DNA from: Salpingoeca rosetta
Lineage: Eukaryota; Protista; Choanoflagellata
Direction: 5' to 3'
Assembly: GCA_033442325.1 (NCBI GenBank)
Contig: JAWQFM010000027.1
Location: 67,844 to 131,843 of the forward strand
DNA: 64,000 nt
Shown here: positions 1 through 64,000 of the stretch, piece by piece
How positions within the stretch are numbered: the stretch's first letter is position 1
Layout of the letters: every line of letters begins with the position of its first letter
Made by a program: the position numbers and the translations under genes
Notes under the pieces: generated by a model
The model's database searches: none
Seen by the model: only the letters and a program-made list of their open reading frames with translations
What the model was told of the DNA's origin: nothing

Positions 1-69
<69 letters not shown>

Positions 70-82
70 GCGCGCGCGCGCG
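1..82. repeat. (CA)n tract followed by (CG)14 at 55-82, intronic
   Basis: Directly visible alternating purine-pyrimidine run. Confidence 0.95.
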
Positions 83-96
83 CAACAACAACTCAC

Positions 97-220
97 CAGC
101 AGCTGCTTCTTGACAAACTCGTACGATACAAAATAAAATGGAGATCCAACAAGACCTGAGCGATTACGGCACCGAGTGCATGCACGCAAAGGAGCATGAG
201 ATGATGAAGATGATGATGAC

Positions 221-251
<31 letters not shown>

Positions 252-1364
252 CAATTCACAGCGATGCAAAACACAATGGTGCGAACACAGGGCATGGTTC
301 ATGGTGTCGAGTGCACTGGTGGTAGCACAACCGCAGGATCACCAGCAGTGCAGCACCAGCACACACGTACGTGTGAGGACGGTGATTCTGTATCCTGCAA
401 AGATGCCCTTGATGCCATCATGCGCGATGGTCTGACGAATAACATCAAAAGGACCGCTGTACTGCCGCTTGGCTCCAAACCGCTGCACCTGCGGAGATCA
501 ACACGTGAACACGTGTGTAGATGAGGCAGCAAGAATCGCAAGAGTCGTAAGTGAGACAAACGCATGAGCGAGCGAGAAGGCGATGACAAGACCAGCGCAG
601 CTGAAAGCACACACACGACTGCTGGAAAGTTTTGCACAGGCTCGTTGTGCGCGCGCACACGCACACACTCACTGACTCACGCACACGCACGCACATACAC
701 ACTCACACACACTGACTCACACACGCACACACACGCACACACATACACACACTCTCTCTCACTGACTCACACACACTCACACACACACTGACTCAAACAC
801 ACACACACACACATACACACACACACACAAATCATGCACCTGGAGGCGGCACTTGATCATTTCGACGGGCGCAAGGATGGTGCAGTAGACGGGAGCAGTC
901 ATGACGGCAGCAAGAACCACTTGCGGCATGGAAAGCGCGTCGGGTCTGGTGTCGAAAGCGGTCGCCACCACACGCTTCATAAAGCCGTTGGTGCCGAAGA
1001 GGGCGGCGTTCAACGCACCGGACATGACGATGGGCGGACCAACGCCCTTGTAGAAGCCTCGCAGGCCCTGGAGGAACGTGATGCGTGATGGGTACCGTTG
1101 GGAGAATATGGTCGAACGAGCGAGGGTGAGAGAGGGGCGAGGAGGAGCGACATCAAAACACATAACACACATGCAAGAACCGCCACAAGTACCACAAGTG
1201 TTCTCATAGGTCAGGTCACATGCACGCACCTCTTTCTGTGCCGTCTCTGACATGCAGTGCCATACGCCACGATAGTAGCTGCTACTTTGCATGCGGACCT
1301 GCGGGCACATGGGGGGGGGGGAGACATGACGAATGAGAGGTGCATGTGTGTGTATGCGCGCAAT

Positions 1365-1410
<46 letters not shown>

Positions 1411-1783
1411 AGTGTGGATAATCGATGAGCAATGACATCACCACCACAATCTCACGATCATCGCCATCACACACACACACACTCGCACATAAACACACAC
1501 ACACACACACACACACACACTCGAACATAAACACACACATACAAATACACTCACATACCATCACACACACCATCACACACACCATCACACACACCATCAC
1601 ACACACACACACACCATCACACACCTTCACAGTGTCGAGGGGGTGACCCACAAGGACCTGCAAGATGCCACCGACGGTGCCGCCCAACAGCTCTGCCGCA
1701 AGGCGACCTCCCTTGTCCCCATGGTTGGCCGTTGCGGCCTTTTTCCCATCATCACCCTCCTCCATGCTTATTCTCTCAACCAT
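97..1783 (-). CDS. Mitochondrial carrier (SLC25 family, carnitine/ornithine-carrier-like); spliced, 3' end runs off the window start
   Basis: Exons read GGTVGGILQVLVGHPLDTVK | VRMQSSSYYRGVWHCMSETAQKE | GLRGFYKGVGPP...LAPVEMIKCRLQ | VQRFGAKRQYSGPFDVIRQTIAHDGIKGIFAG | GSPFYFVSYEFVKKQLL. Contains Px[DE]xxK carrier signatures and GT-AG introns. Confidence 0.93.
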
Positions 1784-2177
1784 CTTCCTTCTTGTGAGTG
1801 TGAGCTTCTGATCTGATCTGACAGCTTTGCTTCTTCTGCTTCTGATGGCAGCGCACACGTGTGTATGTGCCGTTATTGGAAGCGTTGCGGCGCGTTGTTG
1901 TGTGCGATCCATTCAAGGCGCGTTGTTGTCTTTTGTGGTTTGCTTTCATATCATCTGAGTCAGCATTTATTTTCAACGGCCAATATCCAAACACCAAAGA
2001 CAACAACAGCACAGGCGCACGCGACAACAGAACAGACACGCGACAAGAAACACACGCGACACAGCCTTTGCTCTCTCTCGCTCTCTCTCACGGTCACCGT
2101 GTCTTCACCCTTTCCCGTGCCTCCCTTCCCACCACACCCACACACGTGCACACATACCACCAAGAGCAGCGGTAACA

Positions 2178-3444
2178 ATGTCTTCCATCTGGGCCAAGGC
2201 CAAGCAGCAGTGGACGTGCACCACGTGCTACTCTGGGAACCCACTGGACGTGAACAAGTGCCGCGCGTGCGAGGCTGCTCGGCCAGGGACAGCCGCAGCA
2301 GATGCCACGAAGAAGCCAGCCTCCGCCACCACAGGCGCGGACGCTGCCGGTGACAACAAGAAGCCTGCGTTCAAGTTTGGCGCAAGCACCAAGGCCGGTG
2401 ATGGCAAAGACGCTACCACCAAGGACGCCAGCAACAACAGCACCGCCACGACGAGCGGCAAGCCAGCCACCACTGGCGGATCCTCCATCTGGGCCAAGGC
2501 CAAGCAGCAGTGGACATGCTCTGCATGCTACTCTGGAAACCCACTGGACGTGGACAAGTGCCGTGCCTGCGAGGCCGCGCGGCCTGGTACCTCTGGTGTG
2601 AAGGAGGCAGCATCTGCCGATGCAAGTGCTGGTGAGACCGCTGCCAAGCCCGCATTCAAGTTTGGTGCCAGCACGAGCAGCACCGCAGGTACGGCTGCGC
2701 CTTCCAGCGGGTTCAAGTTTGGCGCCAGCAAGTCATCATCTACAACGACCCCCGCAACCACTGGCGGCTTTAAGTTTGGCGCCTCTTCATCCACAGCAAC
2801 CACCAAGCCCGCTTCCGGTGCGTTCCAGTGTCCGTCTGTGTAGGTGTGCGGGCGTTCATGTGTGTGTGTGTGTGTGTGTGTGTAGATGTGTGTGTGTGAG
2901 TGTGTGTGTAGATGTGTGTGAGTGTGTGCAGATGTGTGTGTGTGTGTGTAGATGTGTGTCTGTTCCTGTGTCTGTGTGAGCATTGCTTTGCTGCTTGATC
3001 GTGAAGCTGCTTCTTCCCCGCGCACTCCTTCATGGCTGCTGTGACCCATTTCTGCTCACTTGCGGGGTATTGCTGTGATGTTGGTGGCCAGGCGGGTTCA
3101 AGTTTGGAGCAAGCACGAGCACCTCCAAGCCGGCAGCGACGGGCGGCTTCAAGTTTGGAGCCGCAACAGCCAAGGACGAGGAGAAGAAGGGAGAGGACGG
3201 ACAGGAAGAAGACAAGGAAGAAGACAAGGAGGAAGACAAGGGGGAGGAGAAGGAGGAAGACAAGAAGGAAGACAAGGAGGAGGAGAAGGAGGAAGACAAG
3301 AAGCCTGCCACGCGTGCAACCCGCCGCACGACGCGCAGCGCCAAGAAGAAGGCTGAGGAGGAAGGCAGTGCCGAGGACGGTGATGCTGATGCTGATGCTG
3401 ATGCTGACGAGAACCAGCCCAAGAAGCGGGCAAAGCGCACGTGA
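2178..3444 (+). CDS. RanBP2-type zinc finger (x2) protein with FKFG repeats and acidic/basic tail; nucleoporin-like. Exons ~2178-2817 and 3092-3444
   Basis: Two W-x-C-x2-C-x3-N-x6-C-x2-C motifs (WTCTTCYSGNPLDVNKCRAC; WTCSACYSGNPLDVDKCRAC), six FKFG repeats, an E/K/D-rich tail, and a C-terminal PKKRAKRT NLS-like stretch. Confidence 0.85.
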
Positions 3445-3452
3445 GACACGCG

Positions 3453-3490
<38 letters not shown>

Positions 3491-4180
3491 ATCTTCCTTC
3501 TCCTTCTTCTTCTTTTTCCTCTTTTCTGTTCGTGTGGGCACAGCCACGCGATGGGTTGTTGGTTGTGTAGTGGGGGGGGATGATAAGTGACGAGAGGGGG
3601 CGCGGTTGTTGGGGGATGCGATCTGGTGGGCGATGAGGGTGGTAGCTGACTCTGATGATGGGCTGTGTGCTCCCGTGCTTTGACCGCACACATCAACCAG
3701 TAAACAAGACGAACAACACACACGCGCGCGCGCGGAATTTGATGCATCCATGGTTTGCGCCATTAGCAACTGTGGTGATGATGGGCGAAACTGCAAGCTT
3801 TAATCAGGACGCACAGGCAAACCACCACACTACACAGACATGCGTGTGCACAAACCACACGTGTACACGAACACATGCGCACACTTACGCACACACGTGG
3901 ACGAACAATGGCACAAACGACACAGGACGCACAGGACGACTAAGATAGAGCGAGAGGGGGGAGAGAGGAGGGGGCTGTTGGATTGGGTGTGGAGAGTGTG
4001 CACTCAGTTCTTGGAGAGAATGAATGAGAGGAAGAGAATACAGTGGAGGATTGAGACTGAAGCTGCCGTGTCGACAGGTTCATCATGGCTGATAGAGGAA
4101 GAGGGTGTTTGAAGGAGAGGGAGAGGCAAGAGGGGGATTGGGAGGGGAGCGAAGAGCGCCCCCGGGGGGGGGTGCACAGC

Positions 4181-4370
4181 TCAGGAGCGCTGCGGGGCGG
4201 GGGCCATGCCGGGGACGGCGCCCATCTGGGACGATGGCGCACCGCCAGTCAACTGCAGCATACATGGGCGGCGTTGGGGAAGGGGTGTTCAAGGGTGAGC
4301 TGCGGTGAAGCGAGGGGGGAGGAAGGTGTGTGTGTGTGTGTGTGTGCATGTGTGTGTGTATGTGTGTGTG

Positions 4371-4446
<76 letters not shown>

Positions 4447-5308
4447 GGGAACGGCTGCAACATGTGTTGTTGTTGGTGTTGTTGTTGAAGGACGCACCAT
4501 CTGTTGGTGTTGCATGCGGATGCTCTCCGCCTGCTGTGCCTGCATTTGCTCCTGTGGAGAAGGAAACAATCATGTCAGAACAGAAGACACGTGAGAAGCA
4601 AGCCGAAAACGATGCTGAGAGGTCCATGATCACACGTTGAGGTGCACGCATGCAAGTAACCAAGCAAACGGGTGGCCAGCAAAGACTTGCACGCACAACC
4701 CCCTGAACGTATCAAGCACCCGCACAAAACGCAAACACACACACACACGCACAAAACGCAAACACACACACGCATGGAGAGAGAGAGACACACACACACA
4801 CAGACACACACACAGAGACACACACAGAGACACACACAGACACACACACACACAGACACACACACACGCACATACATACACACACACGCTCACACTGACC
4901 TGATCAGACTCGTACTGGGGGATGAGACCGAGGACAAGTGCCGAGGAAGCAAGAATCCAAAGGAGCTTGCCGCCGTAAGTGTATGCGTTCGACACCTGCG
5001 CCACAACAACGCAGCATGGTTGGTGCGGTGAGTGAACATTGAAAGTGAAAGGTGGAAGGGTGGATTGGCAGCAGATACAAGAACGCACCACTGGGAGCAC
5101 ACAGCACACCACTGGGAGCACACATCTGGGAGCAAACAATGCACAACACCTAGCACGCAACAAACAACAGAGCATGCAGCACAGTACGCACGGTCCAAGC
5201 GGTGGTGGAGGCGGCGGAAGAGACCATCTTGCGCACGGGCTCTGGGAACATCTCCTGCAGCGCGGCGACGCGCTCAGCGAACGTCTCGTCCTCAAACTGC
5301 TCAGCCAT
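4181..5308 (-). CDS. TOMM22: Mitochondrial import receptor Tom22 (4 exons)
   Basis: MAEQFEDETFAERVAALQEMFPEPVR matches the Tom22 ETxxERxxxLxEMFP motif. TM segment LLWILASSALVLGLIP, a Q-rich tail, and a last exon LTGGAPSSQMGAVPGMAPAPQRS*. Confidence 0.88.
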
Positions 5309-5776
5309 GGTGCTCTTGTGGTGGTGTATGTATCTTTGTGTCGCTACAACACGAGGAGGAACAGGAAAAGGTCGAAAGAAACAGTGGACAGGTGTGTGCG
5401 TGAATGTGTGTGAATGAGTGTGTGCGTGAATGTGTGCGTGAATGTGTGCGTGTGTGAGAGTGTGGCAAATATCTCGGCACACGCACACACGCGCAAATGC
5501 GCACACGCGCGTACAACAATGAGTACAATAAAGAGCAACACCAACGGCGGCACCACCAACAACAACATGGGCATCATCATAGCCACCATCATATCGCCCT
5601 GCAGCAAACCCACGTGATGCTCCTTCCTTCCTCGCTTGCTCTTCTTGTCTTGTGCTCTTTTTGGGTGTTGCTCGTTCTTGCCAATGATGACGATTGGTTG
5701 ATATCTTTTACAATTAATCGACAGATTTTACCACATCTGGCATAACGTGATTTGCCTTTGTGAAGTGGCTTGCGGT

Positions 5777-7333
5777 TCACTCTCCTCTGTACACGACCAC
5801 GTTCTTGTCTGTCTCGTGCACCTTGACCTGTGCAAGTGTGCATGTGTGTGTGTGTGCATGTAAGAAAGTAGAAGCGGCTCGCATTCAGTGGAGAAGTGCA
5901 GCCAAAATCAGACAAGTTGCGACACACACACACACACACACACACACCTCGTGCAGTTGTGCGTTGTCCGGGAGCATCTCCTGCAGCTGGTCCCAAATGA
6001 ACACGGCCACGTTCTCCGTCGTGCTGGCAGCAGATGAAAAAGAAGGCAACAGATGCAGTGGATGCGGGACTTGAGGCAAGGGCGTCACGGGCGAGGATGG
6101 TTGGAAGGGAAGCTGCAAGCACCACGCACATGCAAGCACACACATACACAAGTACCCAAACACACACACACACAGGTTATCCAAACACACACACACAGGT
6201 TATCCAAACACACACACACACATGCGCACACATCACACACACACACACACACACAAACATGCGCACACATCACACGGCAGCTCACCTGACGACGTGCTTA
6301 AAGTAGGGCACATCCAAGTCCAGGTGTTTGTGGTCCATCGTGTCCATGATGGCTTTCTGTAGGTACAGGCAAACATCCCATTCGGGTTGTGCCACAGCAA
6401 CGAGAGACGCAAGGTACAGCATAGCACAGCAATGAATGCATCGCTGTGCTGATTGGCAAGTGCTCCATGTCGCAAACAGCACACGCGCACACACACCTTC
6501 ATGTATTGCTTGAGATCCACGAGGTTGATGACCATGCCCGTCTTAGGATCAACACTTCCGCGCAACGTTACCTCCACTGCCAGTTGTGTGCGTGTGTACG
6601 TGTATGTGTGAGTGTGTGTGTGAGTAAGTGCTTGAGTGCATGCAAACATGACTGCATTTGTCTGTATACAAACATGACTGCATTTGTCGGTATGCAAACA
6701 TGACTGCATTTATGTGGAAGCTCATGCATACAAGTACCTTCCTTCCCTCCCCTCCCCCCTCCCTTCCTCAGACACGCATGCACATGGTAACCATACCTTT
6801 GTAGTTGTGGCCATGGCCGTTTGGGTTGTTGCATTTGCCAAAGATGCGCTTGTTCTCCTCATCGGAGAGGTGAATGGAGTGTAGGCGATGGCACGCCGAG
6901 AACGACTCCACCCGCGAAATGTAGCACACCGGGGCTCCACCTGTGAGTGAGGGAGAACAGAGCATCGTCAGCGTGATGGCGTGAGCAGTTGACGGTGTGG
7001 GCAGTTGACGGTGTGAGCAGTCACAGCAGTGGCAGATGCAAGAGCATTCGCAGTGAGAGCAGTGCAGCCATGCCGTGTCAGTGTCACTGTCAGTGTCAGT
7101 GTCAGTGTCACTGTCAGTGTCAGTGTCAGTGCCTTCTCTTTCTTCTTCACAACCACACATGCACACACACGTGCACACACACGTGCACATACACGTGCAC
7201 ACACACATGCACACACACACGCACACACACGTGCACACACACACACGCACACACATGCACACAACACACCACGTTTCGCCTGCTTTGCCTTTGGCTCTGT
7301 CATCATCATCGAGTGTTTGTCGCCTTTCTCCAC
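5777..7333 (-). CDS. PTS: 6-pyruvoyl tetrahydropterin synthase (start uncertain, ATGs at 7333/7309)
   Basis: Exons [35 protein letters not shown] | [23 protein letters not shown] | [12 protein letters not shown] | [11 protein letters not shown] | [16 protein letters not shown]. Zn-binding His residues and the active Cys are present. Confidence 0.95.
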
Positions 7334-8469
7334 TGTTTTGTTTTCTGCTGACTGTGCAAAATTCTGCGGCGCGATTTCCTCCTTTGGAAACCGCTGTCAA
7401 CATTGACAGGGAATGTGTGAGTTTGTGCATTTTTGCGTTTTCTGCGAAGACGTACGCCAATCATCTCGTCAGGGTGGGCGGTGCCCGCTTTTCTGGTCTC
7501 GTGCATGCAGGCACAACAGCAATAACACAAAAACAACAAAAAAATAACCCCTTCCCCCTTTCCCTCAAGCGAGAGTGCCCGCACAACAACAACCTCTGGC
7601 TTCTTTTCCCACCCTTTTTTTTCCTGTGCTTCGTTGCTCTCTCGCTTCTTTCTTGTTGTTCTTCTTGTCGTGCCTCTCTCAGTCAGCCTTGTTGCTCTCT
7701 GCCTGTGCTCACTGCCATCATTACATTCTCCTGGCACTCTCTGCTTGTTTTGTTTTGCCACCGCATCGCTCCGACCGCCACTTGTCCACCACACCTCCTC
7801 GCCCTCTCCCTTCTCCCCCGCAGCTCAGCTTCCAACCCTCGGTAAGTTTTTGTCACCAGCAGCGTGTGTGTGTATGTGTGTGTGTGTATGTGTAGTGGCT
7901 GGTGGTCATGGAGGTGGGTGGTGGCTGTACATGGATGGATGGATGGCGTCGACGCTTTGTGTCGACTCGACAACGTCTTGCTTGCAAGCACAGCCAGCCA
8001 GCGTGTTGTTGTTCTGTTGTTTGCTTGTGCGTTGGCAGCCACCATGCCACCATGCCACCGCCCCCTTTTCTTGCCTTTGCGTGATGATGGGGAGCAAAGC
8101 GCGCGAGCCATCATCAAAGACAAAGCATTTGTTGCGTGCGAGCAAAAATACCTCAAGCAACAGCTCGTGCTCTCTTGCTTGCTTGCACGCACCACCACAA
8201 CCACAATCATCTGCCACCCACTTGACCAGACACACACACACGACACCATCCACGTTGCTGCACGCACGAGCACAAGCATACTTGTGCCAGCACCCCACCT
8301 CAAGTTGTTTCTCTTGTCATCGCTCATTTTTTTTTCCTTTTGCATCGCACCACCTTCGTTGTCCTGCGTTCGTTCGTTTCATCCACGACCAAACCACAAC
8401 AACAACAACACACCGCACAACAACAACACACACCGCTCCCCTTCCTCTCCGTTGTCTGAACCAACAGCC

Positions 8470-9933
8470 ATGTCCAGCCCCAACGCTCTTGAGTGGACCC
8501 TCGGTCTCAAGAACCGTGCCACCGGCAAGTACCTCACCCAGGAGGCCTTTGGCAACGCCGTCAACGTCAACGGTGAGTCGCAACAAATATGAGAAAGGTG
8601 GCGGTGTGCTGTTTCTGAGCGCGACGTTGTGCGTGCGTTTGTGTCCTCTCCGTCACATACGCACGTACGCACGCACGCACTCTTCGCCGTCTCCCCTCTT
8701 GTCTCTCGCGCACACGCACACTCTCACCACAACGTTCTCTTCCACTCCACGTTGTCCCCCCCCCCCTCTCTCTCTCCTACACTTTGCAGGTGGCTCCCTG
8801 CGCCAGAAGCAGACATGGACCCTCATCTCTGCTGAGGATGGCAGCGTGCACCTGCGCTCGTACCTGGGCAAGTACCTGTACGGCGACAACGACGGCAACG
8901 TCAAGTGCGACGCCGAGTCCCCCTCCGCCGACACCCAGTGGACCATCCAGCCCCAGCCAGATGGCACATGGGCCCTCATCTCCGCCAAGAACTACTACTT
9001 CCACGGCACCGGCACCAACATCAGCGCCTTCCTCGAGGCCAAGGAGGGTGTTGCCGCGCCTGGCGACGGCCTTTGGGTGGTCCACCTCGCCATGCACCCG
9101 CAAATCAACCTGTACAACTCCATGCGCAAGCGCTACGTCCACCTCTCTGGCGACGAGCTCCACTGCGACGAGGACATCCCATGGGGCGACGATGCCCTGC
9201 TCAACCTCATCTTCTTCGACGACCACCCGGATGGCCGCTACGGCATCCAGTCGTGCAACGGCAAGTTCCTCGAGAACAGCGGCCGCCTCGTCGACCAGCC
9301 CAACGCCAACTGCCAGTTCCTCCTCGGCTTCCACGACAACCAGGTCTCCTTCCTCGACTCTGACGGCAGTAAGTTGTGAAAAGCGTGTGTGTTGCGTGCA
9401 TGCGCGCGCGTGTGTGTGTGTGTGTGTGTGTTGCATGCATGCATTTGGAAACAAGTGTGCAGTGGAGCCGTGTTTTGCCTTTTCGCTTCACCCACCACAC
9501 CTTTACTCGTGTCCACTCACCATCATCTTGCTTGTTTCAACACACACTCACACACACACACACGCACTCACTCACTCACACAACCACCCTTGCAGAGTTT
9601 CTGTCCTGCGTTGGCGGCTCTGGCGTGCTGAAGACCAACAAGCAGAAGGTGACCAAGGACGAGCTGTTTGTCATCCAGGACTCGCAGCCCCAGTTCATCA
9701 TCACAGACAACCGCGGCAAGTTTGTCTCTGTGCGCAACGGCTTTGAGGTCAAGGCCGACCAGCGCGAGGTGACCGACTTTGAGCGTTTCCAGATGGAGAT
9801 CACCTCCGAGGGCAACGTCTTCCTTCGCTCCAACAAGCTCAAGTACTGGACCGTTCGGCCAGACGGCACCATCGGCGCCGAGTCTGACTCGCCCAACGCC
9901 GACTGCACCTTCACCGTCGACGTGAGTGTGGCA

Positions 9934-9964
<31 letters not shown>

Positions 9965-10900
9965 TGAATTGGTTTGCTGAAGTTGCTTTGCACCCTTGCG
10001 TGGCATTTTGTGTGCTCCCAATGTGCCTCACCACTCACGGTCGTCTTCGCGCTCACCTTTCGCTGCTCCGCCTCGCATCGCTTCACAAATCCCCCCCCCC
10101 GGGGCGCAACCCCTGTCCCCAACAACAACAACAACAACAGTACTCTGCCGGCAACCGTGTGCGCTTCATTGCGCAGAACGGCAACCCGGTGTACGTGAAG
10201 CCCTCTGGTGCCCTCATGGCCAACGCTGGCGGCGACCCCGAGACCACCCTCTTCACCCTCACCATCATCAACCGCCCAACGCTCCTCCTCCGCGGCCAGT
10301 ACGGCTTTGTTGCCCTCAAGGGCGCCTCGGGCCGTGTTGAGTGCAACCGCGCCACGGGCAACCTGTTTGTCCTGGAGAACAAGGACGGCTTCTACCACCT
10401 CAAGACACAGGACGGCAAGTACTGGGGTGTCGATGTTGACGGTGTCACCGCCAACAGCTCCGCCCCCACAGACTTTGTGTTTGAGTTTGTGCGCCCCACA
10501 CACGCCCTCATCAAGCACGTGGAGTCGGGCAAGTACCTCCAGGGCCAGCAAAACGGCGGGTACGTCGCATCTTGTTCGCTTGTCGTGTGGTGTGGTGGTA
10601 ACTTGTGTGCGTGCGTGTGTGTGTGCGTGTGCGTGCCTGTCTGTGCGTGTGCGTGTGCGTGCCTGTCTGTGTGTGTGTGTGTGCATGCGTGGAGAGCCAA
10701 TTTGATTTAGTGTGCTTTGATCCAGTTCCCTACCTGCATGTTCTCCCCCTCCCCCTCCCCCCTCCCAACCACTCAAAACACTCACCTTGCTTCTCTCTTC
10801 TCCCCTCCCCCTCCCCTTCCGCCCTTTTCTTCGCAATCGCCTGTGCAGCTTCAAGGCCGAGGGTACCTCTGCTGGTGTCAACACTCTGTGGGAGTATTAA
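8470..10900 (+). CDS. FSCN: Fascin actin-bundling protein (5 exons, beta-trefoil repeats)
   Basis: GKYLTQEAFGNAVNVN | GSLRQKQTWTL...HLRSYLGKYL...VHLAMHPQINLY...DEDIPWGDDAL...KDELF...INRPTLLLRGQYGFV...NTLWEY*. These are characteristic fascin motifs. Confidence 0.96.
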
Positions 10901-11634
10901 GCAGGGTGTCCCTCCCTGTTGTCGTTGTTCGTTTGTGCTTGTCGTCGCAACGCGTATGTCATTTTCTTCCTCCTTGTCGTGGGTTCTGGCCCTCTCTCTG
11001 TGTTCGTTGGTGGCTCACCCTTCACCGTCGCCCTCGCTTGCTTGCGTGAGTGTGTGCGTGGGCTGGAGGCGAAGCCTTGACTTGAGTCTTTTGAGTTATG
11101 GCCGTGTCGATTGTGGTTCGTGTATGTGGGTGGGTGTATCTGCTGGGGGTGTCTGTGTGTGTGTGTGTACGTAGTTGTTGTTGCTGCGTGTGAACGGGGA
11201 CGCATGGTGGAATGGCCCCTTCTCGGACCCTTCACATGTGCTCGCCGCCACGTGTGGTCTTATGTTACACACCGCGATCGTCTTTGAGCTGAGTTGTTCT
11301 GTTTTTGCTGTTGGTTCGTGGGTGTGCCATCCTCCAGCCCTTCCAGTCCTCGCCTCTTCCTCTTCTTCTTCTTCTTCTTCTTCTTCTTCTTCTTCTGTGC
11401 TTTCTGGGTTGACCTCTTCCAAGCAACACCTTCCCCTTTCAACCGAACGAACGTGACAAGCGAAAGCGTGCCATCAACCGATCGAGCGGGGTGGAGTGTG
11501 ACTGTTGTCGTCCGTCCTGTGGGCAGGAAAAAGCAAGAAAGAGCAACAAGCGGACAGCAAGGTCTTTTTTCGCTTGCAACAGTGAACACACGCACACACA
11601 CAGAGAGAGCCACGCGGAGCAGGGGACAAGAAAG

Positions 11635-14600
11635 ATGGGTGTGCGTGGGCTGACGAAGCTGATGCAGCAGCTGCTGCCGGTGGAGGCGTACCCGCTGCAA
11701 GGGCTTCGCATCATCGTGGACGCGTCCTCGCTCCTGTACTCGTTCCTGAACCCGCGCATGACGCTGCTGGGCGGCGAGCTGGCCACACTCTCGCGCTTCC
11801 TGCGCACCTTCTTCCACGCGCTCAACGCAAACGGGTGCTCCGGCATCGTGGTTGTGGATGGCGGCGTGGACGACTGGAAGCTCGCCACGCTCGAGGCCCG
11901 CCTCACGAGGAAGATCAGCACCATGAGCAAGGGCGAGATGTCGGTGCCCCGCCCCGCGCACGCCATCAACCTCGTCATCGAGACGGCCCGCGCCTCAAAG
12001 TGGGAGGTGCTCATCGCGGAGAAGGAGGCCGACGGTGCCATCCGCGCCGTCGCCGAGGCAAACCCATACCACTGGCACGTGGTACGTTGACGTGTGTTGT
12101 GGGTGTGGGTGTGGGGAGTTGGGGGGGGGGAGGTGTTGCTTGCGTGGGGGTGGTTTCCGCACACGCGAATACGCTTCGCCTCGTTCATGTGGGTTCGCAC
12201 AGCACAGCACTGCACAGCACAGCACAAGACCGGACACATCTCCTTCAGTGCGCTTTCTCATACACCCTCACTCGTGATGTATTGCAGTTGTCATCGGACA
12301 GCGACTTCTACCTGTGCCGCGTGGCGAGCGTGATCCTGCCAGACACGATGCGCGCGCCATACACGAGTGCACATGCCATCACTCGACCACTGGACGCACT
12401 CTGCGCACGGCTGGAAGCGCCCTGGCCAACACTTCTCGTTGCAGCTTCCCTCGTGGGCTGCGACGCAAACAAGCACAAGTCCGTCCTCACAGGCGGCCAA
12501 CGTGCCCTCGGTAATGTGTGTGTCTGTGTGTGTCTGTGTGTGTCTGTGTGTGTGTGTCTGTCTGTCTGTCTGTCTGTGTGTGTGTGAGTGTGTCTGTCTG
12601 TGTCTGTCTGTCTGCCTTTGTCTTGTGTGTGTCCGATCACTCCCTCTCTACCTGCACCCCCTTCCTCCTTGGTTGTACCGCTCTCCTTCTGCACACAAGC
12701 GCCCTCCCCCGGCCTGATCAACCTGCTTACTTTGTGCTGACCGGTCGCCACATCAGGCTTGAAGAATCGCGCCAACTTTGTTGCTGCGGTTGCGTTGCTG
12801 CGCGAGTTTGGCCAGCGTGTTCCACTGGGCACCAATGTGCTTGATTCAACCCACCACATTATCGCCGCCATCGGTCGCCGCCTCCCAAAGCTCAAGGACC
12901 TGCCGCCCGCCCTCACAGAGGTGCAGACACCAACTGTCTGTGTCTGTGTGTGTCTGTGTGTGTCTGTGTGTGTCTGTGTGTGTTTGTCTGCCTTTCTGCC
13001 TACGTGTCTGTTTACGTGTCGATTGTTCTATTCGCCCGATCGCATCGGCTTCCATCACACAGCCCTTTGCGCCGCGCTCATGCTCTCGCTCATCCGTATA
13101 CAACTCTTTCTTCCCCTCTCTTCTCCGCCCCAACACACACACACACAACACGCATGCGTGCAGGGTGTTGAGTCGCTGGTTGGCACGTGCGGATATGTGT
13201 CGTCCTATCGCCGCTACACTCTGCCGCTGACGTCGCTGCTACCGCTCATGCTGTCGGGATGCGTGTGCGACCAGGCCGTCTCGGCCATTGACAGCGGCAC
13301 ACAGGCCATGTCCTGCAGACCAGAGGACACAGACCAGGTACAAACTCACTGTGCGAACGACCGCAGTCATGATGATCATGCTGATGCTCGTGACTGCCCC
13401 CAAGCTGCCCATGTTGCTCTCGTTATTGTCGTTTGTCCTCCATGTTGCCGCTGGTTGCAGTTGTGGCAACTCCGTCAGTTGTGCTAGCTGTTGTGATCTG
13501 ATTCAACGCGTTCTCTGCTCGTTCCCTGCCTTTCACACACCCACATGCCCATCACCCCCTCTCACCTCTCGTCCTTCCCTCCCCTCATCTCACTTCCCTC
13601 CCCACCCCCTCCTCTTTCATCTGCCCCCCTCTTCCTCCTTCCTCATCTCCCTCTCTGTCACTCCCCCTCCCCCCAACCGTCCACCAGCCGTCCATCTGGC
13701 TTGCGTCGATGCACCTGCGCAACATCATCCACCGCCTGGCCATTGGCTCGCGCATGCGTGTGCCGGCGACCAGGACGGAGGTGCTGCGGCGTAACTGCCG
13801 TGTGGAGGTTGCCACGCGCGCTGACATGTCCCCACCAGCGCATCCGACACCGGAGGATATGCTCGCACTCGCGGTAGCACACGGGCGGGCGGGGCAGGTC
13901 ACCAACGGTGGCGATGGTGGCGATGGTGGTGCTGGTGGTGAGCAGGCAGCGCAGCCGGACAAAGAGAAGGAGAAGGAGGTGCACGTTGGTGGTGAGGGTG
14001 AAGGTGAGGGTGAGGGTGAGGGTGAAGCGAGGGAAGTGCAGCAGGGCTTGCTGACGACGCTAGCGGTGGCCATGTGCGCGGGCGCATACAACCCGCACAC
14101 GGGACGCATCACAGGCGACGTGTCACGCATCGTGCACCACCTCCTCCAGTTGCCGTACACGCAGTGGCACTCTGTTGCCTGTACGCTGGCGTGGCTGTCC
14201 GCGAGCGTGGTTGCGCCGTCGCACCACAGCTACAGCACGATGCTGTTTGCCTCGCGTGCCCTCATCTTCTGCATGTGCGCGCGGCTGGACGGCGTGCAGA
14301 TGCAGGACGTGCTGGCGGCGATGGCACCAACACCACCACACCAGCAGCACACGGCGACGCAGCAGATGCAGCACCAACAGGGGCAACATGGCAGTGTCAG
14401 TGGCAGTGGTGATGGTGATGGTGTTGGTGTTGGCGGTGGCGAGGGTTCAGGTGGCCTGAGCCGCCGCCACCGCCTTGCTGTGACACATGTGTTCACTGCG
14501 TTCTACACGGGGCTGGGCCAGGTGTCCTTGCTCATGCGCATGCTTGGCCTGGGCAGCAATGTGCTCATGCCACCGAGCAAGGTCGTGGTGGACGCATCCC

Positions 14601-14722
14601 AGGTGGCTGCTGTTGTTGGCCACCACCACCGTACGGGCGCTGCGCTGCCGGCCGACCTGCTCACCACCCACCAGCGCGTCTTCCGCTCACTCGACGCCCT
14701 CATCTCAGCCTGTCGCCCATGA
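11635..14722 (+). CDS. Asteroid/FAM120-like PIN (XPG-N/I) nuclease-domain protein, spliced
   Basis: MGVRGLTKLM start, IIVDASSLLY, LGGELATL, VVVDGG, EKEADG, LSSDSDFY and ASLVGCD are motifs of XPG/FEN1-like PIN domains of the Asteroid type. Confidence 0.85.
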
Positions 14723-14737
14723 TGCGTTGTGCGTGCG

Positions 14738-14853
<116 letters not shown>

Positions 14854-15214
14854 ACAAGGTGGACACACGTTGCGATGCTTCTTGTTGCTGTCTCAGTGTG
14901 CTTGTTCACGCCTGTGTGCTTGTTCTCGCTCTTTTCAGATGATGATGTGTTTATATTTTGAAGTTGGGGGTTGAGGGCAGGTGTTTGGTTGGTTGTTTGT
15001 TAAACACACAGCATGCATGCGTCCTCACATCATGCATAAACGGTGGGTCACACACTCAAGTTACCACACGTGAAAAATGAGGAAACAAAAAGGAAACAAA
15101 CACATTGGAGTGAACGACGGTGAACGAGGTTCAAACGCGCCACACACACAATCAGAAAGGACACATGACGAGGAAGATGGCGAACGGCGGCCGGCGGAGA
15201 GGCAGCGCGTGCGC

Positions 15215-15860
15215 TTATGCGTACTTCTTGAACATGGCCTCGAGCTTCTCTGCGCTGGCGCCCATGAGCTCGTCAATCTGCTTGCCGGCCTTGTACACCT
15301 TGAAGGTGGGCATGGCGCGGATCTGCGCCTCACCAGCGGCGTCCGAGTTCTCGTCGACGTCAACCTTGAAGCACTTGATGGTGCCGTACTGGCCGGCGAG
15401 CTTCTGCTCAACAGAACAATGGCGAAGGAAAGGGGCGGGGGAAGGTGGGGGCGAGGGGCGTTGGGAGATGGAGGTGAGTTACGAGCAATGAGAGCAAGCA
15501 AAGGTGGGAATGAAGACGAGCAAGGCAGAGAGAAGAGGAAGGAAGGAGGGGAAAGAGGGAAGAGCAAGAGGGAGAGGGAAGGGGTGATGCAGGAAGGTTG
15601 AAATGATGCAAACAGGCAAACAAGAAAGCAAACAAGCAAACTAAGCAAACAAGAACGCAAACAAGCAAACAAGCAAACAAGAAGGCAAACAAACAGAACA
15701 ATCAGGCATGCGCGTACACACTAGGTGGTTGACGAACCTCAAAGACGGGGCCAATCATACGGCAGGGGCCGCACCAGGACGCGGTAAAGTCGATGATGAC
15801 GACAGAGTCCTCGGCAATGGCCTTCTTGAAATCGTCAAGGGTCTTCAGGTAGGCAGGCAT
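15215..15860 (-). CDS. TXN: Thioredoxin (2 exons)
   Basis: [20 protein letters not shown] | [40 protein letters not shown]...KKYA*. Contains the WCGPC active site and the MPTF cis-Pro motif. Confidence 0.96.
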
Positions 15861-17055
15861 CTTGGCGTTTGTTGTGTGTGTGTTTGATTGACTGGGTTCG
15901 TTGGTATCTGTGTGTGTGTGTGTGTGTATGCGTATCAATAGGTTATCAAAGGGGTGAGTGTGCGTGGAAGCAAGTTGTCGGCGTGATGGCTGTGCAGCAA
16001 TGTGGTAGCTTGCTGTGGTCTCAGTGATGGCAAAAGATAAATGAACATGTCATCGCCCTTGTCAACAAACACCAAGGAAGGAAAGGCGGGGGACGCGAAC
16101 GAAACAGAAAGCGTAGACACGCAAAGGCAATCCAAAATACAGAAGCAACCCAAGACGGCTGCCAACGCAATCATCTCGCATCAAGCAAGGCGAGGAGGGG
16201 CGTGACCCGAACGCCAACACAGCAATGGCATGATGACACATGACAAGAGCAGGCGAGGAAAAGCGCAAGCGCGGGATGTGTCGGTGTGTGCGTGTGTGTG
16301 TGTGCGTGTGTGTGGGTGTGTGTGTGACACCAGCCAGCTGGTGACGATGGCATCATCATCATCATCCCCAAAAATACACACACGAACGCAACACGGAAGG
16401 TGCGCGGAGAGGCTGGAAGGCACCAGACAAGACTGGTCGACAAGAAGACAACAAAGGAGGAGGAACCATGGAACCATGGACAGTGCCAAAAACAGAATGC
16501 AAGAAAAGAAGCAAAGGAAGTGGTGTGCGCAGACACACATAGCCCCACAGCCACCCACAAATACACACACTCCGCTGCTCTGCCTCTTGTTTCGCCGACT
16601 GACCCGTCTTCCCGCACACATATCCACACACAAACACACACACACAGGCAGGAGACGTACCAGTGTGATGATGATGACGGAGAGAATGAACGATTGCGTG
16701 ACGGCTGCAAGCAAGAAAACAGAAGAAGTAACAGAGGGCTGAAAAAAACAAACCAATGCAGTTTTTTTAATTGTGATGGGTGGGCCCGTTGTATTGGGTT
16801 CCTTGCGAATGATTCCCTCATGATTTCCACTACCTCAACTATGGACGATTAGTTGAAAATATCGACAATTATCGCACTATCATTGGCGCGAGTGAAGCGA
16901 GTGAAGAGAAGAAGAAGGAGAGCGACACACACGCCACACACACCACACACCACACCACCACACACCACACCACACACCACACCACACACCACGCCACCAC
17001 ACACCACACACGACCCGCTCATCAAGCACCAAAGCTGCCACAACGACAAACAAAC

Positions 17056-20000
17056 ATGGCTGAGACCGGGGCGGTGGTAGCGCCGAGCACGACGCTTTCC
17101 AGTAGCACGGAAGCTGCTCCAACAGAGGAGAGAGCACACCAACACGACACAAGCACAGCAGCCATGCTACAACAAAACACACAGCAACAACATGCACACG
17201 AAGAACAACAACAGCAACAAGCTGGAGCACAGAAGGATGGAGCACAGGAGCAAGAAGGAGGGCAGGAGCAAGATGAGGCGCAAGAAGTAGTCCATGCACA
17301 AGACGCACAACAACAACAACAACAGCAGCAGCAACAACAACAACAGCAAGAGGGACAATCGTCCTCAACCTCAGCCTCAACCTCAGCCTCAGCCTCAGCC
17401 TCGTCGTCATCTGCATCAGCGTCAGCGCGTGCCTCTCCAACGAGCGAGTCACAAACACCGGCAACCGGTGCTACCACTGCTCCATCAACCGCCGCAGCCA
17501 GCAATGGCGAATCCGCGGACGGAGATACCGAAACCGCCGCCACGACCACCGCCACCGCCACCGCCACCTTGCCTGCGAAGGCCCAGCAGCGCTCACGCGC
17601 AAAGCCAAAGCCCAGGACGACCGCAAGAGCACGGCAGAAGCCTGCCGCCTCAAGATCAAGGGCCAAGCCGAAGCCCCGGTCTCGCGCGAGATCCGCCAAG
17701 CCCAAGGAGGCCGCAACCGTGGCTGCACCCACAGGCAGCCAAGGAGCAAAGACCGTGGCCAAGGCCAATGCCAAGGCCAAGCGGGGGTCAGCAAAGGCCA
17801 AGCGCGGCTCCAACAGCAGATCTTCGGCGTCCTCTCGGCGCAACACCGGAGGTGGAAAGTCTGGCAGCAAGGTCAAGGTTGAGGAGGAGGAGGACGACGA
17901 CGACGATGATGATGCTGACGCCACAGATGATAAGGAGCAAGAAGAGGAAGAGGAAGAACAAGTGCCGCTGGACATTGACACCGTTGAGCCCTTTGTTGTC
18001 GACGCCCTCGCAGACGTACGTACATGGTTGTGTGTGCGCGTGTGTCTGTGTCTGTGTGAACGTCCGTGTATCTGCGTCTGCGTCTGTGTCTGTGTCTGTA
18101 CGTGTCTGCGTCTGTGTGTGTGTGTGTGTGTGCGTCTGTGCGTATGTGTATTCATACATCCGCAGCCAAGCATTCACCCTTCAAAAAGCACACCTGCTTT
18201 CCCTTTCCTCGCATCTCACGTGTGCACGCTGCTCCGTACCCCCTTCCATCCGCCATTGCCCAACACAGGCGATGCAAGACGACATTAACGACAAGCTCGT
18301 GAATCTGATGCACGGGCTGCGCCGAAAGCTGCAAAACGCCGCCAACCGCTGCAACCGCCTCCACAAGACAAGCTACCTCGCCCCAGAGTACGTTGCACGC
18401 CCTGTGTGCTCTGCGCTGTGTGTGTGTGTGTGTTTGTGAGTGTGTGAGTGTGTGTGTGTGTTTGCTCTGTGTGTGTGTGTTTGTGAGTGTGTGTGTGTTT
18501 GCTCTGTGTGTGTGTGTGTGTCCCTGTGCTTGTTCTTGGGCTCTGTGCTTGTTCTTGGGCTCTGTGTTTCCGTTTGTTCCAACTGCTCACGAGCACATGC
18601 ACACGCTCACGTCAACCCTCTGCCGGATTTCACCACACGCGCGCAGCATTGAGGCGGTGATTATGGAGTGTTTTGACCGCACCAAGACTGACCTCCGCGA
18701 CTGCAAATGGGACAGGTTCGCTCGCTTGCTCACTCGTGTGTGTATGTGTGTGTGTGTGTGTCTGTGTGTATGTGTTTGTGTGTGTCTGTGTCTGTGTCTG
18801 TGTGTGTCTGTGTGTGTGTGTGCGGTTCCGTTTACCTCTGTGGTCAACACACACGCCCTGCCGCACATCCGCTCCTCCCCCACCCTCACATCATCCCCAC
18901 TGACACCACCACCACCACCATCCTGACGCCAGGCCGCCGACACCTCCGCCACGGCTCAAGTCGCGGCAGGTGACAGCGGCGGCAGCAGCAAACGCAGCCG
19001 TCTGCTTCGCCAACGCACCGTCGTCATCGTCATCCCCACCATCATCGCCATCATCGTCGTCGTCGTTGTCGTCGTCAGGCAAGAGCAAGAGCAAGACTGC
19101 CGCGGCCAAGAGGAAGCGGCCCTCCTCCTCATCAGCAGCATCATCAGCAAAGCCAGGCGCTGGTGCTGGTGGTGGTGATAGTGGTGCCAAGGCGAAAGGA
19201 AAGGCCAGAGCAAAGGCTGCCAAGCCACGATCACGTGCATCGAAAGCCAAGCAGACTGACCAAGACCAGCCGCAGAAGCAAGCGAGGAAGCCACGCAAGA
19301 GCACACCTAAGGCTTCAGCAGCAGCAGCAGCAGCAGCAGTATTGAAGGGGGAAGGGAAGCAGGAGGTGGTGGCGCGGCGGGCGGCAAAGGCGCGGCCGGG
19401 CGGAGCGAAGCCAATCGCACGCGGCCGCAGCAAAGCAGCAAAGGCACGCGCAGCAGCAGCGGCGGCAACAGTAAAGCAGGAGGTGAAGGGTGGTGAGACG
19501 AAAGGTGTTGAGATGAAAACAGTTGAGGTGAAGGGTGGTGACAAGACTCAGCCACCAGCAACTTCGTCGTTGTTGTTGTCACCATCATCAACACCATCGC
19601 CATCATCAGCCCCAACTTCAGCAGCAGACGCAACACATACAGGAGAGGCAGCAGATGTCACACCAGGAGACGCTGGCGTGGAGGTCAAGAAGCCAAAGCA
19701 CACGGCCGTTGCCGCCAAGAATGAAGTCGCCGGCACTGCTACCACGCACAGACCTGCCGCAATGACGCTGCTGCTGGCATCCTCCCTCTCGTGTGGCGGC
19801 GGCGATGCTGATGGCGACGGTGAACCGGGAACGAAGCGAGCAAAGACAAGCGCGCAAGCCAGTACCATCAGCGACAATAACAACAACAACGACGACGACA
19901 ACGACAGCAGCAATACTGGTCCAGAGCCTGGTGTTCCCATACCTGCAACAGCGCCTACAAGCAGCGCGTTGGCAGTGAGCACAACTGCGCCCGCACGGCA

Positions 20001-20301
20001 GATGCTTCCGTCCACGGCATCCACGCCGCCACGATCGCCATCGCTCGCTTCGCAAGGCGACAGTGCACCAGCAGATGCACCAATAGATGCACCAGCACAC
20101 ACGGCAATCACGGCCGACTCGGCTGCTGTCGCCGCCACCACCACAGCAACAACAACATCATCATCATCATCATCAACAACAACAACAACAACAACAACAA
20201 CATCAACACAACCGCCAGCGCCAGCAGCAGCAGCACGTGTGCCCGAGCCTCTGGCGGTGGCTGCTGTCAAGGCCATGCCATCTCTGCCATCAAGCTCTTG
20301 A
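17056..20301 (+). CDS. Hypothetical protein, mostly disordered (Q, A/K/R, S/T-rich) with a small ordered core; 4 exons
   Basis: Phase-compatible GT-AG exons at ~17056-18015, 18269-18387, 18648-18715 and 18933-20301 join into one frame. No family recognised. Confidence 0.7.
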
Positions 20302-21130
20302 CACAGAGCAAGCAAGGCATGATATCCTGTACACGAACCAAAGCCGAGCTATCACTTCATCGCTATTTACTCTTTGCGTCCCTGTGCGTGTGTGTGTCTG
20401 TGTGTGTCTGTGTGTCTGTGTGTGTGTGTGTCTGTGTGTGTGTTTGTGGTTGGTTGGTTGGTTGGTTGGTGTCGCTTCCTGTTTCGCTGTGCATGACTCC
20501 ATCGCTGTGTATCCTTGTTGTCTGCTTTTGCTTCTAATCGTGTCATGTGAGAACTAATTTAAGTGTACTGCAAGTACGTGAGGCACCATATGTGAGCACA
20601 CGCAGGCATCTCATGTGATGTGTCTTGTGAGTGGGCACCGCACCACACGCAGAGTGAGTGAGCTCGTGTCAGTGGCAGCAGCAGCAAAAAGTCACATCAT
20701 GTACACATACCCACACGACCACCAGAAATGATTCGATGGGCATTTATGCGTGTGCACGAGGTTGATGAAGACGAACCAGAACAACCAACAACCAACCACG
20801 CCGCGTGTCTCTCGTTCAGCAGTCCCCCTTCCTCCCCATGCTCCAATGCGTGCTGCACTGAGCAGTGCAGGCAAGCGTGCGTTCCTCTTCTTCCCGATCT
20901 ACCGAAGCACAGCTTTTCGCGCTGGTGTCGTTGCGCGTCGCACAGCGCCATCTTGTCAGCCCGTGGTGGCACTGCCGACAACAACCGCTTCCTCGCACAC
21001 GCCAACCGTCTCAAACACTCACCACCACCGTAACTTATCAGCACCAAGAACCACGACAAGAACCACGACAAGAGCCACAACACCTTCAGCACTAGCAGGC
21101 GTAACATTATCACCCATCCAACAGTCCACC

Positions 21131-24100
21131 ATGTCCGACACCAACAGCATTAGCAGCAGCACAGCCACAGCGTCCATCTGGACGCGCAGGCGCAGGAGGA
21201 ACAAGAAGAAGAGTGGCACCTCCCTGGCCGCGGGTGACGCTGATGGCACCGCGACCGCCGCCTCCTCCAAGCCGCAGCCGCGGCTGGACACTGCGCCCAC
21301 CATCACCCTGCCACCAGACTTCTTTGCGGCGCGTGGCATCTCCGTGCGAAAAGAGACGGTGCACCTGCACGACTACGAGAGCATCATCACTGGGGACGGG
21401 GGAATCCCGCGCAACAAGCGCGCAAAGATCTCCCACATTGGCACGGCAACAGCGCCATCCTCTCCGCTGGTCGCCCTCAGCCCCATCATGTCCCCGCTCC
21501 ATGTGCAAGCCAGGCGCACAGCACGCCGTGCCATGTCCACGTGCGCATCAGCCCCATCCTCGTCCGCCTCCTCGTCTTCGTCTCGCTCAACCACGCCGCC
21601 AACACCATCTCCGGGCACCGCCACCGCCACCGCCGCCGCCGCAATGGACAGCAGCGCCAACAACAACACCAGCGACCATGGCGAGGACGACTCCGACAGT
21701 GACAGTGACAGCGACAGCAATGGTGTGGCTGATACAGGTGCTGCACAGCAGCAGTACGGCACCACTCCGCCCCACAACCACCACCACCACCACCATAACC
21801 GCCGCCGCCGCCACCACCACCACCATAACCGCCCGAACATCTTCCAGGACCCGACGCGGCGGGTGTTTGCGCTCGACTGCGAGATGGTTGGCACGCGGTA
21901 CACGAGCGCGCTGGGCCGCATCAGCATTGTGGACGAGCAGTGCAACGTGGTGCTGGACGAACTGGTGCTGCCAATGCAGGTGATCCACGACTTCCGCACG
22001 CGCTACTCCGGCCTGACGCGGCGGCACATGCGACAGGCGCAGCCGTGGGAGGCGATCAAGGCAAAGGTGGAGGCCCTGCTGCAGGGCGCCATCGTCATCG
22101 GCCACGACGTCAAGAACGACTTTGAGGTGATGCACATCCACCCGCTGCGGGTGCGGGCGGCCATATGGGACACGAGCGACGTGCCCGCGCTGCGTGCCGC
22201 TGCTGGTCTGCCCGTGACGAAACGGCCAAAGCTCAAGGCACTGTCAGCTGCACTGTTGGGCGTCGATATCCAGACATCAAACCAGGGGCACAGCAGTGTC
22301 GAGGACGCACAGGTGCGTACGTGTGTGTGTGTGTGTGTGTTTGCGTTTGCATGTGTGTACGTGTGTGTACGTGTGTGTACGTGTGTGCATGTATTTGCTT
22401 ATGCATGTGTTGTATTTGCGTGTGCATGTGTGTGTGTGTTTCTATGTGTGCTTCACTGGGTTTGGCTTGTTCCTTATCCACCTGCACTGCGTTTGGCTTG
22501 TTCCTTATCCATCTGCACTGCGTTTGGCTTGTTCCTTATCCACCTGCCTGATGGCTCCTGACTCCACCCCACTTTAAACACCCCAACTCCACCCCCTCCT
22601 CTTACGCAATACAACTGCGTTTTCAGGCGTGCATGCGCCTGTTCCTCAAGTACCGTGCAGCCGCATATGAGCCGCACGGGTGGACTGTGGAGCCATGGTA
22701 CTTCCACCGCCTCGCTCTCTCGCGCCTCGACAGACACACGCGCGCGCTGACAACTGGCGGCGTTGCTGCCACCTTCCTCGCCGCTGAGGCCCTCAGGCGT
22801 GGCTGGGACGTCACAGTCACCACAGCATCCTCGGACGGAGGAGCAAGCACCGCTACCGTTGCCACCACCCCAGCCATCACCGCACGTGGTGGCAGCGGTG
22901 TCGCACCAGCACCAGCACCAGCACCATCAGCAGCAGTAGCTGATGACGACGGCGGGGCAGGCGTCGACATTGAGGTGCACGAGCAGGTGTTCCACCTCAG
23001 GCGGCCATCACGCGCGCAGCCAACCCGCCACCGTCACCACAGCTATCATCATCAGCGGCAACAACAACAACAACAACAACAGCAGCAGCAGAAGGGGGCG
23101 GCAACAGCAGGGGGCAATGCAACAATTGTGATCAGCGATGATGATGACGATGCTGATGACGATGCAGCAACAGGAGCAGCAAGCACGGGAGGCCGAAGCG
23201 TTGCGAGCACCACAGCACCAGTGCCATCAAGACAAGCAACGGCCCCTGCACGTGTGCATGTGCGTTTGCACCCCCACCGGCTGGCGCGGCGACGGGTGAA
23301 GCGATGCGAAGTGACGCTGCAACTGCACGACGCCGTCAGCACACGCATCAAGGCCACCATCACCGCCACCTCCACCACCATCAAGACCACCACCACCACC
23401 AACGCCACCGGCCACAGCAGCCGGCACGTGCATGTTGGCAGAGGAGGGGTGGCTGTTGCAGTTGAGGCGACACCGCCCCTGACGCCGCTGCCAGGGAGCG
23501 CGGCAGCATCGGCAATGGTGTCTGGGGAGGCCACCCCGAAGCACGCGGCGCAGGGTGCAGCCGTGACGACAAGCAAGGGCGGGTCGTTCTGGAACAGGCT
23601 GACCACCGCCCTCATTGGCCAGCAGGGGCGCACACGTGGCGGTCGCAGTGTGGCAACCACGCAACAGCAGCAGCAGGAGGAAGAGGACGAGGCGGAGGTG
23701 ACGGTGCGGGAAGCGGTGGACGTGGCGAGTGATGCGATTGTGCAGCACCTTGTTGCGTCTGGGCTGCTGTGCGGCGATACGCAGCAGGCCTTCCACGCCC
23801 TCCACGCCGCCATGCAGACGGCAGGCGGTGTCGACAGTGACGATGACGATGACAATGACGATGATGATGATGATGACGATGCTGAGGATGTTGATGAGGA
23901 TGATGATGACGACAGCAGCGAGGGGGATGGTGACGAGGTGCGCGGGCGGGTGTCGGCGCGACGGGCATATGTGGTGCAGCAGGCTGGGCATCACACGCCG
24001 CTGTGGACGCAGGTGCTCAAGTCGATGGCAGACGCGTATCAAGCACAGCTCGATGTCACGTACCGCCAAGGCACAGCAACACCAGCCCCTGTGCTTGCGC

Positions 24101-24588
24101 GGGAGGGGGTAAGTACCGGATGCGCTGATGGCGGTGGCGGCCGTATCGGCGTTGAGTCAGATACGGATCCAGACGCGAGGAAGACGGGGCCGATGGATGA
24201 TGCAGCGTCATCCACGCCGGCCGAGACAGATGACGGTGCCATGGGGGCTGGGCGGCCCGTGTTCATCGCGCGAATTGCGATGGAGGATCACCTATTCCCT
24301 GTGGTGGTGGAGGGCGAGGGCTCGAGCAAGAAGCAGGCGAAGCGTGCGGCGTGTGCGCTGGCGGTGCTGACGATGCTCAAGGCGGAGAAGTCCCTGGCAC
24401 AGGAAGTTGCCCACCACTGCGTGCTTGCGCTGCCAAGCATGCTGCAGGCCGGACATCACGTTCACCCCGATGCCGCTGAGCGCCACATCCACGCGGCGAT
24501 TGCGCCCGTGCTGGGCCAGCGCATTGCACGCCTGGTCTCCCGCGCTTACAGGGCGAAGTACGAGCAGAAGCACGGCGCTCACTCTTGA
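21131..24588 (+). CDS. DEDDh 3'-5' exonuclease (REXO4/ISG20/AEN-like) with long C-terminal extension containing a dsRBD-like domain; exons ~21131-22312 and 22628-24588
   Basis: ExoI ALDCEMVG, ExoII IVIGHDVKNDF, ExoIII GHSSVEDAQ|ACMRLF, plus DFRTRYSG and PKLKALS. C-terminal FIARIAM...EGEGSSKKQAKRAACALAV. Confidence 0.9.
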
Positions 24589-24693
24589 TGCGCGTTTCGT
24601 TTGTATGTGTGTGTCTGTATGTGGGTGTGGGTGTTTCTGTGGGTGTGCGTGTGTGTGGGTGTGTCTGTTTCTGTGTGTGTCTGTATGTGGGTG

Positions 24694-24732
<39 letters not shown>

Positions 24733-24987
24733 GTGTGTGTGTCTGTGTCTGTGTCTGTGTCTGTGTATCTGTTCACTCTTCACCCCCTGCAACGCATGCG
24801 ACCCCCTTCCACTTGCTGCGACTCCCTCCAGTGACGTTGGCTACGGCTCGCCTTGTCTTGACATATAAACGACTCTTGCTGACGCGCCATAGCTGTGTGC
24901 TACTGCACATAGGAACACAGAGAGAGGGGGGGCAGGAGAGGCGCAAGTGTGCAGACACACGCACACACACAAAAGACACACACACAC

Positions 24988-25046
<59 letters not shown>

Positions 25047-25091
25047 TCGGCTTTTCATGAATGATATGTGATAATTTTCCACCGATAGGAG

Positions 25092-26294
25092 ATGGAGCGT
25101 GCGTCGTTGTTTGCGGTGGTGCTGTGCGCTCTGGCTTGCAGAGCTGCGCTTGCTGTGGACATCCCCGAAGGTACGATTGAGAGACGTGTTGGGTTGTCGT
25201 CGAAGGTGGAGGGAGGTGTGCCATTGTGTGTGTCGGGGGATCCACCGTTGTGTCAGCTCCTGCTATCGGTCATCGGTTGCTTCGTATTTGTGTTTCGGTG
25301 GGAGGACTGCTTTTTGTTTGCGTTTGTTTACAATTGGTGGCCTTGTCTCGTGCCCCTGATGTGTTGTTGCACGTTGCTACGCCCTGCGTGTCTTGCTGGT
25401 TCGCTGATCGCCGATTAGGATGCCAGAGCTGCTCAAAGTCAAGCCCTTGCTACAAGTCTGGCGGGTGCTATCCTCGCATTCGTGAGTTAACGCGTGTCTG
25501 CGACAGCAGCGTTGTTGCCTTGCGCATGCGTCAACTGCGATTGCTCGATCGCGTCACCCGTCTTCCCTGCTGAGCATGCTCTGCTGCTGGGTGTCCACGC
25601 TTGTGTGTTCTGCTCTTTCCTGAGCTCACATTGCCTTTGGTGTTTGACAACAGTCGGCACAAACCCGATGGCATGTGGCGTGGGCCATTTCGATTGCCTG
25701 GATGTTGGTCGAACCGCCGATAAGTTTCCCTTCTGTGCCGGCTGCCAACTTGTCTACCAAGGAGGTGTGGCTGTGTGTGTATGTGCCTGTGTGTGTGTGT
25801 GTGTGTGTGTGTGTTTGTCTATCTGTCTGTGTCTGTGTGTATGTATTTTGCCTCTGTAGTTTTATCTCTCTCTCTCGCCAGGTTTATCTGCCTGTCTTTG
25901 CGTGCGAGCAGCAATCCATCAGCATCGCATGCAAACTGTTATGTTGTGATCGCTCACCGCCATACACACCCCACTACGCCTTGACGTTGCAGGTTCCGTT
26001 GAAAGCAATGGCGCCGTCTCACAGGGCCGCTGCCGGCACGCCGCCGTCTCAAGCGTGAGTTGCCGCTGTGGATGTGCGAATTTGTGCGCCTCCACATGCG
26101 CTTTCACATGCGCGGCGTGCTTTGTACATCTGTGTCTCATATGCATATCTCACACACGTCGCCCGCTTGTTGACGCTACTCGCGTTGTCGCTGTCGCCAC
26201 TCGCCAACCAGCTATGCTTTTCGTGGGATTTTTCCCTGAACACATGCTTCTCTGGCACGAAACCTTGCTTGAGCAACAGTGCACAGCTTGGAGG

Positions 26295-26368
<74 letters not shown>

Positions 26369-26590
26369 GTGTGGTGACTGCCTTGCTGCTTGTGCGCGCT
26401 TGTGATCATGTGCTATCGCCGTTTGCTTCATGCGGTGCACTTGTCAACTGCTCACACGCAAACATCTGCTTGGCTTTGTTGGCTTGGCAGGTTGGCGACA
26501 CAATTCGCTGGACAGTCGTGGGCACCAAACCCCAGACCATCCACTCGCCCCCTAACTCCGAAGGGTTCTACTCAATCGGGTACGCGCACG

Positions 26591-26655
<65 letters not shown>

Positions 26656-27595
26656 ATGAGTATCCGTGTACACGTGGCCTCCGCCCGTTTCTGCAGTGCC
26701 TGACGGTGTGTTTGTCGAGACGCATTTGCGTACACGGCCCCACCCATCGCTGCTCCTGCCGCCCCATTTGCGTGTGCCGCTGCGTCCACCTCACACACGC
26801 GTGGTTTATCGATGGCACCACAGGTCTGGCAAGCTGCCGCCGGGCGCCACGTTCTACTACACGTTCAAGGAGGAGGGCACGTTCACGTACATGTCGCGGT
26901 TGACTGCCGGCCTCGACGGAACAGTGATTGTGACGGATGGCACCACCAGCGCAGCAGCAACAACAGAAGCGGCAACCACCAGCGCAGCAGCAACAACAGA
27001 AGCGGCAACCACCAGCGCAGCAGCAACAACAGAAGCGGCAACCACCAGCGCAGCAGCAACAACAGAAGCAGCAACCACCAGCGCAGCAGCAACAACAGAA
27101 GCAGCAACCACCAGCGCAGCAGCAACAACAGAAGCAGCAACCACCAGCGCAGCAGCAACAACAGAAGCAGCAACCACCAGCGCAGCAGCAACAACAGAAG
27201 CAGCAACCACCAGCGCAGCAGCAACAACAGAAGCAGCAACCACCAGCGCAGCAGCAACAACAGAAGCAGCAACCACCAGCGCAGCAGCAACAACAGAAGC
27301 AGCAACCACCAGCGCAGCAGCAACAACAGAAGCAGCAACCACCAGCGCAGCAGCAACAACAGAAGCAGCAACCACCAGCGCAGCAGCAACAACAGAAGCA
27401 GCAACCACCAGCGCAGCGGCAACAACGACAACAACGACATCATCATCTTCATCGACAACAACAACGACGACGACAATCCTCACGTCTGCACCAACAACAA
27501 CAACAACAACAACAACCACAACAACAACAATCACCGCCACCGCTCTCCCAGCACCCCCCTTTCTGCCATCTACATCCTCCACCACCACCACCACC

Positions 27596-27694
<99 letters not shown>

Positions 27695-27986
27695 GCCCCT
27701 GCTCGCCCCGGCAAGCGCCCTCCGCCTCCGCCCACGTCGTCGTCGTCGTCGACATCTGTACCGGTGACCATCGGCGCTCCCCAGCGGTCTGCATCCGTGG
27801 ACGCCGCATCCGTCGCAGGCAGCGCTGTCGGCGGTCTCGCAGGTACACGCACACGCGCACACGCACACACACACACACACACANNNNNNNNNNNNNNNNN
27901 NNNNNNNNNNNNNNNNNNNNNNNNNNNNNNNNNNNNNNNNNNNNNNNNNNNNNNNNNNNNNNNNNNNNNNNNNNNNNNNNNNNACA

Positions 27987-28085
<99 letters not shown>

Positions 28086-28556
28086 TCACGAACTCGCTTA
28101 CTCACTCGCTCGCCCACTCACCCACTCACCCCCTCGCCCGTACACGCTTTCCACGTCATTCGCCTCTCGGCAGGCATGGTCATCATCATTGCTTTGATTC
28201 TGCTGTTTGTGCGCCGCCGACGTAACTCAGCCAACGCAGGTCTGTCACCCCATGCACCTCATGTACCCATGTACCTCATGCACCTCCAAGTCCACCCCCA
28301 TCCCAGTTGGATCGATGTGTGGTTGTGTTCCCTTGTCTTTTTGGTGCCAATCACCTCAACGCCTCATCTATGTGCATATCCCAACACCGCCGCCCATCGC
28401 GGTTGCCTGCATATACGACAGCTGGCAAGAGCAAGGTGCCAGCCCCGCCATCACGTGGGGCGCAGCGACCGGCAAACCACGTCGGCCAATACATGGTCCC
28501 CGTCTCAAACATGTTCCTGCCAGACTACGAAGAGCCAGATGCCATCAGGTGTGTGT

Positions 28557-28588
<32 letters not shown>

Positions 28589-29668
28589 TTGTCTCTGTGT
28601 GTGTGTGTGTCTGTGTGTGTCTGTGTGTGTGTGTGTGTGTGTGTCTGTATGTCTGTGTCTGTCTCCCGTCGTTTGCTTTCTGTCCTTCTGTCTGTCTACG
28701 TTTGTCTTTTTGTTTCTGTTTGTGTGCCCGCGTCTGTCTGCCGTGTCAAGCCTCCCCCCCCCTTCCCCCGGTCCTGCTCACATGTCCCATTGTGGTGTTC
28801 GCTCGCCAGCCCAAACCGGGTGTACGAGCTGCCGATGCACACGGGAAAGACGGCGCCACCGGCCTACGCAACAGCAGCAGCAGTCAGCGTCGCCCGCACC
28901 AAGACCGCCCTGTACGACGTGGGCGATGGCGGCGATGGTCAGGCCATCTACGACAACGCTGTGGAGGAGGACGTGCAGGGCTTTGGGGTCCCACTCTACG
29001 ACAGGGCATCGCAACAACAGCCGCCGCAGAAGCAAACCCAGGGCGCACCGCTCTATGATGTCGCATCACAACAGCAGCAGCAGAACACGGCTCCGCTGTA
29101 TGACATTGCAACCACCGTGACGCCACAACAGCAGCACGAACAGCTGCGAGGGTTTGATGTCCCCTTGTACGATGTCGCTTCGCAACAGCAGCAGACGCAG
29201 CGGCGTGCAGGCGCGCTTGCTGTCGACGTGACGTACGACAACCCAACAGCCAAGTCCCTGGCCAACGTTGGCAATGATGAAGATGAGGAGGAGAAGGACG
29301 GTGCAAAGGCACGAGCCAACGCCCCCACCTACGATATGGCCTCACCAATGCCAGCGCACTATGCGGAGAACCCGCGCCACCGCGCCCTGCACCCATCGTA
29401 CGACGTGGCCACGTCCGAGACAGACGGCGGTGGCGACGACGACCTCTACGCCACAGCGGCTGACGTTGCGCACAGCGACAAGAACACGCACCAGCAAGCA
29501 GCGGCCACGGACAAGAACACGGACCCCGATGGTGGATATCTGATTACGTTCCCCTCCTCCTCGCAAACGCCCTCGCGGCAGCAGCGGCCGCCTACCCTGC
29601 CCACCTCCACCACGTACGACAACATTGGCGATGACGGCGAGGCGCTGTACTCTGCACCAACACTCTGA
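25092..29668 (+). CDS. Type I membrane receptor-like protein A: signal peptide, Cys-rich small exons, cupredoxin-like domain, Thr/Ala mucin stalk, TM, Tyr-rich cytoplasmic tail
   Basis: Signal MERASLFAVVLCALACRAALA. VGDTIRWT...H...SGKLPPGATFYYTFKEEGTFTY...GTVIV. TM VAGSAVGGLAG|MVIIIALILLFVRRRR. Tail has about 18 Tyr, 10 of them in YD motifs. Some internal exon boundaries are uncertain. Confidence 0.85.
26942..27420 (+). repeat. Coding 33-bp tandem repeat (~14.5 copies, TTSAAATTEAA); a separate (ACA)n poly-Thr tract follows at ~27600-27692
   Basis: Unit accaccagcgcagcagcaacaacagaagcagca is repeated nearly perfectly without spacers. Confidence 0.95.
27884..27983. other. Assembly gap (100 N) inside a (CA)n intron tract
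   Basis: Run of N. Confidence 1.
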
Positions 29669-30606
29669 CGATGACGCAGCGACAAGCACGCCGCATTGGA
29701 GCATTTCCTCTTGCCTGTGCCTCGCTCTCTCGTTGGATTTTACATTACCGTCTTTCTGTTTTTTCCTCTGGTTTTGTTGCTCCTTTTCCTTGCTTGTTAT
29801 TTGACTTTTGGTTCATCCTCATCCACGCGCAAGCGAGATGCATGAACATCGTTGTTCTGTTGTTACTTGGGTTTCTTCTTCCCCTCCCGTGCAAGTTCAA
29901 CACACTGCTCCTGGCTTGTTTTGTCCTTGAATGGGGGGACTCCATGCATTTGTGTTCGCCATGATTCCTGCTGTTACGTGACAACGTTATGTGAAGTTCT
30001 TCTTGATTTGATGCTGTCCCTCACTAACAGTCTTCTTCTTCTTTTCAAGCACGAAGGCATCCTTCCTTCAGTCCCAACTCCTTCCTAATGCCAGTGCTTC
30101 CTTGCTTGTTTTGCTTCTTTGCTGTTGTTGTTCCTGCCTTCCACAAGCAAGCAACAGCTGTCGTTCCTGGAGTCGCTGGTCGCCTTGAACACCTTCATTT
30201 GCTGCTTGTTCGCTTCATTCATTCATACAAGCTGATGAGTGGTGCCAACCAAAGGCAAAGGAAAGCAACAACAACCCACAACAACCCACACGCACACACG
30301 CCCAGACCCACACTCGTCTCATGCTGCTGAAATTTAATGGAAAACATTCATCATTCCTCGTGCCTCGCCCCTCGCCTTTGAAGTCCTTTTTGCTTGCGTG
30401 GGTGCGTGCGTGTGCGTGCGTGCGGGTGGGTGAGGATTGGACGAGCGACAAGACTCTTAAGACTGTGACAGGACCGTCGCAAGACTGTGACAAGGCTGTG
30501 ACAAGAGTGACAAGAGCCGGCAAAGGGAGAAGGAGGAGGAGTCCTGCAACAAAAGCAAACAGGCCCGCGCAACAAGGGAACAGAAGAACAGTCATTTACT
30601 TTAGTC

Positions 30607-31096
30607 ATGGCGGTGCTGCCGCTTGCCGCCATCCACGCGGTGACGCTGGTGGCAGTTGCGTCCTCGCTCTTGTTCGTGAGCCAGTTCCCGTACCACTGCA
30701 TTGCTGGCAGCCCAGGCATAGTACCAGGGTACCAGTCTCCACCAGATCTGACAGAGGCAGAGGTGACTGGCGTGCCCCTGGACTACCTCGACGCAAGCTT
30801 GGATGCGCCCGCGCCCCTCGTCAACTTCAAAGAGTTCTCTGAGGTGCATGTGTGTGTGCGTATGCGTGTGTGCGTATGCGTGTGTGCGCGTGAAAGTGCG
30901 CGTAGCTCCTGGTTTTCGTTGCCTGCAAGCACGCAAGAGCAATACAACCACACAAAAATTGCGAGCACAAGAGCTTGCTCCCTAACTCACTCTCTCACTC
31001 ACTCACTCACTCACACACACACACACACTCACACACACACACACACAGCTTGCTCACTAACTCACTCACTCACTCACTCACACACACACACACACA

Positions 31097-31153
<57 letters not shown>

Positions 31154-34100
31154 CCACACACACACACACACCTACACACCCACACACTCTCTCTCTCACA
31201 CACACACACACCTACCCACTCACACACACACGCTCTCTCTCTCTCTCGCACACACACTCACTCACACACGCTCACTCACTCATGCACACTCACCCACTCA
31301 CTCTCAATCTCACTACAGGAGTTTGCACTCGAAGTGCAGTTTGCGCAGCAAGAATACCAGCTCATGACACTCCGCACAGCCACAATGCTGCAGATGCTGG
31401 TGGCTTCCATTGAATTTGAGCTCCTGGTCAAGAACGGTTATGAGCCTCGCCCAGACACGCCCACCCAAGCGCCCGAGCTCAGGCACGTCGGGCGGGCCCT
31501 GGCCCTCGGCTCTGCAGACAAGCCCTCCTCAGCCAGCGCAGATGTCCTGGCCGAGATTGCAGAGTACGCTAGGGAGGTCGGGTTCGAGTTCATTTCCATC
31601 CCTGACAACATTGAGACAGACAACTACGTCTATGTCAGCACCGTGCAGGCAGACTGCCGCGACCACGCCGCAGACGTGCTCTTCATCTTGGACAGCAGCG
31701 GCGACGTTGACCAAGACTTCTCCCAACTTCGGTCGTACGCCGTGCAAACCGCCTCCCGCTTCGACATCAGCCCTTCCCAGACCCGCATCGCCTTCATGAC
31801 ATACGCAACCACGCCCTCGCGCCTGTACACGTTGAACGCTGCGGAATTCCTTTCCGCAGACGAGCTGTTGGCCCATGCTGCTACGGAGAACTTTCGAGGG
31901 GGTGAGTACGAGTGGAGCGCTGAGGCTGCTGCTCTGCGATGCTGCTTCATGGTGTCTGGGTGTGCTGTACCTCAGCTTTCTCCTTTTGTACACTATTCAA
32001 CCATCGTTTTCGTCTTTTGGCTGTGGCCGCGGCTGTCAGGTTGCAACGCGCACGCGACTACGCTCCAATCTTCTCTCACTTCCTCACCTTCCACGCACAC
32101 CCCTGACGGCCTTCAGGTTTCACCAACACCGGGGCGGCTCTGGCTGCTGCACGACAGGCGGTATTCGGCGAAAAATATGGAGTGAGTGTCATCTCGGATG
32201 TTCGGCGAGCTGTGAGCCCTGAGTTATTGCGGTGCGCGGTTGCGGTTGTTGTTACTGTTAGTGTGATGATGATGAACTTGCTGCAGGTTGAAGACGGAGG
32301 CAGGGTTGATTTGCGGTTGCTTGGTTGCAATCTCGCAGCAGCTACAGAGCAACGACTCACTCTCATTCATCACCCGCACACGCACACGCACACGCACACG
32401 CACACACGCGTGCAATGCAACACAGATGCGCCCTGCGTACCTGGGCATTCCCCGCATTGCAGTGCTGTTCGTGAGTCACTCGGCCCATGACAGCTTCATC
32501 GCGCCTGCACGCCAGCTCCGCGAGCACGGAGTCACCGTCATCGTTGTTGGTATGGCGATGCCCACTTGCGTCTTGGTCTTCGGCTTGCGTATTACCCTTT
32601 AGTGCACATGCAAGCTTGCAGTGCACCTACTTGTTCAGATGTCTGCCTGCCCCACGTTATCTTGCAGGTCATGAGTGCACCACCACGGCCTTCAGCTCTC
32701 TCTCTCCTTCTCTCTCTCTCTATGTCTCCCTGTCTGTCTTGCTTGCTTGATCTCTTGTTCTCTGTCTGTGGTTGAGAGAGGTTCTCACCAATCCTTCCAA
32801 CCACGTGTATGCACGTGTGACAACAGGGACGGGGAGTGTGTCGACGAACGAGATGGCGCTGATTGCCAGCGAACCCGTCAGCGAAAATGTCATCCGCATC
32901 GGCGACGTTCCAAAGTTTGTGGTGCTGCCCCAGTTGGTGGCGGCCACCATGTGCAGGCAGCCAGTCATTGTCGACACAGCCAATGCGGTGAGTAGCAGCA
33001 TGAGAGGCGGGGTTGCTTGTGTGGGGTTGTCCCTGTAGTGCTCTGTGTGTATGTGTGATCTGTGTGTATGTGTGATCTGTGTGTATGTGTGCTCTGTGTA
33101 CGTGCTTATGTGTGTGCTCTGTGTGTATATGTGTACGTGTGTGATCTGTGTATGTGTGTGTGTGTGTGTGTGCCTGACCGACTGTCTGCCTGACTGTCTG
33201 CCTGAGCTTGTGCGCATCACGTCGCGTTTGTTCCGTCATGGCTCATGTGCCTTGCACCATCGCCCACCACATCACAACACTGCCTTCCTTCTCATGGATG
33301 CTTCACGACACCAGGTGCTGGTCCGTGGTTTGCCACCACGGGCGTTTCGCTTCTACCGCCTCAATCCCATGTTCAAGCGGCTGCAGCGCATCAACTTCTT
33401 CATGGAAATGTTCAGCGGCCAGACGTGAGCCTATCGAGCGCGTGTCCACTCTGATGTCTTGGCCTTGTTACACTGCGTACCTTGCATGCACGCACGCACG
33501 CACATTCGCACAGATGCATGCCAGTAGATTCCCAAGCTCATTCACCGCACGCACACACAACACGCCACACACAACACGCTACACACAACACGCTACACAC
33601 CACACACACACACACACGCACACACACACACACTCACTGACGCTGCGTTCATACATACGCACCGTTTTACCAGGGACGTGTTTGTGTCGATGAACGGAAC
33701 GCTTGTTGGGCCATATCACCACGACATAGCGTACACGACACGCGAGACTGCCAAAGCGTTTTCCATTGCCAACTTCTCTTCATTTGATGCTGTCACGTTC
33801 GCTGTGCAGGGGCGCCCCACCTCGCTCATCACCGCTGCGTCGTTTCGCCTCAACCTCGTCAACGCCATGTTCACCGGTGGACCCGTACATGCGGTCTCGC
33901 TGCCCTTCACTGCTGCCCGTCCGGGAAAGACCGTGTCGCTACCTCCTTTGGAGGCGACAGGGGAGAGCGCGGTTGGCACAGCGGTGACGCTGCTGCTTCA
34001 GGGATTTGACAACACGACGTTCATTGTCACCGCAGGTGGACAGCGCGTGCGGCTGACACAGTACATCATGCTTGGGGACTCACACCGCACGCTCGTGCTG

Positions 34101-34689
34101 GGGCGGAACATGTCGGATCCACTTAACATTGGCGGTGTGCTGCTGCAGGTGATGAGCGCACAGATCACGACGATGACAACCACAGTGACAACCACAGTGA
34201 CAACCACAGTGACAACCACAGTGACAACCACCACCACCACCACAACGTCAGTCGCAACAACTACAACAACAACAACAACGACCACCACTTCGACTGTCGG
34301 GGGTCCAGCAACAGTGCCTTCAACTACGACTACGAGCGATACGCCGCTGCCACCCACCACGTCACCAGCACCGCCAATGCAGCAGGGGCCGCAGGGCACA
34401 ACCACAATCACAACCACAACCACAACCACAACCACAACCACAACCACAACAACGATGTTTACCACGACTACAACAACGACGACGGTATTCACCGCCACCA
34501 CAACTGCTGCCACCAGCACGACAACTACCACAAACGGAGCAAGGCATACAATCAACCCAACTACCGCCACTTTGCACGCCACAAGCGCAGCCATTACACC
34601 ATCAATCCCATTAACGACTGCCACAAGCACCACCGTCGCCACTACGACACCAAGTACCCCTGTGCCAAGTACAACAGCTACCCCATCAA

Positions 34690-34729
<40 letters not shown>

Positions 34730-35460
34730 GCCACTGTTTGCTGGTGGTCGGCAGTCATCATCGTCAGTGGATACAGCGACGGTTGCGGGCAGCGCTGCAG
34801 GCGGCTTTGCTGGTGCGTGAGTGAGAGAGAGAGAGAGTGTGTGTGTGTGTGTGAGTGTGGGGTTTTATTGGGGAAAACTCGCTGAAATCTTACACTGCTC
34901 CCAGCGCTCAGAGATGGGGAAGGCAATTGCGGCAAAACAAAAGGGCAGCGGTGTGTGTGTGTTCACACTTGTGTCGCTCATTGGCAACCCTCCTCTCGAG
35001 TACAGCAGCTGACATGTGTCGATCACCCCCCCCTCTCTTCTCTCCACTCCTATATTTGTGGGTCACTAAGAATCGGGTTCGGATGTTACCACAGACAATA
35101 TGCAGTGCAAAGAAACGCTTACAGCACAAAGGTCGCGCAGAACGCGCGAGTCTTACTCCGAATGTAATATACGTATCTGGGTACATTAAAGCCGCTTATG
35201 CACGCAAGATCAGCCTGTGGGTACGATATGCGGAGTAAATAAGTGGATAGGAATCCACTATATTTCGAATAACAGTCCATGGGGGAGTCGATAGAGAGAT
35301 GTGCGAGGTGATTGTGGTGCCGTCCCGCAAAACCTTATCTGCTATTTAGAGTACTTACATGGACATCCATTGCTATCTCGTATAACTAGCGCCCTTGCCG
35401 CTCGGACGTCGGTGCTGCCCTCCGGCCTTGATAAATATTCCAATTTGTTACGTTCGTCGT

Positions 35461-35535
<75 letters not shown>

Positions 35536-36108
35536 ACGGATGTGCGTCATTTGTTCGTCATTTCCTCTCCACCTCTTGCCATCCCCCACTCCTCACCCCC
35601 ACACTCCTTTTTATCCCCCACCTACACCCACATCACATATATGCGTTCTCTGTCATGGCGGCCACGCAGGGACGGTGTGGAGTATGAGGTACCGCGATCA
35701 TTTGGACACGTGACAGGGGCCGTGCAGATGGGTGAGCCCGTGAAGATCAACCACACACGCGCTGTCATGTATGACATAGGCAATGACGGCAGCCCAAACT
35801 ACGACATGCCCTCCTCATTGCAAACAACACACGCGCCAACAGCAGCAGCAGCAGCGAGGAAAACAGCCCACGGCGTACGCATGGCCATGCTTCAGGATGT
35901 TGGCGAATCGGGGACCGACACCACCACAGCTGCCACTGCCGGCAACGGCAGGCCCACATATGAGGAGGTGGGCGTCACCGAGACGGCAAATGATAATGAG
36001 GAGGTGTTGGGCTTTGCTTCGCTGTCCACAACAAGCACAACGGCACCCAGCTCAACCGGTTATGACAACATTGGTGACGATGGACAAGTGGTGTACGCTT
36101 CACCGTAG
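30607..36108 (+). CDS. Receptor-like protein B: signal peptide, VWA domain, beta-rich region, Thr-rich stalk, Tyr-motif tail. The TM exon could not be found (see findings)
   Basis: ADVLFILDSSGDV...SRFDISPSQTRIAFMTY...GFTNTGAALAAARQAVF...PRIAVLF...LREHGVTVIVVG...EMALIASEP is a VWA pattern. Stalk ends SVDTATVAGSAAGGFAG. Last exon 35670-36108 ends GYDNIGDDGQVVYASP*. Confidence 0.8.
35051..35460. other. Compositionally anomalous ~410 bp block of unknown origin interrupting receptor B
   Basis: About 47% GC and ~35 TpA dinucleotides (hand count), no microsatellites, and no credible exon. Unlike the surrounding TpA-poor sequence. Confidence 0.65.
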
Positions 36109-36884
36109 ACGGTGGCGTGGTGTTGCTGCGCGTTACTGCTGCCCACACGGTGCTGCTGCTCGTCGTTCCGTTACTGTTGCGTCGAGCGAAGATGACTGTG
36201 TCATCTGTGTGTGCAGAATGTGTGTGCATCGTGTGTTGTGTGTGTGTGTGATTGTTTGCCTCTGTGTGTGTGCATGGTGTGTGTGTATGTGACTGTTTGC
36301 CCCTGTGTATATGGTTGCGATTGTTTGTGCCTGTGTGCATGTGCGTTTCTTCATTCCATCGTTCACCTCCATGAGACACACCTGGCCGTTCCCCTCCTCT
36401 CCGCCCTTCGCCCAAACCCTTCCACCACGCCCGCCTACGTTTCTCTTCACAATAGACACATCGTTCTCGATCAATGCTCGGGATTTTGCTGCTCATTGCA
36501 CGTGGAGACGGTGCTGCGTGCGCGGGCGTGTGATTGAGGGTCGCACACGCACACTTGAACAGCGACAGTCACGAAATGTCAAGAAGGATGCGTGGTGCCA
36601 GGCACAATGCAAGACGAAGACGCAGAGCAAACGAGTGGCAGCGTGCACACGAGCCTGCCTGGCACACAGGTAACAAACACGAGGTAACAAACACAACACA
36701 ACACCAAGCAAAGTAGAGCGCACATCGTTTGAAGCGATGCCACGGACAACAGCACACATTTGCATCACGACACTGTTGTGTCACAACCAGCATGAAACAT
36801 GGCAAGATGTCAGAACAACGACTTCACAACACACCCACACACTCTCACTCACACCATCAGCCCGGGTGACGTCGTGTCCGGCAA

Positions 36885-37500
36885 TCACCACACCACGTGT
36901 GCGGGGCGCCCAGCCTTCCTCTTGGCCCCATCACCATCATCACCATCATCACCATCATCGCCATCATCGCCATCATCGCCATCATCGTCATCGTGATTGC
37001 GGGCAGCATCACTGCCCCCACCGGCGCCCTTGCTTCGCTTCAGCGGCGGCATGCAGCCCGCGTGCCTGGACAGAATCTCCCGCCAATTCGGGTCCTTCAC
37101 CCACAGTTCCTCGAGGTCGGATGCGTTGCCGCTCTGTGGGTTTGGCCAGACGGGCGGCAGGTGTATCGGGTGCTCCTCCCCCGCCCTGTACACACGCACG
37201 GGGACGATGCGCTTGCGCACGTGGCGCGTCTGCTTGTGGCAGTCCTCAAGGTGCACGTCGACGTCTTCAATGCGAAGCAGCGTCACATCGGCTGCCGTGC
37301 CCGCGCGGAGACTGCCAATCCGGTCAGACCACCCTGATGTGGTGGTGGACAGTGGGTGATGATGGTGATGGCAGGTGATGGTGGTGATGACAGGTGATGG
37401 TGATGGTGGTGGGGTGAGGGAGGTGTAAGCGGGCGAAACGAGCTGTTGGCTATCAGGAGGACGCGTGAAATCACGCGTACACATGCACACATCTATGTGT

Positions 37501-37571
<71 letters not shown>

Positions 37572-38473
37572 TGTGTGTGCATTCCACGGCCCGCTCACCA
37601 ATGGCCTCCGCCGGGGCGATGGTGACGGCACGAACAATGTCTTTGAACGGCATTCCGAGGTGCAGGAACTTGGACATGACGGTCGGCAGATCGTACGCTG
37701 GCCCGTGGCACGACACCTGCCGTAGCGATGGGAGGAAGACGGGAGCGAAAGGAAGGCGGAAGTGAGGGGGGGATGGGGCAGTGACGCTGATGCGACGAAA
37801 AAGATTGTGGAGCCAACCTTAGCATGCTTGACATTCCTCGCCTCAGTCGCTCGCATCCCCACAACATAGACCACAGAAGTACACAGCACAATCACATTAC
37901 GTAACCTCCAATCCATGCCGGCATGACCCCTCCCCCCTCTCCTCCTCCTCCTCCTCATCATCATCGTCATCACTCGACTCATCCCGCGTGCTCTCAACCA
38001 CCGCGCCCACCATGTGCAGGTCTGTGGAGATGACGTCTGGCCAGAAGTCGAGTGCTGCTGCCCGCTCGGCGACGGTCCACGAGAAAGCGCCTGCGCCGTG
38101 GCCAACGTCGAATATGACGCCACGTTCGCGTGCAGCCAACACGGCCGGGTGCAGCTCATCTGCTGGTCCGTCCTCCGTCGGCTGAAGGGACGAATGAAGA
38201 GGGTGGTGGTGATGCAGGATGGTGAGTATGACAGGGGCGGGTGTGTGTTTATGTGTGTGAAAAATTGTGTATGTATGTATGTTTGTATGTATGTATGTAT
38301 GTATGTATGTATGTATGTATGTATGTATGTATGTATGTATGTATGTATGTATGTATGTATGTATGTATGTATGTATGTATGTATGTATGTTTGTATGTAT
38401 GTATGTATGTATGTATGTATGTATGTATGTATGTATGTATGTATGTATGTATGTATGTATGTATGTATGTATG

Positions 38474-38507
<34 letters not shown>

Positions 38508-39700
38508 TGTGTGTGTGTGTGTTCTTCAGGTTCAAGAAGCCATCACGCAATTACAAGAGCACACAGCACCGAACCCCCCCCCCCACACACACACACACAA
38601 AAGAAGTGAAACGCGTCCAATGGTGTCACCTTTGATATGACGGTTGACTTCCACCCGTGGTAGGTGTGGGTGTAGATGTCACCACGCCGCAGGTTCCCGG
38701 GGCAGTGGGAGAGCTGCACAGTGGAGATGGCGTGGTGCGTCATCAGGGGCAGGTTGGTTACTGGTGGAGAGGAAAAGGGGGTGGGGGGAGCGGGCAGTGA
38801 TGTGAACGTGAGAAATGGGAAGTGCTTGTGGGAAGGGATTGCGTGGTGTTGTGATGATCGAGAGTGGCATCAGCACTCACGCGAGGTGACATGTAAGAAA
38901 TGCCTACAAGAACAAAACGTGGACCATTGTTTCACGCACTCGTCGCCTTACCCGCTCACATATGCAAATGTAAGCGTGAACAAGTGTACACCCAGGTGCT
39001 TTTTCATCTGCTGGCACACATAAATAATGTACGCATGAACAAGTGCACACCCACCCAGCAGCTGATGTTCACCGGCCCACCCATTGACTTACGCGATGCC
39101 ACCTGCAGTGCACGGTTGAACGCCTCCTCCTCGGATCGCCCGTCGTCGGCGATGTCGGAGGTGAGGCGGACCTTGATTCCGACAACAAAGTCTGGATTTG
39201 CCTTGATGGCGGCAACAGCATCGTCCACGCGAACCTGCAGAGGTGGTGGTGGAGGGAAGGGTGTAATGAGCGAGCGCGTGCGATTAGCAAGCGCGTAAAA
39301 TGGCCGGGTGCAACAGATGGAGAGAAGAAAGGCAACGGGAAAGACAGCAAGAAAGACAGCAAGAAAGACAGCAAGAAAGACAGCAAGAAAGACAGCAAGA
39401 AGGATAGTGAACCGCATGCACACACACACACACACACGTACTTGGTTGAGGTTGTCGAGTTCGCCTCCTTTTGCACCACCGGCCATCCCACTCCACGCCA
39501 GACCCTGCACGAGGAACAGACAGAGAGATGCGTTTTTGAGGGTGTGGTTGGTAGGAGAGGATTGCTGGTGAGCGAAGCACGCCAAGATCGCACACAAAAC
39601 AAAAGATCACACAAACAGCACCACAAACAAACAAATATCACACAAACGAATATCACACAAACAACACACACACACACACACAAACGAATACCACACAAAC

Positions 39701-39767
<67 letters not shown>

Positions 39768-40541
39768 CCATGGCGATGTTGAGGAGAACGAGGATGCGTG
39801 TTTTCGATTTGTCGACAATGAACTTCTTGAGGCCGGCGAGTGTGCCCGCACCAGCACTTCCCGCGTCCACCGCTGTTTGGAGAGGAGAGGAGAGAGGGTG
39901 CCATGGATGCCATGGATGCCATGGATGTTGAAGCAGAAGATGAAATCCACTGCAATAAGGAAGGAACCGAAGAACCTCATCGCCGACCAAACACACATGT
40001 AAACAAACACACGTGCTCCCAAAACATGAAATGTCAACAAAACAATACACACAAAACAACACAACACACAACACACACACACATACACACTACACAAACA
40101 CACACAGCACAACACACAAACACACACACACACTACACAACCACACGCAACACACGTGCATGCGCGCACACCTGTGGTGACGCCGCGCTGAAGACAGTAA
40201 ACATCTGGGTTGATGCCGAGCGGGGTCGCCGCTTCATACACGTGCGTGTGCAGATCAATCAAGCCAGGCACGACGTACAGGTTGCGCGCATCGACCACAT
40301 TGATGGCACCGCTTGCCTCTGCCACATAGTGGGCTTCACCGCAGGGGTCGTGTGGTGCGACGGTGATGACCTTCCCGTCTCGTAAGAGCACGTCTCGGAC
40401 GGCGTCGATGCCCAGGCCGTGGTCAATGACATGGCCGCCCCACAGCACCGTGTCTGGCTCGTTTGGGCGTGCAAAGGATCGGCCAGCCTCGCTCGCCTTG
40501 TACGAGATGCCAAGCCCAATCTCGTCGTTTGCTCCCTCCAT
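36885..40541 (-). CDS. Metal-dependent amidohydrolase/deacetylase, bacterial dihydroorotase-like (PRK09237 / EF_0837 / Atu3266-type); ~8 exons
   Basis: VPGLIDLHTHVY, RGVTT|AVDAGSAG, VVGIKVRL, PLMTHH, LRRGDIYTHTYHG, GVIFDVGHGAGAFSW, PDVISTDLH, TVMSKFLHLGM, IGSLRAGTAADVTLL. Confidence 0.92.
38268..38510. repeat. (GTAT)n tetranucleotide microsatellite in an amidohydrolase intron
   Basis: Directly visible. Confidence 0.95.
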
Positions 40542-41216
40542 CGCTGCTGTTGTGTGGTTTGTTGGTGTGGGTGATTTGATGCGATGCGATGTCTTCTGTG
40601 GTGATGTCTTCTGTGATGTGTGCTGATGTGGCTGTGATGCCTGCTTCCTCTGCTCAATCAAGTCCACGCACCACCAGTTCGTGCCACCCGCTCACGCTCG
40701 CGTGCCTCGGCGACCACAGCAGCTGCAACAGACACAAGTGTCAAAACAATGTTTGGAGTGGCGCACCTGTGAGTGAGGTTGCTGTTAATGAAGTTGCATG
40801 GCATGCATGCACACGCAAGCAGAAAAGGGGCATGAACAAAACCTTCGCCAATCATAATTTGTGTCATGTCACTCACTTAAGTCCCGCTCGTGGCTGCTTG
40901 ACATGCAGATGTGTTTCGCTTGCTTGCCTGGCCTGTTACTGATTCCTTCCATCACCGTTGCGTTTTGCCTTCGTGCCCATGTCAAGCGCACTCTACATCC
41001 GCACTTATGTTAGTCATCCTTCGCTGCTTCGCTGCTTCGAAGTGGTAAGAGTGTCCCGTACTTGCCCAAACAACTGAAGTCAGTCGAGTAGAACAAACCT
41101 GAATTCAGTGTCAGACACACAAACACAAACAAACAACAACACTCGCTCGCTTTGCTTGCTTGCTTGAAGGCCAGTGCTCACAACAACCACCACAACAACA
41201 ACCACCACCACCAACA

Positions 41217-44200
41217 ATGGTGTCTTGGTTGGCAATGCTGGCGGTACTGGCAATGCTGGCGGTAGCCGCGTGTCCTGTTGTTGGTGGTGTGAGCAATCGC
41301 CTCCGTGACCCCACTCACGGGGCCACCGCCCGTGCTGAGATTCGCGCTCGCGTCGTTGGAGAGCTGCATCTTGAGTATGAGCCGTGGGTCATGTCGAGCA
41401 AGACTGCATCGTGGTTGCGCGATGACCCAGACATTGCCACCGTGTACCGACGCTATGTGCTGTCGCTCCTCATCCCTTCGGACAAGATTGCCTCTGCCGT
41501 TCACGGCTACAACACCTTCATGCAGCATTTTGTGCCTTCAAACTGCACCTGGTCTGACATTGACTACGCTTCCAAAGCAAGGGCAGAGTAAGTGCGTTGT
41601 GCGTGCGTGTGTGTGTTGTGTTTGAGATTCCCTGGCTCGAGTGCACATGACTCCTTTGCTGTAGACTGTCGGCTGTTGGTGTGTACGGCTTCTTGGGGGA
41701 TGGGTTTTTATCTCGCGTCTCTTCGTCGTCTGTGCACTTGCTATTGCTGTTCTGTGTCACGTGTTGCGATTGGTAGTACGACCAACTTTCCCCAGCATCC
41801 CCCAGCCTCGACTGTGCCTCGCCACAAGCTCATCAACTCCTCACATCACCCATTGTCCCTGCGCCCTCAATATGTCTCCACAACGCATCACAACAACACT
41901 CCACACAACACCACAACACCACAACACCACGCCACACCACAACCACACCACCACCACACCACAAACGCAACACCACACCACTCCACACAACACCACAACA
42001 CCACAACACCACGCCACACCACAACCACACCACAACCACACCACCACCACACCACAAACGCAACACCACACTACAACCACACCACACTACAACCACACCA
42101 CACCACAACACACCGCAACACCACACCACACCACACCACAACGCAACACACCACACACCATTTGCAGCTGGCCTGCAGGCGACCACATGTCGAGGGTGGA
42201 GGACATGGCGCAGCTGCTGATGACGCCAGCATCTCCGCTGTACAGGAACAAGACACTCACCAACCAGACCACGTGCGCCCTGCACGCGTGGACAACACGC
42301 GACATGCAGAACCCAAACTGGTGGTGGAACGACATTGGCATCCCACAGCTCATGGGCCACACGCTGCTGCTACTCACCCCCGACACTGTGCCGCGCTCCA
42401 GCGAGATTGCGCAGGTGGCGCAGCGCATCATGGACCGGGCCAGGTGGTGGACAATGACCGGCGCCAACCGCATCTGGGAGCTCAACATCAAGATCATGCA
42501 GGGCCTCTTCTTCAACAATGCCAGCCTCGTCGCCACGGGCTTCTCCAACGTGTACGCGGCCGTCGCGTTTGTGCACCAGCCGCTGGAAGGCATCCAAGTG
42601 GACGGCAGCTTCCACCAGCACGGGCCGGAGCTGCTGGCGGGGTCATATGGGGCGGACTTCACCGCCACCATCCTCGGCCTGCTGCAGTTCTCCAGCGGTA
42701 CGCGCTTCTACATGGACGCGGCCCACATGGCCGTGTATGCGCGCCTGGTGCTTGACGGGCAGCAGTGGATGGTGGCCGGCCACCGGCAGCAGGACTGGTC
42801 CGTTATTGGCCGCGAGATTACGCGCCCAAGCGGAGTCCACACGTGGACCTTCAGCCCAACGCAGTTGCGCAACGTCACGGCCGGCAACCGCACGCAGGAG
42901 TTCCACGCCTTTGCAGACTGGCTGGACGGAGTGTCTGGCGCCAAGCCCGTGACGGGGGCGCGGTACTACTACGACAGCGACTATGGCGTGATGCACACGC
43001 CCACGCACGTGGCGTCCGTGCGCATGTACTCGAAGCGGACCGTGAACGCGCGCTGCGTGAACGACGAGGGCACGCAGTCCGAGCACACCGCGGATGGGGT
43101 GGTGAACCTGTACTACGATGGTCACGAGTACGACGGCATCTACCCTGTCTGGGACTGGAAGCAGCTGCCTGGCACCACCATCCCGCAGTATCCACAGACG
43201 CCATCATGTGCCACCACAACACGCCTGTCGCCGCACGGGTTTGTGGGCGGGGTTGTCGCCGGCGATGGCTCGTTGCTTACAGGCATGCAGCTGTCGACGC
43301 ACGGGTTGGATGTGCTGCGCGTATTTGTTGTCCGCCCAGAGGCCATCATCACCGTCGACGCCTTTGCCAACTTCACAAGCAGCGCCGACCCCTCGTTGCC
43401 GCTTTCACAGCGGTCACCCTCCTTGACGCAACAGTCACCTCCTTCCCCCTCTTCATCGCCCTCCACTCCATCTCCACACACCACCACCGCCACCACCACC
43501 CTGTCATCGGCGTCTGTGCCTGTTCTGACCACGGCCGCCAACCGACTGCTGAGTGGAAACGTGACTGTCAAGCTGGCAAACGAGACAGCACCACGCGTGC
43601 TTGCTCGCGGCGAGCACAACTTCACGGCGGGTCTGGTGCAGTGGGTGCACCACGCCAACACCGGGTACACGTGTGTCGACGGCGGCGGTGGTGGTGATGC
43701 TGGAAGCAAGGGATGTGCCGCTGCTGTGCGTGTTGTCAACACACAGCAGAGCGGAGACTGGTCGCTGATTGGCGTGGCATCAGGCAAGGTGCAGCGCGAC
43801 GTGTTTGCCCTCATGTACAACCACGGCACGTCCCTGTCCTCGGCCTCCTTCGCCCACGCCGTCCTGCCTTCTGTGGCGTCACCCACGGATATGGAGCACG
43901 CCGTGGCCGCCATCAGGGCCGCCACCACCATCGCCACCGCCCGGGGTGCGGCTGTCTCTGTCCTCGTTGCACCGACAAGCGCCACCTCTTCACAGCAGGA
44001 CGCCGCAAATCGGCATACAGGAGCGGGGTACATGGCGTACCACGTGGTGGCATCGGGTGGTGACACCGCTTTCCCATTGCACGCCGTCACGGCTGCCGAC
44101 GCACCCGCCTTCATTGCCGCCCAAGCCGCCTCCGCAACAACTGGAGCAACAACAACAACAGCCGCAAGAACAGCATGGCGTGGTGGTGCGGTGACAACAA

Positions 44201-44349
44201 AGCTGACGAGCGTGTGTGTCAGCAGCCCTGTGCACAGCGGGCCAATCCACGTCAAGCTTGCTGCCAACACCACGTGCAATGCAGCCACCCTCACCCTCAC
44301 CCTTCCCGATGGCGATCACAAGGGACAGTCTGTCCACCACACGTGCTGA
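41217..44349 (+). CDS. Secreted polysaccharide lyase family 8 (chondroitin AC/hyaluronate lyase-type); exons ~41217-41588 and 42168-44349
   Basis: Signal peptide MVSWLAMLAVLAMLAVAAC. Motifs WSDIDY, NPNWWWNDIGIP, MTGANRIW, EGIQVDGSFHQHGPELLAGSYG, SVIGREITRP, SVRMYSKRT, WDWKQLPGTT, FVGGV. Confidence 0.93.
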
Positions 44350-44767
44350 TTGGTGCTGCTTGCACGCCCAGTGTGTGCAATGCGCTGTGCTCTTGTGCCT
44401 CCCACATAGGTGCACGCGTTTTGCTGTTACATGACATTCTTCCCACGCGTTACGTGACGTGATGTGGCATTACATTACACCACACACACCATTCCCTGCC
44501 CCCCAGTATCTCATGCATGTGTGCTCCTTTGTTTGCTTTATTTCAACCGAATGGAACGTGCACCACACATGTGCGGGAAGCAATGCTTTGCATCACACAC
44601 GCCACACGCGCGCAGAGCAGGCAAACACGCGGTCGAAACCACAAACTTGGAGAGAGACAGGCGACAGGCAAAAGAGGTGCCGCTCAACAAACTGAAGAAC
44701 CACACCGCAAGCATGACGATGACGATGGTTATGGAGGTGGTTGTGCGGCGGCTTGGCAACGGTCCGC

Positions 44768-45947
44768 TTAGCGGCCCTCGACGCGCAGGCGGTCGAGTGT
44801 GCTGTAGCCAATGGACTGCAGCATGTCGAACGTGTCCTGGTCCACGGGGATGGTGTCGTCGGCGTGGATGGCAGAGACCTCGGGCACGTAATTGTCGCGG
44901 CGCTCGCGCTCCTCCTCCTGCAGCTTGATGGAGATGCCGCGCACGGGGCCCTTCTGCACTCGTTGCAAACATGTGCCGAGGTGGTGGTGGTGGGGGGGGG
45001 GGGCGGAGGACAGCCAATGGCAGGTTGCAGGTGGCGGTGAGAAGACGAACATGCGTGTATGTGTAAGTTACAGATTCGAGGGGAAGGGAACAAGCCCACG
45101 TGAGTGGGAAACGATAGGGTGTGCGTGGAGGCGGGGACATACAGGCATGGCGAGACTGCAAAGGGTTGGATTAACCATCTTTTGCAACCATCACGTGTGA
45201 ACTATCAAATGCACAACGACACAGCGGAGACACGGCAAAACAGGCAAGAACGAACCTGGATGCGCTTCATCATGTGGGTGATGAAACTGGTGTCACATCA
45301 AGCAAAACAGCAGTGCAAGTAAAAACAAAAGCAATGGTGAGTGAGACGATGCGTTGAGTGACGCAGTATTCAGTCGTGGAAGAGAGCGGTAAATCAGCGA
45401 GCACGCATGCATGGACCTAATAATGCAAGCCAGCAAGAAAGCAAGCCGACAGCAAAGCGTGGGCAAACTCTTCTTCAACAACACGATATCGCGCACGCGC
45501 TCTCACCCAGCAATCTGGTTCCTGAGGCGCTTGGAGGGAACAATGGCAAACTCCTCAACGAGCTGTGGTTGTTTGTGCACGCAAAGGACGGGCGCATGAA
45601 GACGTGTGAGCAGCAAGCACAAGCAGTAAGAAGAGCGAAGAGCCGCAAATGCCAAAACAGATGGATAGCAACACCACGTGCACATGCACAAGGGTAGATG
45701 CACACACCCAGCGCACAAGAGTCGATTTAACACACACACATGCACGCACAACACATGCACGCACAACACACACACACATGCACGCACAACACAACGCACC
45801 GCACAACTCACACACAACACAAAAACAGCACAAAACGGCAGGGCTTACGCGCTTGTTGGTCTCAAAGTCGTTGGTGAGGCGAGTGTAGTACTTCTCAATC
45901 ATGACCTTGGCGGCCTTCTTCACAGTCTTTGTGCGCACGCGACCCAT
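44768..45947 (-). CDS. RPS17: 40S ribosomal protein S17 (4 exons)
   Basis: [33 protein letters not shown] | [19 protein letters not shown] | [10 protein letters not shown] | [27 protein letters not shown]. Confidence 0.98.
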
Positions 45948-46138
45948 GGCTGGCTGTGTTGCTTGTTCGTCGTCTCAAACAAGAGAGAGAGGGGAAGGGA
46001 GAGGCTGTAAGCGCAGGTGGAGGGGCGAAAAGAGAAAAAGGCACACACGCGAGGGCCATGTGGACAATTAGCGAAAGATGCCAACCACTTTTCGAACTCA
46101 CGATTGCTGCTGACAAAGAGCCAGACTGAAGGAAGGAG

Positions 46139-46759
46139 ATGTGGCGAGTGTTGGTGGTGGCTGTGCTGTGCGCGGCGCTGGCTGCTGATGTGGCTCTTGC
46201 TGGCCCTGTCAAGGTGCGTGGGCGCAGCCAGAGAGAGGAGAAAGGGGGAGGGGAAGGGTGTGAAGGAGAAGGAGGAGAGCCTGTGAGTGTGTGTGTGTGA
46301 GTGTGTGTGTGAGAGTGTGCGAATATGTTTGTTCAAGGACTGCTGTGTTCGGAGGGCATGATGGTCGAACATGCAAGGATCTCACGACGACATTGGTCCA
46401 CTTCATCCACAGGTGCTAGAGCCAGAATCGCTGCAAGCAACGATCCGCAATGGCAAGAACTGGATGGTGAAATACTACGGTATGTGATGCAGGAGTAGTG
46501 TTGATGTAAGGTTGCTTTGTTTGCATTCTGCCATCAATCTCGCAGTGTGCCTTTGTTCATGCTGCGATCCCTTGTGTGTCTGGTGCGTGTCGACAGCGCC
46601 ATGGTGTGGCCACTGCAAGCGTATGGCACCCGTGTGGAAGGAGTTTGCAGAAAAGATGCACAAGAGCGAAGGATCCGTGAACGTGGCCAAGTTTGACTGC
46701 ACAAACGACAGAGGTGCGTGCTTTGTGTGTGTGTGTCTGTGTGTGTGTGGGGGGGGGGA

Positions 46760-46793
<34 letters not shown>

Positions 46794-47129
46794 TGTGTGT
46801 GTGTCTGTGTGTGTGTGCGTGTCTGTGTGTGTGCGTGTCTGTATGTACACGGTTTGTGTGCGCATGTACACGGTTTGTGGGCCCTATGCTTAAATGCATG
46901 AGCTCTTGTTTGCATGTATGTCGTGTCCTTGACATGCAATCGCGATCCTTGTTCGGCTTGTCCACCACCGTCATGCTGCAGATGCGTGTTCACACGAGGG
47001 TGTCCGCGGCTATCCAACTGTGCGCATCTACCGTGCTGACGGCCGCAACTACACCTACTCGGGGCCCCGCACTGTGGTTAGTGACACTGCGTGGTAAACA
47101 GAATATGTTTGCTCGATTCCGTGGCGCGT

Positions 47130-47209
<80 letters not shown>

Positions 47210-48291
47210 CATGTCGCATTTGTCATGTCGCATGAAAGAGAGTATGCTCCATTGCCCCCGCCCCCACTTGCCCTCCCCTCACGACACCCTCCCCTCTGCC
47301 TTTCGACGGCGCACGTGCGCGCAGGAGGCGTTTGCGTCGTACAGCGAGTTTATGACACGGGACCTTGTCACGCGCCTCAAGACGAAGAAGGAGGTGGAGG
47401 AGGTGGTGGCCATGCCAGGCATCTTCTTCGTTCGCGTGCTCCCGCGCGCCACAAACAAGGCTGCCGACAACGCATACACAGCAGGTACCGCAGTCCACGC
47501 GCTGGTGCGCTGATGGGATGGTGAGATGGTGAGATGGTGAGATGGTGGGATGGTGGGATGGTGGGATGGTGGGCTGGGAATTATTCATCGTATATCGTCG
47601 ATTGTACATCAGTACTCAATACGACGACTGCCATCTCATCGCATCTGCTACCACCACTCCCCACTCCCCACACACCGCTCACCCCTCACCGCCCGCCGCC
47701 CACCGCCCTGCACCGTGCAGCTGCTGGCGACCTGCTTGCGCAGGTGATGTGCTACGACCTCGACGCGTCCCTGCGTGAGGGCACCCCCCTCTCCACCGTC
47801 AGGCCAGGAGCGGTCGTGCGCATGTCCGCCGGCACTCCGCTCGTGTACGACGGCAACGCCACAGACCACGCACAGCTCGTCAGGGTACGCGCTGTGCGAT
47901 GACGTGCTGTGTTGTGTGTGTATGTGTCTGTCTGTCTGTCTGTCTGTCTGTGTGTCTGTCATTCTCTGTCTGTCTGTCTGTCAATTTTGTCATTCTGTGT
48001 GTCTGTCTGTGACTCTCTGTGCACTTGCGTGTGCCCTTCTTTAACTCCATCTCACGCCGTCTCGTCGCTGCACACGGTGCGCATTCCTTGCCACCACCAC
48101 CACCACCATCAGTGGATGCAAGACCACGAGTGGGGCTCGTGCTTTGAGCTGACGCGCGAGGTGAGATAGTGTCGCTGTGCCAAACGCATGTGGCTTGCTT
48201 GCTCATTCCCAAGCATGACAGCTGGTCGACACTACTGACACACTGGATGCACACACTCACACACACACACACACACACACACGCACGCACG

Positions 48292-48364
<73 letters not shown>

Positions 48365-49193
48365 CACGTGTCACGGCTCATACCCCATCATTGCACGTCA
48401 TCCCGCTCCGCCCCCCTCTTCCCGCTGATCAGACGGGAAACCGGTATGCGGTGCTTCCGTCGCCCAAACCGCTCGCTGTCCTCGTCCTTGACGGCCGCAT
48501 GCAGACAGATGACCTCGTCAACTCATACAAGAAGGTGGCGCTTGCTTTGGGTTGTTGCTTGTTTGTTTGTTTGTTTGTTTGTTTGTTTGTTTGTTTGTGT
48601 GTTTGTTTGCTTGTTTTTGGGTTTGGTTTGTGCCTCGTCGCTCTGTGAACATACACGACGCATCACTCCAACAGCTGTTGTGCTCACGACCTTTGTCCTG
48701 CCACCACCACCGCCACCATCACCACTACTCCACTGCTGCCAGGTTGCCGAGGCTGCCGGTACAGACGGCGTGTACCAGTTTGCATGGGCCGTGTATCAGA
48801 AGGTGCGCAATGGGCTGTCAGATTTGCATACTTGTGATTCGCGCTTACCCTTTGTTTGCCTCGTGCTTGCTCCCGGCTTCACAATCATCGCCCCATCCTC
48901 ATGTAATGTAACATCACATCCGCATCATTCAACACCCCATCTCTACATCCTCGCACCACCATTCAATACCCCATCTTACCACGACGATCACCACCTGCAG
49001 CTGCCGGCGCTGACTGCGGACGTGTGGGGACTGGAGGAGGGCGACTTGCCGGCGTTGGTCGTGCACAACGCGTCGGCCTCAACCTTCTACCGCGCACCCG
49101 AGCCACCGCTGCTCCCGCCGGCATCCCCAGATGCACCTTACACCATCAACGCAACTGCAGTCACCACCTTCCTCTCAAGCGTCAAGGATGGCA

Positions 49194-49195
<2 letters not shown>
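46139..49195 (+). CDS. PDI-family protein (TMX3-like, one active a domain plus b/b' domains); 3' end probably lost in the gap
   Basis: Signal [27 protein letters not shown]|[32 protein letters not shown], followed by inactive thioredoxin-like segments ([16 protein letters not shown]). Confidence 0.88.
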
Positions 49196-49235
<40 letters not shown>

Positions 49236-49507
49236 ACCCTTTTGTGTCTCTTTCTGTTGTGTACTTTCCGTAAACCCTTATTTTATTTATGTTGCTTCAT
49301 GCACACCGCGACGATGCACGCTTTTTAGGTTCCGGCCACAAACCCACACTCCCTCTTCAACTCCATCGTTCGGTGCGTGCATACAAGTTTGCGTGTGCCT
49401 GCCAAGTGCGTGTCGTGTGCTTGATGAGTGCACCCCTCCCTCTGATCAACCAGCCCACCATACCAACTACCAACCATCCCCCCTCCCCAAATAACACCCT
49501 CCCCCCC

Positions 49508-49607
49508 NNNNNNNNNNNNNNNNNNNNNNNNNNNNNNNNNNNNNNNNNNNNNNNNNNNNNNNNNNNNNNNNNNNNNNNNNNNNNNNNNNNNNNNNNNNNN
49601 NNNNNNN
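49508..49607. other. Assembly gap (100 N)
   Basis: Run of N. Confidence 1.
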
Positions 49608-50090
49608 CTTCACGACTGCAAGCAACGCGGCGAACACACCATCTGGCTTTGCTTTGTCTTCCCTGGGTTATTTGAATTTCCCCTTGTCATTTGCTTGCTT
49701 GTTTGCTTGCTTGTTTGCTGGGTGCTGGTGATGGTTGCTTGGTGCTGGTGGTAGTTTGTTGGCACTGATTTTGCACTGTCATGGCGTCGTTTGACATGTG
49801 CAATGTGCAGTGCGACGCGTGAGATGTGTGGTGTTACATTACTTCTACTCCGACCTGTTGTGTGTTTGCCTGGCTGGCATGCTTGCTTCGTGCGCCCCTG
49901 CTCCTTGACCTTCATCGTCGTCGTTTGTTTGTTTGTTTGTTGTTGTTTGTTGCTGTTGTTGTCACTGTTTGGATGGCCATGATGGAAGGACAAGAGTCAG
50001 GGTCTACGTTCTTAAACATTCACTCGTCAGCTCTCATGCTCGTCCTGTGCTGCTGCTGTTGCTGATGCTGTGATCACACACACACACATG

Positions 50091-50208
<118 letters not shown>

Positions 50209-51038
50209 AAAGCAAACAAACAAAAACACCAAACGTTTGTGTAGCTACTGTTTATGGTGTTTTGAACCGTGTTTGCCTCATTTCGCTTTGCGCTTTCTCC
50301 TGTTTTGGTTGGTTGTGGTTGTTGTCCTTCATGTGATCTTGGTTGGTTGGTTCCCCCTCTTCTTTGGGTTGTTGTTATCTCTGCCGTCGCTCCCTTGTTC
50401 ATCAGCACCTCGCCGTCGCTGAGGGGGTGGTGAGCCTTTGTTATTGACAAGATAAGCAACAAATCACATCAAGCACAAAGCACAACACCACGCCGTAGAC
50501 CTCCCTCCAGTTCAATTCAAACAACTATCATATCCAAGCAGTTAATTGAGTCCTGCCAGGTCTGGTTTCGCTGTTTTGGTTTCTCTATTCCCAGCCTCTC
50601 TGCTCCTGTTCTCTTGGTTGGTTGAACACCCACTGCATCCCCCGATCAAATGCCACCAGTTCGACCCCATGACCGACGTTCAAGGTGAGGAGAACACTTG
50701 GGGTTTGTTTCCGCACACACACACATGCATGCATCATTGCACAGATCCAAATCGCGCATACACCCGCTTGCAACACAGTTCAAGTCTCTCTCCCTCTCTT
50801 CTTCCCTCTCTTCTGTTGTGAAAAGCTCTGTTCTCGACACTATTCTCGTCCCCATGTCGGCTTTACTCAGCTTTTGCTGCACTCGACACACACACCCTCA
50901 TTCACCCACATCCACCCCGCATCCCCAAACAAACCACGCATCGACACACATCCACACCCACCTGTGTCAGAACTTCGTGTTGTGGCGACGGAGCCGCCGC
51001 TTGAAGGGGCACAAGCGTCGTCGTATTGCCTGAAGAAG

Positions 51039-52326
51039 ATGGACGGTCGAATCGGTGCTGTTGAGCACTACGGACCAAGCGACGACGAGGAACACCAACA
51101 GCCGGCCACCAGAAATGCAAGTGACCGCGATGCAGCCCTCAAGCAAGGCAGTCGCCCCCAGTTCTTGACACCATCCCCGGAGCTGCTCGGCGACGGTGAT
51201 ATTGATGACGATGGTGATGAGTGTGGTGGTGACGATGGTGATGGTGACGACATTGACGATGCTGATTATCGTGATGAGGATTGGGGAAACTGCGTAGAGG
51301 AGGAGCCGCGGCAAGCTCAAAATGAAGGGGAAGAGGATTACCATGACAAAGCAGCTGTTGTTGCAGGGGAGGGTAAGGAGGATGGTGACGCGAATGAAAA
51401 CAGGCAAGACCAGCAAGGGGAACCGGAATATGCACAAGAGCAACAGCAGCGGGACAGAGGGCAACGTACACAAGGCCAGGATCGAGCCAGTGAACAGAGG
51501 GCAGACAGCCGACAACAAGGGGAGGATGGGCCTGTGACGAGGCAGGTTGAGTTGGTGGTGGTACCTGTGAGAGGCCGGCGAACACACGCTTCTGGATTCA
51601 ACACTGGTGCCCACGGCAGCAAGGATGCTGCTCGCAGCGGTGGTGGTGGTGATGACGGCAGCGGCACTGAAGACAGTCAAGAGCTGACAGACGCACAGAG
51701 CTCGCAGGCGCCGTACGAGGGTGATGTCGACAGCTACGACGCAAGCAACTCGCTGGACGGCGAGCAAGAAGTCAGCACGGGATTGCCTGCAGGCACACGC
51801 GACTTGCGCATGCGGCGGCCATCGCTGCTGGTGGAGGTGCCATCAACGGATGACCTTGTCATGGAGGGGACAGCGCTTGTACCAACAACACCGACTGAGC
51901 CCTCCACACCGCGACACGTGCGTGTTTTGGTTGCGAGATTTGGGCGGTGGCGGCGGGATTGAGTGGAAGGGTGGATGGAGTGGAAGAGATGGTGTGCAGG
52001 GTACTTGTTTGCTTGTGGATGTGCCTGCGCCTGTGCCTGTGCGTGTGTGGGTGTGGGTGGGTGGGTGTGGGTGTGATTTGTTTTCCTGTTCCTTGGCTCA
52101 CTTTTGCCTCGGTACTTTACTATCACCGTGTGCATTTTCATGTGTGTGCATGGACGTGTGTGTGCATGGACGTGTGTGTATGGACGTGTGTGTATGGACG
52201 TGTGTGTGCATGTGCTGCTGCAGTTGCACGACACGAGCGAGCCGTCGAGTGGCATCACCACTCCCTGGACCGACGAGCCCGGTGCGACTGCCATGCCGCC
52301 CTGGCGTGCATGTCTCCATGTGTCTC

Positions 52327-52385
<59 letters not shown>

Positions 52386-52444
52386 ACGTGCCCCTATGAC
52401 CTGCCATCCCTCCCCCAACCTGCCAATGTTCTCACAATGCGTGT

Positions 52445-52535
<91 letters not shown>

Positions 52536-52846
52536 TGTGTGTGTGTTCGTGCAGACGACGGGTCTGGGCCGCCTCGCCGCCGCCGTCGTCGTCGTCGTGC
52601 TGTTCAACACGGGGACGCGCCAGCACCCCGCTTCACACGTGCGTCTGATATGTACCGCCATCATGATGATTGCGGTGGTCGTGGTGAGCCGGTAGTGATG
52701 AGGTCGCAGCTGTTGGCGTGATTGCCGTCAGGTGTGGCCGCCGACTGCTCTGTGTGCTACTAACATACATTCACGTTTTCACAACACATGTCTCACCACA
52801 CACACACACATTCACACACACACACACACACACACGCTTACACACA

Positions 52847-52882
<36 letters not shown>

Positions 52883-53507
52883 TACACACACATTCACACA
52901 CACATGTGCGCGCGGTGCGACGGCAGAGGAGTACATGCTGAATGGCGAGATGCTGGGGCGCGGGGCGTTTGCTGTTGTTCGCGGGTGTCTCAGCAAACGC
53001 ACATACAAACGCGCCGCCGTCAAGATCATCGCAAAGCGCTCGCGGTCACGCACATCCGACGCGGTGCGCTGGTGCTGATGTGTCTGGCTGGCTGTCTGGC
53101 TGTCTGGCTGGCTGGCTGTTTGTCTGTCTGGCTGTCTGTCTGGCTGTCTTTGTGTCTCTGGCTGGCTGTCTGTCTGTGTGTATCTGTGGTTCCTCGACAT
53201 CACTCCATCCGCTTCCCCCCTTCTTCCTCCTCCTCCTCACCACCACCACCACCACCACCATGGTTGCGAGCAGGCGAGCATGACGGGGTCCACGGTGCCG
53301 AAACCGCTGCTGCCGTCGACGGGCCAGCGGCCGACCCGCGACCAGATCATGAGCGAGCGAGATACACTGCTGCGATGCAAAGGGCAGCCCAACATTGTGC
53401 AGCTGCTTGACTTCTACGAGGACCGCGTGGCCTTCTTCTTCGTCTTTGAGCGGCTGGAAGGGGGCGACCTTCTCCAGCACATCCGCGTACGTCTTCGTGG
53501 TGTTGTT

Positions 53508-53577
<70 letters not shown>

Positions 53578-54195
53578 TGTGTGTGCTCCACTGTACCTCG
53601 GTCTCCCCCCCCCCCTCCGCTCACTCTCACTCACTCACTCACTCACCTCCGCTCACTCTCTCTCACTCACCACCACCACCACCAGCGTCGGAGCGCGTTC
53701 CTGGAGCGGGAGGCGTGTCTCGTTGCTCGGGACATCGCCACTGGACTCAGCTTCCTCCACTCTCAAGGTGACACTCACACACACACACTCACACACACAC
53801 GTACTCATGATGGCTACGTATACATGCATGTTCATGTGCGTTGTCTGTCTTGGCCTGTCTGCCTGCCCATCTTTGTCTCCTCCTTGCTGCCTGCACAAAT
53901 GTCCCAACGCTGCTCACCTTTGCTTCTCTTCAACCCAAAAACCACGACCACGCAATGCCCACCACCACAACCACCACCCTCCCCCTCCATTTGCAACCCC
54001 ACAGGCATTGTTCATCGTGATGTGAAGCCGCAAAACATCCTGTGCCGCTCGAAATCGCAGGTCAGTCCACACGTGTGCGTATGTGTGTTTGTGTGTGTTT
54101 GTGTGTGTTTGTGTGCGTGTGTGTGCTGTGTGTGCATTCGCCTTGCTACGTTGTGTAACGTGCAGCCCTCACCCCACCATTACCTCGACCACCGC

Positions 54196-54257
<62 letters not shown>

Positions 54258-54394
54258 CCGTTGTAATCACTGTTGACAGGTGATACCAGCGAAGTTGTGC
54301 GACTTCAACCTGTCGTACAACAGCCATTACAGCGGCTCCCACGACCACTTTCTCATCCCGGTAAGCACTGCAATGACAGCACTTGATGCTGCAC

Positions 54395-54446
<52 letters not shown>

Positions 54447-55661
54447 GTCTCTCGTGCACATGGTCATCCACAACAAGCACCCACGTAACTCACGACCACC
54501 ACTGTCACTACCATCACCATCGCACACGGCCGTGTTCAGGCGGGCACGTTGGAGTACATGTCACCCGAGATGGTGGAGGCGCTGGATGCGCGGACCGCAG
54601 CGCCGAACAGCCCGGCGACGGACGTGTGGGGTCTTGGCGTCATCGTCTTTGTCATCCTCTCAGGTGTGCACGCACGCACACACTCGTACATGCGTGCACA
54701 CCCACGACTTCACACACACCACATACACATCACACACATGTACATATGTGCGATCACTGCCATCATGCCTGGGTGGATGGTTCAAAGTGTATTGAACATC
54801 AAGGCCCCCCCCCACCTCCACCGTCGTCACCTCCTTTTCTCACACCACCACCAATGCCACCACCAATGCCACCACGATCAGGGCTGCACCCGTTTGTTGG
54901 GACACATCGCATTGCAAGTTTTGTGCAGGGAAATCTTCGCGACATGCGAGCGGTAATGGAATGCGATGGCCAATGTGATTGTCGATTGCATCAGTTTCGT
55001 GCCTTCACATACACGCACTCACACATCTTACTCATACATGCACACAACACACTCATACACGGACTCTCTCCCTTCTTTTCTTGTTCCTTGCAGGATGAGG
55101 TGATGGATGACATTATGGACATCACGTACAGCACTGACGACGACGAGTGGGCGATTGTGAGCCCGGAGGCGAAGGAATTCGTGGCTTCCATCCTCGTCTA
55201 TGAAGAGGAGGTGCACACACACATACATGCTTGCACAAGCACGCACACTCTTTCGCAATTGCGTGCACACATACACACACAATCGCACACGCGCGCCTTG
55301 CCGAGTGCCTGGTTCTCGGTGCTCGATGATTGATGAGTGATGATTGATGCTTGCACCCACCGCGCCATTGTATCTCCTCCTCTCGTTCGTCGTGATCCCG
55401 TGCTTTGTTCTCTTCTCACGCACAAAATGTCTCCACACATCGCCACGATGATCTGCTTTGCATCATCACATCACAACTGCTCGCCATCCCGCCGTGCCAG
55501 CGCCCAACCATTGACGATGTGCTGGAACACCCGTGGATGACCGATGGGCAGGCGAACAAGACGCTCCTCGCAACACCACGCGTCCTCAGAGAGAGGTGCT
55601 TCATGATGGCTTGTGTGTTGCCTGCAAGCACACACACACATACTTGTGCTGTCGTATGCGT

Positions 55662-55731
<70 letters not shown>

Positions 55732-56230
55732 ACAAACACACACATACATACCGTCCCCGCCTACCAACCGCTTCAATTCACCATCCATCCACCAGGGCGA
55801 TCCAGAACGGGCTGCAGGAGTTCAGCCGGCGCCTGGCGGCAGAGAAGCAGCGCAAGCTGTCGTACGTGTGTGAACCCCAACGCCAGCGCAGACCCTCAGA
55901 CATCACATGTAAGCAAGCAAGCTGTGCACGTGCCTGAACGTGTTTGTGTTTGTGTTTGTGCTTCTTGTATCCTACTTCATATCTGCGCCCAGCTCACGTG
56001 CCCTGTTGTACCACCTCTCCCTCTCTCCCATCACCCCCGGCCCCCACCTTCCAGCGGTAGTGTCGCCAGTTGGTCCTGAGAATGGCAATCACAACGACGA
56101 CGACGATGGCGATGGCGATGGCGATGGTGATGTGTTTGTGGACGATGGTGATGACCCTCGTGCGCTGTCTCGCCCGCCGTCATCAAACAACAGCTCAAGC
56201 CGCGCCACGCGCCCACAGACTCTCTCATAG
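51039..56230 (+). CDS. CAMK-group Ser/Thr kinase, MNK (MAPK-interacting kinase)-like, with a long acidic N-terminus; many exons
   Basis: LGRGAFAVV, AVKII, CKGQPNIVQLLDFYED...VFERLEGGDLL, FLEREACLVARDIA, HRDVKPQNILC, PAKLCDFNL, GTLEYMSPEMV, DVWGLG, PFVG, EHPWM...LATPRVLRE. Collinear with MNK1/2. Confidence 0.9.
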
Positions 56231-56647
56231 CACCAAGTGTGCGCGCGCACGTGTGCAGGTGTGCATGATGCTGTTGCTGTTCACTGCGCCTGTTACGAGG
56301 AAGGGGGTTATATTTGCATGTGCTTGTGTGCACTGCTGGTATTTTGATGTGCAGGTCAACATCTGCAACCACTCTTCTGCAATACATGTCAGAGACTGTT
56401 GTGGCGGAAGGCTTGAGAGTGTTGTGACGGAAGGCTTGAGAGAGGAGAGACAACACACATGCACACATGCACACACACATACACACATCTGGTGGATCGT
56501 CGCTTTCAAACTGCGCACAGAGGAAAGCGTGTGCGAAACGTGGATCGAAACCCAAACAAAATCCCAACAACAAAAGAGCAAGGACCACGTCAACACTGGA
56601 CACTGCGTAGGCGAGGACAGGAACCACCAGCACCATCAGCAGCAGCC

Positions 56648-56891
56648 ATGGCTGACGTGAGCGACCCAGCGATTGAGGAGACCATCTTCGATGTGCGCAG
56701 TGATGCGACCGACACGGACTGGTGTGCCATTGGCTACAAGGGCAAGGGCGTGCTTGGCGTCGCCGGCAGCGGTTCCGGCGGACACGCTGCGCTCATGGAC
56801 TTTCTCCAAGACGACAAGGTGCAGTCTTCTCGTTCGCTGGAGGCTGTTGTATGTGGTTTCCATTTCTGCTCATGTGCTGCGTGTGTGTGTT

Positions 56892-56943
<52 letters not shown>

Positions 56944-57905
56944 CGTGTCTGTGTGTGTGTGTGCGTATGTGTGCGTGTGTGTGCATGTGTGTTGGCTCGT
57001 TTGCGGCCGCAAGTGCTTGCTTGCTTGCCTCTCGGCTGGCTGACTGTCGCATACCTGCCATGGCCCTCACGTGAGTGTTGTCTGACGTCCACCGCACTTC
57101 TGATCCGTCGTCTGTGAGCAGGCGTACTTCTGCCTGCTGCGGCTGCTGGACGGCGACCAAGAGTCCAAGCGCGTCAAGTTTGTTGCCCTGACGTATGTTG
57201 GGGAAGGTGTGGGTGGCATGAGCCGTGCACGCGTCGGTGTGCACACGGGCTCCATTCGTCCTCTTCTCGGGCAATGCAACGTCGATCTCACCGCTGACAA
57301 CAAGCGTGAGTGCACCGAGTCCATCATCCGCAAGAAGCTCAAGGTGTGTGTCTGTGTGTGTGTGCGTGTGTGTGATTGTGTGTGCGTGTGTGTGTGTGTG
57401 CGTGTGTGTGTGTGCGTGCGTGCGTGCGTGTGATTGTGTGTGCGTGTGTGTGTGATTGTGTGTGCGTGTGTGTGTGTGCGTGTGTGTGTGTGTGTGTGCG
57501 TGTGTGCATGTGCGTGCGTGTGTATGGGCTTGCTTCACTTCTCCTTTCTGTGTGTGCGTGTGTGCATGCATTCGTCACCCCACTTCTGCGTGTTAATATT
57601 TGTGGCGAAGCCTCCTCGAACGACCAACGCTGCTTGCTTCTTGCTGATTGTTCGCAACCACCACTTGCTGCACACGTGCGCCAGATTGCTGGCGGTGCCG
57701 ACTATGACACTGGCTCCAACGCCAAGGGCTACAAGTCCGAGGCAAAAAGTCTCCGAGCCAAGGCGCTTGCCACCTACCAGCAAAAGGTTGTGTGTGTGCG
57801 TGTATGTGTTTGTGCTTGTACGTGTGTTTGAGCATGTAAGTGTAATTGATCATGTAAGTGTTTTTTTGTGCATATGCTTGCGCTGCATGTTGTGGGGATG
57901 TGCCT

Positions 57906-57963
<58 letters not shown>

Positions 57964-60848
57964 GCGTGCGTTGCAGAGGGACCCATAACTTGAGATTGAA
58001 CGAGCCATTCCGTTTTGCTTTTCCCCTCTCACACCAAGTGTCTCTGTGCATGCTGCAGGAGAAAGAAGGCACGGTGTCTGGCATTGTGTACACGAAGAGC
58101 GCACTGCCCTCAACCACGCCCGTCGACCTCAGCGGTCGCAAGATGGTCGCCCCGCCAACCGAAGCCAAGAAGTCCGTGGCTATGCTTGTCTGTGTGCGTG
58201 TGTCTGTCTGTGTGTATATATGTGTGTGTGCGCGCATGTGTGAGTGTCTGTGTGTGTGTGTGTGTGTGTCTGTGTCTGTGTCTGTGTGTCTGCGTCTGTG
58301 TGTTTGTCTGTCTGCCTATGCATTTGTGCGTGTCACTCGTTTGGTTGTCTCCTTGCTTCTGCGTCTGCGTGTCTCGTTCATGTACATGTGCGCTTGCGTG
58401 CGCGCGTTGAATTGCCAGTCCGGCCGCGGCCATCCTTATTCCCGTTTGTCTATCCCTCCCGACTCCTTCCTCGTTGCAGCGTCCTCTCTGTTCCTTCCTA
58501 CTCTCCCTCCCCATCCGCCTGTGTTGCTGCTCACATGCCCGCACAACCACCATCTCCATCCACCCATCCACCTACCACCACCACCACCACCACCATCATC
58601 ATCATCACCACCACCACCCTCCCCCCATGCAGGAACATCCGTGACACGATTGTGGACACGAGCAAGTTCCGTGGTCGCGTCGCCACGTATTCAGGCTCGA
58701 CGGCAGCACAGCGCGGTGCGCAATGGTGATGGGATTTTGTTTTTGGTTTTGCAGGCATGCAGCTCACCCTGCTTGAACTGTGTTTTTGGCGCTCTGTTTG
58801 TTGGTGTCCATCTCTCACGTAACAACTCATCACATGATCGATCCATCGCTTCGCTTGATACACACACACACACACACGAACAGCCAAGGCAAAGCCTGCT
58901 GCTGCAGCCAAGCCCAAGCCTGCGGCAAAGCCCAAACCTGCACCTGCTGAGAAGCCCAAGCCAGCCGCCAAGCCAAAGACGGCTGAAAAGCCTGCTGAGA
59001 AGCCAGCACCTGCTGAGAAGCCGCCCGTGCTCGCACGCAAACCGTCCGTCAACCGCAAGCCTTGTACGCCATCGCCTGTGCGTGTGTTGTGTGTGTGTTG
59101 TGTGTGTATGTGTTTGGGAGGAGTTCAGTACGTGCTGCCTTCTTGTTCTTGCTGACATGTTTGTCCGTGTGTATGTGTATCTGTCTTCTCTTTGCGTGTG
59201 TCTGTGTGTGTGTGTTGTTTTTTTTTTGGACAGCGGTTGGCGCCAAACCGAAGCTCGCAGCCAAGCCCAAGCCCGCTGTGAACGGTCACACGAACCAGGA
59301 CACTCAGGACAAGTCCAAGGTGTGCTGCTGTATGTGTGTGTGCGTGCGTGTGTGCGTGCCCCCGCGCGCGGTTGTTGTTCGTTTACTACTGCGCTCTTGC
59401 TTGAAAAACACTCACCCTTGCTGGCACATGCCCACGCACACATACATCCCATGGCCCTTGCACCTTTGCAATACTCCATGGTCTCAGTTCGTCGCCGAGA
59501 AGACCGCCCCAGCCACTGGCGAGGGTGGCCGACGCAGCACATGGGTACACGCACGCACGCACGCACGCACTACAGCATGCATTGCTACAGGCGTCCTCGA
59601 TATGGACCCGCTGTGTTGTGTGACCATCACGCACGCCGATACACACACACACACACTGACACAATTACGCACACACATCACAAACATGACACATACTTAC
59701 TCACACACTGATTTACTCACGCTGACACACACCATCCCCGGTATCATACGTCATGTGTGAGCAGAGCATGTCGAGCGGGCCGATCATTGAGGACGCGGAC
59801 GAGCGCGCCCGTCTCCGCGCGGAGGCGAGGAAGGCCAAGCGCGAGGCAGCCGCAGCCAGGGTGAGCACACATTGCGTGTGCACCTGTGTTTATGTGTGGT
59901 GCTACTGTTGACAGCAACTCTTGGCTGCACCCGCGTACAGCTGTTGGAAGCAACTGTGAGCAACTCTTCTCTCACGGTCCTCTGCTGCTTTCATGCATGT
60001 TGTCATCAAACACACACACACAACACACACACACAACACACACACACAACACAACACACACACCACACAACACACACACACACAACACATGCTGTCCCTG
60101 TGCCTGCTGCAGGCGCGGGAGGAGGCGCGTGCGGTGCGGATGGCAGCGATGGGATCACCGGCAACGCGGCGGTCGCGCAAGGCGGCGGCGGCGCAGCCCG
60201 TGGTGGTGGACGATGATGGAGACGAGGGCGACAAGGGGGCGGTCGTGGTCGATGCGAAGAAGAAGGAAGAGGAGGAGGAGGAGGAACAGCGCAAGCAGGA
60301 GGAGGAGGAAGAACGGGAGAGGAAGGAGGAAGAAGAGGCTGCTGCGAAGAAACAAGCCGAAGAGGAAGAACGGGAGAGGAAGGAGGAGGAGGCAAGGAAG
60401 CAAGCTGAGGAGGAAGAGGCAGCCAAGAAGCAAGCTGAGGAGGAAGAGGCTGCCAAGAAGCAAGCTGAGCAAGAGGAAGAGAGGAAGAAGAAGGAAGAGG
60501 AGGAGGAGGCTGCCAAGAAGCGAGCTGAGCAAGAGGAAGAAGAGAAAGCACGCAAAGAACAAGAGAAGAAGAAGTCATCGGGCAAGGCATCTCTCTTTGA
60601 GGATGATGAGGAGGACTTTGACGAAGACGAGCTCTTTGTAAGCATGCGAAACAGTTGGTTCTCGGTTGGCGTTGGCTCGTGTCATATTGCATCGTCACGT
60701 GCTCGCGTATCCACCCCATCGTGCTCACACACTACACACACACACACACGCACCATGTTTTTCTCAGGGAAAGAAGGCGGCCGAGCAGCCAAAGAAGACG
60801 ACATCGTCCCTCTTTGCTGACGACGACGACGACGAGGACGAGGCAGAG
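56648..60848 (+). CDS. ADF-H (coactosin/drebrin/Abp1-type) actin-binding protein with K/P/A linker, E/K coiled coil and LF-acidic motifs; 3' end probably in the gap
   Basis: DVRSDATDTDWCAIGY...GSGSGG...LQDD | AYFCLLRLLDGDQESKRVKFVALTYVGEGV...RARVGVH...| IAGGADYD is a coactosin-like ADF-H domain. Later exons splice in frame to SLFEDDEEDFDEDELF | ...SSLFADDDDDEDE. Confidence 0.87.
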
Positions 60849-60989
<141 letters not shown>

Positions 60990-61769
60990 NNNNNNNNNNN
61001 NNNNNNNNNNNNNNNNNNNNNNNNNNNNNNNNNNNNNNNNNNNNNNNNNNNNNNNNNNNNNNNNNNNNNNNNNNNNNNNNNNNNNNNNNNNNNNNNNNNN
61101 NNNNNNNNNNNNNNNNNNNNNNNNNNNNNNNNNNNNNNNNNNNNNNNNNNNNNNNNNNNNNNNNNNNNNNNNNNNNNNNNNNNNNNNNNNNNNNNNNNNN
61201 NNNNNNNNNNNNNNNNNNNNNNNNNNNNNNNNNNNNNNNNNNNNNNNNNNNNNNNNNNNNNNNNNNNNNNNNNNNNNNNNNNNNNNNNNNNNNNNNNNNN
61301 NNNNNNNNNNNNNNNNNNNNNNNNNNNNNNNNNNNNNNNNNNNNNNNNNNNNNNNNNNNNNNNNNNNNNNNNNNNNNNNNNNNNNNNNNNNNNNNNNNNN
61401 NNNNNNNNNNNNNNNNNNNNNNNNNNNNNNNNNNNNNNNNNNNNNNNNNNNNNNNNNNNNNNNNNNNNNNNNNNNNNNNNNNNNNNNNNNNNNNNNNNNN
61501 NNNNNNNNNNNNNNNNNNNNNNNNNNNNNNNNNNNNNNNNNNNNNNNNNNNNNNNNNNNNNNNNNNNNNNNNNNNNNNNNNNNNNNNNNNNNNNNNNNNN
61601 NNNNNNNNNNNNNNNNNNNNNNNNNNNNNNNNNNNNNNNNNNNNNNNNNNNNNNNNNNNNNNNNNNNNNNNNNNNNNNNNNNNNNNNNNNNNNNNNNNNN
61701 NNNNNNNNNNNNNNNNNNNNNNNNNNNNNNNNNNNNNNNNNNNNNNNNNNNNNNNNNNNNNNNNNNNNN
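60990..61769. other. Assembly gap (780 N) flanked by (CA)n
   Basis: Run of N. Confidence 1.
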
Positions 61770-61770
61770 C

Positions 61771-61836
<66 letters not shown>

Positions 61837-63456
61837 AAACACACACCAAACACACACACACACTACACACACACACTACACACACACACGCACGCACACA
61901 CACGCACGCACCACACCAAACAAGCACACCAAACAAGCACATCCGTCGCCATTGATGCAATCTTTCTGCGGGTTGGGTGGGGTGGTCGTTCTGCCCCATT
62001 TCGATTTGGTTGATGCGCATGACATCATTTTTCTCGGAACTGACGGTCCCGCGCGCGTATCGTGGCGTGTTGCTGTTTTGGTTTTGGTGACTTGCACAAG
62101 TTGTTTGGCAAGGCTGAGTTGCCGCAAGCACCGGCAACAACGCAACACCCGCCAGAAGTCGCAGGCCAGTTCCAGGAAGCCGCAGTCACCCTCCCCTTTC
62201 CGACCCTTGTTCGCTTCCTGGAAAAATATGGCCTGCTCCCCCATCCTGACTTTGACGGTGCGCTTTTGCTTGTCCGCGTGCTTGTGTTGCTGGCTTTGGC
62301 TGCTTGTTGTGTGCGATTTTGCGTTCGGCACAACTGGCGTTTGGTTCGTTTGAAACTTCGCGCTTACTCGTTCAACTCACTTTTGCCGCATCTTCATGTA
62401 ATATTCAGGGACCCCTGACGGATTGCGTGAGTTTGTTGAGGCTTGTTGATGACGTTGCGTTTGGTTGACCACGTTGCGAGGCCGCTCGAATTCGCAGAAG
62501 CGCCGACTTCTTGGAATTGCATTGCAGTAAACAAGGGTCTTCCATGCTGTGACGAACTTGTCCAACACAGCCACATCCAAAGAATCAAGCAACACACGCC
62601 ACACGCACACATGCGCACGCTGCATTGTCCCTTTCAGTTTAGCTGTCCCCCCAATACCCTCAAAGAGAAGCAACCACTCACGAAGGCTAGACCGGTGGTG
62701 GCTGGGCGCAGGCAGCTCACTCACTCACTCACACATACGCAAGAAGCAACCGCAAAACAGTGTGCAGCCGATGCATGTTTGAGTGTGCGTGTGCGTGTGT
62801 GTTTGACAGTCTGCATGCCCATTTCCCACTTGTCAACACACGAGCAACAGCAACGGTCGCACACACAGCCCCACAGCTACACATATCATCATCCGCTCCC
62901 ATCTACGCCGAAGCAACCACGACCACACTCTCTTCCATGTTGGTGTGGCACCCCCGCATCCAACTGCAGCCCCCACACTCTTCCGTCTCTCCTTTCCCTG
63001 TTGGCTTGATTGCTTGAGCGTGCACCACCCTGCAAGTGACAAGCACAGCCCCTTCTCACTCAAACACACACACATAGCACACACATACACACAGACATAC
63101 ACAGCCACACACGCACGCACACACACAGCCACACACGCATTCACACACGCACGCAAACATACCCATCCCGGGTCTTCTTTTTACATTGATCAACCGTCTC
63201 CTCTCCTCCCCCCCCCCCTCCTCCCAACGTCGCTACACCGCCCCTTCTCTTATCCACATCAGTTGCTTGGATGTCGTCCTCAGTGGCACTCCACAACCCC
63301 AGCCACACCTCTTCCCCTGCCTCCCTTTCCTCTGCCCCTTGTTCTCCGCTCTCCTCCGCGGCGTCGTCCCTCTGCCCAGGTGACGACCCCCTCCCGTCCA
63401 AACACACCGCAGCAGGCGTCTGCCCCTTTGACCTTCTCCGCCTTGCGGTTGTGTTC

Positions 63457-64000
63457 ATGGACGACAACGACGACAAACACCAACACGCCAGCTGCAGCGG
63501 CGTGCAGCAGCAGCAGCAGCAACACCGACAACGGCAATCGCAATCGCAGCTGCTGCAGCAGCAGCAGCACAGCAACACCGGCCATGGCCACGACAGGTTC
63601 AGACCGGCCAGCCACCGTGGCAGCGGCTTGAGTGCAGGAAGCAATCCTGACGCCCTTTCCACCACCACCACCACAACCACGACGATGACAAGCACCAACA
63701 GCAGCAGTAATAACCGCAGCAGTGGCAGCAGCAGTGGCTACGAGCAAGGCAGTGACACCCGTGTCCGCCAGCGCCGGCACCCACGATCAAGCAAGGCACC
63801 CACTACCCAACACGATACCCAACGCGATTCCCAACGCGACACCAGTTACAGTAGCAGCAGTGGCGGCAGCAGCAGCAAGAAGCACACCAAGCACACCAAG
63901 CACAACAAGAAGAAGAAGAAGAAGCACAGTGATCAGCACAGCGATCAGCACAGCCACAACCACGGCAGCAGCCAGAAGCGGGACGCGGTTTTGGCTGGCG
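63457..64000 (+). CDS. 5' part of a gene with a low-complexity N-terminus, running off the window end
   Basis: ATG at 63457 opens a frame MDDNDDKHQH...QQQQ...SSSS...KKKKKK... with no stop before the window end. Composition resembles other first exons here. Confidence 0.55.
   Translation, partial: MDDNDDKHQHASCSGVQQQQQQHRQRQSQSQLLQQQQHSNTGHGHDRFRPASHRGSGLSAGSNPDALSTTTTTTTTMTSTNSSSNNRSSGSSSGYEQGSDTRVRQRRHPRSSKAPTTQHDTQRDSQRDTSYSSSSGGSSSKKHTKHTKHNKKKKKKHSDQHSDQHSHNHGSSQKRDAVLAG

What the first reader, a model, noticed from the sequence alone, without database searches (positions are those of the whole stretch)
25092..36108. Tandem kinase-less receptor pair: different ectodomains (cupredoxin-like vs VWA) on a shared stalk/juxtamembrane/Tyr-tail chassis
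Seen: two adjacent same-strand genes have unrelated N-terminal domains but share a Thr-rich stalk and a homologous membrane entry (SVDAASVAGSAVGGLAG vs SVDTATVAGSAAGGFAG) cut by a phase-1 intron at the same point. Both have a phase-2 last exon starting VYELP vs EYEVP, an EEDVQGF vs EEVLGF motif, and a near-identical C-terminus. Neither tail has a catalytic domain. Known: choanoflagellates have large tyrosine kinase and SH2 repertoires. Inference: this is a modular receptor family in which exon-shuffled sensor domains plug into one phosphotyrosine signalling tail, analogous to animal non-catalytic tyrosine-phosphorylated immunoreceptors.
Basis: partly seen in the sequence, partly recalled or inferred. 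Interest (0 to 1): 0.8.

Follow-up and report, generated by a model that had tools for sequence, protein, structure and literature searches.

The report
Two kinase-less tyrosine-tail surface proteins
Two neighbouring genes of the choanoflagellate Salpingoeca rosetta encode mucin-stalked surface proteins with different outer domains and a shared, anciently duplicated membrane-entry and tyrosine-rich tail; a similar kind is already published for this species, and an assembly error hides part of the second gene.

Summary
The core observation holds. Window = S. rosetta GL832989.1.

**Gene 1 (25092-29668)** can be spliced, all GT-AG, into an 824-aa type I protein:
- signal peptide and Cys-rich region
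- a weakly cupredoxin-like domain without copper ligands
- a Thr-rich stalk, a TM segment and a 337-aa tail with 18 Tyr

**Gene 2 (30607-36108)** has a VWA ectodomain.

**Shared parts.** The membrane entry (12/16 identical, same phase-1 intron) and the tail exons are homologous (Smith-Waterman z = 15). Synonymous sites are saturated. The entry and the C-terminal YDNIGDDGxxxYxxP are under purifying selection.

**Corrections**
- The N gap lies in gene 1's intron. NCBI splits the gene there, and continuity was not tested with reads.
- Gene 2's TM-core and juxtamembrane exons are absent from the assembly. About 440 bp there has no support in any run. RNA reads place a missing juxtamembrane-like exon before the tail exon.
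- The tail exon is expressed 10-20x above the VWA exons, so the join is unproven.
- An exhaustive search found no further relatives.
- The stalk-ectodomain junction lies inside one exon, so this is not exon shuffling.
- The motif fails the ITAM definition.

**Context.** Kinase-less S. rosetta membrane proteins with YxxP tails are published (PMC5043372). This scan noted similar receptors elsewhere in this genome. Phosphorylation is untested.

The parts
25092..25170 (+). Gene 1 exon 1: start codon and signal peptide (hydrophobic core, KD19 2.26)
   Evidence: predicted from sequence only, not in the NCBI model (which starts at 25668)
25419..26054 (+). Gene 1 exons 2-4 (25419-25481, 25654-25764, 25993-26054): Cys-rich extracellular region, no family match
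26491..26935 (+). Gene 1 cupredoxin-like domain (exon 5 26491-26579 plus start of exon 6 from 26824); copper ligands Cys/His/Met replaced
   Evidence: plastocyanin 1bxu E 0.025 and other cupredoxins for the second half; negative
26936..27793 (+). Gene 1 Thr/Ala/Ser-rich stalk (45% Thr), including 14.7 near-perfect 33-nt repeats (26942-27426) and (ACA)33
27794..27842 (+). Gene 1 membrane entry (SVDAASVAGSAVGGLA+G), exon ends in phase 1
27843..28173 (+). Gene 1 intron 6 holding the N gap 27884-27983 between (AC)n runs; continuity not tested with reads
28174..28239 (+). Gene 1 TM-core exon (MVIIIALILLFV then RRRR stop-transfer); NCBI starts PTSG_13003 here
28422..28548 (+). Gene 1 juxtamembrane exon (ends ..PDYEEPDAI, phase 2)
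   Evidence: same splice in PTSG_13003
28810..29668 (+). Gene 1 tail exon: most of the tail's 18 Tyr, most as Y-D/E; four PLYD(V/I/R)A(S/T) repeats; C-terminal YDNIGDDGEALYSAPTL (29615-29668)
30607..30843 (+). Gene 2 exon 1: start and signal peptide
   Evidence: (RNA contig)
31319..32987 (+). Gene 2 exons 2-5: helical N-terminal part and VWA domain
   Evidence: PF00092 E 2.5e-10 and 0.013; splice joints
33315..34160 (+). Gene 2 exon 6 and first part of exon 7: unassigned beta-rich region, PPC-like only as a weak lead
   Evidence: no Pfam; feature score 0.89, lead only
34161..34763 (+). Gene 2 Thr-rich stalk (49% Thr)
34764..34812 (+). Gene 2 membrane entry (SVDTATVAGSAAGGFA+G), exon ends in phase 1
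34813..35669 (+). Assembled 'intron' where gene 2's TM-core and juxtamembrane exons should lie but do not. 34831-35027 resembles a highly expressed sequence from elsewhere. 35028-35463 has no read support and foreign composition. 35464-35534 is (GT)35.
35670..36108 (+). Gene 2 tail exon (phase 2): 6 Tyr; C-terminal YDNIGDDGQVVYASP (36061-36108). Expressed. In RNA it is preceded by an exon absent from the window.

Best explanation
These are two old tandem paralogues in Salpingoeca rosetta. Each encodes a type I, mucin-stalked surface glycoprotein with no enzymatic domain. The outer domains differ. Gene 1 has a Cys-rich region plus a copper-site-less cupredoxin-like domain. Gene 2 has a VWA domain plus an unassigned beta-rich region.

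Shown here: the stalk end / membrane entry and the C-terminal tail exon descend from one ancestor, and both are kept by selection.

Inferred, not shown: the disordered tail works as a multi-site phosphotyrosine docking platform. When the ectodomain is engaged or clustered, cytoplasmic tyrosine kinases would phosphorylate the Y-D/E sites. SH2 adaptors would then bind them. The conserved YxxP sites (YELP/YEVP, and the C-terminal YSAP/YASP) fit Crk-type SH2 domains. YDN fits Grb2-type SH2 domains.

Gene 2's TM-core and juxtamembrane exons most likely exist in the real genome. They were probably lost to a local misassembly.
For: **Paralogy**
- Membrane entry 12/16 identical, with the same phase-1 intron.
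- Tails score SW 135 vs 38 +/- 6 for shuffles (z = 15).
- C-terminus 10/15 identical.

**Old duplication with constraint**
- pS is 0.58-0.77, i.e. saturated.
- pN is only 0.14 over the C-terminal 15 codons and 0.12 over the entry, against 0.43 over the rest of the aligned tail.

**Topology**
- Both have signal peptides.
- Joining gene 1's exons 6 and 7 gives the strongest hydrophobic window in the protein (KD 2.88), followed by RRRR.

**No catalytic or folded tail domain**
- Pfam finds nothing.
- The ESM Atlas model of PTSG_13003 has pLDDT 0.35.

**Tyr context**
- Y[DE]: 12 of 18 and 5 of 6 (shuffle P <= 2e-4).
- YxxP: 5 and 3 (P = 0.018 and 0.002).
- YxxPhi is not enriched.

**Gene 2 is alive**
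- Exons 1-7 are spliced in an RNA contig.
- The tail exon is expressed.
- 17 RNA reads carry, just before 35670, 30 letters that occur nowhere in the window. They read in frame as ..QYEAFGATS(T), which resembles gene 1's ..DYEEPDAI(S) and has the same phase-2 junction.
- 35028-35463 has zero depth in all four runs, including a DNA-like one. Its TA dinucleotide frequency is about 5x the window mean.

**Precedent**
- S. rosetta membrane proteins PTSG_05573/12435/12436 have cytosolic YxxP repeats. Their pYDVP peptides bind a choanoflagellate Crk SH2 in ITC (PMC5043372).
- SH2 preferences (Crk pYxxP, Grb2 pYxN) are established knowledge, not tested here.
Against: - No phosphorylation data exist for these proteins. 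The one S. rosetta pTyr paper found has no site list, and PTSG_13003 is not in its supplements.
- Most Tyr sites are YD(V/I/M)(A/G), not YxxP or YxN, so their reader is unknown.
- The tail exon of gene 2 is 10-20x more abundant in RNA than its VWA exons in three studies (X19, X4, X5). DNA depth is equal. Most tail transcripts may therefore lack the ectodomain.
- No read or contig links exon 7 to the missing exons.
- One RNA contig joins 35017 to 35670 with an in-frame stop just before the joint.
- Gene 1's two halves are separate genes in the NCBI annotation. The link across the gap is only inferred.
- No relatives exist beyond the pair, so conservation across species cannot be used.
Confidence: 0.5

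Rival explanations
1. These are adhesion or matrix-binding mucin-type surface proteins. Their tails carry sorting and endocytosis signals or cytoskeletal anchors, not phosphotyrosine signals. The conserved C-terminal YDNI followed by an acidic GDDG would be a YxxPhi / acidic-cluster trafficking signal.
For: - YDNI fits YxxPhi, sits beside acidic residues, and is the best conserved element.
- VWA domains and mucin stalks are typical of adhesion proteins.
- There is no phosphorylation evidence.
Against: - YxxPhi is not enriched. It occurs at 1 of 18 Tyr in gene 1, where shuffles give a mean of 2.6.
- Y[DE] and YxxP are strongly enriched instead.
- The second conserved Tyr is YxxP.
- 18 Tyr are far more than a sorting signal needs.
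Confidence: 0.22
2. The tail exon at 35670-36108 is not, or not mainly, part of the VWA gene. It would belong to a separate transcription unit. That could be an internal promoter, or a further gene whose 5' exons lie in sequence missing from the assembly. In that case the pair on one chassis is not what the cell makes.
For: - RNA depth steps from about 0.2-2.6 on the VWA exons to 12-23 on the tail exon in X19. The contig depths are 21 vs 373 in X4 and 2-6 vs 104 in X5. DNA-like depth is flat.
- Coverage falls, rather than rises, from 5' to 3' along the ectodomain exons.
- The sequence between 35017 and 35544 is wrong in the assembly, and its true length is unknown.
- An X4 contig joins 35017 to 35670 with a stop before the joint.
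Against: - Exon 7 ends with half a TM segment in phase 1, exactly as in gene 1, so it needs a TM-core exon.
- The spacing from entry to tail exon (857 nt) is close to gene 1's (968 nt).
- The tail exon is single copy in DNA.
- NCBI models one gene from 30607 to 36108.
- The read-borne upstream exon resembles a juxtamembrane exon, not a 5' end.
Confidence: 0.2
3. This is an ITAM-like immunoreceptor module. The YDNI-x7-YxxP pair would be doubly phosphorylated and read by a tandem-SH2 (Syk-like) kinase.
For: The spacing of 7 residues between the two Tyr motifs is conserved in both paralogues, and the block is under purifying selection.
Against: The second half-site has Pro at +3 in both genes, not Leu or Ile. 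This fails the ITAM consensus and is itself conserved. No tandem-SH2 partner was examined.
Confidence: 0.06
4. The similarity is chance or compositional, from low-complexity Ala/Gly/Thr/Asp-rich sequence.
For: The stalks and parts of the tails are low complexity. A global MAFFT alignment and the local alignment place some blocks differently.
Against: - 0 of 1000-5000 composition-preserving shuffles reach the observed scores (z = 9-15).
- Intron positions and phases are identical.
- 22 of 39 identical residues use different codons, as expected for old homology under selection.
Confidence: 0.02

Closest known systems
S. rosetta YxxP-repeat transmembrane proteins PTSG_05573, PTSG_12435 and PTSG_12436 (Shigeno-Nakazawa et al. 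2016, Sci Rep 6:34349; PMC5043372)
   Same: - Same species.
- Single-pass membrane proteins with varied ectodomains (DUF5011; C2 with or without EGF).
- No kinase domain, and several cytosolic Tyr motifs with Asp at +1 (pYDVP).
- Consecutive gene numbers (12435/12436) suggest adjacent genes, as here.
- Proposed as docking sites for Crk SH2, with ITC binding shown for two peptides.
   Different: - No detectable sequence relationship to PTSG_13003 at library-wide significance. Their sequences were not fetched, so no direct comparison was made.
- Here most sites are YD(V/I/M)(A/G) rather than YDVP.
- The ectodomains differ (cupredoxin-like, VWA).
- PTSG_05573 carries SH2-like domains, which these tails lack.
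- The conserved C-terminal YDNIGDDGxxxYxxP block is specific to this pair.
BCAR1/p130Cas substrate domain
   Same: A disordered array of many Tyr with acidic +1 residues (YDxP), phosphorylated by Src and read by Crk and Nck SH2 domains. Function depends on having many sites (PMC5043372).
   Different: Cas is cytosolic, with SH3 and FAT-like domains. It has 15 YxxP motifs. The proteins here are membrane proteins with only 3-5 YxxP motifs.
Animal non-catalytic tyrosine-phosphorylated receptors (ITAM/ITIM receptors) and transmembrane adaptors (LAT, PAG, SCIMP); vaccinia A36
   Same: A membrane protein without an enzyme domain whose tail tyrosines recruit SH2 proteins. Feature-space neighbours of PTSG_13003 include SCIMP and A36R clusters (scores 0.79-0.83, leads only).
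   Different: - Not homologous.
- The ITAM consensus is not met.
- No juxtamembrane Cys palmitoylation motif.
- The ectodomains are large, unlike those of transmembrane adaptors.
VWA-domain and plastocyanin-type cupredoxin domain families (ectodomains)
   Same: Gene 2 matches PF00092. The second half of gene 1's domain aligns to the C-terminal strands of plastocyanin.
   Different: - Gene 1 lacks the Cys, His and Met copper ligands in that alignment.
- Gene 2's metal-site motif reads DSSGD rather than DxSxS (read from the sequence).

Membership tests
ITAM-bearing immunoreceptor tails | Two YxxL/I half-sites | tested here: not met
   The first site, YDNI, fits. The second is YSAP (gene 1) or YASP (gene 2), with Pro at +3 in both.
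ITAM-bearing immunoreceptor tails | Spacing of 6-8 residues between half-sites | tested here: met
   7 residues (GDDGEAL / GDDGQVV) in both.
ITAM-bearing immunoreceptor tails | Dual phosphorylation read by a tandem-SH2 kinase | not testable with these tools
   No phosphosite data were found.
Pre-metazoan YxxP-repeat transmembrane proteins (PMC5043372) | Predicted transmembrane protein | tested here: inconclusive
   Gene 1 has a full TM segment only if exons 6 and 7 are joined across the gap (KD 2.88). Gene 2's TM-core exon is missing from the assembly.
Pre-metazoan YxxP-repeat transmembrane proteins (PMC5043372) | Several YxxP motifs in the cytosolic region | tested here: met
   5 in gene 1 (shuffle mean 1.65, P = 0.018) and 3 in gene 2's tail exon (P = 0.002).
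Pre-metazoan YxxP-repeat transmembrane proteins (PMC5043372) | Phosphopeptides bind Crk SH2 | not testable with these tools
   This needs ITC or a pull-down.
Pre-metazoan YxxP-repeat transmembrane proteins (PMC5043372) | Sequence relationship to PTSG_05573/12435/12436 | tested here: not met
   phmmer of PTSG_13003 against 1.84 billion representatives found only itself at E <= 0.001. A weak motif-level relationship would be missed.
VWA domain (PF00092) | Profile match above the gathering score | tested here: met
   Exon 2 piece scores 41.3 bits against a cut-off of 23.8, E = 2.5e-10. The exon 4 piece continues the profile. The NCBI model also carries PF00092.
VWA domain (PF00092) | Intact MIDAS motif DxSxS | tested here: inconclusive
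   The sequence reads DSSGD, with Asp at the fifth position (translation). No structure was made.
Cupredoxin (plastocyanin-like) domain | Recognisable sequence or fold match | tested here: inconclusive
   The second half-domain hits plastocyanin 1bxu at E = 0.025, plus nitrite reductase and ascorbate oxidase. The first half and Pfam find nothing. The domain is split by an intron and could not be folded by reference.
Cupredoxin (plastocyanin-like) domain | Type 1 copper ligands (His, Cys, His, Met) | tested here: not met
   In the 1bxu alignment, Cys is replaced (YMS), the His lies in a 2-residue deletion, and Met is replaced by Leu.

The most novel reading that the evidence does not exclude
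The conserved C-terminal block YDNIGDDGxxxYxxP could be a pre-metazoan two-site signalling switch, functionally like an ITAM but with its own code: a Grb2-type pYxN next to a Crk-type pYxxP. Recombination within Thr-codon stalk repeats could then attach it to different ligand-binding ectodomains. That would give choanoflagellates a kinase-less receptor system that evolved independently of animal immunoreceptors.
Probability: 0.1. Interest if true: 0.75.

Novelty: new member of a known kind. Interest (0 to 1): 0.35.

Why it matters
Choanoflagellates have very large tyrosine-kinase and SH2 repertoires but few known substrates or receptor-proximal docking sites. This pair adds two candidate kinase-less surface receptors. 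Their short C-terminal motif is selectively maintained and can be tested directly with phosphopeptide binding, phosphoproteomics or Tyr-to-Phe editing.

The pair also shows that the reference assembly and annotation hide such genes. One is split at a gap. The other has lost its TM exons to a block of sequence with no read support. Proteome-wide censuses of S. rosetta receptors are therefore likely to undercount this class.

The concept itself is already in the literature (PMC5043372), and similar genes recur in this genome. The value here is incremental.

Tried and rejected
- **Word-index protein searches** with gene 2's tail and gene 1's cupredoxin-like exon found nothing. The length limits of the tool apply. 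I therefore never obtained an id for either full spliced protein. I could not fold the ectodomains or run Pfam on whole proteins. I did not type long spliced sequences into tools.\n- **Exhaustive phmmer** with PTSG_13003 found only itself. A short motif of about 30 bits cannot reach significance in 1.8 billion sequences, so this does not exclude weak motif-level kin such as gene 2 itself.\n- **The read-borne 21-mer** was searched for in the window with up to 3 mismatches. There were no matches.\n- **Candidate exons in 34813-35669** (phase 1 in, phase 2 out) were enumerated. None encodes a hydrophobic TM core.\n- **Origin of the unsupported block 35028-35545** was looked for in plasmids, E. coli genomes and phages (blastn), and with two exact 21-23-mers in GTDB genomes. 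Nothing matched.\n- **Rfam** gave only a far sub-threshold MIR2646 match inside a microsatellite (37 bits against a gathering score of 245). I rejected it as spurious.\n- **Whole-window repeat finder** was swamped by microsatellites and was uninformative.\n- **Phosphosite evidence.** The p38/sorafenib paper has no site list, and its supplements do not name PTSG_13003.\n- **search of earlier findings by sequence** was blank.


Full report
**Identity and gene models.** The window is Salpingoeca rosetta scaffold GL832989.1 (GCA_000188695.1). A locus fetched from that record is letter-identical to window 18176-39668.

On the + strand I built two gene models from open frames and GT-AG sites.

Gene 1 has nine exons: 25092-25170, 25419-25481, 25654-25764, 25993-26054, 26491-26579, 26824-27842, 28174-28239, 28422-28548 and 28810-29668. 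It reads through as 824 aa, in this order:
- a signal peptide
- a Cys-rich region
- a small beta domain
- a 283-residue stalk (45% Thr, 28% Ala)
- a hydrophobic segment followed by RRRR
- a 337-residue tail

The last three exons are spliced exactly as in NCBI's PTSG_13003 (349 aa).

Gene 2 has seven ectodomain/stalk exons: 30607-30843, 31319-31901, 32117-32181, 32426-32549, 32827-32987, 33315-33424 and 33674-34812. It also has a tail exon at 35670-36108. NCBI models 30607-36108 as one 776-aa VWA protein.

**The assembly gap.** The N run 27884-27983 lies inside gene 1's intron 6 (27843-28173), flanked by (AC)n runs on both sides. It therefore cannot break a reading frame.
- Exon 6 ends one base into a Gly codon and exon 7 supplies the other two.
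- The join (..AVGGLAG|MVIIIALILLFV) gives the most hydrophobic 19-residue window in the protein, Kyte-Doolittle 2.88. The 12 hydrophobic residues of PTSG_13003 alone are too few to span a membrane.
- Gene 2's exon 7 ends at the homologous position in the same phase.

This is strong indirect evidence for one gene. It is not a test of physical continuity, and a symmetric exon hidden in the gap cannot be excluded. NCBI annotates the two sides as separate genes (386 aa at 25668-27767, and PTSG_13003).

**Is the shared chassis real?** Yes, for two pieces.
- *Membrane entry.* The entries are 12/16 identical. Local alignment of the last 20-40 residues before the intron scores z = 9.2-11.5, with 0 of 1000-5000 composition-preserving shuffles as high.
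- *Tail exons.* They give a Smith-Waterman score of 135 against 38.3 +/- 6.4 for shuffles (z = 15, 0 of 1000). The whole gene 2 tail aligns to roughly the last 140 residues of gene 1's. BLASTP gives E = 3e-5 for the C-terminus (10/15 identical, YDNIGDDG invariant) and 0.002 for the exon starts.
- *Age and selection.* Of 39 identical aligned residues, 22 use different codons. Synonymous sites are saturated (pS 0.58-0.77). Non-synonymous divergence is 0.14 in the C-terminal 15 codons and 0.12 in the entry, against 0.43 for the aligned tail as a whole. The duplication is therefore old, and these two short blocks are held by purifying selection in both copies.

The Thr-rich stalks share composition only. 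The EEDVQGF and EEVLGF pair is not aligned by the optimal alignment. Gene 1's extra tail length is an internal expansion of PLYD(V/I/R)A(S/T)-Q-rich units.

**Gene 2 is not intact in the assembly.** Between 34813 and 35669 no candidate exon with the required phases encodes a hydrophobic core. Splicing 34812 directly to 35670 shifts the frame and stops after five codons.

I laid reads and contigs of four runs on 30300-36200. They show:
- (a) An RNA contig (X4) joins exons 1-7 at exactly the modelled GT..AG sites.
- (b) The tail exon is expressed with the orientation of a + strand RNA.
- (c) 17 raw RNA reads (X19) carry 30 letters immediately before 35670 that occur nowhere in the window, even with 3 mismatches. 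They are open only in the tail's frame and read ..QYEAFGATS(T)|DGVEYEVP. Gene 1 has ..PDYEEPDAI(S)|PNRVYELP with the same phase-2 junction.
- (d) Positions 35028-35543 have essentially zero depth in every run, including the DNA-like X1. X1 covers both flanks at 18-25x. The block 35113-35412 has 9 TA dinucleotides per 100 bases against 1.66 for the window. It matches nothing in the plasmid, E. coli, phage or GTDB collections.

The simplest reading is a local misassembly, bounded by a C-run and a (GT)35 run. It would have replaced the stretch that holds gene 2's TM-core and juxtamembrane exons.

**An open problem.**
- RNA depth is about 0.2-2.6 on the VWA exons and 12-23 on the tail exon in X19.
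- The corresponding contig depths are 21 vs 373 (X4) and 2-6 vs 104 (X5).
- DNA-like depth is flat. Within the ectodomain, coverage falls from 5' to 3', so simple 3' bias does not explain the step.
- One X4 contig joins 35017 to 35670, with a stop two codons before the joint in the tail's frame.
- Positions 34831-35027 attract enormous depth with variant positions and divergent continuations. This is the signature of a highly expressed look-alike elsewhere, mostly in the opposite orientation.

No read links exon 7 to the missing exons. Whether the VWA ectodomain and this tail are made as one protein is therefore likely, given the architecture, the spacing (857 vs 968 nt in gene 1) and single-copy DNA. 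It is unproven.

**Ectodomains.**
- *Gene 2.* It carries a VWA domain (PF00092, E = 2.5e-10 on exon 2, continued on exon 4). Its metal-site motif reads DSSGD rather than DxSxS. The following roughly 280 residues have no Pfam match. A language-model neighbour search points weakly to PPC-type beta-sandwiches (0.89, lead only).
- *Gene 1.* The 'cupredoxin-like' label rests on the second half-domain. A 42-residue piece hits plastocyanin 1bxu (E = 0.025), and four of the other six weak hits are cupredoxins. In the alignment the Cys, His and Met copper ligands are replaced or deleted. The first half and Pfam find nothing. The domain is split by an intron, so I could not fold it by reference.

**The tails.**
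- There is no Pfam domain. The ESM Atlas model of PTSG_13003 has pLDDT 0.35. No relative turned up in an exhaustive phmmer of 1.84 billion representatives, nor in the word search.
- Tyr makes up 5.3% of gene 1's tail against 1.5% of its ectodomain, and 4.1% against 2.1% in gene 2.
- Tyr is followed by Asp or Glu at 12 of 18 sites and 5 of 6 sites (shuffle means 2.4 and 0.8; P <= 2e-4).
- YxxP occurs 5 and 3 times (P = 0.018 and 0.002).
- YxxPhi is not enriched.
- Three YxxP positions stand out. One sits in gene 1's juxtamembrane exon (YEEP; gene 2's RNA-borne exon reads YEAF there). The other two are shared by both genes: the exon start (YELP/YEVP) and the C-terminus (YSAP/YASP). YDN precedes the last one in both.

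By established SH2 preferences, pYxxP suits Crk, Nck and Abl-type domains and pYxN suits Grb2-type domains. This is my knowledge, not tested here.

**Comparison with what is known.** Shigeno-Nakazawa et al. 2016 (PMC5043372) described S. rosetta membrane proteins PTSG_05573, 12435 and 12436.
- They have varied ectodomains, no kinase and several cytosolic YxxP motifs.
- Two pYDVP peptides bind the Monosiga brevicollis Crk SH2 domain.
- BLASTP found no orthologues of these genes in other pre-metazoans.

The kind, a kinase-less membrane protein with a multi-tyrosine docking tail, apparently occurring as neighbouring genes and lineage-restricted, is therefore published. This scan's notes list many further 'kinase-less receptor' candidates in this genome (unchecked AI notes). 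One of them is a C2+EGF tandem pair that probably corresponds to PTSG_12435/12436.

The present pair is a new member of that kind, with its own ectodomains and its own conserved C-terminal block. It is not an ITAM: the second half-site has Pro at +3 in both copies. It is not a transmembrane adaptor of the LAT/SCIMP type either, because the ectodomains are large and there is no juxtamembrane Cys.

'Exon shuffling' is not supported. The last ectodomain module, the stalk and the membrane entry share one exon in both genes. A swap, if that is what happened, would have occurred inside coding sequence. Recombination within Thr-codon repeats is a possibility that I cannot test.

**Mechanism and verdict.**
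- *Shown:* old paralogy of the entry and tail, selection on two short blocks, no catalytic domain, a non-random Tyr context, expression of both parts of gene 2, and a faulty assembly between them.
- *Inferred:* type I topology, O-glycosylated stalks, tail phosphorylation by cytoplasmic tyrosine kinases, and docking of SH2 adaptors.

I put the docking-platform reading at about 0.5. A trafficking or adhesion-only tail is at about 0.2. A tail exon largely uncoupled from the VWA ectodomain is also at about 0.2; this overlaps with either function.

The finding is real but ordinary for this genome. Novelty: new member of a known kind. Interest: 0.35.

Noticed in passing
window 35028-35463: This block has zero depth in all four runs laid, including a DNA-like one that covers both flanks. 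Its TA dinucleotide frequency is about 5x the window mean. It matches nothing in the plasmid, E. coli, phage or GTDB collections. It is probably a misassembled or foreign fill in the reference, bounded by a C-run and (GT)35.
   Followed up: partly
window 34831-35027: RNA depth here is enormous (X4 contig depth about 38,000; X19 about 150 plus 44). There are variant positions (34903 A>G, 34911 G>A, 34939 1-nt deletion), and reads diverge after 34922 and 34953. This marks a look-alike of a highly expressed sequence elsewhere in the genome, mostly in the opposite orientation to gene 2. Rfam finds nothing there.
   Followed up: partly
window 35017 > 35670: One RNA-like contig (X4, depth 373) joins 35017 to the tail exon at GT..AG, with an in-frame stop two codons before the joint. 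No X19 read shows this joint. It may be an alternative 5' exon or promoter for a tail-only transcript, or an assembly-graph artefact.
   Followed up: partly
window 26942-27426 and 27596-27694: Gene 1's stalk holds 14.7 copies of a 33-nt unit at 99% identity, and a perfect (ACA)33 encoding 33 Thr. The array expanded very recently and its length is probably polymorphic.
   Followed up: no
window 25668-27767, 28176-29668, 30607-36108: The NCBI models look faulty here. Gene 1 is split at the gap into a 386-aa model without a signal peptide and PTSG_13003, which starts in mid-TM. The 776-aa gene 2 model must bridge an out-of-frame join, because my exons sum to 806 + 146 residues.
   Followed up: partly
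window 30848-30888: 16 RNA reads and one X4 contig 'go back 30' within a 14-nt tandem repeat in gene 2's intron 1. 17 reads carry unlike letters before 30863. This could be a copy-number difference from the reference or reads from another locus.
   Followed up: no
window 30849-31047 (-): An Rfam MIR2646 match at 37 bits against a gathering score of 245 lies in a CA/CT microsatellite. I judged it spurious.
   Followed up: yes

What the first reader, a model, noticed from the sequence alone, without database searches (positions are those of the whole stretch)
29615..29668. Conserved C-terminal dual-tyrosine motif with ITAM spacing: YDNI-x7-YxxP (second copy at 36061-36108)
Seen: receptor A ends YDNIGDDGEALYSAPTL* and receptor B ends YDNIGDDGQVVYASP*. 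The YDNIGDDG peptide is identical despite synonymous codon differences (tac/tat, ggc/ggt, gat/gac), which implies protein-level selection. Known: an ITAM is YxxL/I-x6-8-YxxL/I and binds tandem-SH2 proteins (Syk/ZAP70); YxxP is preferred by Crk/Abl/Nck-type SH2 domains. Inference: this is a proto-ITAM-like bidentate docking site in a unicellular holozoan. The second half deviates from the ITAM consensus.
Basis: partly seen in the sequence, partly recalled or inferred. Interest (0 to 1): 0.75.

Follow-up and report, generated by a model that had tools for sequence, protein, structure and literature searches.

The report
Conserved two-tyrosine tail end, not ITAM
Three enzyme-free surface proteins of the choanoflagellate Salpingoeca rosetta end in the same 15-residue two-tyrosine motif, which looks like a docking site for phosphotyrosine-reading adaptors (a Grb2-type site followed by an Abl/Crk-type site) rather than a forerunner of the immune-receptor ITAM.

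Summary
Both tails end as stated. The eight-residue core YDNIGDDG is identical, yet 5 of its 8 codons differ synonymously. The genome is Salpingoeca rosetta, and tail A is PTSG_13003.

I found a third copy on another contig, in PTSG_10716, which ends ...YDNMGDDGDVLYAAPMRPKR. All three have the form Y-D-N-[I/M]-G-D-D-G-x-x-[L/V]-Y-[A/S]-[A/S]-P, with 11 residues from Tyr to Tyr, within 5 residues of the C-terminus. It is the best conserved block of otherwise unalignable, Tyr-rich tails. The tails of A and C follow a membrane helix and are cytoplasmic.

The ITAM reading fails on its second half: YxxP is invariant where ITAM needs YxxL/I. No canonical ITAM occurs in any tail. I saw no Syk-type gene with two SH2 domains and a kinase.

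- **First tyrosine:** pY-x-N, the Grb2 SH2 consensus. S. rosetta has a GRB2 orthologue that keeps the specificity Trp.
- **Second tyrosine:** [L/V]-Y-x-x-P, the Abl substrate and Crk/Abl SH2 consensus.

Bidentate reading by a tandem-SH2 protein is not excluded, because an SHP-like phosphatase and PLCγ are present. Phosphorylation is untested, and I found no relatives outside this species. Kinase-less Tyr-motif membrane scaffolds in S. rosetta are already published (YxxP arrays), and this scan has noted several others.

The parts
29615..29668 (+). C-terminal motif of protein A (PTSG_13003): YDNIGDDGEALYSAP, then TL and the stop
36061..36108 (+). C-terminal motif of protein B (776-aa VWA model): YDNIGDDGQVVYASP, then the stop
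28810..29668 (+). Last exon of A: a Tyr-rich cytoplasmic tail with 16 Tyr, mostly Y-D-x-A/N contexts; 3 are YxN and 3 are YxxP
   Evidence: the splice junction is taken from the annotated protein P0001
29531..29554 (+). GGYLITFP block of A, shared with protein C (GGYIETFP) about 25-35 residues upstream of the terminal motif
28913..28960 (+). Membrane-proximal look-alike unit in A: YDVGDGGDGQAIYDNA (Tyr to Tyr 12 residues)
28176..28238 (+). Exon of A carrying the second half of the membrane helix and the stop-transfer signal (VIIIALILLFV-RRRR)
28421..28546 (+). Juxtamembrane exon of A (AGKSKV...YEEPDAI)
35670..36108 (+). Last exon of B: tail with 6 Tyr (YEVP, YDIG, YDMP, YEEV, YDNI, YASP)
35770..35811 (+). 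Membrane-proximal look-alike unit in B: YDIGNDGSPNYDMP (Tyr to Tyr 10 residues)

Best explanation
The motif Y-D-N-[I/M]-G-D-D-G-x-x-[L/V]-Y-[A/S]-[A/S]-P is a conserved short linear motif. It sits at the extreme C-terminus of a small, so far S. rosetta-only family of single-pass surface proteins that have no kinase domain. The members are A (PTSG_13003), B (the adjacent VWA protein) and C (PTSG_10716). They carry different ectodomains on a shared chassis of membrane helix and Tyr-rich tail. I read the motif as a composite phosphotyrosine docking site made of two different half-sites. Tyr-1 (pY-D-N-I/M) fits the pY-x-N rule of the Grb2 SH2 domain. Tyr-2 ([L/V]-Y-[A/S]-[A/S]-P) fits the Abl-kinase substrate consensus and, once phosphorylated, the pY-x-x-P rule of Crk/Abl/Nck-type SH2 domains. 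On this reading the proteins work like LAT- or Cas-type membrane scaffolds. A cytoplasmic tyrosine kinase phosphorylates the tail, and SH2 adaptors then assemble on it. Shown: the conservation, the topology of A and C, and the presence of matching readers in the genome. Inferred: phosphorylation, the identity of the readers, and any cooperation between the two sites.
For: Selection: the core is identical or near-identical in three paralogues while synonymous sites are scrambled and the rest of the tails is unalignable. BLASTP finds only these blocks: A-B E 2e-5, C-B E 2e-5, C-A E 9e-7. Scans that did not require the second Tyr still returned A, B and C, all with the same spacing.

Topology: in A and C the tail follows a hydrophobic helix and an RRRR/RRRN stop-transfer signal. 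C also has a signal peptide.

Tyr-1: Asn at +2 is invariant. C carries 11 YxN sites (YDN[STAQM]) in its tail and A carries 3. S. rosetta encodes an SH3-SH2-SH3 GRB2 orthologue. Over 36 residues its SH2 is about 83% identical to human GRB2 105-140, including the Trp of KYFLW, human W121. It is established knowledge that this Trp imposes pYxN selectivity. Grb2 and Shp2 homologues in Salpingoeca are also reported in PMC7260276.

Tyr-2: EALYSAP, QVVYASP and DVLYAAP compare with abltide EAIYAAP and the Abl consensus I/V/L-Y-x-x-P/F (PMC4532999). A choanoflagellate Abl (MbAbl2) prefers that peptide (PMC4474922). Abl-family kinases are present in choanoflagellates (PMC4342544). A choanoflagellate Crk SH2 binds pYxxP peptides, including pYDVP from S. 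rosetta membrane proteins (PMC5043372).

Capacity: the genome holds at least 92 SH2 and at least 160 tyrosine-kinase matches.
Against: There is no evidence that any of these tyrosines is phosphorylated. The one S. rosetta kinase-inhibitor paper I checked does not list these proteins in its two supplementary files that are held as text. I found no orthologue outside S. rosetta, so conservation rests on three paralogues. The invariant GDDG spacer is not explained by SH2 or kinase consensus rules. For B I could not find the exon for the second half of the membrane helix, so the cytoplasmic location of its tail is unproven. I did not identify the S. rosetta Abl orthologue (searches were not decisive). 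YDN[I/M] also fits the YxxPhi sorting-signal pattern.
Confidence: 0.5

Rival explanations
1. Bidentate site. Both tyrosines are phosphorylated, and one protein with two adjacent SH2 domains reads them together. The fixed 11-residue distance is then the selected feature. Candidate readers in this genome are the SHP-like phosphatase, PLCgamma, or one of the many other proteins with two or three SH2 domains.
For: The Tyr-to-Tyr distance is identical in all three paralogues, including in scans that did not demand it. Proteins with two adjacent SH2 domains are abundant. They include PLCgamma and an SHP2/SHP1-like gene with two SH2 domains and a phosphatase domain at C6:484-488 kb. There are also membrane proteins with two SH2 domains and several further such loci. 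Closely spaced pTyr pairs give the highest avidity in modelling (PMC12132298). Among YDN[LIVM]-x5-9-YxxP matches in real Tyr-rich tails outside the family, x7 occurs 3 times against once each for x6 and x8.
Against: The two half-sites differ and each matches a different single-SH2 specificity. Neither matches SHP-type or ITAM-type preferences well, since Pro at +3 is atypical for both. I saw no Syk/ZAP-70-type gene joining two SH2 domains to a kinase. With only three related sequences, constant spacing could simply be inherited. The membrane-proximal look-alike units have variable Tyr-to-Tyr distances: 12, 10 and 20. A similar YDNVGDD...YAFP stretch in a multi-SH3 adaptor has a different spacing. 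The genome-wide excess is weak: 12 matches against 7 for the control pattern.
Confidence: 0.15
2. Trafficking signal. YDN[I/M] acts unphosphorylated as a YxxPhi motif for clathrin-adaptor mu subunits. The acidic GDDG stretch assists sorting or ER export, and the second tyrosine is incidental or part of the same signal.
For: YDNI/YDNM fits YxxPhi. In A it is the only YxxPhi in the tail. The motif sits in the cytosolic tail of type I membrane proteins and is followed by acidic residues. Dual use of one tyrosine motif for AP-2 and SH2 binding is known (CTLA-4 YVKM, from general knowledge).
Against: YxxPhi does not constrain +1 or +2, yet D and N are invariant. It does not explain the invariant [L/V]-Y-x-x-P either. 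Classical YxxPhi signals lie roughly 6-40 residues from the membrane (general knowledge), whereas here the distance is at least 120 residues in B and more than 300 in A and C. The surrounding tails are packed with further tyrosines in acidic, kinase-substrate-like contexts.
Confidence: 0.15
3. True proto-ITAM: homologous to, or a functional precursor of, the animal ITAM, read by a Syk/Shark-like kinase.
For: The first half is YxxI in A and B and the spacer is 7 residues. A Syk-like kinase domain is reported in Monosiga, although in a Jak-like architecture (PMC4342544).
Against: The second half is never YxxL/I and C has YDNM. No locus joining two SH2 domains to a kinase was seen. No relatives were found outside one species, so there is no continuity towards animals.
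Confidence: 0.03
4. No function: the block is a leftover of recent duplication or gene conversion between neighbouring genes.
For: A and B are adjacent tandem paralogues.
Against: Five of the eight core codons differ synonymously between A and B with no replacement. A third copy lies on another contig with yet other codons. Everything around the block has diverged beyond alignment.
Confidence: 0.03

Closest known systems
Pre-metazoan transmembrane proteins with cytosolic YxxP arrays (S. rosetta PTSG_05573, PTSG_12435, PTSG_12436; Shigeno-Nakazawa et al. 2016, PMC5043372)
   Same: Same organism. They are single-pass membrane proteins without a kinase domain, with arrays of Tyr motifs in a disordered cytosolic tail, proposed as SH2 (Crk) docking platforms. 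They have no orthologues detectable outside the species.
   Different: Those proteins carry YDVP-type YxxP arrays, and some have their own C-terminal SH2 domains. Here the arrays are mostly YD-x-A or YDN (Grb2-type), and the three proteins share a fixed bipartite C-terminal motif. These proteins are not named in that paper's text or in its one supplementary file held as text. Sequence relatedness to them was not tested.
Animal transmembrane or membrane-anchored adaptors with multiple pYxN sites (LAT, Shc, FRS2, Gab)
   Same: No enzyme domain and several YxN sites that would recruit Grb2. C has 11 of them, and the Grb2 reader is conserved in the genome.
   Different: No sequence homology. These proteins have large ectodomains (cupredoxin-like, VWA, Cys-rich/PPC-like) and mucin stalks, whereas LAT has almost no ectodomain. 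Function is untested.
ITAM (YxxL/I-x6-8-YxxL/I) of immune receptor chains
   Same: Two tyrosines 11 residues apart in a cytoplasmic tail. The first half is YxxI in two of three copies.
   Different: The second half is an invariant YxxP. No Syk/ZAP-70-type reader was seen, and the family is confined to one choanoflagellate.
Abl optimal substrate (abltide EAIYAAPFAKKK) and p130Cas/BCAR1 YxxP substrate-domain sites
   Same: The second half-site ([L/V]-Y-[A/S]-[A/S]-P; EALYSAP in A) matches the I/V/L-Y-x-x-P consensus (PMC4532999) that a choanoflagellate Abl also prefers (PMC4474922).
   Different: Here it is a single terminal site coupled to a YxN site, not an array. Phosphorylation is not shown.

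Membership tests
ITAM | Two half-sites, both YxxL/I | tested here: not met
   The first half is YDNI in A and B and YDNM in C. The second half is YSAP, YASP or YAAP in all three. Regex scans for canonical and loose ITAMs gave 0 hits in all three tails.
ITAM | Spacer of 6-8 residues between the half-sites | tested here: met
   Seven residues (GDDGxxx) in A, B and C.
ITAM | Located in the cytoplasmic tail of a membrane signalling chain | tested here: met
   In A and C the motif follows a membrane helix and an RRRR/RRRN signal. For B the exon for the second half of the helix was not found, so B is unresolved.
ITAM | A Syk/ZAP-70/Shark-type kinase with two SH2 domains in the same organism as reader | tested here: inconclusive
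   No locus with two SH2 matches upstream of a tyrosine-kinase match turned up among 92 SH2 and 160 TK matches. Five further loci with two SH2 matches had no kinase signature within about 8 kb. Only 122 of 803 TK candidates were scored, so absence is not proven.
Grb2-SH2 ligand (pY-x-N) | Asn at +2 of the tyrosine | tested here: met
   YDN is invariant in A, B and C. There are 11 further or total YxN sites in C's tail and 3 in A's.
Grb2-SH2 ligand (pY-x-N) | A Grb2 reader with the EF-loop Trp in the same genome | tested here: met
   An SH3-SH2-SH3 gene lies at G000:C10 around 762-764 kb. Its SH2 exon aligns with human GRB2 105-140 at E 1e-15 and contains KYFLW.
Grb2-SH2 ligand (pY-x-N) | Phosphorylation-dependent binding | not testable with these tools
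   Needs peptide binding or pull-down experiments.
Abl substrate / Crk-Abl-Nck SH2 ligand ([I/V/L]-Y-x-x-P) | Aliphatic residue at -1 and Pro at +3 | tested here: met
   LYSAP, VYASP and LYAAP. The consensus comes from PMC4532999, and the choanoflagellate Abl preference from PMC4474922.
Abl substrate / Crk-Abl-Nck SH2 ligand ([I/V/L]-Y-x-x-P) | An Abl-family kinase and a Crk adaptor in S. rosetta | tested here: inconclusive
   Two kinase loci next to an SH2 match were compared with solved structures without a clear Abl assignment. The literature reports Abl and Crk in choanoflagellates (PMC4342544, PMC4474922, PMC5043372).
YxxPhi clathrin-adaptor sorting signal | Y-x-x-bulky hydrophobic residue | tested here: met
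   YDNI and YDNM.
YxxPhi clathrin-adaptor sorting signal | Typical distance from the membrane, roughly 6-40 residues (general knowledge) | tested here: not met
   The motif starts more than 300 residues after the membrane helix in A and C, and at least 120 residues into the last exon in B.
Kinase-less transmembrane Tyr-motif scaffolds of choanoflagellates (PMC5043372) | Single-pass membrane protein with a disordered cytosolic tail carrying multiple SH2-type Tyr motifs and no catalytic domain | tested here: met
   A has 18 Tyr in 329 tail residues and C has 19 in 348. Neither model has precomputed Pfam domains.

The most novel reading that the evidence does not exclude
The fixed-geometry pair pY-D-N-Phi / x7 / pY-x-x-P could be a bidentate code invented independently in choanoflagellates. 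A protein with two adjacent SH2 domains, such as the SHP-like phosphatase or PLCgamma, would read it. That would make it a pre-animal analogue, not a homologue, of ITAM/BTAM logic, shared by receptors with unrelated ectodomains.
Probability: 0.12. Interest if true: 0.7.

Novelty: new member of a known kind. Interest (0 to 1): 0.35.

Why it matters
Choanoflagellates have a very large phosphotyrosine toolkit, but almost no receptor-to-adaptor connection in them has been mapped. This work yields a short, sharply defined and selectively maintained peptide carried by three receptors with different ectodomains. Each half matches a reader or writer whose specificity is already known to be conserved in choanoflagellates: Grb2 with its specificity Trp, an Abl with abltide preference, and a Crk SH2 that binds pYxxP. 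That gives a cheap, concrete test of pre-animal wiring from receptor to Grb2 and Crk, using two peptides and a few recombinant SH2 domains. It does not bear on the origin of immune ITAM signalling.

Tried and rejected
**Relatives outside S. rosetta.**
- A word search with tail B was blank.
- A full HMMER scan of 1.84 billion representatives with tail A returned only itself.
- A search restricted to the last 60 residues of PTSG_13003 returned only itself.
- A search with the ectodomain of C returned only itself.
- The length window of the word-based tool, and the likely absence of choanoflagellate transcriptomes from these libraries, limit what these blanks mean.

**More family members in the genome.**
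- Protein searches with the three tails found only A and B hitting each other; C found nothing real. The weak hits L018 and L019 are poly-Asp artefacts.
- The GGY-x-x-TFP pattern gave only A, C and one non-coding chance hit.
- RDNIGDDG (C3) and YDDIDDDG (C15) are chance matches in unrelated contexts.
- YDNDGDD (C13, C35) are acidic low-complexity stretches.

**Phosphorylation evidence.** The S. rosetta kinase-inhibitor paper has no entry for these proteins in its held supplements.

**Readers and writers.**
- An SH3-SH2-SH3 gene on C14 was first taken for Grb2 and rejected. Its SH2 is closest to the C-terminal SH2 of PLCgamma and lacks the Trp.
- Identifying the S. rosetta Abl by comparing two SH2-linked kinase loci with solved structures was not decisive.

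**Protein B.**
- The 75-83 nt repeat in B's intron is not a tRNA and matches no Rfam family.
Whether its 776-aa annotated model contains a membrane helix therefore stays open.

**Other motifs.** The PDZ-ligand reading of A's ending (-PTL) and the SH3-ligand reading of C's ending (PMRPKR) were set aside because neither is shared by the other copies.

Full report
**1. The observation.** Window 29615-29668 reads YDNIGDDGEALYSAPTL-stop and 36061-36108 reads YDNIGDDGQVVYASP-stop. In the eight-codon core, A and B differ at five codons, all synonymously. Over the 15 codons up to the Pro there are 6 synonymous and 5 replacement differences, and the replacements are confined to the x positions. In 2000 composition-preserving shuffles of the two tails, no shared identical run of 7 or more residues occurred; the observed run is 8. 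The back-translated pattern has 2 matches in the window against 0 in 100 shuffles, and the exact pattern has only these 2 in the whole 55 Mb assembly. At DNA level the only non-repeat similarity between the tail exons is this block, 72.9% over 59 nt.

**2. Organism and genes.** A HMMER scan of 1.84 billion representatives with A's last exon returned one protein, identical to the query. It is the hypothetical protein PTSG_13003 of Salpingoeca rosetta (EGD79850.1, XP_004988471.1, F2UQE5), 349 aa, on GL832989.1.
- **A.** The model starts at the exon VIIIALILLFV-RRRR because a 100-N scaffold gap (27884-27983) lies in the intron that splits the membrane helix. The upstream signal peptide, small ectodomain and mucin exon are annotated as a separate 386-aa gene.
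- **B.** This is a 776-aa model (window 30607-36108) with a VWA domain.
- **What A and B share.** Both have a Thr/Ser mucin stalk and the juxtamembrane stretch SVD(A/T)A(S/T)VAGSA.GG.AG, which ends at a splice donor.

B was analysed exon by exon. For A and C, I used the database proteins P0001 and P0002.

**3. A third copy.** Allowing two mismatches in the DNA pattern gave a hit on another contig, G000:C35:317097, reading YDNMGDDG. It is the C-terminus of PTSG_10716 (P0002, 2084 aa). That protein has:
- a signal peptide and a large Cys-rich, acidic-repeat ectodomain;
- a membrane helix that the same kind of intron splits (…IVGAAAG | GVLLIACVVGFVVY), followed by RRRN;
- a 348-residue tail ending …GGYIETFPASS…LVYDNMGDDGDVLYAAPMRPKR.

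C also shares the block GGY(L/I)xTFP(S/A)SS with A (BLASTP E 9e-7; alignment A1). The family consensus is Y-D-N-[I/M]-G-D-D-G-x-x-[L/V]-Y-[A/S]-[A/S]-P. The Tyr-to-Tyr distance is 11 residues in all three, and the Pro is 0, 2 or 5 residues from the C-terminus. Two scans that did not require the second tyrosine still recovered exactly A, B and C among membrane-protein tails, so the constant spacing is not an artefact of the query. GDDG-x3-Y-x-x-P occurs only in these three, against 3 matches for the control pattern.

**4. The tails.** A has 18 Tyr in 329 tail residues, B has 6 in 143 and C has 19 in 348.
- Most tyrosines are followed by Asp. A has YD(V/I/R/M)A repeats. C has an 11-residue tandem repeat, VYDNSTAGGAV.
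- YxN sites: 3 in A, 1 in B, 11 in C.
- YxxP sites: 5, 3 and 2.
- No canonical or loosened ITAM exists in any tail.
- A membrane-proximal look-alike unit (YDVGDGGDGQAIYDNA in A, YDIGNDGSPNYDMP in B, YDIGG…VYAEA in C) has variable Tyr-to-Tyr distances. Only the terminal unit is fixed.

**5. Readers and writers in the same genome.** The assembly holds at least 92 SH2 and at least 160 tyrosine-kinase matches.
- **GRB2 orthologue.** It lies at G000:C10 around 762-764 kb, with SH3-SH2-SH3 exons. Over 36 residues its SH2 is about 83% identical to human GRB2 residues 105-140 (E 1e-15) and keeps the Trp of KYFLW. Established structural work on Grb2 shows that this Trp forces the pY-x-N turn.
- **Proteins with two adjacent SH2 domains.** These include a PLCgamma and an SHP2/SHP1-like gene with two SH2 domains and a phosphatase domain. 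There are also membrane proteins with two C-terminal SH2 domains and several more loci with two or three SH2 domains.
- **No Syk-type gene.** I found no locus joining two SH2 domains to a tyrosine-kinase domain. Not all kinase candidates were scored, so this is not proof of absence.
- **Literature.**
  - Grb2 and Shp2 homologues occur in Salpingoeca (PMC7260276).
  - Src, Csk, Tec and Abl families occur in choanoflagellates, and a Syk-like kinase domain in Monosiga sits in a Jak-like architecture (PMC4342544).
  - Monosiga Abl2 prefers the Abl peptide EAIYAAPFAKKKG (PMC4474922).
  - The Abl consensus is I/V/L-Y-x-x-P/F (PMC4532999).
  - Monosiga Crk SH2 binds pYxxP, including pYDVP peptides from S. 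rosetta membrane proteins (PMC5043372).

**6. Interpretation.** Every invariant position except GDDG is accounted for by two separate, well-known specificities. Y-D-N-Phi is a Grb2-type pYxN site. [L/V]-Y-[A/S]-[A/S]-P is an Abl-type substrate and a Crk/Abl/Nck-type pYxxP site; A's EALYSAP differs from abltide's EAIYAAP at two positions. I therefore read the motif as a composite docking site at the end of LAT/Cas-like, kinase-less membrane scaffolds, with confidence about 0.5.

Spacing alone is not diagnostic, however (PMC12132298), and three paralogues are too few to tell constraint from inheritance. Homology with the ITAM is very unlikely. A YxxPhi sorting role (about 0.15) fits the first half only. 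It does not explain D, N or the second half, and the site lies far from the membrane.

**7. Wider context in the genome.** YDN[LIVM]-x5-9-YxxP gives 12 matches against 7 for the control pattern. The real ones, apart from A, B and C, lie in other Tyr-rich tails:
- two units in a C13 gene that also has YDMGDD repeats;
- one in a C16 protein with a mucin stalk, membrane helix, RRRR and tail (YDNV…YDVP);
- one each on C18 and C22.

A multi-SH3 adaptor on C7 has LYDNVGDDEELEDMYEQLYAFP. The half-sites, and even the YDN-Phi-GDD wording, therefore recur beyond the family. This fits a general kinase/SH2 grammar rather than a unique receptor code.

**8. Novelty.** Kinase-less membrane proteins with Tyr-motif arrays in S. 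rosetta are published, for YxxP arrays (PMC5043372). This scan's own notes list several further examples on other DNA of this genome; those are unchecked AI notes. PTSG_13003 and PTSG_10716 are not named in any searchable paper. What is new is modest: a three-member family defined by a fixed composite C-terminal motif, YDN arrays that point to Grb2 rather than Crk, and a specific experiment that follows from them.

**9. Caveats.**
- Nothing here shows phosphorylation.
- Conservation rests on paralogues of one species.
- B lacks a detectable exon for the second half of its membrane helix. Between 34820 and 35669 there is instead a dispersed 75-83 nt repeat and unique sequence, so B may be misassembled, differently spliced or decaying.
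- The GDDG spacer is unexplained.

Noticed in passing
window 34880-34962: A 75-83 nt dispersed repeat with at least 40 copies at 86-99% identity across the genome. It sits in the intron of gene B where the membrane-helix exon would be expected. It is not a tRNA and matches no Rfam family.
   Followed up: partly
window 34820-35669: Gene B has no recognisable exon equivalent to A's exon for the second half of the membrane helix and the RRRR signal. The B exon ends ...SAAGGFAG at a GT donor, and the next recognisable coding sequence is the tail exon. Misassembly, a different splice or gene decay cannot be told apart here.
   Followed up: partly
window 27884-27983: A 100-N scaffold gap lies inside the intron that splits A's membrane helix. 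As a result, the public annotation cuts one receptor gene into two models (386 aa, and PTSG_13003 at 349 aa).
   Followed up: yes
L030:7040-7230 (G000:C35, PTSG_10716 tail): An 11-residue tandem repeat, VYDNSTAGGAV, gives about six YDN sites exactly 11 residues apart. This is the same Tyr-to-Tyr distance as in the terminal motif. It may be coincidence or a shared constraint.
   Followed up: no
L024 (G000:C7:1395120): A long cytoplasmic multi-SH3 adaptor carries LYDNVGDDEELEDMYEQLYAFP between two SH3 domains. The wording is the same as the receptor motif, but the spacing differs and there is an extra YEQL.
   Followed up: no
L033/L034 (G000:C13:1230890-1231323): A gene with YDMGDD repeated three times, then YDNV-x7-YEEP, and 130 residues further on YDNV-x7-YDMP. 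This is another carrier of the YD-Phi-GDD / YxxP grammar.
   Followed up: no
L035 (G000:C16:1212423): A protein with a poly-Thr mucin stalk, membrane helix, RRRR and tail. It has many GY(A/G/Q)DV sites, YDNV-x7-YDVP, YDNP twice and YDLP. It is another kinase-less Tyr-motif receptor.
   Followed up: no
L053 (G000:C10:761271-764291): A clear GRB2 orthologue (SH3-SH2-SH3 in six small exons) with the specificity Trp conserved.
   Followed up: yes
G000:C22:970832-974657 (minus strand): The SH2, phosphatase and SH2 matches lie in the order SH2-PTP-SH2. This would be an unusual arrangement if it is one gene.
   Followed up: no
L009:3282-7979 (G000:C23, minus strand): A single 1565-aa open frame with four TNFR Cys-rich repeats, a membrane segment and two C-terminal SH2 domains. 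It resembles the SH2-bearing membrane proteins described in PMC5043372.
   Followed up: no
L046 (G000:C14:1456500-1460000): A second SH3-SH2-SH3 adaptor. Its SH2 is closest to the C-terminal SH2 of PLCgamma and lacks the Grb2 Trp.
   Followed up: partly

What the first reader, a model, noticed from the sequence alone, without database searches (positions are those of the whole stretch)
41217..44349. Endogenous secreted PL8 glycosaminoglycan lyase, the same class as the bacterial mating inducer EroS
Seen: signal peptide and apparently intact catalytic residues, namely Asn (TGAN), His and Tyr nine residues apart (HQHGPELLAGSY) and Arg (GREI). There is only one intron in 3.1 kb, whereas most neighbours have several. 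Known: PL8 lyases are mainly bacterial, with the same His/Tyr spacing as chondroitinase AC. Vibrio fischeri EroS, a chondroitin lyase, triggers swarming and mating in S. rosetta. Inference: a horizontally acquired lyase that could act as a self-made mating or matrix-remodelling signal, or digest prey capsules. The EroS link depends on the organism guess.
Basis: partly seen in the sequence, partly recalled or inferred. Interest (0 to 1): 0.78.

Follow-up and report, generated by a model that had tools for sequence, protein, structure and literature searches.

The report
Known choanoflagellate PL8 lyase gene
This is a real, intact gene for a secreted chondroitinase-AC-like polysaccharide lyase of the choanoflagellate Salpingoeca rosetta, but the gene, its bacterial look and its possible link to the bacterial mating inducer EroS are already published; the one new detail is that its lineage has swapped one of the five conserved active-site residues (Glu to Arg).

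Summary
Window 41217-44349 (+) is a two-exon gene: exon 1 is 41217-41587, the GT-AG intron is 41588-42167, and exon 2 is 42168-44349. It encodes 850 aa with an N-terminal signal peptide.

- **Family and fold:** Pfam finds Lyase_8_N and Lyase_8. The AlphaFold model of exon 2 (pLDDT 88) best matches F. heparinum chondroitinase AC (TM 0.78/0.84).
- **Active site:** Asn, His, Tyr (His+9) and Arg sit on the catalytic residues of chondroitinase AC.
- **Identity:** CDS length, protein length, intron count and GC equal the published values for S. rosetta PTSG_10136 (EGD79853, F2UQE8).
- **Prior publication:** S. rosetta GAG lyases, their bacterial affinity and a possible endogenous role in mating are published (Richter 2017/18; Matriano 2021). 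The scan reached the same verdict on the paralogue on other DNA (s1-431414).
- **Origin:** Recent transfer is not supported. The gene sits in a eukaryote-only clade with Monosiga brevicollis and the S. rosetta paralogue. The nearest bacterial proteins are only 30-39% identical.
- **New here:** The Glu of the PL8 Tyr-His-Arg-Glu tetrad is Arg in all nine orthologues. It is acidic in 80/80 nearest bacterial relatives, in the solved PL8 structures shown in alignment, and in the paralogue.

Activity, substrate and expression remain untested.

The parts
41217..41587 (+). Exon 1 (123 codons + 2 nt): start codon, signal peptide, first helices of the N-terminal alpha-helical domain
   Evidence: ORF and splice donor GTAAGT. 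Its C-terminal part aligns with M. brevicollis homologue residues 74-127.
41217..41288 (+). Predicted signal peptide MVSWLAMLAVLAMLAVAACPVVGG
   Evidence: It is the only strongly hydrophobic segment of the protein (sequence checked). The orthologues P0006 and P0007 and the paralogue also start with hydrophobic leaders. Rule-based call only; no SignalP was run.
41588..42167 (+). Single spliceosomal intron (580 nt), GT-AG, with a UG-rich 5' end and a long CA/CCA-rich 3' part
   Evidence: The family motif DIDYx4RxxWx4H is restored across the junction. A fold of the intron shows the two ends pairing, but the energy is no better than shuffles (z +2.6).
42168..44349 (+). Exon 2 (726 codons + stop): rest of the alpha-domain, super-sandwich domain and C-terminal beta-sandwich
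   Evidence: Pfam Lyase_8_N and Lyase_8. PDB phmmer 1cb8/1hm2 at 2e-42. AF2 model pLDDT 87.9, pTM 0.89. Foldseek 1cb8 at E 1e-41, TM 0.78/0.84.
42316..42324 (+). NWW substrate-cleft motif (equivalent to Asn125-Trp126-Trp127 of chondroitinase AC)
   Evidence: Alignments; codons checked. Binding role from PMC8733870.
42466..42468 (+). Catalytic Asn (TGAN; = Asn175 of chondroitinase AC)
42619..42648 (+). Catalytic His151 ... Tyr160 (HGPELLAGSY; = His225/Tyr234), spacing +9
42811..42825 (+). Arg215 and Arg219 (GREITR; = Arg288 and Arg292)
43051..43068 (+). RCVNDE: Arg295 in the place of the tetrad Glu (Glu371). Asn298 and Glu300 (= Asn374, Glu376) are conserved.
   Evidence: Ungapped alignment to 1cb8/1hm2, 7r2x and 2wco, which all have Glu. 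Arg in 9/9 clade members and Glu in the paralogue. Acidic in 80/80 nearest bacterial loci.
43399..43506 (+). Ser/Pro/Thr-rich low-complexity loop inserted in the super-sandwich domain, specific to this species
   Evidence: pLDDT < 50 at residues 411-446. Absent from all seven aligned relatives. It splits the Pfam Lyase_8 match in two.
43924..44346 (+). Divergent C-terminal beta-sandwich (no Pfam Lyase_8_C hit), ending in a clade-conserved Cys
   Evidence: Strands 586-725 are modelled with mostly high confidence. The full-length structural match to 1cb8 covers 736 columns. The terminal Cys is conserved in the eukaryotic clade and the paralogue.

Best explanation
The locus is the annotated Salpingoeca rosetta gene PTSG_10136 (EGD79853, UniProt F2UQE8).

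Shown:
- It encodes an 850-aa soluble protein of the secretory pathway, with a signal peptide, many N-glycosylation sequons, and no membrane anchor.
- It has the complete three-part architecture of a family-8 polysaccharide lyase of the chondroitinase-AC type: an alpha-helical toroid, a super-sandwich, and a C-terminal beta-sandwich.
- It belongs to an old, eukaryote-only clade that includes Monosiga brevicollis and the second S. rosetta PL8 gene. The clade is nested among bacterial chondroitinase-AC-like enzymes. Any transfer from bacteria was therefore ancient and predates the divergence of these choanoflagellates.

Inferred:
- It cleaves a uronic-acid polysaccharide by beta-elimination. Asn100 and His151 would neutralise or position the carboxylate, Tyr160 would act as base/acid, and Arg215/Arg219, NWW and Asn298/Glu300 would bind the chain.
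- The likeliest substrate is the chondroitin or chondroitin-6-sulfate that S. rosetta itself makes. The likeliest role is turnover or remodelling of its own matrix.
- The clade-wide replacement of the tetrad Glu by Arg means that rate, pH optimum or specificity probably differ from the bacterial enzymes.
- A role as a self-made trigger of swarming or mating is possible but unsupported.
For: - Gene model and identity with PTSG_10136. Genome size 55.4 Mb against the published ~55 Mb.
- Family: Pfam; PDB sequence search; AF2 model and Foldseek.
- Active-site residues.
- Secretion features.
- Clade and age. Contigs of P0007 and P0058 are eukaryotic. Shared derived Cys and other residues with the paralogue. 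No bacterial relative above 39% identity.
- Purifying selection: the active-site motifs are invariant in clade members that are only 31-54% identical overall.
- Substrate context: S. rosetta makes chondroitin and chondroitin-6-sulfate but no other GAG. F. heparinum chondroitinase AC, the closest solved relative, itself induces swarming.
Against: - The Glu of the PL8 Tyr-His-Arg-Glu tetrad (the equivalent Glu653 of chondroitinase ABC I is among the residues implicated by mutagenesis) is Arg here. Canonical activity is therefore not assured.
- PL8 substrates cannot be read from sequence. The second-best solved match is a fungal mannuronate-specific lyase and others are xanthan lyases.
- I could obtain no expression evidence for this gene. 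PTSG_10136 is absent from the differential-expression lists of Fairclough 2013 that are held.
- Picomolar exogenous chondroitinase triggers swarming. A constitutively secreted active chondroitinase would therefore be hard to reconcile with normal cultures unless it is tightly regulated or confined.
- The position of Arg295 relative to the catalytic residues could not be checked in 3-D, because no coordinates were available to me.
Confidence: 0.7

Rival explanations
1. Prey-digestion or antibacterial enzyme. The lyase is delivered to food vacuoles or secreted to depolymerise acidic capsular or biofilm polysaccharides of bacteria (chondroitin- or hyaluronan-like capsules, alginate, xanthan-type polymers), for nutrition or defence rather than for the cell's own matrix.
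For: - Choanoflagellates are bacterivores.
- M. brevicollis up-regulates 'polysaccharide lyases' on exposure to P. aeruginosa, and the authors propose them as antibacterial effectors.
- PL8 includes alginate and xanthan lyases among the structural neighbours.
- The altered active site (Arg for Glu) would fit a non-chondroitin substrate.
- A signal peptide is equally compatible with lysosomal or vacuolar targeting.
Against: - The paper does not say which lyase family or gene responds. MONBRDRAFT_33216 was not found in the text or the held supplements.
- The closest characterised relative by far is a chondroitinase AC.
- The organism makes chondroitin itself.
Confidence: 0.3
2. Endogenous counterpart of EroS. 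The enzyme is released on starvation, trims the cell's own chondroitin sulfate, and thereby triggers swarming and mating without bacteria.
For: [quoted passage not shown]
- F. heparinum chondroitinase AC, the closest solved relative, works as an inducer.
- Starvation alone induces mating.
- The idea is voiced by Matriano et al., citing Woznica et al..
Against: - There is no expression, activity or genetic evidence of any kind.
- Starvation-induced mating is slow and rare (<2% after 11 days), whereas picomolar enzyme acts in 30 minutes.
- The tetrad Glu is missing. The paralogue keeps it, but lacks the Arg292 equivalent.
- Orthologues occur in choanoflagellates in which no such mating response is known.
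Confidence: 0.12
3. Catalytically impaired, lectin-like protein. With Arg in place of the tetrad Glu, the fold binds but does not cleave glycosaminoglycan, and serves as a matrix-binding or sensing protein.
For: - Arg replaces an acidic residue that is invariant in 80/80 nearest bacterial relatives and in the solved PL8s shown in alignment.
- The equivalent Glu653 of chondroitinase ABC I is among the residues implicated in catalysis by mutagenesis.
- An extra positive charge would favour binding of polyanions.
Against: Asn, His, Tyr, both Arg, NWW and Asn298/Glu300 remain conserved across clade members that are only 31-54% identical. That pattern is what one expects of an active enzyme. Pseudo-enzymes usually lose the base/acid residues as well.
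Confidence: 0.12
4. Recent horizontal transfer or bacterial contamination of the assembly.
For: - High Alien Index (126) with a Phycisphaerae best hit.
- Only one intron.
- Long open exon.
- CDS GC of 0.63 is somewhat above the window's typical 0.53-0.60.
Against: - It has a canonical spliceosomal intron of the local UG.../...CA type.
- It lies inside a eukaryotic contig between intron-rich genes.
- The best bacterial identity is 30-39%.
- It sits in a eukaryote-only clade with M. brevicollis and the paralogue.
- It carries species-specific low-complexity inserts typical of the host genome.
Confidence: 0.02

Closest known systems
Flavobacterium (Pedobacter) heparinum chondroitinase AC, PDB 1CB8/1HM2 (CAZy PL8)
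   Same: Best sequence match (E 2e-42; family profile E 1e-202) and best structural match (TM 0.78/0.84, rmsd 3.1 A over 736 columns). Same three-domain fold. Asn175, His225, Tyr234, Arg288, Arg292, Asn125-Trp-Trp, Asn374 and Glu376 are all identical in aligned positions.
   Different: About 20% identity overall. Glu371 is Arg. It carries a 36-43-residue Ser/Pro/Thr insert in the beta-domain. The C-terminal domain is too divergent for Pfam Lyase_8_C. It has a eukaryotic signal peptide, sequons, conserved extra cysteines and a spliceosomal intron.
S. rosetta PTSG_09797 (EGD79387), the second PL8 gene (G000 contig 31; scan note s1-431414)
   Same: Same genome and same family. It is sister to this gene's clade in both trees (96-97% SH-aLRT). 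It shares derived residues including two cysteines, has a signal peptide, and carries low-complexity inserts.
   Different: About 30% identical. It keeps the tetrad Glu but lacks the Arg292 equivalent and has a one-residue insertion between His and Tyr. Matriano et al. report it as choanoflagellate-specific and keep it as an HGT candidate. It is listed as swimmer-enriched in Fairclough 2013.
Monosiga brevicollis MONBRDRAFT_33216 and unnamed eukaryotic homologues (P0001-P0007, P0058)
   Same: Orthologue clade. Full-length alignment at 31-54% identity. Same Glu-to-Arg replacement (NARCV), no Pfam Lyase_8_C hit (weak in P0058), C-terminal Cys.
   Different: They lack the S/P/T insert. P0007 has no intron at the S. 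rosetta intron site.
Vibrio fischeri EroS (VF_A0994), the bacterial mating inducer
   Same: Same Pfam families PF08124 and PF02278. The catalytic His and Tyr are essential in EroS.
   Different: EroS also matches PF02884 and is an experimentally proven chondroitin/hyaluronan lyase. The nearest bacterial relatives of this gene are Acidobacteriota, Planctomycetota, Armatimonadota and Verrucomicrobiota, not Vibrio.
Paradendryphiella salina PL8 mannuronate-specific alginate lyase, PDB 7R2X
   Same: A eukaryotic (fungal) secreted PL8. It is the second-best distinct solved relative by sequence (E 7e-26) and has the same fold.
   Different: It retains the tetrad Glu. Its different substrate shows that PL8 specificity cannot be inferred from family membership.

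Membership tests
CAZy PL8 / Pfam Lyase_8 polysaccharide lyases | N-terminal (alpha/alpha) toroid domain (Lyase_8_N) | tested here: met
   PF08124 at E 2.4e-23, above the curated cut-off. Helices 3-252 in the model.
CAZy PL8 / Pfam Lyase_8 polysaccharide lyases | Central super-sandwich domain (Lyase_8) | tested here: met
   PF02278 at E 5e-47, in two stretches split by a low-complexity insert.
CAZy PL8 / Pfam Lyase_8 polysaccharide lyases | C-terminal beta-sandwich (Lyase_8_C) | tested here: inconclusive
   No PF02884 hit. However, the model has a folded beta-domain at 586-725, and the alignment to 1cb8 spans the whole chain.
CAZy PL8 / Pfam Lyase_8 polysaccharide lyases | Catalytic His and Tyr nine residues apart, plus Asn | tested here: met
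   N100, H151 and Y160 align with Asn175, His225 and Tyr234 of 1hm2.
CAZy PL8 / Pfam Lyase_8 polysaccharide lyases | Arg of the Tyr-His-Arg-Glu tetrad | tested here: met
   R215 = Arg288, an invariant column in 55 sequences.
CAZy PL8 / Pfam Lyase_8 polysaccharide lyases | Glu of the Tyr-His-Arg-Glu tetrad | tested here: not met
   R295 in the place of Glu371. An acidic residue is present in 80/80 bacterial relatives. The tetrad is described in PMC13113925. The assignment of Glu371 as the tetrad Glu of chondroitinase AC rests on my own knowledge of the 1CB8/1RWA literature.
CAZy PL8 / Pfam Lyase_8 polysaccharide lyases | Beta-eliminative cleavage of a uronate-containing polysaccharide | not testable with these tools
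   Needs an enzyme assay (A232).
Chondroitin AC lyase (EC 4.2.2.5) subgroup | Closest characterised relative is a chondroitin AC lyase; activity on chondroitin sulfate A/C and hyaluronan | tested here: inconclusive
   The nearest solved protein is chondroitinase AC. Xanthan and mannuronate lyases follow closely, and specificity is not deducible from sequence. CAZy subfamily assignment (dbCAN) was not available.
EroS-like mating inducers | Induces swarming/mating of S. rosetta through chondroitinase activity | not testable with these tools
   Bioassay needed. Only family-level similarity is shown.
Horizontally transferred gene (recent, lineage-specific) | Close bacterial donor, and absence from sister eukaryotic lineages | tested here: not met
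   Best bacterial identity is 30-39%. There is an orthologue in M. brevicollis and in other eukaryotic contigs, and they form one eukaryotic clade. The literature reports 18/21 choanoflagellates.

The most novel reading that the evidence does not exclude
The PTSG_10136 orthologue clade is a re-tuned PL8 enzyme in which Arg has replaced the tetrad Glu. The change is accompanied by clade-specific changes in the His-Tyr loop (Q154E, Y156L, G159S) and at N457A. This could give the enzyme a specificity or regulation unlike any bacterial chondroitinase. One possibility is an enzyme aimed at a particular sulfated motif of the choanoflagellate's own proteoglycans, which the cell uses as its endogenous, starvation-linked switch for adhesion, swarming or mating. 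That would make EroS a bacterial mimic of a host enzyme.
Probability: 0.1. Interest if true: 0.75.

Novelty: already known. Interest (0 to 1): 0.3.

Why it matters
[quoted passage not shown] An endogenous enzyme able to do it would explain bacteria-independent (starvation) mating, and it would show that GAG-based matrix signalling predates animals.

The gene and the idea are already in the literature, so the finding is not a discovery. What this check adds is practical for anyone who wants to test the idea:
- The published gene model agrees in CDS length, protein length, intron count and GC with the model derived here, and the splice junction is supported by conservation.
- The protein folds as a complete chondroitinase-AC-like enzyme.
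- The two S. rosetta paralogues descend from one ancient eukaryotic gene.
- This paralogue and all its orthologues carry Arg instead of the conserved tetrad Glu. The other paralogue keeps the Glu but lacks the Arg292 equivalent.

Both genes therefore need to be assayed and knocked out, singly and together, and Arg295 is an obvious position to mutate.

Tried and rejected
- **Expression in the literature.** PTSG_10136 is absent from the held supplementary lists of Fairclough 2013 and of the 2026 Cupidon preprint. No paper in the library mentions PTSG_10136, PTSG_09797 or F2UQE8 in its main text.
- **The Cell 2017 EroS paper.** It could not be read. I used its preprint, which does not mention an endogenous lyase.
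- **Named sponge, cnidarian or filasterean orthologues.** Two word-based protein searches, one with a single sequence and one with the clade profile, returned only M. brevicollis as a named eukaryote. The window's own protein and its paralogue were not listed. The Atlas search gave only bacterial clusters. The broad eukaryotic distribution therefore rests on Richter et al. and Matriano et al.
- **The big representative-protein search.** Not run.
- **3-D check of Arg295.** Model coordinates are not exposed, so contacts with His151, Tyr160, Arg215 or Glu154 could not be measured.
- **Intron structure.** The ends pair in the predicted fold, but the energy is worse than shuffles, so I make no claim.
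- **Neighbour intron counts.** PTSG_10133-10139 were not in the held part of Table S1.
- **Spliced model.** The only use of both exons together was a count of total length and GC inside one script.
- **Tree artefacts.** In the tree, two bacterial rows (L029, L056) were evidently the wrong open frame (branches of 4.7-7.3) and should be ignored.
Full report
**What is there**

The + strand between 41217 and 44349 carries a two-exon gene. An ATG at 41217, preceded by ACA and with no in-frame ATG upstream, opens a frame that runs to a canonical donor AG|GTAAGT at 41587/41588. A 580-nt intron follows, UG-rich at its 5' end and CA/CCA-rich over its 3' half. It ends at TTTGCAG|C (42167/42168). A single 2182-nt exon then runs to TGA at 44347-44349. 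The junction is phase 2 (GA|C, Asp). It is supported by conservation: the family consensus DIDYxxxxRxxWxxxxH is restored exactly across it. The same stretch is continuous in the Monosiga brevicollis protein and in a metagenomic eukaryotic homologue.

The only joint use was a count of length and GC.

**Identity of gene and organism**

The two exons add up to 2553 nt, or 850 codons, with one intron and GC 0.629. Table S1 of Matriano, Alegado and Conaco (Sci Rep 2021, PMC7971027) lists exactly these values for EGD79853 = PTSG_10136 = UniProt F2UQE8 of Salpingoeca rosetta: 2553, 850, 1, 0.629. It also lists Pfam PF02278;PF08124 and GO 'extracellular region'.

The window's genome is 55.4 Mb, as published for S. 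rosetta. It holds exactly one further PL8 gene, on contig 31. This matches the 'two chondroitin sulfate lyase genes' of that paper. Another agent of this scan independently named the organism (s1-436032) and examined the paralogue (s1-431414).

**Family and fold**

- Exon 2 matches Pfam Lyase_8 (5e-47) and Lyase_8_N (2e-23).
- Its best solved relative by sequence is F. heparinum chondroitinase AC (2e-42). The fungal mannuronate-specific PL8 7R2X follows.
- A profile of 55 family members hits chondroitinase AC at 1e-202.
- An AlphaFold2 model of exon 2 is confident (pLDDT 87.9, pTM 0.89).
- Foldseek places the model on 1CB8 with TM 0.78/0.84 and rmsd 3.1 A over the whole chain, ahead of xanthan, alginate, chondroitin AC and hyaluronate lyases.
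- The model shows a folded C-terminal beta-sandwich (residues 586-725 of exon 2), although Pfam Lyase_8_C is silent.
- The only long disordered stretch is a Ser/Pro/Thr-rich loop (411-446; window 43399-43506). It is absent from all aligned relatives, including the closest one, and it splits the Pfam domain match in two.

**Secretion**

The first 24 residues, MVSWLAMLAVLAMLAVAACPVVGG, are the only strongly hydrophobic segment. There are 11 N-X-S/T sequons, 10 cysteines, no second hydrophobic segment and no C-terminal anchor signal. The paralogue and the orthologues with complete N-termini also begin with hydrophobic leaders. This is a rule-based call; no signal-peptide predictor was available.

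**Active site**

In an ungapped alignment, N100, H151, Y160 and R215 of exon 2 fall on Asn175, His225, Tyr234 and Arg288 of chondroitinase AC. These columns are invariant or nearly so in 55 relatives. The substrate-cleft residues named for this enzyme type are also conserved: Asn125-Trp-Trp, Arg292, Asn374 and Glu376 (PMC8733870).

PL8 enzymes are described as having a Tyr-His-Arg-Glu tetrad (PMC13113925). The equivalent Glu653 of chondroitinase ABC I is among the residues implicated by crystallography and mutagenesis (PMC8684500). In the column of Glu371 of chondroitinase AC, this protein has Arg (R295, window 43051-43053). That Glu371 is the tetrad Glu of chondroitinase AC rests on my own knowledge of the 1CB8/1RWA papers.

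The alignment is ungapped and anchored on both sides: SKRT....NxE. Three observations set the Arg apart:
- The three solved PL8s shown in alignment, chondroitinase AC, the fungal mannuronate lyase and the S. coelicolor lyase, have Glu there.
- All 80 nearest bacterial loci have Glu or Asp. The 11 apparent exceptions are a one-residue-insertion subtype with an NTD motif.
- The S. rosetta paralogue has Glu.

By contrast, all nine members of this gene's orthologue clade have Arg within an invariant NARC[VI] motif.

The same clade carries a few other private, conserved changes. Three lie in the loop between the catalytic His and Tyr (Q154E, Y156L, G159S). One is at N457A.

The paralogue lacks the Arg292 equivalent and has an extra residue between His and Tyr. 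Neither S. rosetta enzyme is therefore fully canonical.

**Origin**

The closest proteins in the large database are the following:
- two sequences from a marine eukaryote catalogue (45% identity);
- several unnamed metagenomic or transcriptomic proteins;
- M. brevicollis MONBRDRAFT_33216 (35% identity over the full length);
- bacterial PL8s at about 30% and below.

The contig of P0007 also carries Tubby, oxysterol-binding and ADAM genes. The contig of P0058 has a GT-AG intron whose removal restores the sulfatase signature CTPARAGLLTGR. Both contigs are eukaryotic.

I built two trees with different bacterial samples. In both, these sequences and the S. rosetta paralogue form one clade (SH-aLRT 96 and 97). 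The clade is nested in a group of Acidobacteriota, Planctomycetota, Armatimonadota and Verrucomicrobiota enzymes. The paralogue is a long branch, so its place is less sure. It does share derived residues with the clade, including two cysteines.

The best bacterial identity among 185,579 species' genomes is 30-39%. The simplest reading is a single old eukaryotic gene, ultimately perhaps of bacterial origin. It duplicated before the lineages sampled here diverged, and the Glu-to-Arg change arose after the duplication.

This agrees with Richter et al., who found GAG lyases in 18 of 21 choanoflagellates, sponges and cnidarians and inferred presence in the choanozoan ancestor. It also agrees with Matriano et al., who flagged EGD79853 by Alien Index (126; best hit a Phycisphaerae 'chondroitinase-AC precursor' at 29.8%) but excluded it from their final HGT set because it is not choanoflagellate-specific.

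The single intron and long exon are real, and the 862-aa frame is the longest in the window. They are not evidence of recent arrival: the eukaryotic homologues P0005, P0007 and P0058 are likewise called as long uninterrupted frames.

**What it probably does**

S. rosetta makes unsulfated and 6-sulfated chondroitin and no other GAG. [quoted passage not shown] The F. heparinum AC enzyme, this protein's closest solved relative, works as an inducer.

The most economical function is a secreted or vacuolar beta-eliminase acting on chondroitin-type chains, used to turn over or remodel the cell's own matrix. Because exogenous enzyme is so potent, an endogenous one must be tightly regulated, confined, or different in specificity. 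The Arg substitution could be part of that.

The alternatives are these:
- a digestive or antibacterial lyase; M. brevicollis induces unspecified 'polysaccharide lyases' on P. aeruginosa;
- a self-made mating trigger;
- a lyase-dead GAG-binding protein.

I could obtain no expression data. The paralogue is listed as swimmer-enriched.

**Novelty and verdict**

[quoted passage not shown] So are its candidate bacterial origin and the suggestion that the endogenous lyases might regulate mating or matrix remodelling. The scan reached the same verdict on the paralogue on other DNA (s1-431414).

The finding is therefore correct but already known. Its 'recent HGT' flavour is not supported.

As far as the searched library shows, the following are new:
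- the clade-wide Glu-to-Arg replacement in the catalytic tetrad;
- the complementary deviation in the paralogue;
- the structural presence of a C-terminal domain that Pfam misses;
- the species-specific mucin-like insert;
- support for the published gene model, which matches the model derived here in CDS length, protein length, intron count and GC.

Interest is modest (0.3). It would rise if the altered active site proved to underlie an endogenous mating or adhesion switch.

Noticed in passing
L001 (G000 contig 31: 655565-659533), ORF 154-3603: The second S. rosetta PL8 gene is one uninterrupted 1149-codon frame with a signal peptide, long poly-Ser and poly-Asn/Thr tracts and poly-Gln runs. 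The published model PTSG_09797 has 819 aa and 2 introns, so the low-complexity tracts may have been annotated as introns. This agrees with scan note s1-431414 that the model is questionable. It is listed as swimmer-enriched in Fairclough 2013 additional file 12 (SwB 11.5 against 1.5-6.9 elsewhere).
   Followed up: partly
window 41588-42167: The intron has a UG-rich 5' end (GUGCGUUGUGCGUGCGUGUGUGUGUUGUGUUUG) and about 290 nt of CA/CCA-rich repeats at its 3' end. In the predicted fold the two ends pair and bring the splice sites together, as scan note s1-440604 proposes for other introns. The total energy is nevertheless worse than shuffles (z +2.6).
   Followed up: partly
P0039 (865 aa, 19 member sequences, Logan assemblies): A protein that combines BNR/sialidase repeats (PF13859, PF13088) with Lyase_8_N and Lyase_8, 41% identical to this protein over 44% of it. 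It is a sialidase-PL8 fusion of unknown organism.
   Followed up: no
window 60001-62000: A 2-kb block with GC 0.34 and AT skew +0.58, against 0.51-0.63 GC elsewhere in the window. Open frames of more than 370 codons occur in five frames across the two strands. This points to a long A-rich low-complexity or repeat block.
   Followed up: no
window 39069-40667 (-): The upstream neighbour on the opposite strand carries an amidohydrolase-like motif (...VVPGLIDLHTHVYE...). It is interrupted by (TG)n/(CA)n-rich stretches that read as poly-Cys/Val in frame, so it is probably an intron-rich gene.
   Followed up: no
L004 11880-11990 (JGI metagenome contig Ga0493797_01794037): The contig that carries the PL8 homologue P0058 also carries a sulfatase gene. 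Its active-site signature CTPARA|GLLTGR is split by a ~95-nt GT-AG intron. This is a eukaryotic contig with a PL8 lyase and a sulfatase about 2.6 kb apart, a possible GAG-degrading pair.
   Followed up: partly
PMC8592570 (Woznica et al. 2021): M. brevicollis is reported to induce 'polysaccharide lyases' in response to Pseudomonas aeruginosa. Whether the orthologue MONBRDRAFT_33216 is one of them could not be established from the text or the held supplements.
   Followed up: partly
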